Shown: in pieces, positions 1 to 19,687 of the stretch
Position numbering within the stretch: position 1 is the stretch's first letter
How the letters are laid out: every line of letters begins with the position of its first letter
NCBI GenBank assembly: GCA_029856435.1
Contig: JAHQXB010000174.1
Coordinates: 1-19,687 of the forward strand
Reading direction: 5' to 3'
Origin: Candidatus Jordarchaeia archaeon
Lineage (GTDB): Archaea > Asgardarchaeota > Jordiarchaeia > Jordiarchaeales > Jordiarchaeaceae
Length of the DNA stretch: 19,687 nucleotides
The notes under the pieces: generated by a model
What the model was told of the DNA's origin: nothing
The model's database searches: none
Seen by the model: the letters and a program-made list of their open reading frames with translations, nothing else
Translations under genes and position numbers: made by a program

Positions 1-759
1 CCTCGGAAGGTACGGGGAGAACGCCGAAGAAGCTAGGGAGAGGCTCAGGAGGGAGTACCAGCCCGCGCTCAGGAGGGTTCTGGACGCCCACCACGCTTGG
101 TACACGACCCCCGGCCTGTGGGAGGAGGGCCTGCACAGGGAGCTCTACAGGGGGAGGTGGAGGATAGAGAACGGCTTTTAGGGACAGCAACCACTTCGAG
201 GGGAAGAGCAAGAGCAGCTCGCTCAAGGTGCGCCTCTACCTCGCAGCCATCGCCCTCGCCCTCTACAACACCTAGCAGCTCGAGAGAACCGGGGAGAACC
301 CCCCGAGAGCAGAGGACATGGCGAAGCACCTCTCCCACACCCTAGAGCATGTGGCCCTCATCTCCCTCAGAGACGCCCTAACAACCCTCGCTCAGACCCT
401 CCGACGCCTCCTCGCGGAGGCAGCGCCGGGAACAGCCACCCTGACTGTGGAGCTGCTCCAAGCAGTCTCGGAGAGCAACCCCCTCCACACGCAGACACTC
501 CAAGCGTTCGCGGCGACGTGGGGAAAGCCACCCCCGCCGCGGAGAAGACCGCCACCTGCGGTGGCGGAGAGGGAGGTGATGGCCCGAGCCGGCCGAAGCC
601 CGAGGAAGACACCCGCCCCAGACGATGGAAGGCCCCAAGGAGGGGCGGAAAGAACACGAAGAAACCGCAGAACCAGAGAGCCACACCCCAAGAAGCAGCG
701 GAGCCGCGGCAATCCCCCAACAGAAGCCAGAAAGAAAAGAAAATAATTTTCAAATACTG
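1..759 (+). mobile_element. Right part of an IS4-superfamily insertion sequence, probably ISH3 family; truncated by the window edge
   Basis: GC-rich block (about 60% by eye on the first line) that switches abruptly to AT-rich at ~750. It ends in ...TTTTCAAATACTG(759), whose reverse complement CAGTATTTGAAAA starts with the CAGTA typical of ISH3-family termini. It contains a DDE transposase remnant. Confidence 0.7.
2..746 (+). pseudogene. DDE transposase C-terminal half, disrupted by a frameshift and a nonsense codon
   Basis: Frame 2 reads ...LYRGRWRIENGF (146-178), the Y-xx-R-W-x-I-E catalytic-Glu signature. After a +1 shift in the T-run at 176-179, frame 3 continues RDSNHFEGKSKSSSLKVRLYLAAIALALYNT, hits TAG at 273-275 (where these transposases usually have the W of 'LYNxW'), then runs in frame into ORF 318..746. 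Confidence 0.8.
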
Positions 760-847
760 ATGTTTGGAGTTGGTTTATTTGCCGATAATGTTAAAAAAGA
801 TAGTTAGTTATTTTTTATTATCGGTTTTGTGTTTTGGAGGTTATATT

Positions 848-1297
848 TTGTCTGAGAGATATCTTAGTGCGCCTAGTAGTAAGGATGTAGAGGCCTTTGA
901 GGCTATGGTACAGAATGTTAGAGAGGATTTGCAGGACGCAGCGAGGAGTGCCGCTGATTCTGTCAGTTCGCTTCTTAGGGCAGGCGATTTTAAGAGGGCC
1001 GCAGATTACGTTTTTGATATGGTTGCGCAGTCCATATTAATAAATCTGCTTGAGCCCCCGAGAAAAGCCATAGAGTTTATTAAGGGGAAAAGGGACCGCT
1101 TTTCTGAGCTTTTGGAGAATCCAATTTTTAAGGCCAGCGAAAAACTTTTGGAATCCTTCGAGAAGGGAAACAAGGAGCTGTTTGCGGGCGCTATGCAGGC
1201 AGTGGAGGAATCAGTGATAGGGAAAACTTCCATAGATTTTAGATACACCATAATGAAGGATTTACACTGCGCCTTTTACAAATATGTCAAATTATAA
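848..1297 (+). CDS. Hypothetical all-alpha protein, 149 aa
   Basis: ORF track gives 764..1297. Start moved to TTG 848 because GGAGGT (836-841) lies 6 nt upstream. Amphipathic helices, weakly TPR-like (AGDFKRAADY). No family recognised. Confidence 0.7.
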   Translation: MSERYLSAPSSKDVEAFEAMVQNVREDLQDAARSAADSVSSLLRAGDFKRAADYVFDMVAQSILINLLEPPRKAIEFIKGKRDRFSELLENPIFKASEKLLESFEKGNKELFAGAMQAVEESVIGKTSIDFRYTIMKDLHCAFYKYVKL

Positions 1298-1372
1298 TGC
1301 TGAGAGATAACTTGTCCTGCCTCAAAATAAAAGTAGCGGCACTGTGTTTGGTAGTGCTTGTGGACTGGTGAT

Positions 1373-2173
1373 TTAGCGTTTGACTAGTCTTAAAATGTTT
1401 TGACCTAGAATAAGTTGCTTTTCTTCGTTGCTTACATTTAAATTTCGAATTTTGTTGACCTCGTACTGTGGATCGCCGTGGGGAATAAATGGCATGTCGC
1501 TTCCAAAAATGATCCGTTCACTGCCTAAGGCCTTTATGGCAATCATAACTTTTTCGGCTGTTCCGCCGGATGTGTCTAAGTAGACGTTATCATATTTCTT
1601 TGCCAACTCTAACGCCTCCTTCTCGAAGGTTCCGCCCAAGTGTGCAATAATAAGTTTTAATCTTGGAAACTGATCAATAATTTCTCTGTAGTATAGGGGA
1701 TTGGAGTTGTCTGTATCATTCTGCCATATTTTTCCGGAGTGGACGAGGACGGGAATATTGAGCTTTTCAGCCTTCTCCCAGATGTGCATGGCTTCATTCG
1801 GCCAGAAATTTTGGTGCACGGCATGAAGCTTTAAGCCCTTGAAGCCTTGCCTTATATGGAATTCTAGAATTTGCCCCGCCTTAGGATCGTGGGGATCCAC
1901 GCAGCAGAAACCCATAAAGGTGTCCGGGAACCTGTCTATCAAACTCTTCACAATGGGCGTTATGTATGGAAAAAATGGCGACACTACTGCTCTTCCAATA
2001 CCGTTTCTGAACATGCGTTCCATAAGGTAGTATCCAAGTCTTTTAACACCAAACTCGTTCCTCAGATAATTTAATGAGTAATAGGCTAGTACCCCTTCCA
2101 AGTTCCCCACAAACCCCAGTCCCTTAGTTCCAGTTCTATTAAAATAAGGATGAATATGAGCATCTATTATCAT
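1373..2173 (-). CDS. Amidohydrolase family protein (amidohydrolase_2-type TIM barrel)
   Basis: MIIDAHIH (HxH), GLKLH, VHSG, AHLGG, YLDTS and FGSDMP motifs. Start placed at the ATG immediately before IIDAH. Confidence 0.92.
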   Translation of the reverse strand: MIIDAHIHPYFNRTGTKGLGFVGNLEGVLAYYSLNYLRNEFGVKRLGYYLMERMFRNGIGRAVVSPFFPYITPIVKSLIDRFPDTFMGFCCVDPHDPKAGQILEFHIRQGFKGLKLHAVHQNFWPNEAMHIWEKAEKLNIPVLVHSGKIWQNDTDNSNPLYYREIIDQFPRLKLIIAHLGGTFEKEALELAKKYDNVYLDTSGGTAEKVMIAIKALGSERIIFGSDMPFIPHGDPQYEVNKIRNLNVSNEEKQLILGQNILRLVKR

Positions 2174-2397
2174 TGAATCATCCCCAACAGGGAACATGGA
2201 GATATGTGAATCAATTCATTTTATTAGTTATAAATTTAAGTAACTAAATCTTAGATTTTTATTGGGAAAAATATTTCGGTGAGAATCTAGACCTCCAAAA
2301 GATTATTTACAATAGTAGAAATTAAACTTATTTTAGAAGGGTAGGATTTGAGTTTTATAGGGTTGTTTCCTGTTCGTGTTAAAAATGGGTTTCCACG

Positions 2398-3303
2398 GTG
2401 AGTTTCTTGAGTTACGCGGAACGCAAAATGGTAAAGTTGAGTAAAGATGTTCTGCAGATTCTCTTTAAGCCTTTGAGCAAAAAGGTGATCCGGAGACTGG
2501 TTTCTGGTTGGGGGTTTGGAATCTTTGAAAATTTAGATATCGACGAAATCATAAATATACTAGATGGACGAGAATTGGTAGTAGCGAAGTTTCTAGAACT
2601 TCTGCTTCTCTACGATATGAATTTGGCTTTAAAATTTGGTTTGTGGTCGGTTTACAGCTATTCAAATTCCATCAGGAACATCGATGTCAAAGACTTGGAA
2701 AATTCTCTTAACGGTATCCTGAAAAAAAACAGTTATAAATCATTTCTCAACATTTATGAAATTTCAAAAAATAAGGAGTATTACATAGTATATTCTTACG
2801 AGGATAAGCCCATGTTAATAGAACAATGGGGTTTTAAGTATAATGTGGTGAATAGACTAGCCCGTGTAAGATCCATTTTAGACGTGGAGAAAAAGACACT
2901 GCTAATAGATGCGGAGTCTGAGAAAGAAGGTGAAAAATTCAAAAGAGCCCTAGAAAAAGCACTAAAAACGAAATTCCAACCTGACACTTTCCCGCCATAT
3001 GTTTTGCAAGAATTTGCGGAAAAAGACACAGTCAAAAAAGTGGCTTTTGCATGCGACTCACAATTTAGCGGAGTGGAGGGAATAAAAAAAATCACATTAG
3101 AGGGGAACAATGTTTTTGGCGCCATAAAGGGATTAAGGGCGAGACAGGATATCGACTTCAGAAAAGTGGGGCCACTTATAGAAGCTGAAACCCCTAAACT
3201 CTACATATCCTCCGAAGGAAAACTAGTGTTTAGAGATCAGAAGACCAAAGACCAAGTCCTAAAGAAATTAAGGGAAGCAACAGAAGCGGAAAAGGAATCA
3301 TAA
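2398..3303 (+). CDS. Hypothetical protein, 301 aa (possible CENP-N/Chl4-like fold; see findings)
   Basis: Long ORF with host-like codon usage, divergent from the amidohydrolase. An alternative start is ATG 2428. Confidence 0.8.
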   Translation: MSFLSYAERKMVKLSKDVLQILFKPLSKKVIRRLVSGWGFGIFENLDIDEIINILDGRELVVAKFLELLLLYDMNLALKFGLWSVYSYSNSIRNIDVKDLENSLNGILKKNSYKSFLNIYEISKNKEYYIVYSYEDKPMLIEQWGFKYNVVNRLARVRSILDVEKKTLLIDAESEKEGEKFKRALEKALKTKFQPDTFPPYVLQEFAEKDTVKKVAFACDSQFSGVEGIKKITLEGNNVFGAIKGLRARQDIDFRKVGPLIEAETPKLYISSEGKLVFRDQKTKDQVLKKLREATEAEKES

Positions 3304-3432
3304 ACACCAATATGACTACAAAATTTTAGAAAAATTATTTTAGGCATATACGAAAAGCTTTCATAGCCGCTAACTATTTATCTAGATGAAAATTAAAGGG
3401 ATGGTCCACGATTGAGCCAAGAAAATTTCCAG

Positions 3433-3831
3433 ATGACTTTAAAGGTGATACCCGAAAAATGTGCGGGCTGCCACATATGTGAGCTTGTTTGCAGTTTGTA
3501 TCATTTTAAAGTAAACAACCCCAAGAAATCAAGAATCAGGGTGCAAACTCTTTTCCCTGAACCTGGAATAAATAAGCCCGTGGTTTGTAGACAGTGTAAG
3601 GAACCAGCATGCATGGAAGCATGTCCTGAGGGGGCTATCACCATTGAGCAGGGAACAGTTAAGCTCAACCCTCAAAAATGTACCGGGTGTAGAAAATGCC
3701 TAGAAGCATGTCCCTTCGAAGCCCTCTTTACGCATTCAGACATTCCTTACCCTTTAAAATGTGATTTGTGCAACGGGGACCCCCAGTGTCTAATATGTCC
3801 AAAAGGAGCTATAGTGTTTGTTCCCCGATAA
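3433..3831 (+). CDS. 4Fe-4S multicluster protein (DmsB/HydN-like), likely AOR partner subunit
   Basis: Four Cys clusters: CAGCHICELVC, CRQCKEPACMEACP, CTGCRKCLEACP, KCDLCNGDPQCLICP. Lies directly upstream of the AOR gene. Start ATG 3433 (or TTG 3412). Confidence 0.92.
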   Translation: MTLKVIPEKCAGCHICELVCSLYHFKVNNPKKSRIRVQTLFPEPGINKPVVCRQCKEPACMEACPEGAITIEQGTVKLNPQKCTGCRKCLEACPFEALFTHSDIPYPLKCDLCNGDPQCLICPKGAIVFVPR

Positions 3832-3888
3832 GAAAGTAGGTCAGGAAGCCGCAGGAACCGGTCTAAAGATTAGGAGGGAAAGGGTAAA

Positions 3889-5733
3889 TTGATGGGTGGA
3901 TATATGAACCGGATTTTAAGGATAGATTTGTCCAAGGAAAAAATTGGCGAAGAAAAGCCGGAGAAGGATTGGTCTATTAAGTACATAGGGGGAAGAGGTT
4001 GGGGCGCCAGAAAAGTTTGGGAGTCGGGTATTGACGTAGACCCCTTGGGTCCAGATAATTTGATGTTCTTTGCTTCCGGCCCTCTCACCGGCCTCCTGAT
4101 TCCCTCTGCTGGGAAAATGACCATAGTTTCCATTTCTCCCGCCACAAGAATCTATGCCGATAGCAGTGTGGGGGGAGCCTTTGGCGCTGAACTTAAACAG
4201 GCGGGTTACGATGCTATCGCACTAAGCGGAGTTTCCAAAAAACCCGTGTACATTATGATTGACGATGGCGATGTGGAAATCAGGGACGCGGAGGAATACT
4301 GGGGGATGGGGGCGCTGGCCACTGAGGAACGGTTAAAGAAGGATATTGGGGATAACGGTATCCATGTGTTATCCATTGGCCCTGCGGGAGAAAAACTGGT
4401 GAAGTTTGCTTGTATAACTTCGGACTATGGTAGGAATGCGGGAAGAACAGGCATGGGGGCGATTATGGGCTCCAAAAAATTGAAAGCCATAGTGGTCAGG
4501 GGATTTAAGGATATACCGGTTGCAGATGTAGATAAGTTTTTGGAAATCGCTTACGATTCGTTCAATTCGATTTATGAGAATGAGTTTCTGGACATTTGGC
4601 AGAGGCAAGGCACACTGCAAGTTATAGCTTGGGCCAATGAGAGGGGGGTTTTGCCCACGAGAAACTTTCAAGAAACTATGTTTGAACATGCTGAGGAGAT
4701 AGGGGGAGATAAAATGGAGGAGGTGAAAACCACTGATAGGGCGTGTTTTGCGTGTCCCATGACCTGCGGAAACTACTGTGTGATCAAGGAAGGGAATACT
4801 AAAGTGGTGGTGGAGGGGCCGGAATATGAGACCGCCGCAATGTTGGGTTCGGCTTGTGGAATCAAAGATCTTAAAACGGTGATTAAAGCCAATAATCTCT
4901 GCGACGACTTGGGAATAGACACAATATCCTCTGGAAATCTAGTTGGCCTACTAATGGAGGCCTATGAGAAGGGAATCCTAACCAAAGAGGACACGGGGGG
5001 AATAGAGCTAAAATTTGGAAACGGCGAGGCGCTGCTCAAAATTCTTGAAATGATTGCCAAGAGGGAGGGGATAGGCGACATAGTTGCGGAGGGAGTGAGG
5101 GCGGTGACAGAAAAGTGGCGGGAAATGAAGCCCTTCGCCATCCAAGCTAAGGGGTTGGAACAGAGCGCTTATGATACGAGGGCCTCTCCAGGAATGGCGC
5201 TTGCTTATGCCACCTGTGATGTGGGGGCGCATCACTCTAGGGCGTGGGTTATTTCCAAGGATTTAGAAATGCAGAACAAGTGGACTGCGGAGGAGAGGGC
5301 CAAACTGGTAATATATCACCAGCACATAAGACCTCTGTTCGACTGTTTGGGAGTTTGCAGATTGGAGTGGATAGAGCTATCAGTGGACGAAAACATCTAC
5401 GCAGACTTCTACACTGCGGTAACCGGAGTCAAAACCACATTGAAGAAGCTTCTTGAACGCTCAGAAGCCATCTACAACCTGACACGCGCCATTAATATAT
5501 TAAAGGGAATTTCAAGGAAGGATGACTATCCCCCAGAGAGATTTTTCTGCGACCCTGTGCCCACTGGTCCACTGAAGGGAAAATTGCTTCACAGGGAAGA
5601 ATACGACAATCTTTTGGACACCTACTATAGGCTTAGGGGATGGGACAGTAGAGGTGTACCGACTGAGCGAACCCTATTACGGCTGGGGCTTAAGGACGTA
5701 GCTCTAAAGCTTAAGAAAAGCGGAAAAATCTAG
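3889..5733 (+). CDS. aor: Tungsten-dependent aldehyde:ferredoxin oxidoreductase family protein
   Basis: GGRG, ELKQAGYD, IGPAGE, AGRTGMGAIMGSKKLKAI, CFACPMTC, EGPEYET, CDDLGIDTIS and DCLGVC motifs; 614 aa. Confidence 0.95.
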   Translation: MMGGYMNRILRIDLSKEKIGEEKPEKDWSIKYIGGRGWGARKVWESGIDVDPLGPDNLMFFASGPLTGLLIPSAGKMTIVSISPATRIYADSSVGGAFGAELKQAGYDAIALSGVSKKPVYIMIDDGDVEIRDAEEYWGMGALATEERLKKDIGDNGIHVLSIGPAGEKLVKFACITSDYGRNAGRTGMGAIMGSKKLKAIVVRGFKDIPVADVDKFLEIAYDSFNSIYENEFLDIWQRQGTLQVIAWANERGVLPTRNFQETMFEHAEEIGGDKMEEVKTTDRACFACPMTCGNYCVIKEGNTKVVVEGPEYETAAMLGSACGIKDLKTVIKANNLCDDLGIDTISSGNLVGLLMEAYEKGILTKEDTGGIELKFGNGEALLKILEMIAKREGIGDIVAEGVRAVTEKWREMKPFAIQAKGLEQSAYDTRASPGMALAYATCDVGAHHSRAWVISKDLEMQNKWTAEERAKLVIYHQHIRPLFDCLGVCRLEWIELSVDENIYADFYTAVTGVKTTLKKLLERSEAIYNLTRAINILKGISRKDDYPPERFFCDPVPTGPLKGKLLHREEYDNLLDTYYRLRGWDSRGVPTERTLLRLGLKDVALKLKKSGKI

Positions 5734-5794
5734 GACGCATCACTAAATCAAAATATGTATCTGCGGAGAAGCTGTTTGTTAGATTAATTATAAA

Positions 5795-5842
5795 TTTATA
5801 TAGTAGATGAGGATAACATATATACACCTAAACTCTGGAGGT
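5795..5842 (+). promoter_or_regulatory. TATA box (TTTATATA, 5795-5802) and Shine-Dalgarno (GGAGGT, 5837-5842) upstream of a small ORF
   Basis: Matches the archaeal TATA consensus. The SD is 6 nt before TTG 5849, the same spacing as at 836/848 and 14376/14388. Confidence 0.6.
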
Positions 5843-5848
5843 TCTTGT

Positions 5849-5977
5849 TTGCCTAAACCGTCCAAGAAGAGAAGAAAAAGGGCCAAAAGAGTTAAGGGTC
5901 GCCCACAGGAAATGGATGAAACAGAGGAACTCCAAGAATATTTGGAGTTAGAAGACGAAGTGTTTGAGGATTGGTGA
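5849..5977 (+). CDS. 42-aa basic/acidic microprotein MPKPSKKRRKRAKRVKGRPQEMDETEELQEYLELEDEVFEDW
   Basis: Translated by hand: TTG 5849 to TGA 5975-5977. Has its own TATA and SD and a strongly non-random charge pattern. Below the ORF-track length cutoff. Confidence 0.7.
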   Translation: MPKPSKKRRKRAKRVKGRPQEMDETEELQEYLELEDEVFEDW

Positions 5978-6129
5978 GTTCTCGTTCTAAATATTAATCA
6001 AACTCATAAATTTAGACTGCAAAAGTGGAGGATAGAGTATATAGTTTTGGTCACCGCCTTTAAAAAAAGGTTCTGAGATAGTTTTTCTGTAAACTATCGC
6101 TTTTTGGTGAGAGGTAACTAAGTTTTTGG

Positions 6130-8085
6130 TTGGCTTTGTTGATAACAATAAGCTTTTATGATGCAGATATAATTTTATATTTTGAGGAAGCGATATCGAA
6201 TTGTTTTGGGTGTCCAGTTTTGGAAAGCGTAGAATGTGAAGAACCAGCTAAAAGCGGGTCTCCTCGCCGTAGCAATTTTGGGATACTTGAAATTCTTGTT
6301 GGCGACGGCAAAACAGGAATATCCATCTATACTGTTGGCGGCGGGAAAACCAATGATATTGACATGTCCACAGGCTTGGTTTTTGCATTGGAGCAGGCTA
6401 TAAGGGAGCATTCTGGCTCCGCCAAGGATGTGTTCTTTGGAGGAATTAATGCTTCTGGCGGAATTGGTTGGTGCGTCAAAGAATTCGAGGTTGCTGGAGA
6501 GCCTCGCGAGTTTTACATTGGAGCTGCACTAATGCCGGGGGCCTCTTACTCTTTGGATATTGATATGCTAGAGCAGAAGAATAAAGGTAAAAGGGAATTT
6601 TTCGTTTTTCTCAAAGATTTCCTGTTACCAAGCATAGTTAAACATCTAAATGATTGTGTTGAAAAATTGAGAGAGGTGGGGGGAGAAGCTACCCTGGATA
6701 CTCTTTTAGGGACTGGCGTCTCAGCCTTCAAGCGAGGTGAAGTGAACCAATTGGTGAAGAGTCCTGAAGAATTGGGCGACGCTTGGAAGGTTTTTTCTGG
6801 AGCCTGTACCAAGGCGAGTAAAGAGCAGGGGCTAATTCTGAGGGCTCTTTATGTAGGTAAGAAGGGATTTGTTGATAGTAGGCGTATATGCTCGGAAATG
6901 ATATCGGAATATTTGGAGGACTTGTACTTAGCTCAAAACACCAAATTGGATGGGGCGGAGTGGAGAATTCAGAGAACTTTGGGTCCACTTAAAACTAGCC
7001 CAGATAAGTCTTATGATTCTTGGATTAAACACATCATCTTCACTGGGGCTGAGGGACTCTTCAGTATTAATCCCTCCTGTCCACTTCTTCTGGCTGATAC
7101 GAGAAGCTATTTCGGCATGTGGGAAAATGGGTTAAGAGAGAAGCTTAGAGAGTGGGGAACGAGAAGGAAGGATTTTCTAATTAAAATGAGGTATGGAGCG
7201 AATTTTTTGGATAGTGTGGGTTCAAAGTTTGGATCAGTTTCTTATAAAGAGGTTTCAGAGAGGGAGGAGGAAATCCTGGAATTTCTCTCTTTGAGCATGA
7301 TGGACAAAATATCTGAAGAGTTTCCCCTCACGGCCCTGACTTATGATTTTAAGAAGAAAAGTGTTATAAAAAATGAAATGTTGGAGGTCATAAAAGAGGT
7401 TATCCCAGCGGTGGAGCAAGAGGTTATAGCAGAGCTCTTTGAGAAAGTTAAGGAGGAGGTTTTTGATGTAGAGAAGTTCACAAAGGAGGTTTTCAGTAGG
7501 AAGAAAACCGAAACCATTAGGAAAAAGATAGATGATTGGACAAATAAGCTCTATCGAAGCCTCCAAGAAGCTCTGTACAAGAAGAATATTGTGTTCTCAC
7601 TATTTCCAGAGCCTTTAGAACAGTTCAGAGCAAAAATCGCAGATTTTATCAACGAGAAGGCCATCGCCTGTCTGAAGGACGATGTCGCCTCAGCAATTTT
7701 GCTGGCTTTAAAACTTTTGGAACAGGAAATCAAAGACCCCGAGGCTTTGGTATACCTAGATTTTGTGAAAGAACTGGTTAAAGGGTTTGTGGGAAAAGAG
7801 CTGAGCGCAATATACCCCACTTTGGGGTACCTTCTGAAGGAAGCACAGGTTTTGGATAAGTTGGACGACGCTTTTAAAATCATCATGAAGGATACGGGAT
7901 ACGAAGATGTCAAAATTCTTGAGAATGTTAGCACCGAAATTAAAAGGGTGAGTGAGAGGGAAATCGCGGTAAACAGTAGTGTGGAAAAGGTTTTGGAAGC
8001 AAAGTCTATCATACAAGAGGCTATAAGGAAAATGTTGGCTCGAGGGGAGGGATTAGGAGGAATACTTTTGGGTGATGAGGTTTGA
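6130..8085 (+). CDS. Hypothetical protein, 651 aa; N-terminal longin-like domain plus long helical region
   Basis: The segment GILEILVGDGKTGISIY...DIDMSTGLVFALEQAIREHSG follows the beta-beta-alpha opening of longin-like domains. The remainder is Glu/Lys-rich and helical. Start uncertain. Confidence 0.75.
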   Translation: MALLITISFYDADIILYFEEAISNCFGCPVLESVECEEPAKSGSPRRSNFGILEILVGDGKTGISIYTVGGGKTNDIDMSTGLVFALEQAIREHSGSAKDVFFGGINASGGIGWCVKEFEVAGEPREFYIGAALMPGASYSLDIDMLEQKNKGKREFFVFLKDFLLPSIVKHLNDCVEKLREVGGEATLDTLLGTGVSAFKRGEVNQLVKSPEELGDAWKVFSGACTKASKEQGLILRALYVGKKGFVDSRRICSEMISEYLEDLYLAQNTKLDGAEWRIQRTLGPLKTSPDKSYDSWIKHIIFTGAEGLFSINPSCPLLLADTRSYFGMWENGLREKLREWGTRRKDFLIKMRYGANFLDSVGSKFGSVSYKEVSEREEEILEFLSLSMMDKISEEFPLTALTYDFKKKSVIKNEMLEVIKEVIPAVEQEVIAELFEKVKEEVFDVEKFTKEVFSRKKTETIRKKIDDWTNKLYRSLQEALYKKNIVFSLFPEPLEQFRAKIADFINEKAIACLKDDVASAILLALKLLEQEIKDPEALVYLDFVKELVKGFVGKELSAIYPTLGYLLKEAQVLDKLDDAFKIIMKDTGYEDVKILENVSTEIKRVSEREIAVNSSVEKVLEAKSIIQEAIRKMLARGEGLGGILLGDEV

Positions 8086-9554
8086 AAATACCAGTACCTG
8101 CAGTTGAATTGTACAAAAATTACCAGAAGGCCATCAGCGAGATAAATCAAGCCTGGACCTCTTTTAACTTAGTTGAAGCTTTAACAAGAGAATTGAAAGG
8201 TATTAACATGATGACCTGTAAGGATTTGAGAGATGAGATAACTAGTATTTACGATGAGTTAATGAAGAATTTGAGTTCCATCAAAAAATCCCAAGACACC
8301 AAGGAATCGAAAAAAACCCAAAGTAGGCTGGAAAAGCTGGAAAAGAAACTGGATGTGGAGCAAAATTCCATTGATTCTGTGGGCAAACTAAAAAAGTATG
8401 TTGAGCAGAGGAAAAACTGGGTCTGGAACAAAATTATGAATGAGGAGCAAAAAAAGGTTAATTTCAATCTCAGCGAGACGATAGCTAATTTTAGCTTAAT
8501 CCCACCAGTGAGTGTAATGCTAGGCATAGGAGTTAAGGACGCATACCAGAATATCTGTGACATAGCCAAGAGTGAACGAGAGACCATAGAGAAAATTATC
8601 GAGTTCATAAAAGACGAGAAACCAGCATTAGAGGAACAGTTAAGGCAACTAGTCAAAAAACTAGAAATTTTCCGGGAACTGGAGCAAAAAATGGAAAAGG
8701 TTGTTAAGAATTATAAAAAATTTGAAAAGATTCTTGAAACCCCACACCCGCTTTTTCAGCTGGATAAAGTTATTCTGGAGGAGGTTTGTCAAGAGTTTAC
8801 CGTTGATCCCTTTTTCAAGAGTGGTAGCGAGTTAGTGGAAACCTACATGGACTTGGCATTCTGGGATGATGATAAAACTCCAGCGGTTAAAAAACTGATA
8901 AATTATGTGTTTCTGCAGTCTCTTGGGAGGAAAATTCCATCAAAGACTATGGTTGAGCGATTCAAAGAGATTCTAAAGAGGGGCGGAGAAGAATTTGACA
9001 TTGAAAAAGCCGCCAAAAAAGTTTTGGAAGAGTATATGGCTCAGTTTAACCTTTATTGGCAGGTACAGATGATGAGCGTAGAATTGGCACTCTTGGCGCC
9101 TGAACTGTGGAAGAAGTATAAAAACAAGGAGGATAGAACCAAAGAGTATGAATCCATTAAATTGGACATTAACAATATAGAGAAAGACCTTCCGCAATTT
9201 GTTGTCGAAGATGGTTTACCAACAATGGAGTTAGGCACAATAAGTATGGAATTTTTTGGTGACCAGAAAAAAGCGGTAGCAGAGTGTTTCGGTGAAGGAG
9301 CTTACAAATTTATAGAAAAGGAGGGGGGCAACGTGGAGGTGAAACTCACATTTCCTTGGCTTAAAAATTTGGATCCCACCTCCAATTCTCTGAGAGCGTG
9401 GCTGAGAGCCTATACTTGGAATAAATTCATGAAAGAAAAGGGAAGAAAATATCAAGCTTACCAGAAAATAATGAGCCTTTACGGTTCTGGGACAGAAGCA
9501 GAGTTTAAGAGGTTTATGGAGTACATGAAGGAAGTTATTCATGACGGTAAATGA
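8082..9554 (+). CDS. Hypothetical helical/coiled-coil protein, 490 aa
   Basis: TTGA start/stop overlap with the upstream gene and an SD-like GGTGATGAGG before it. Heptad-like stretches (RLEKLEKKLDVE, LEEQLRQLVKKLEIFRELEQKME). Confidence 0.8.
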   Translation: MKIPVPAVELYKNYQKAISEINQAWTSFNLVEALTRELKGINMMTCKDLRDEITSIYDELMKNLSSIKKSQDTKESKKTQSRLEKLEKKLDVEQNSIDSVGKLKKYVEQRKNWVWNKIMNEEQKKVNFNLSETIANFSLIPPVSVMLGIGVKDAYQNICDIAKSERETIEKIIEFIKDEKPALEEQLRQLVKKLEIFRELEQKMEKVVKNYKKFEKILETPHPLFQLDKVILEEVCQEFTVDPFFKSGSELVETYMDLAFWDDDKTPAVKKLINYVFLQSLGRKIPSKTMVERFKEILKRGGEEFDIEKAAKKVLEEYMAQFNLYWQVQMMSVELALLAPELWKKYKNKEDRTKEYESIKLDINNIEKDLPQFVVEDGLPTMELGTISMEFFGDQKKAVAECFGEGAYKFIEKEGGNVEVKLTFPWLKNLDPTSNSLRAWLRAYTWNKFMKEKGRKYQAYQKIMSLYGSGTEAEFKRFMEYMKEVIHDGK

Positions 9555-10208
9555 TTAAGGGTCTAAGCCCAATATTTTTCTCAAAATTTTTTCCAGCTCA
9601 TTCCTATCGAGAAGTCCTACAATTTCACCAACCTTTTTCTTCTCATCAAGAATATAAACGGTGGGCAATTTTTTGATTCTACTTTTGAAAACCTCTTTTA
9701 TTTTACCAGAGAATTTCATTTTAACGATAGAGTCCCCTTCGCATAATTGCATTTTCTCAACTGTTTCCCTTAATGTTCTTTCAAATTCTACACATTTTTG
9801 GGCACCTGACGTAAAAAACAGGAAGAGCAGTTTTCTGTGAATCTTCTCAAAGCTGAGCAAATTATACATACACTCTCTACAGATGTTCTCGGGATCGAAT
9901 AGACTGGTAGCCAACCTGTACAATTCACTAAACACTTCCTCAAAGACTAATTTCCCTCTCACCCTAATCGGCAAACCCGTGGAGCCACAACGGATTAGTC
10001 CAGAATTATCAGCATATAGAATATCATAACAGGCATTCTCATCATTTGTAGGCAAATCTATTTCAACATGGACAGGTAAAACAAGGGATAATGGGTGAAG
10101 CTCACTCCTCCCAAGGCAAAAATATTCCTCCTTATATTTAAAAAGGCAGGGACAAATATGATAAACACTTTTAACAACCTTTTCCTCACCCATAAGGAAA
10201 GCCGCCAT
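9555..10208 (-). CDS. Cys-rich N-terminal domain fused to a C-terminal thioredoxin-like domain with a degenerate CxxC
   Basis: The C-terminal ~95 aa fit the Trx pattern: FLFFTSGAQKC (AxxC at the CxxC position), IKKLPTVYI (cis-Pro site), IVG..DRNELEKIL. ORF track starts at GTG 10364, but a TATA-like box near 10247-10258 favours ATG 10208 or 10193. Confidence 0.65.
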   Translation of the reverse strand: MAAFLMGEEKVVKSVYHICPCLFKYKEEYFCLGRSELHPLSLVLPVHVEIDLPTNDENACYDILYADNSGLIRCGSTGLPIRVRGKLVFEEVFSELYRLATSLFDPENICRECMYNLLSFEKIHRKLLFLFFTSGAQKCVEFERTLRETVEKMQLCEGDSIVKMKFSGKIKEVFKSRIKKLPTVYILDEKKKVGEIVGLLDRNELEKILRKILGLDP

Positions 10209-10511
10209 TAAAAGCTTAGAAGCATGTTTATGGTGTCCTTGAGGATTTAAATATAAAAAATTTCTGATAAAACCGTTCCCCCAAAAATTGCAAGTGTGGA
10301 GTAAAAATTTTTCGATTTTAAGTAGCTTCAATTTTAAATTTACGTTTTTGCTTCTTTTTTCCACTTAAAGCGGAAAGAACCAATCCTATCAAAAAATAAA
10401 ATAAAAGGTTAGAGGGGAATAAACACAAACACGGTAAATTTAACATTATCATATAGTTTTAACTCTATCGGCGGGAGGTCTCCCTGTGAGGGGGGATGAG
10501 AGCCCATAGTC

Positions 10512-10518
10512 TTATAAA
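10512..10518 (+). promoter_or_regulatory. TATA box (TTATAAA) just inside the element's left end
   Basis: Archaeal TATA-like motif positioned to drive transcription into the element. Activity not demonstrated. Confidence 0.45.
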
Positions 10519-10672
10519 GGCATAGTTGTATTAGAATGGCGATGTAGAATTGTTCGGTTTCGCCTCAAAAAAGGGGTGTTTATAGGGCTTCTTTCACGAT
10601 TTGGAGCCTTATTAGGGAGATGGAACCGAATAAATCTGCATCACCAAATATGAAGCTAGAAAAGTTTTTATA

Positions 10673-10700
10673 TCATACCAACCAAATTGGGTTGGTATGA
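10673..10700. repeat. Perfect 11-bp inverted repeat with 6-nt loop, overlapping the LAGLIDADG start codon
   Basis: TCATACCAACC (10673-10683) / AAATTG / GGTTGGTATGA (10690-10700). The ATG is at 10697-10699. Confidence 0.9.
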
Positions 10701-11098
10701 ACGATACTGATTTAGCATATATTGCAGGATTTTTTGATGGTGAAGGTAGCATATTTATTTCCAAGTCGAAAAAGCAATACTTTCTTACTGTAAGCATTAG
10801 CAATACGAATCTACCTGTATTAGAGAGTATAAGAGCTATGGGTGGAAATATATCGAAAAGCCCAGACAATCGTGAGAATCATTCTCAGCTTTTTAGGCTG
10901 AGATTATATTGTAATGAGGCAAAGAAGTTCTTAGAAAAGATACTACCTTACCTCAGAATCAAGAAAGAGCAAGCAAAATTAGCAATAGAGTTTCAGTCTA
11001 AAATGGAGTTGGGAAAACTCACCATTCCAAAGGAAGAACAGGAGAAATATAGAATTCAAATCAACATATTTAACAAAAAGAGACGAGAAAGCTGGTAG
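10697..11098 (+). CDS. Single-motif LAGLIDADG homing endonuclease (I-CreI-like, predicted homodimer), 133 aa
   Basis: LAYIAGFFDGEGSI motif with the acidic catalytic residue present, beta-saddle strands, and FLEKILPYLRIKKEQAKL matching the I-CreI-type helix/Lys pattern. Confidence 0.92.
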   Translation: MNDTDLAYIAGFFDGEGSIFISKSKKQYFLTVSISNTNLPVLESIRAMGGNISKSPDNRENHSQLFRLRLYCNEAKKFLEKILPYLRIKKEQAKLAIEFQSKMELGKLTIPKEEQEKYRIQINIFNKKRRESW

Positions 11099-11225
11099 GA
11101 TAGTGATAAAGGTGAACCCAAGAGGAACATCAAAAGAACATATGGAAATAGAGGGTAGAGATTATAGAGCCTCACTAAACATATTGAAGAGAGGCTTATC
11201 GGGGCCGGCCCTATGCGCCTGCTGA
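11088..11225 (+). pseudogene. tnpB: 3' remnant of tnpB (IS200/IS605 RNA-guided nuclease)
   Basis: Hand translation in frame 3: KAGRIVIKVNPRGTSKEHMEIEGRDYRASLNILKRGLSGP. This carries the TnpB 'V.P..TS' and RuvC-III 'RD.nAs.NIl' motifs, has no Zn-ribbon, and has no start or RuvC-I/II upstream. Confidence 0.8.
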
Positions 11226-11327
11226 GATGGAACCCCTACTGGTAGAGATACCGGCAAACTCCATTATTGAAGCAGGAAGCCCCTTCCAATAGGGAGGGGC
11301 AGTTCACTAAGCTTAAAGAGTATATAA
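11090..11327 (+). ncRNA. Putative omegaRNA (reRNA)-like scaffold, with guide-equivalent flank 11308-11327
   Basis: Inferred from position: TnpB guide RNAs overlap the tnpB 3' end and right end, and take their guide from the adjacent flank. GC-rich stem-forming sequence lies at 11200-11300. Boundaries approximate; expression unknown. Confidence 0.45.
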
Positions 11328-11398
11328 TAGGGAAAAACCAAAAACATAATTAGTGCAGAAAACAAAATAGGTATTAAGTTAGATTGGGATGTGATAAA

Positions 11399-11608
11399 TT
11401 GTCTGATAAAGCAAGCGACCAACTAATAAAATTTCTCTCGAAAAAAGGCGACTACTACGTTGAACTCGCCCAACAGCATCTTCACGACAATGAACCTGAA
11501 AAGGCGAAGGAGCTGCTCGAGAGCGCAGTCAACTTCTACAGCAAAGCCGGATTAAAGGATAAGATTGAAGAAACAAGGAAAAGAATAGAAGCCATAGGAA
11601 AAAAATAG
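11399..11608 (+). CDS. Small helical-hairpin (TPR-like) hypothetical protein, 69 aa
   Basis: GDYYVELAQQH...PEKAKELLESAVNFYSKAG resembles a single TPR/SNAP-like repeat. Start TTG 11399 (ORF track: 11384). Confidence 0.65.
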   Translation: MSDKASDQLIKFLSKKGDYYVELAQQHLHDNEPEKAKELLESAVNFYSKAGLKDKIEETRKRIEAIGKK

Positions 11609-11699
11609 TAGCCAAATGTTAAATTTCTTGTTCGTTTGGATATAATTACAGAGTAGCCTCCAGAAATTTAGCCTTTATTTTAAAAAGGGTGGAAGTCTG

Positions 11700-12743
11700 C
11701 TATTGGAATCCGACGCCGTCAATTTTGGCTCCGCATTTGGGGCACTTTGAATCCTTAATTTTATTTGCTAAAATGCTGAAGCCGTATCTGCGAATCAACA
11801 TTTCCCCACAATTGTAGCAGAAGGTATTTGCTCCCTCTTCGCCTGGAATGTTGCCCTCATAAACATATCTTAAACCCTCCTCCAATCCGATCCTCCTAGC
11901 CTTACGTAGGGTTTCTGGAGGAGTGGGGGGTTTCCCAGTTAATTTATAGGCGGGGTAGAAAGCTGTAACGTGCCAAGGTATCTCTTCGCCCACGCCTTTA
12001 ATGAAGCGCGCAATCTGTCTCAGTTCATCGTCGGAATCGTTGAGACCGGGGATTATGAGCGTGGCTATCTCTATCCAAATCCCCAACTCTTTGTAAAGTT
12101 TGATTGATTCAAGCAGCGGCTCCAATCTGGCGCCGCATATTTTGCGATAGAAATCATCGCTGAAACTTTTCAAATCAATGTTTGCAGCGTCCAAGTAGGG
12201 AGCAATGGTTCTAAGCGCCTCTTCACCAATGTATCCATTGGTGACAAAAATATTTTTCAATCCTTCCTTGCTTGAGATTTTAGCGATGTCATAGGCGTAT
12301 TCGAAAAATATTGTGGGTTCAGTATAAGTATAGGAGATGCTCCTGCACCCCTGTGCTATGGCGTCTCTGACAATTTCTGCAGGAGTTAAGTTCTCTCCCA
12401 CTATCATACGTCTATCTCTGGGCATCTGAGAGATTTCGTAGTTTTGACAGTGTTCACACCTAAAGTTGCAACCTGGTGTAGCAATAGAGTAGGTATCTGT
12501 TCCGGGAAGGAAATGGTATAGGGGCTTCTTCTCCACTGGGTCCACATTTATGGAAACCACTTTTCCGTAGACCAGCGAATACAGGGTACCGCCTCTATTT
12601 TCTCTCACGGCGCAGATTCCAGTTTTTCCATCTGCAATAATGCATTCGTGGCGGCAAAGGTGGCACTGCACCCTGTTATCTTCCAACTTTTCATAAAACA
12701 TAGCTTCTCTCGTATTAATCCCATCCAAATATGTACACGTCAC
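11700..12743 (-). CDS. amrS: AmmeMemoRadiSam system radical SAM enzyme
   Basis: VQCHLCRHEC...GICAVREN, DPVEKKPLYHFLPG, radical SAM motif CNFRCEHCQN, SYTYTEP and C-terminal CYNC/CPKC. True start may be ATG 12701. Confidence 0.92.
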   Translation of the reverse strand: MTCTYLDGINTREAMFYEKLEDNRVQCHLCRHECIIADGKTGICAVRENRGGTLYSLVYGKVVSINVDPVEKKPLYHFLPGTDTYSIATPGCNFRCEHCQNYEISQMPRDRRMIVGENLTPAEIVRDAIAQGCRSISYTYTEPTIFFEYAYDIAKISSKEGLKNIFVTNGYIGEEALRTIAPYLDAANIDLKSFSDDFYRKICGARLEPLLESIKLYKELGIWIEIATLIIPGLNDSDDELRQIARFIKGVGEEIPWHVTAFYPAYKLTGKPPTPPETLRKARRIGLEEGLRYVYEGNIPGEEGANTFCYNCGEMLIRRYGFSILANKIKDSKCPKCGAKIDGVGFQ

Positions 12744-12752
12744 CTTTAAAAT

Positions 12753-12827
12753 TAAGTTTATCTCGCATTAAATAGTTTCGAGTCCTAATTCACTAAACCT
12801 CACATGTACTAAATAAGTTATCTCGCA
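12753..12827. repeat. Direct repeat TAAGT(T)TATCTCGCA x2 in the amrS/acd divergent intergenic region
   Basis: Copies at 12753-12767 and 12814-12827. The shared core TTATCTCGCA recurs exactly 60 bp apart. Confidence 0.7.
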
Positions 12828-12882
12828 GGATAGTGCAAAAGGTTAAATCCTAGGAAGAAACCGTTTTGAAAAGATAGACTGG

Positions 12883-14307
12883 TTGACGGTGAGAATTTTG
12901 AGGGAAGACTCGAGCCTTGAGACATTCTTTAGTCCCAAGTCTGTGGCTATAATAGGCGCTAGTGAAAAGCTCAGATTTGGATACTTTGTAACAAAGAGTA
13001 TTCTTGCCCGCACCGATATGAGAGCTTATCCAGTACACATTAGTGCCGATAAGGTTATGGGTGTTAAGGCTTACAAATCTGTGAAGGATATTCCAGAAGT
13101 CGTGGATTTAGCAATTTTTCTTGTTCCAAGCGAAGCCGCCCCAACTGCTATACGGGAATGCGCTGAGAAGGGAATAAAGCATGTGATAGTTCTCTCCGCA
13201 GGCTTCGCCGAGGTAGACGAAGTTGGCAAACAGAGACAAGAAGAAATTGTGAGGGTAGCGAGGGAAAACGGAATCCGGGTCATAGGTCCAAACTGTGTTG
13301 GTGTAACCAACGTGTCGAACCGATTTACCACAGCTGAAATTGATATAGATAGTTTGAAGGAGGGAAGCGTAGCCTTCATAGCCCAGTCGGGTATATTTGG
13401 AACTGTGATAATAGATTGGGCCGCCGCCAATGAGTTTGGACTGAGCAAAATCGTAACGCTGGGTAACAAGTGTGATGTTGACGAAGTAGACCTCCTAAAC
13501 TATTTGGAAAAAGACGATAAAACCAGAGTTATCTGCTTGTACTTGGAAGGAATAAAAAAGGGGAGGGGAAGAGAATTTATTGAAACATTTAAACGAGTAT
13601 CCAAAAATAAGCCGATTCTAGTCCTCAAAAGTGGAAGAACCCAAACAGGTGCCAGAGCGGTGAGGAGCCATACGGGAAGCCTCGCCGGCGATGATCGAAT
13701 ATTTGACGCGGTTCTCAAACAGACCGGGGCACTGAGAGTGGACAGCGTTGAAGAACTCCTTGACTTTGCAAAAGTCTTGGCCACTCAGCCACTTCCCAAA
13801 AGTGAAGGAATCGCAATAATAACTAATTCAGGCTCACTGGCTGCCATGACCTGCGACGAACTAGAAAAATTGCACATGGAATTGACTAGCTTTGAGCCTC
13901 AAACAACTGAAAAGATGAGAAAGATTGCTCCCTACTGGACATCCATCAAAAACCCTGTAGATATTGGTCCAGCTATGTTGCAGATCGGATCCCAAATATT
14001 GGAAGCAGTTCTTGAGGATAAAAACGTGGGGTGCTTACTAATAATTTCCTCACCTCCCGGAATACTGGTTAAGAAGAATGGTATGGGTTTAGATTTGGTG
14101 CCCTTCTACAAGGTTTACAAAAGAATAATTGATAAACACCGGGAAAAAGCCATCATCTTCTCAAGCTTCGGGGACTACGACACGGTTCAGGCAGCCAAAG
14201 AAGTTTTCGAAAAATCGGGAATACCAGTAGTAAGCTCTGTTCAGAATGCGGCAAGAGCAATAGCCGCCCTCTACCAATACAAGAAATATTTAGAAAAGAG
14301 TAAATAG
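12883..14307 (+). CDS. acdA: NDP-forming acyl-CoA synthetase (acetate--CoA ligase type), alpha subunit
   Basis: FFSPKSVAIIGAS CoA-binding domain, RVIGPNCVG, AQSG, LGNKCDVDE, LYLEG, phospho-His motif SHTGSLAG, and TNSG. No ATP-grasp domain. Substrate specificity unknown. Confidence 0.88.
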   Translation: MTVRILREDSSLETFFSPKSVAIIGASEKLRFGYFVTKSILARTDMRAYPVHISADKVMGVKAYKSVKDIPEVVDLAIFLVPSEAAPTAIRECAEKGIKHVIVLSAGFAEVDEVGKQRQEEIVRVARENGIRVIGPNCVGVTNVSNRFTTAEIDIDSLKEGSVAFIAQSGIFGTVIIDWAAANEFGLSKIVTLGNKCDVDEVDLLNYLEKDDKTRVICLYLEGIKKGRGREFIETFKRVSKNKPILVLKSGRTQTGARAVRSHTGSLAGDDRIFDAVLKQTGALRVDSVEELLDFAKVLATQPLPKSEGIAIITNSGSLAAMTCDELEKLHMELTSFEPQTTEKMRKIAPYWTSIKNPVDIGPAMLQIGSQILEAVLEDKNVGCLLIISSPPGILVKKNGMGLDLVPFYKVYKRIIDKHREKAIIFSSFGDYDTVQAAKEVFEKSGIPVVSSVQNAARAIAALYQYKKYLEKSK

Positions 14308-14387
14308 CCAAAAGAGACTAATCATTTTCAAATAACTGTTTACTCATTTATTTACAAAATGGGAATTAATGTTTTGGAGAGATTAGT

Positions 14388-14696
14388 ATGGTTAAAGAAG
14401 CAATTGTCATGGAGCCCAAAGACAATGTAGCAACCGTCATAGAAGACGTAGAACAGGGAACAAGTATCCAAGTAAATATAGGTGGAAAAACAAAGAGTAT
14501 TAAAGTAAAGCAGAAGATTCCATTCGGCCACAAGTTCGCAATAATAAAGATACCCAAAGGAGAGAAGGTAATTAAATATGGTGAAGTAATAGGGTTGGCC
14601 AGTCAACCTATCGATGAGGGAGAACACGTCCACGTCCACAATGTGGAAAGCGTCTACTCCAAAGAGTTGGTGCAGGAAAGGAGGGAAAAGAAATGA
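14388..14696 (+). CDS. UxaA family SAF-domain small subunit (altronate dehydratase / SuyA-like)
   Basis: DNVAT, IPFGHKFA, GEKVIKYGEVIG and GEHVHVHNVES motifs. SD GGAGAG 6 nt before the ATG. Confidence 0.9.
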   Translation: MVKEAIVMEPKDNVATVIEDVEQGTSIQVNIGGKTKSIKVKQKIPFGHKFAIIKIPKGEKVIKYGEVIGLASQPIDEGEHVHVHNVESVYSKELVQERREKK

Positions 14697-15853
14697 GTTT
14701 CCAAGGATTCAGAAGGGACGACGGAACAGTTGGAACAAGAAACAACATTCTAGTAATTTCAACCGTGGTTTGCGCCAACCAAGTCGCATTAAACGTAGCC
14801 AACAATGTAGAAGACGCAGTCTCCATCACGCACCCCATGGGATGCGGGCACCTAGGGGCAGACTTCATGCGGGTTTTGTCCACCCTTGTAGGTTTTGGAA
14901 AAAACCCCAACGTCGCAGCCGTATTAGTGGTGGGGCTAGGATGCGAAAACATGTCAGCTAAACTGGTCGCCGACGAGATTGCAAAGTCCAAGAAGCCAGT
15001 ACAGTACATAAACATCCAAGACGAGGGAGGAACCCTAAAAGCCACCAAAAGGGGAACAGAAATACTGTTGGCCCTCTCTGAGGAGGCTTCCGAGTATACC
15101 CGAGAAAAATGTGACTTAAGCGAGCTAATACTGGGCTTGGAGTGCGGTGGATCCGACGCCACCTCAGGACTAGTGGCAAACCCTGCAGTGGGAGTAGCAG
15201 CAGACATGGTGGTGAAAGCCGGGGGAACAGTTATTCTGCCAGAAGCCACGGAGTGGATAGGAGCCGAACACCTCCTGGCAAGAAGGGCAGTAAACGAGGA
15301 TGTTAAAAATAAAATCTATGCCACAGTGGACAGGTACATAAACAGGGTTCTCTCCATGGGCATCGATCCTCGGGGTTCACAACCGACTCCGGGAAACATT
15401 GCCGGCGGTATAACTACCATAGAGGAGAAATCACTGGGAAACATTTGCAAGGCAGGGTACTCAGCCGTCCAAGGAGTATTGAACTATGCAGAGAAACCTC
15501 CCGGAAAAGGGTTGTATCTTATGGACGAACCGGGACTGGATGTTGAATCAATTACTGGCCTGGCGGCTGCGGGGTCGCAGATAATAACTTTTACCACTGG
15601 CTTGGGTACCCCAGCAGGAAGCCCCATAGCTCCGGTAATCAAAATAACTGGCAACCACCGCACATTTGAGAAAATGAGTGATAACATAGATATCGATGTG
15701 AGCAGCGTTTTGGAAGGCAAGGAAAACCTGAAACAGGCGGGTGAGAGAATTTTCAAAGTGATTCTGGAAGTAGCCTCAGGAAAAAGAACAAAAGCCGAAA
15801 CACTTAAAAATCGGGAATTCGCCATCTACAGAGCCTGGCAATACATGGTCTAA
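14693..15853 (+). CDS. UxaA family dehydratase/lyase large subunit (altronate or galactarate dehydratase / SuyB-like)
   Basis: GFRRDDGTVGTRN, HPMGCG, VVGLGCE, ECGGSDATSG..ANP, GNIAGGITTIEEKSLG and FTTGLG motifs. ATGA overlap with the small subunit. Confidence 0.92.
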   Translation: MSFQGFRRDDGTVGTRNNILVISTVVCANQVALNVANNVEDAVSITHPMGCGHLGADFMRVLSTLVGFGKNPNVAAVLVVGLGCENMSAKLVADEIAKSKKPVQYINIQDEGGTLKATKRGTEILLALSEEASEYTREKCDLSELILGLECGGSDATSGLVANPAVGVAADMVVKAGGTVILPEATEWIGAEHLLARRAVNEDVKNKIYATVDRYINRVLSMGIDPRGSQPTPGNIAGGITTIEEKSLGNICKAGYSAVQGVLNYAEKPPGKGLYLMDEPGLDVESITGLAAAGSQIITFTTGLGTPAGSPIAPVIKITGNHRTFEKMSDNIDIDVSSVLEGKENLKQAGERIFKVILEVASGKRTKAETLKNREFAIYRAWQYMV

Positions 15854-15897
15854 AAACATTTTAAAGAAAGAAAATAGAGGGAAGGGATTGGTTGGGC

Positions 15898-17145
15898 TTA
15901 GAGGCCAATTTCTCTGAATAGTTCCCTCTGGGTGAGGAAGCGCATAATTTCGGAGCTTCCGGCACTTATCTGTCCTATTTTTACGTCCCGGTAGTATCTT
16001 TCTATGGGGTACTCTTTGGTGTAGCCTATTCCTCCCAGTATCTGTAGTGCTTCTGAGCAGATTTTCACAGCTGCGTCTGCGGCGAAGAATTTAGCTATGG
16101 CGGCCTCCTTTGTGGCTCTACGATCAGCGTCAATCATTCTTGCAGCCCTAAGATCTAACAGTCTTGAGGCCTCAAGGAGAGAGTACATTTCTGCTAGTTT
16201 GAAACTCACTCCTTCAAATTCTCTTATGGCTCTTTTGAATTGCATTCTTTCGGCAGAGTATTTAAGGGCGATTTCAAATGCTGACCGGGCTATTCCCATA
16301 TACTGGCTGGCTGCGAAAACTCTTTCTCCGTCAAGTCCACTCATAAGGATGTTGAAGCCCTTATTTTCTTGTCCCAGGAGGCAGATGTCGGGAACCCAGC
16401 AGTCCTTGAATGCCAAGTGAGAATTTTTTGAGCCCCGTCTTCCCATTAGTTCATAGTCTTTTATAACTTTGAAGCCCTCAGTGTTGGTAGGGAATATGAA
16501 TGCACTTATTCCCTCGTTGGGTTTAACATTGGGGTTAGTTATCACGTATAGCAGGAGGTAGTCTGCCTTTGAACCGTTGGTTATGAATCTTTTTTCTCCA
16601 TTTATTATGTATCCGTCTCCGCTTTTTTTGGCGCTGCACCGCATTCCTCCCACTACGTCGCATCCCGCTCCAGGCTCGGTCATGGCTATTGCTCCCAGTT
16701 TTTCTCCGTGCATTATCGGTTTTAGGAATTTTTCATGCTGCTCTTTTGTTCCAAATTTTATGATGGGCATAGCGTAAAGGGCGGCTGAGGCTCCATAGGT
16801 CACTGCGGTAGCATAGCTTATGGCGGTTAGTTCTTCGCCCATTATGGTTCTGTAGACTAGTCCTTTTCCGCCGCCTCCTATTTCTTTGGGGAAAGCCAAA
16901 CTGTAGTATCCCGCTTTTCCCATTTTTTTGAGTATTTCGTGTATTAGGTCGAAGTTTTCTTCGCGGTCTATTCTGTCAGCTACTGGTTCCACTTCCTTTT
17001 TCACAAATTTTCTGAATTCCTGCCGGAATTTGTTTTCTTCCTCGGTATATAGAAAAAGGCTTCCTTCAAATGTGCTGTAGCCGAAATCCACTTTTAATTC
17101 TTCAAAGGATATGTGACCCTCTTTGGGCAATCTCATCACCTTCAA
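15898..17145 (-). CDS. Acyl-CoA dehydrogenase
   Basis: AMTEPGAGCD, INGEKRFITNG, MGRRGS, LDGERV, QFKRAIREFEGVSFKLA, QILGGIGY and ISAGSSEIMR motifs. Confidence 0.95.
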   Translation of the reverse strand: MKVMRLPKEGHISFEELKVDFGYSTFEGSLFLYTEEENKFRQEFRKFVKKEVEPVADRIDREENFDLIHEILKKMGKAGYYSLAFPKEIGGGGKGLVYRTIMGEELTAISYATAVTYGASAALYAMPIIKFGTKEQHEKFLKPIMHGEKLGAIAMTEPGAGCDVVGGMRCSAKKSGDGYIINGEKRFITNGSKADYLLLYVITNPNVKPNEGISAFIFPTNTEGFKVIKDYELMGRRGSKNSHLAFKDCWVPDICLLGQENKGFNILMSGLDGERVFAASQYMGIARSAFEIALKYSAERMQFKRAIREFEGVSFKLAEMYSLLEASRLLDLRAARMIDADRRATKEAAIAKFFAADAAVKICSEALQILGGIGYTKEYPIERYYRDVKIGQISAGSSEIMRFLTQRELFREIGL

Positions 17146-17300
17146 ACAGAATATTTCTCACTAAATTTTACAGGTTCTATTTTTTGTGGATATTACCCTT
17201 TTGCACTTCAGATGAGTGAAGATTTATAAAAAAGTTGTTATTCCCTTATTGGGAAGCGTTTTAGCTTTTGGAGATAAATGCATTTATAAGTTTGTTGGTT

Positions 17301-18299
17301 CTATCCTTTTTTTCTGTGTTCCAAGGCCTGGGGGTTAACAAGGCAGGGGGGAACTTCGCCCTTCAAGGCACTTACCGTGTTTTCAGCGGCTAACATTGCC
17401 ATGCCTTTTCTGGTTTCTAAAGTTGCAGAGCCTATGTGTGGCGTTAACACCACGTTTTTAAACTTTAGCAGAGGATTATCGGCGCTAATCGGTTCCACAT
17501 CGAAAACGTCTAAAGCCGCACCCTTTATTCTGCCTTCGGCTAGGGCTTCGCAGAGGGCTTTCTCATCTATTACTGGTCCACGTGAGGTGTTTATTAGGTA
17601 GGCGGTTTTTTTCATTTTGTTTATTTCTTTTCTACCAATCATGCCTCGAGTTTCTTTGGTCAGGGGAACATGGAGAGAAACAAAGTCGGAAAGGGATAGA
17701 AGTTCCTCCAAAGAGACGTATTTTACACCTAGGCTTTTTTCCTTCTCCAAGTCTCTGGTGGGCTGGTAGTAAATAATGTTCATTTTGAAGCATTTTGCTC
17801 TCTGTGCCACAGCGGTTCCGATTCTTCCTAGACCAACAATTCCCAAGGTTTTGTTTTTTAGATCCGTTCCAAGGAGCAGGTTGGGGTGCCAGCCCTTCCA
17901 CAGTCCGGCCCTCACAAAGGAGTCCGCTTCAGGTATTCTTCTGGCAACAGCTAAGATTAGTGCAAGGGTCAAATCGGCTGTGGCGTCGTCTAAAACGCCG
18001 GGAGTATTTGTCACAAATATTCCTTTTCTCGTCGCAGCTTCAACATCTATGTTGTCGTAGCCAACCGCGACATTGGAGACGACCTCCAGATTTACCGCCT
18101 GATTAATTATCTCAGCATCTATCCTGTCTGTGAGCAAAGTTACAAGCCCATGAACCCTCTTAACCTGTTTGATGAGCTCACCCTTATCGGGGCTAGTTTC
18201 TTTTGGGTGTACCTCAACCTCCGCATTTCCTTTGAGAAGTTCAAGTGCCTCCTTGGCGATTTGCCCTGTCACAAAAACTCTCTTCAATTCTCGCACCAT
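17301..18299 (-). CDS. gyaR: D-isomer-specific 2-hydroxyacid dehydrogenase (glyoxylate reductase / D-glycerate dehydrogenase type)
   Basis: NVAVGYDNID, TNTPGVLDDATAD, GIVGLGRIG, INTSRG, ALDVFDVEP and PHIGSAT motifs. Start moved to ATG 18299 (MVRELKRVFVTG). Confidence 0.9.
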   Translation of the reverse strand: MVRELKRVFVTGQIAKEALELLKGNAEVEVHPKETSPDKGELIKQVKRVHGLVTLLTDRIDAEIINQAVNLEVVSNVAVGYDNIDVEAATRKGIFVTNTPGVLDDATADLTLALILAVARRIPEADSFVRAGLWKGWHPNLLLGTDLKNKTLGIVGLGRIGTAVAQRAKCFKMNIIYYQPTRDLEKEKSLGVKYVSLEELLSLSDFVSLHVPLTKETRGMIGRKEINKMKKTAYLINTSRGPVIDEKALCEALAEGRIKGAALDVFDVEPISADNPLLKFKNVVLTPHIGSATLETRKGMAMLAAENTVSALKGEVPPCLVNPQALEHRKKG

Positions 18300-18529
18300 A
18301 AAACCAACTATTTTTCGAGTCTCAATGAAGTTAGAAAAGATATAAAATATTCCAAGATACAGATACATAAAAATTTGCCACCTTACTTGTAGATTATTCA
18401 CCTCTGACTCCTATGGAAGCATGCAAGTTTACTTGGTCTTCGCTTTTGGATAAATCAGGGAACGAGTCCAACAATCGTCCCTTCTGAGCATGGTTGATAT
18501 ATTCTCCAACTCCTCCTATCATAGGTTCC

Positions 18530-18563
18530 ACTCTATGTAGAAAATCACAGAATTACATAGAGT
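18530..18563. repeat. Perfect 10-bp inverted repeat with 14-nt spacer at the 3' end of the tnpB pseudogene
   Basis: ACTCTATGTA (18530-18539) / TACATAGAGT (18554-18563). Confidence 0.75.
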
Positions 18564-19290
18564 TGGGACTTCACAGTACCACGCGTCGGCCTCACAAGTT
18601 CATAAGCCGCCTCCCATTCCACCTCCCTCAGGGTGAACCCACCCCCCACCTTCACAAATTCACCTCCCTGCTTCTTCACAGACCAATTCCCCTGCAGGTG
18701 TTGCCGCCAACGCCGTGAGGAGCACGGGAGAGGCCTCATGATCAAGCAGAAGAATGCGGTCGGATGAGGAGAAAGACCCCTCATCCTTTAGGTAAAGGTT
18801 TATAGCTGCGTTGAAGCTGACGACAGATTATAACGCCGCACCGCCGGCACTTGAAGACCACTCCCCCCAGGTCTTTATTTATCCACCCACATGCGGAGCA
18901 GGGCTTAAAGTGTCAGACAGGGGTTTAGAAGCTCCACGCAGCTTATAACCCCTCAAGGACACTACCCTCCTCCAGTCGATGTAGCCCAGTTCGCGGTTCC
19001 ACCTCCACCGCTTCTTATACCTAGTACGCCTCTTAAGATCCTCCACCCACGTCTTTGCCCAAAGGAAGGCGAGAAAGTTGGTCAGGCGATGGAGGAAGTG
19101 CTGGACGCAAAAACCTCACCCCTCGCCGGTACTTCTGCTTCCTTTTCCCACACCCCTAACCCTTTGCTGGCAGTCCTCCTGAGCCGCCGTTTATTCTCGT
19201 AAGTGACGTGGAGGGTGAAGAGCCGCTTTTAGCTTAATCCAGCCAATCGCCGATGAAAATCCGTCAAAGGGATAACTTGAAGCCCCAGCC
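18545..19290 (-). pseudogene. tnpB: Multiply frameshifted tnpB (IS200/IS605 or IS607 type), C-terminal two-thirds
   Basis: Fragments in shifting frames: DGFSSAIGWIKL (starting 19265), FLHRLTNFL..WVEDLK (RuvC-II Glu, 19046-19035), WNRELGYIDWRRV, Zn ribbon CSACG (18900-18889)...FKCRRCG (18849-18838), and RQL/NAAINLYL (18812-18798). Confidence 0.85.
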
Positions 19291-19369
19291 AATTATACTC
19301 GTTTTCGCCGTCGGCGCCAGTAAGAACCCGGGCCTTCCCATATTTGTGGGCGCCACCTTTTTTCTGGTG

Positions 19370-19396
19370 GGGTGTGGGTGTGGGTGTGGGTGGGGG
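19370..19396 (+). repeat. (GGGTGT)3-GGGT tandem repeat with G-quadruplex consensus
   Basis: GGGTGTGGGTGTGGGTGTGGGTGGGGG: four or more G3 runs with loops of 1-3 nt. Confidence 0.8.
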
Positions 19397-19553
19397 TCAA
19401 TAGTGTTCGAAAAATTGGGTTGAGGGAGCGAAGTGGGCTTATCTGGAGGCTTGTTTGCGCACTTTAACTCGTTTTCCTCGCCAAAAACAGCCACAGAGCA
19501 CATAATTTTCCCTTAAGTAAAAACGGCTAAAAACATCTTTCGAACAGTATTGG
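19397..19553. mobile_element. Candidate MITE, ~157 bp
   Basis: 18-bp inverted repeats matching at 16/18 positions (19398-19415 and 19535-19552). Flanked by GGTGGGGG at 19389-19396 and 19554-19561, which is low-complexity. No convincing coding content. Confidence 0.45.
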
Positions 19554-19631
19554 GGTGGGGGGTTAGGATTGGCTCGGTGAGTGTTCCTTGGAGCTGGGAG
19601 TAGCGTTTGGAGGGTGGGGAAGCCGAAGAGG

Positions 19632-19655
19632 GTTAACCTATTGGGGTAGGTTAAC
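19632..19655. repeat. Perfect 9-bp hairpin
   Basis: GTTAACCTA-TTGGGG-TAGGTTAAC. Confidence 0.8.
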
Positions 19656-19687
19656 ATTCTTATCCACCCTTGTGATCCGCCGCTAGC

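Follow-up and report, generated by a model that had tools for sequence, protein, structure and literature searches.

The window, that is, the whole stretch of 19,687 nucleotides analysed here, derives from a Freyarchaeial (Asgard) archaeon and contains a gene whose 301-residue product carries no annotation. The features of this gene and of its upstream side are given below, where model numbering refers to the 291-aa form of the protein that was used for structure prediction.

1373-2197, minus strand: amidohydrolase gene, divergent from the gene under study (Pfam)
2198..2397, no strand: AT-rich intergenic region between the amidohydrolase gene and the family gene (from reading the sequence)
2398..3303, plus strand: the family gene, with a GTG start, 301 aa and a TAA stop at 3301-3303 (ORF list and translation)
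2428..2637, plus strand: N-terminal four-helix domain, model residues 1-70, which are ORF aa 11-80 (secondary structure of the model)
2638..2973, plus strand: curved beta-sheet 'globular' domain with two helices, model residues 71-182, net charge +5
2860..2967, plus strand: stretch weakly matched by Pfam RdgC, below the 25-bit cut-off, model positions 122-157
2974..3237, plus strand: C-terminal alpha/beta domain, model residues 183-270, where conservation in the family is highest
3061..3174, plus strand: family signature within the C-terminal domain (alignments A2 and A3)
3238..3300, plus strand: C-terminal long helix, rich in lysine and glutamate, model residues 271-291 (secondary structure of the model)

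The gene is flanked by the divergent amidohydrolase and by a ferredoxin / aldehyde:ferredoxin oxidoreductase (AFOR) pair, as assigned by Pfam. A TATA-like TTTTATA stands at 2353-2359, 39 nt ahead of the start codon, and is a putative promoter element. Elsewhere in the window, two large plus-strand ORFs of 651 and 490 aa (6130-8085 and 8082-9554), with overlapping stops, have no significant Pfam or NCBIfam match, and a congener (L013) has counterparts of both downstream of its family gene. A small ORF at 10697-11098 (plus strand) encodes a LAGLIDADG homing endonuclease (PF14528, 2.8e-8). There were no tRNA or Rfam matches in the window.

All 301 codons are covered in a codon alignment with four congeners, with dN/dS ratios of 0.11-0.29, which indicates that this is a real gene under purifying selection. 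The GTG start is matched by congeneric orthologues, which open at the same position with MSFLSYAEH..., and the identity of orthologues to the window protein ranges from 52 to 93%. The organism's own genome (3.54 Mb, 97.8% complete) gives one match only, and no paralogue was found in it. The original prediction had singled out this ORF (2398-3303, plus strand) for a series of strings in its translation, namely LVSGWGF (W38), LLLLY...LWSVYSY (W83), IDVKDLENSLNGIL (aa 95-108) and ITLEGNNVFGAIKGL...ID (aa 232-253), together with a 'beta-rich middle'. The ORF and the strings were all recovered at those positions, and the predicted structure has strands over model residues 73-162. The equivalences that it proposed between these strings and motifs of CENP-N/Chl4 were drawn by eye and are not statistically backed; the last of the motifs falls inside the family signature, where the CENP-N model weakly matches two orthologues, as described below.

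The protein had also been called an orphan. This is apt in so far as no family of Pfam, NCBIfam, PADLOC or PHROG fits it (35-75 relatives being included in the scans), but it has homologues across the Asgard archaea. A word-indexed search returned 17 close relatives, the named ones being Freyarchaeota or Jordarchaeia. When 1.84 billion representative proteins were searched exhaustively with a profile, only 29 clusters came out at E <= 1e-3, nearly all of 260-340 aa (about 290 aa for the family), with named members from Odinarchaeia, Heimdallarchaeota, Kariarchaeaceae, Hodarchaeales, Helarchaeota and 'Promethearchaeota'. Among the 22 clusters scanned, individually or as members of alignment A2, none had a Pfam domain, RdgC included. 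The sole non-Asgard label among the named members is that of a record filed at NCBI under a bacterium, 'Candidatus Deferrimicrobium sp.' (P0026 / L053, G123:C217); it is 100% identical to a gene of a genome that GTDB puts in the Asgard phylum, and is probably mislabelled or mis-binned.

The gene is present in 109 of the 400 Asgard genomes scanned, with a single match in every positive genome, and the lineages represented are Frey/Jord, Heimdall/Kari/Hod, Hel and Odin. In some 15 Asgard families nearly all genomes have it, and in a few large families it is undetected or nearly so (f14, 0/19; f19, 0/14; f20, 1/135). Whether the homologues are restricted to Asgard archaea was a question raised by the original prediction, and they are indeed confined to this phylum. 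The proteins are basic, with a median pI of 9.3 and 92% of the members above pH 7. Conservation peaks in the C-terminal domain, where the signature reads E-x-SG-x-x-G ... I-T-L-E-G-x-x-V-x-x-G ... L-x-x-R-Q-E/D ... G-P. In model numbering, G215, G218, G226, G232, R239 and G248 are near-invariant (at least 92%, with R239 conserved at 99%), and V229, L236, E/D241 and P249 are strongly conserved as well. The presumed DNA-binding domain has few conserved basic positions.

We compared the protein with the known families at the level of sequence. Pfam RdgC matches the window protein over 36 residues with about 13.8 bits (E 0.036), against a gathering cut-off of 25 bits. This sub-threshold match is the only one in the whole genome in a six-frame search, and in two congeneric genomes the same model matches the same stretch of the family protein; the weak signal is limited to this one genus, and no canonical RdgC was found above the cut-off in the 400 Asgard genomes. 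With the Pfam CENP-N model there was no match at E <= 10 in the organism's own genome, window protein included, and with Pfam CENP-L likewise none in that genome, the window protein again included. Applied to 75 family members, Pfam CENP-N matched one (E 0.055). Over the 400 genomes, positions 333-395 of the 410 in this model weakly match the C-terminal signature in two orthologues, both from one genus, where by our estimate about 0.003 such on-target matches would be expected by chance. These two matches on the C-terminal motif are suggestive, but they come from one lineage.

Other matches to the same models could be dismissed. None of the 31 weak Pfam CENP-L matches over the 400 Asgard genomes falls on the family gene, and the seven recurring loci that were inspected encode unrelated proteins and are noise. 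The same holds for the CENP-N N-terminal matches recurring in f20 (L124-L126), which are AbrB/PhoU-like regulators, and for the Pfam RdgC matches in f31 (L140-L143), which are Hel308-type helicases. Sub-threshold matches of the CENP-N and RdgC models in Asgard genomes should be treated with caution by anyone mining them. A profile search of PDB sequences did not have CENP-N, CENP-L or RdgC among its matches; those to YoeB, eL8 and GntR (phmmer, or profile against PDB sequences) are at chance level, and a weak match to 'Dark_CARD' (E 0.016) lies in the beta-rich and not in the helical domain, and is not common to the family.

The 75-sequence family alignment was also compared by hhalign with an alignment of 14 RdgC sequences from E. 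coli and plasmid genes, a shallow profile since the RdgC sequences were all at least 85% identical. The comparison was not significant (probability 0.6%, E 0.09), and it pairs colinear regions, family positions 144-242 with RdgC positions 123-214. The profile searches gave no significant match in favour of the original prediction, in which the protein could be an archaeal homologue of CENP-N/L or an RdgC-like relative. As the sequence tests are weak, we infer homology to the clamp superfamily from the predicted fold, the domain order and architecture, and the size of the protein, and not from sequence statistics.

A first AlphaFold2 model, made with an alignment of 16 close sequences, was poor (pLDDT 67), and its top Foldseek matches were already CENP-N, Chl4, Iml3, CENP-L and RdgC. 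An alignment of 35 sequences, with the 291-aa form of the protein, gave a good model (pLDDT 92, pTM 0.86; 88.8-92 over all five models), consisting of a four-helix N-terminal domain, a strongly curved beta-sheet domain, an alpha/beta C-terminal domain and a long terminal helix. When this model was searched against the PDB with Foldseek, all 26 of the 26 matches at E <= 1.5e-4 were CENP-N/Chl4, CENP-L/Iml3 or RdgC, and the first match after these three clamp families came at E 2.9e-3. The best match in each was the 318-residue CENP-N chain 7pkn_N (8.6e-8, with 309 columns aligned), RdgC 2owl_A (4.8e-7) and CENP-L 7pkn_L (6.7e-7, TM 0.53), the three E-values thus lying within one order of magnitude. 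VIA-align, which is independent of Foldseek, was run over 48,161 representative chains and gave the following (VIA-align figure, then residues aligned and rmsd where available).

CENP-L: 12.8, 208 aligned, rmsd 3.6
Iml3: 11.4
CENP-N N-terminal fragment (6eqt_A): 11.3, 189 of 207 aligned, from model residue 1
Chl4: 11.3
RdgC: 11.1, 202 aligned, rmsd 5.2
Two further CENP-N chains: 10.8 and 10.4
TBP: 7.7, 76 aligned

In two VIA-align searches, CENP-N/Chl4, CENP-L/Iml3 and RdgC hold all the top ranks, with a clear gap before TBP. The original prediction had named CENP-N, Chl4, Iml3 and RdgC as the structures with which a model should be compared, and with the pLDDT-92 model all of them fill the top ranks and no competing family appears. 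Its proposal of a CENP-N/L homologue or an RdgC-like relative therefore finds its backing in structure, in the top ranks of both Foldseek and VIA-align, but not in any significant sequence match.

The alignments also speak to domain order. Those with CENP-L and RdgC start at model residues 57-65 and only those with CENP-N/Chl4 start at residue 1, so that the domain order of the family is that of CENP-N. The N-terminal helical domain aligns solely with the N-terminal (pyrin-type) domain of CENP-N/Chl4 and, among solved structures, such a small helical domain in this place is otherwise present only there. The predicted model has the layout of CENP-N/Chl4, with N-terminal helical, LN-homology and C-terminal dimerisation domains in this order; it likewise has the curved-sheet globular domain followed by an alpha/beta dimerisation domain that is typical of the superfamily, and the curved beta-sheet with helices on one face that is typical of the TBP-like fold. 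As predicted, the globular domain is equivalent to the CENP-L/N homology domain and to the TBP-like half of RdgC, and the C-terminal domain to the dimerisation domain of CENP-L/N, Iml3/Chl4, RdgC and RexA, while the two-domain core, as modelled, is most like CENP-L. The model supports the view that this is a new, Asgard-wide, single-copy family with the clamp fold of RdgC and CENP-L/N and the domain order of CENP-N.

The neighbourhood of the gene was compared at 60 loci from 17 GTDB families, with ORFs called for this analysis. Most neighbours are particular to one lineage or another (pyruvate:ferredoxin oxidoreductase, KaiC-like ATPase, subtilase, Rpb5-type subunit and others), and the amidohydrolase, the ferredoxin and the AFOR of the window are not conserved beside the family gene in other lineages. 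In seven GTDB families, with Hel-, Odin- and Hod-type genomes among them, the gene directly upstream of the family gene encodes a small GTPase of the Ras family (Pfam Ras, 9.7e-53). The two genes are divergent in f15, f17, f26 and f27, and run in the same direction, with gaps of a few tens of bases, in f11, f12 and f32. The neighbours with coordinates are as follows.

L016:7733-8287, plus strand: example of the adjacent GTPase, upstream of the family gene
L015, L017, L024-L026, L028, L047, L048, L050, L053, L058-L060 and L062: equivalent adjacent GTPases
L016:8341-8784, plus strand: gene for an E2F/DP-type winged-helix protein, also in L015 and L017
L016:8790-9164, minus strand: gene for a PDCD5-like protein, also in L015 and L017
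L019:5716-6330, plus strand: Rpb5 fusion gene, an extended form of subunit H, also in L020 and L032

Ras-family genes make up about 0.7-1.5% of the genes in five of these genomes, as estimated from 13-80 matches per genome. In a tree of 14 adjacent GTPases and 41 other Ras-family domains of the same genomes, the 14 form two supported subclades in one region; the adjacency label changes 3 times on this tree against 12.5 expected, a value reached in 0 of 500 shuffles. No GTPase is adjacent to the family gene in this window or in its genus, and the same is true of roughly half of the gene-bearing families, that of this genome included; the nearest GTPase of the organism's own genome is only loosely attached to the adjacent group on the tree. 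Other neighbours deserve mention in their own right. At the Odin-/Hel-type loci, the GTPase/clamp pair has beside it the E2F/DP-type winged-helix protein (PF02319, 6e-9) and the PDCD5-like double-stranded-DNA-binding protein (PF01984, 3e-9). At the Heimdall-type loci, the product of the gene directly upstream joins an N-terminal Mrr/restriction-endonuclease-like domain to the C-terminal domain of RNA polymerase Rpb5 (3.5e-28).

It seems to us rather probable that the family belongs to the RexA/RdgC/Iml3-Chl4 (CENP-L/N) fold superfamily and serves as a self-pairing, sequence-nonspecific DNA clamp of Asgard chromosomes, with a GTPase in many lineages. Since no genome with the gene has more than one copy, the protein is most likely homodimeric, and it would most likely self-pair through its conserved C-terminal domain. 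In RdgC, RexA and Iml3-Chl4, pairing is via a sheet spanning the interface, and basic residues of the inner face contact DNA (PMC11077077). The family protein may similarly dimerise through an anti-parallel sheet across the interface, and one DNA duplex would be held, with no sequence specificity, in the basic arch or ring of the dimer. Such a protein would be a chromosome-associated clamp in Asgard archaea, and in many of their lineages it probably works with a dedicated small GTPase of the Ras family, the product of the adjacent gene. Against this reading stand the lack of a significant sequence match to any of the three clamp families, the scarcity of conserved basic positions in the presumed DNA-binding domain, the predicted nature of the structure, and the metabolic character of the gene's neighbours in this window, where no GTPase is adjacent. 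In the human CCAN, the pseudo-GTPase CENP-M binds near the dimerisation domains of CENP-LN. One might speculate that the GTPase synteny recalls this docking of CENP-M on CENP-LN, a striking parallel that we offer by analogy.

As the predicted structure matches only the clamp fold of CENP-L/CENP-N and RdgC, the family is a candidate for the proposed single-gene, self-pairing ancestor of the kinetochore pair. Direct descent, whereby an Asgard singleton passed on by vertical inheritance was duplicated to give CENP-L and CENP-N, the latter keeping the N-terminal helical domain, is a possibility that we put forward tentatively. The three-domain order is the same as that of CENP-N, with near full-length alignment to 7pkn_N, and the CENP-N N-terminal fragment aligns from residue 1; the family is found in the Heimdall, Kari and Hod lineages; the C-terminal region of the CENP-N model falls on the conserved motif of two orthologues, against the chance expectation given above; and a homodimeric, DNA-binding singleton related to RdgC has already been postulated as the source of CENP-LN, in the work on the structure of the human CCAN (Pesenti et al., preprint 10.1101/2022.01.06.475204). 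Against this, RdgC trails by a Z difference of only about 2.5, obtained with a predicted model, the Foldseek E-values for CENP-N, RdgC and CENP-L differ by no more than one order of magnitude, there is no CENP-L sequence signal in the 400 genomes, both CENP-N model matches come from one genus, and small helical domains align easily. We are more doubtful of the fuller claim that the self-pairing clamp which gave rise by duplication to both CENP-L and CENP-N survives in archaea as this family, and that a clamp with a GTPase-like partner is pre-eukaryotic. The resemblance to CENP-L/N could also reflect common superfamily membership only, the protein being an RdgC-type nucleoid or recombination protein, possibly from bacteria, whose ring dimer restrains RecA/RadA-type recombination and has no role in segregation. 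The only sequence-level hint in the window protein is indeed to RdgC, which aligns throughout the two core domains (202-205 aa) and which, as a homodimer, would fit a single-copy gene, and RdgC-like proteins have been reported in Halobacteria and Bacillus (PMC11390915). Yet the hint is limited to one genus, no canonical RdgC passes the cut-off in the 400 Asgard genomes, RdgC is without the N-terminal helical domain, and the 29 clusters, with the RdgC Pfam domain in 0 of the 22 scanned, have named members that are all Asgard-labelled but for the one probably mislabelled record, all of which makes this reading unlikely.

The GTPase synteny admits a different explanation, in which the protein does not bind DNA and serves the neighbouring Ras-family GTPase as adaptor, effector or regulator, the glycine-rich loops and the invariant arginine of its C-terminal domain forming a GTPase-binding or GTPase-activating surface. 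The synteny is with one Ras subfamily and is conserved in seven Asgard families and in two gene orientations, conservation is strongest in the C-terminal domain (R239) and not in the presumed DNA-binding sheet, and domains of TBP-like fold are present in adaptor and coatomer appendages too (PMC6601020). We nevertheless find such a role quite improbable, as all the strong structural matches are DNA clamps, the family is basic, and around half of the families with the gene, that of this genome among them, lack the adjacent GTPase; moreover, the two roles are not exclusive, given that CENP-M docks on the dimerisation domains of CENP-LN. It is very improbable indeed that the resemblance in fold is convergent, or an artefact of structure prediction, in a protein of unrelated function. 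The sequence comparisons were not significant and the first model, from a shallow alignment, was poor, but even that model put the same three families on top, the good model was consistent in all five runs, and the alignments run through two domains in unchanged order over more than 200 residues, other folds being clearly set apart. A role in defence, or one like that of RexA, is not supported, in view of the lack of PADLOC matches, the single copy, the near-universal presence in whole families and the conserved synteny.

A self-pairing clamp family of Asgard chromosomes would bear on the still open question of how the kinetochore arose. Tromer et al. reported no sequence relatives of CENP-L/N, and no kinetochore, in Asgard genomes (PMC6601020), and the main texts of two recent structure-based surveys of Asgard proteomes contain no mention of CENP, kinetochore, centromere or RdgC. 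Our literature search found no paper describing this family. According to a 2025 review, essentially nothing is known on chromosome segregation in Asgard archaea (PMC12188315). The singleton-ancestor hypothesis predicts a protein of this kind, present across the Asgard archaea in a single copy, with the domain order of CENP-N and a CENP-L-like core, and the family makes this hypothesis testable at the bench; the GTPase synteny provides a second, independent handle on it. If the ancestral reading is true, a piece of the inner kinetochore, the clamp plus a GTPase-like partner, would predate eukaryotes and would already have been present on Asgard chromosomes. If the family is only an RdgC-type nucleoid protein, it would still be a new and widespread chromosome-associated family of Asgard archaea.

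[quoted passage not shown] CENP-N/Chl4 (CCAN; PF05238) has the same domain order as the family protein, but no Pfam match to the window protein; CENP-N reads the CENP-A nucleosome, a property that the family protein is not known to share. CENP-L/Iml3 (CCAN; PF13092) has no Pfam-level match in the organism's own genome or on the family genes in the 400 Asgard genomes, and CENP-L is without the structured N-terminal helical domain that aligns in the family protein. RdgC (PF04381), a recombination- and nucleoid-associated ring dimer, also has no N-terminal helical domain, its alignments starting at model residue 64-65; its core aligns over both core domains of the family protein, but with a higher rmsd (4.7-5.2), and it is proteobacterial and plasmid-borne whereas the family is confined to Asgard archaea. 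The RdgC-like proteins of Halobacteria and Bacillus are encoded next to histone genes and have extra small terminal domains (PMC11390915); compared by description, the window gene differs in having no histone or membrane-protein gene beside it. RexA of phage lambda gives a weak Foldseek match only (8twq_B, E 4.5e-3, probability 0.69), and both RexA and the haloarchaeal and Bacillus RdgC-like proteins are built on the same superfamily scaffold, a globular plus a dimerisation domain (PMC11077077).

Follow-up and report, generated by a model that had tools for sequence, protein, structure and literature searches.

A LAGLIDADG homing endonuclease gene that very probably invaded tnpB, in a decayed IS200/IS605 element of a Candidatus Jordarchaeia archaeon

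Background

IS200/IS605 elements encode TnpB, an RNA-guided nuclease that serves them in homing and from which Cas12 descends. Free-standing homing endonuclease genes (HEGs) are selfish genes of another kind, and some of them, such as the seg and mob genes of phages, split the gene of their host in what is called 'intronless homing'. The two meet in the stretch of DNA analysed here, a contig region of 19,687 nucleotides from a Candidatus Jordarchaeia archaeon that we refer to as the window, in which a LAGLIDADG gene lies between what look like the two ends of an IS200/IS605 element. An earlier note on this DNA, made from the letters alone, proposed that the LAGLIDADG enzyme has replaced TnpB and cuts the empty donor site in its stead, or that the gene has acquired mobility through TnpA supplied in trans. 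The question that the locus raises is therefore whether the endonuclease is TnpB's substitute or stands in some other relation to the transposon that carries it.

Results and discussion

A discrete insertion with IS200/IS605 ends

We searched the locus against 40 related genomes and found empty alleles in three genomes of the same genus (G001, G003 and G004; 87-96% identity over the flanking 160 nt). In all three the flanks are directly joined as ...ATAGTTTTAA|TGAGCTTAAAGAG..., which establishes at the sequence level that the element is a discrete insertion of 845 bases bounded exactly by positions 10463 and 11307; the empty site that had been predicted from the letters is exact to the base. 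The three genomes read TTTAA|T[AG]AGC across the joint, with a left flank that ends in T[TA]TAA. From this comparison the insertion lies 3' of TTTAA and produced no target-site duplication. Insertion 3' of a short target without duplication is a hallmark of IS200/IS605 elements, and the identification of an IS200/IS605 shell with the ends as originally called is borne out by the empty alleles and the missing duplication. The target, the two ends and a further repeat inside the element are as follows:

10458-10462, forward strand: TTTAA target pentanucleotide, directly 5' of the element; the relatives L024, L025, L028, L029 and L031 share this target
10463-10537, forward strand: left end (LE), with an inner hairpin at 10478-10497, then GATGAGAG and a promoter-like AT-rich stretch
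10538-10645, forward strand: MITE of 108 bp with 20-nt terminal inverted repeats (GGTGATGTAGAATTGTTCGG.../...CCGAATAAATCTGCATCACC), at the presumed deletion joint
11226-11307, forward strand: right end (RE), made up of GGAAG, a 9-bp hairpin with an AATA loop (11279-11300) and AGTTCAC, with predicted cleavage after TCAC

Subterminal hairpins are present at both ends, a good one at the right and, at the left, one that is weak and lies in the layout of the family. The right end, read earlier as GAAG, hairpin and TCAC, holds up well: its hairpin folds with -8.9 kcal/mol (z -2.4), and it has homologues in the right ends of tnpA/tnpB elements from other metagenomes (L025, L026, L028, L029, L031 and L047) as well as in those of a mini-IS family of about 300 bp with at least 15 copies in the window's own genome. 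All these homologous right ends diverge from their flanks directly after TTCAC, and GGAAG...TTCAC, within which a guide tetranucleotide would pair with the cleavage site under the IS608 scheme, is kept across the right ends of the family. RE-like repeats also occur in other genomes of the window's phylum. Elements of this kind encode the scaffold of their guide RNA in the region that the right end occupies.

The left-end hairpin described earlier after TTTAA exists, and its surroundings follow the layout seen in L025, L028, L029 and L031 (TTTAA|C.., outer helix, inner hairpin, GGGGATGA), but with -5.1 kcal/mol and a z of +0.9 it is no better than shuffled sequence, against -13 kcal/mol and a z of about -4 in the relatives. 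A BLASTN search with the window's left end gave no match to the relatives; the likeness is confined to layout and short motifs.

Because no tnpA (Y1 HUH transposase gene) is present within 10463-11307, we regard the element as a non-autonomous derivative. Relatives at L028, L029 and L031 do carry tnpA, and a search for a cognate transposase, which the earlier note had called for, returned two tnpA genes elsewhere in the window's genome; the left ends at these genes share the GGGGATGA motif, but their hairpins are related to that of the window element and different from it. Mobilisation of the window element in trans by these genes is doubtful, since its left end is weak. The multiple copies with identical ends that the earlier note had proposed to look for were not found: the element is single-copy in its own genome, and so is the HEG.

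The MITE and a 16-nt remnant next to it (10646-10661, see below) are features that the earlier note lacked. BLASTN at two sensitivities finds 93-124 copies of this MITE in the genome, at 93-98% identity. Target duplications of 8-11 bp flank 56 of 71 full copies and none flanks the copy at 10538-10645, whose right edge directly adjoins the putative final codons of a former tnpB N part. Scanning the window against Rfam, and 10380-11400 once more at high sensitivity, returned nothing relevant, and ARAGORN found no tRNA.

An intact endonuclease gene of the I-CreI type

The gene that was originally described as an intact-looking LAGLIDADG open reading frame is indeed intact, and it is preceded by a short leader:

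10662-10696, forward strand: leader of the HEG cassette, 35 nt, with a TATA-like TTTATA at 10667-10672, 24 nt before the ATG
10697-11098, forward strand: intact gene for a LAGLIDADG homing endonuclease of 133 aa with a single motif, with Ka/Ks of 0.05-0.10 against relatives

Pfam, structure prediction and Foldseek agree on the assignment. The 133-aa frame matches LAGLIDADG_3 at 2.8e-8 and LAGLIDADG_1 at 4.5e-7; the AF2 model has a pLDDT of 89, and its top Foldseek matches are I-CreI, I-MsoI and I-CvuI, with TM-scores of 0.74-0.77. A profile search with the HEG family matches I-MsoI, I-CvuI and I-CreI as well, and the catalytic glutamate, E16, is invariant in 24 sequences. When two copies of the protein were modelled together the complex scored 0.74, against 0.28 for the best control. 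The two chains meet at the motif helix, the runs share 80% or more of their contacts, and the pLDDT of the partner is at least 84; the mark used for a dimer is reached by 20 of 30 proteins that were solved as pairs and by 1 of 23 that were solved as single chains. The product may thus be homodimeric like I-CreI, although like complexes have been solved and the pass may reflect memory, so that the model offers likeness rather than proof.

Pairwise Ka/Ks values among the HEGs are 0.04-0.12 at Ks of 0.03-2.3; these low ratios indicate that the lineage is under strong purifying selection, whereas pairwise values cannot prove that the window's copy is still active. Upstream, an 11-bp hairpin (10673-10700; -10.6 kcal/mol, z -4.3) encloses the start codon, and both this hairpin and a TTTAT(A/C) motif are conserved in six of six close relatives. 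We suggest that TTTAT(A/C) could act as the promoter of a leaderless archaeal message.

The gene is nested in tnpB of relatives

Searching a protein collection, we retrieved 84 relatives of the HEG, the best 23 of which are 57-90% identical over lengths of 82-214 aa. In six related loci (five contigs of the closest relatives and one found by genome scan) a HEG that is 79-91% identical to the window's lies inside tnpB. The order in L024, L025, L026/27, L028 and L032 is TnpB-N (about 310 aa, with the domains HTH_OrfB_IS605 and OrfB_IS605), HEG, TnpB-C; in L028 a tnpA gene lies upstream. The most telling comparison is that of L028 and L029, which represent one genomic locus sampled twice: the 1544 nt upstream are 100% identical and the 484 nt downstream 99.6%. 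They differ only by a cassette of 439 nt within an otherwise intact tnpB of 404 aa. The allele without HEG, L029, is a tnpA+tnpB element of 1739 bp, in which the tnpB site reads ...TACAAGGCTGAAA|GAGCTGGTAGG... and encodes YKAE|RAGR; the cassette in L028 consists of a 43-nt leader and the open reading frame, whose stop codon is borrowed from tnpB. The HEG is thus polymorphic for presence and absence at one site (L028 against L029/L030), and the L028 protein is 87% identical to that of the window. Because relatives carry the gene inside tnpB at one fixed codon, the homing site is placed by this comparison within tnpB and not at TTTAA|TAAGC.

The same arrangement can be read in the window, where tnpB is represented by two remnants:

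10646-10661, forward strand: putative remainder of the tnpB N part (its final codons), 16 nt, reading ..Y-E-A-R-K where relatives have ..YKAE
11091-11222 (stop at 11223-11225), forward strand: tnpB C-terminal remnant, 44 aa, AGRIVIKVNPRGTS...RDYRASLNILKRGL, without Zn ribbon

The second of these, noticed earlier as a tnpB remnant that starts in the last codons of the LAGLIDADG frame, is confirmed by BLASTP against an intact TnpB of 404 aa (P0086; E=5e-5), in an alignment with a gap of 22 residues that removes the Zn ribbon. It is read in a frame other than that of the HEG and overlaps the last HEG codons; the last three of these and the TAG stop come from tnpB, whose own frame is a different one. 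A C part without Zn ribbon is also found in L024, L025, L026 and L032. The DNA of the cassette and the start of the remnant (10661-11135) is 79-85% identical to the relatives. The stretch at 10646-10661 aligns positionally with L024-L028 directly upstream of the cassette; with 11 of 15 positions identical the match is weak when taken alone, and its position suggests that it is the remnant of the tnpB N part (exon 1).

Across the loci tnpB decays after the invasion of the HEG, which is the usual cycle of a homing endonuclease. Frameshifts interrupt the N part in L024, L025 and L032, L047 has a broken one and the window has lost it, while five loci lack the Zn ribbon. We consider it highly probable that the insert in the window is a decayed IS200/IS605 element whose tnpB was invaded by the LAGLIDADG gene and then mostly deleted.

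These findings bear directly on the proposal that the LAGLIDADG enzyme does TnpB's work of cutting the donor site, or that the HEG uses IS605 ends with TnpA acting in trans. Some of what it requires is sound, in that the ends are real, the empty site is as predicted, the frame is intact and under purifying selection, and the two genomic tnpA genes have left ends that share GGGGATGA. The idea of a chimeric element also holds in part: HEG-bearing composite elements lie at different genomic sites in different MAGs, L028 has its own tnpA, and therefore the LAGLIDADG gene travels as cargo of elements that TnpA moves. The replacement of TnpB is not supported, since the relatives' HEG is nested in tnpB at one codon and the filled and empty alleles of tnpB therefore identify tnpB as its target. 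The shell without tnpB (LE-HEG-RE) was seen once and in no other locus, with a MITE at its joint, and its LE hairpin is indistinguishable from shuffled sequence; the single-occurrence accident that the earlier note had named as counting against its own reading describes this form. A 2026 review states that protein-guided endonucleases cannot serve the restorative homing of transposons, as the target changes at every move (section 6.3 of PMC13565253). An enzyme of fixed specificity cannot be retargeted after each transposition and so cannot follow the transposon to new sites, which disfavours a swap of one nuclease for the other (PMC13565253). We therefore judge a functional chimera of this kind very unlikely.

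In the window's genome the endonuclease is stranded, because it is single-copy, the assembly contains nothing that matches the 26-bp tnpB target with 6 mismatches or fewer, and a tblastn search of the genome with the 40-aa tnpB remnant and the L028 TnpB-N found no close relative of tnpB.

Distribution of the nested endonucleases

For a wider view we surveyed 164-165 loci that encode relatives of the HEG and screened their flanks with a home-made TnpB profile and C-terminal motifs. The HEG is found at the identical position of tnpB in 13 loci (12 non-redundant), after (Y/D)KAE and before xAG..V.V.P..TS..C. Besides the closest relatives, more distant HEGs occupy this position in L033, L034, L047, L058, L059, L113, L115 and L200. 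The MAG labels among the tnpB-nested loci include Pyrinomonadaceae, Ktedonobacteraceae, Isosphaeraceae and Thermoproteota, and the distant nested relatives span Acidobacteria, Chloroflexi, Planctomycetes and Thermoproteota. One endonuclease lineage thus occupies a single tnpB codon both in further archaea and in bacteria. The nested share of about 12 in 164 loci is a lower bound, as the profile is narrow (iterating it gave no wider reach); most of the distant relatives lie in contexts other than tnpB.

In a FastTree phylogeny 12 of the 13 tnpB-associated HEGs fall in one clade of 16 leaves (SH-like support 82), and the label of tnpB association changes 5 times on the tree, compared with 12.7 times in shuffles. 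Within the window's phylum any relative of the HEG was found in 5 of 400 genomes and a close relative in the window only. One genome, G009, has a truncated copy of the HEG followed by the C part of tnpB.

A proposed history of the element

Taken together, the observations make it very likely that we are looking at nested selfish DNA, in which a LAGLIDADG lineage parasitises tnpB and is seen here in a decayed, non-autonomous IS copy. We hypothesize that a free-standing, homodimeric HEG of the I-CreI type specialised on one tnpB site of IS200/IS605 elements, the codons (Y/D)KAE|xAG, which lie between RuvC-II and the Zn-ribbon/RuvC-III segments. The enzyme would cut tnpB copies that lack the HEG, and repair from a HEG-bearing copy would spread the cassette. 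Copies of the IS would offer many targets, and transposition by TnpA together with horizontal transfer would carry the cassette onward, while the insertion would split tnpB and lead to its decay. An IS with the HEG cassette and a C part lacking the Zn ribbon would then have inserted 3' of TTTAA in an ancestor of the window's genome, after its split from the three genomes of the same genus. A MITE-associated deletion may have removed the N part of tnpB and any tnpA, and we count the presence of the MITE at the joint without target duplication in favour of such a deletion. The element could have arrived whole, with the decay taking place at this site, or already truncated.

Relation to known systems

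The proposed situation resembles intronless homing in that a self-contained HEG cassette, with neither intron nor intein, occupies a fixed site in a conserved gene and that filled and empty alleles are otherwise identical. It differs in that the invaded gene, tnpB of IS200/IS605, encodes the nuclease of a second mobile element, in that the enzyme is a very small LAGLIDADG protein, predicted to be a homodimer, rather than a GIY-YIG or HNH enzyme, and in that the setting is archaeal and bacterial chromosomes rather than phages. With I-CreI, I-MsoI and I-CvuI the protein shares the single motif, the alpha-beta-beta-alpha-beta-beta-alpha fold (at the TM-scores given above), the conserved catalytic acid and the predicted dimer through the motif helix; it is, however, only about 24% identical to them and shorter (133-135 aa), it is encoded outside a group I intron, and its inferred target is in a protein-coding transposon gene. 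IStrons, which combine a group I intron with an IS200/IS605-type element, likewise join a second selfish element to a TnpB-encoding element of the IS605 type. Their intron, however, flanks tnpB and splices out, whereas here no ribozyme was detected and the second element lies inside tnpB and disrupts it. Non-autonomous IS200/IS605 derivatives (PATE/MITE-like) resemble the window element in keeping LE and RE without a transposase and in lying 3' of the target without duplication, but the window element is single-copy and carries an intact passenger HEG.

The literature that we found on LAGLIDADG or homing endonucleases in connection with TnpB or IS605 consists of reviews and of papers on IStrons and on TnpB, among which no LAGLIDADG gene inside tnpB is described. 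A Thiomargarita paper was considered as a precedent and set aside, since it mentions both LAGLIDADG and IS605 but treats them separately.

If our reading is right, a protein-guided homing endonuclease lives by invading tnpB itself, and three selfish layers (MITE, HEG and IS) are packed into 845 bases. The natural pair of filled and empty alleles would define the target of a family of compact meganucleases of 133-135 aa, and the nesting would account for some tnpB genes that are annotated as 'split' or truncated. It also brings to light a conserved hairpin-coding site in tnpB, to which we now turn.

The insertion site and the fate of the split tnpB

The tnpB sequences to the left and right of the insertion point can pair over about 18 bp, in a helix that shows clear compensatory changes between members of the family. 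The insertion point lies in its apical loop, and the helix is present in HEG-free alleles as well. Such a helix would bring the two junctions together, as in an intron, either archaeal (with a bulge-helix-bulge) or group I, that is spliced from the tnpB mRNA and leaves TnpB functional. LAGLIDADG genes do occur in archaeal introns (PMC13565253), and the HEG frame runs into the downstream exon, as in many intron-encoded HEGs. On folding, however, the junctions lie in a large open multiloop, with no 3-nt bulges flanking a 4-bp helix, and the bulge-helix-bulge reading was rejected after this motif proved absent from the folded junctions and from the whole cassette. Only 43 nt of the cassette lie outside the open reading frame, and Rfam yields no intron or ribozyme, neither at the gathering score nor with E relaxed to 10. 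Insertions of this type are also present in bacteria, in which no splicing endonuclease that removes bulge-helix-bulge introns is known. With tnpB decaying after the invasion, and with the flanking helix formed in HEG-free alleles too, we regard an intron as highly improbable.

An intein, in which the LAGLIDADG domain would belong to a protein-splicing element of TnpB, we can discount almost entirely. LAGLIDADG domains are common in inteins, but here stop codons lie between TnpB-N and the HEG, the HEG frame itself ends at a stop inside tnpB, and the frames vary between loci (the same frame in L028, a different one in L026); the stops on both sides and the changing frames led us to reject it. 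All 133 aa, moreover, are taken up by the endonuclease fold, which leaves no space for Hint blocks.

The split tnpB could instead yield a working nuclease of two polypeptides, with the C part re-initiated at a GTG after the HEG stop, and the HEG would be nearly cost-free to the IS because the split tnpB would still work. In line with this, both parts are still open in L026/L027 and L028, the N part over about 312 aa, a 77-aa frame is called in L026 that starts 8 nt past the HEG stop, and the C part without Zn ribbon is similar across five diverged loci. The frameshifts in the N part of L024, L025 and L032 and its deletion in the window speak against it, as does the loss of the Zn ribbon, which suggests decay; we hold a gene in working pieces to be decidedly unlikely.

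The broader proposition, that HEG-bearing tnpB is still expressed by whichever route, RNA-level rejoining or a two-piece nuclease, with the cassette as a tolerated intron-like resident, we also consider unlikely; the helix leaves a small opening for the rejoining of the tnpB halves at the RNA level. Were it true, the cassette would be such a resident of RNA-guided nuclease genes across archaea and bacteria, and its place of insertion would show where TnpB can naturally be split.

Under the preferred reading, a homing endonuclease parasitising tnpB, the helix may do no more than supply DNA that is close to a palindrome, as suits a homodimeric enzyme. When the homing site was tested for a plain 11+11 palindrome, the result was not significant. 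With a central gap of 4 nt, 7 of 11 half-site positions match around GAAA (p about 0.007, for a centre chosen post hoc); for any centre within the 60 nt examined the probability is 22%, and the pseudo-palindrome is a modest one.

Spread of the IS200/IS605 family

Sequence similar to the approximately 90 nt leading up to the right end of the IS200/IS605 element (window 11216-11308), the part of IS200/IS605-type elements that encodes the guide-RNA scaffold, is present in many copies, at 75-89% identity, in other genomes of the phylum (G032, G012, G023, G018 and G038), with seven copies in G032 among the matches listed. This recurrence shows that the IS family is widespread, including where the endonuclease gene is absent.

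The genome carrying the window (G000) also contains a PATE-like family of mini IS200/IS605 elements of approximately 300 bp per copy. Their left-end hairpin is CCCCTTCC-GAAA-GGGAGGGG, the interior retains a short tnpB C-terminal remnant (RDLNACVNIA), the right end terminates in GGGGTAGTTCAC, and insertion is 3' of TTTTA. One copy, on contig C78, has an additional ~290 bp inserted internally. A second repeat in the same genome is a 108-bp MITE family that has terminal inverted repeats of 20 nt, produces target duplications of 8-11 bp and numbers ~90-120 copies, which are 93-98% identical; this family is also harboured by genomes of the same genus. A variant MITE family, roughly 75% similar to the first, is found for example at C103:1612 and C55:236.

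Copies of the two repeats in G000 (mini elements: at least 11 others; MITE: examples)
C21:51415-51715, mini IS200/IS605
C127:4840-5117, mini IS200/IS605
C36:17032-17304, mini IS200/IS605
C158:8630-8900, mini IS200/IS605
C90:34601-34708, 108-bp MITE
C43:5876-5983, 108-bp MITE
window 10538-10645, 108-bp MITE

The endonuclease insertion site and variant loci

A covarying hairpin of ~18 bp lies within tnpB, both with the endonuclease gene (at the tnpB/endonuclease junctions of loci L028, L026, L024, L032 and L025) and without it (empty allele, L029:1510-1580). Its arms are the LLxY and GRxVV codons and its loop is AAGGCTGAAAGAGCTG; bacterial tnpB genes (L033, L059, L113, L115) have weaker, long-range pairing across the same site. 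The hairpin may function in guide-RNA processing or expression control, or may merely be the endonuclease target.

At a Thermoproteota MAG locus (L047:1567-2980), ~1.4 kb, possibly another insertion, separates the tnpB N part from an N-terminally truncated endonuclease gene. Some endonuclease relatives carry extra N-terminal modules: a helix-turn-helix-like stretch of ~55 aa in the relative at L033:1103-1666, and CxxC-rich, zinc-ribbon-like heads in proteins P0024 and P0026.

L032, labelled candidate division WOR-3, and L024 are one locus with shared flanks and near-identical sequence (endonuclease gene Ks = 0.026) under different taxonomic labels, which suggests that one of the two MAGs is misbinned or mislabelled.
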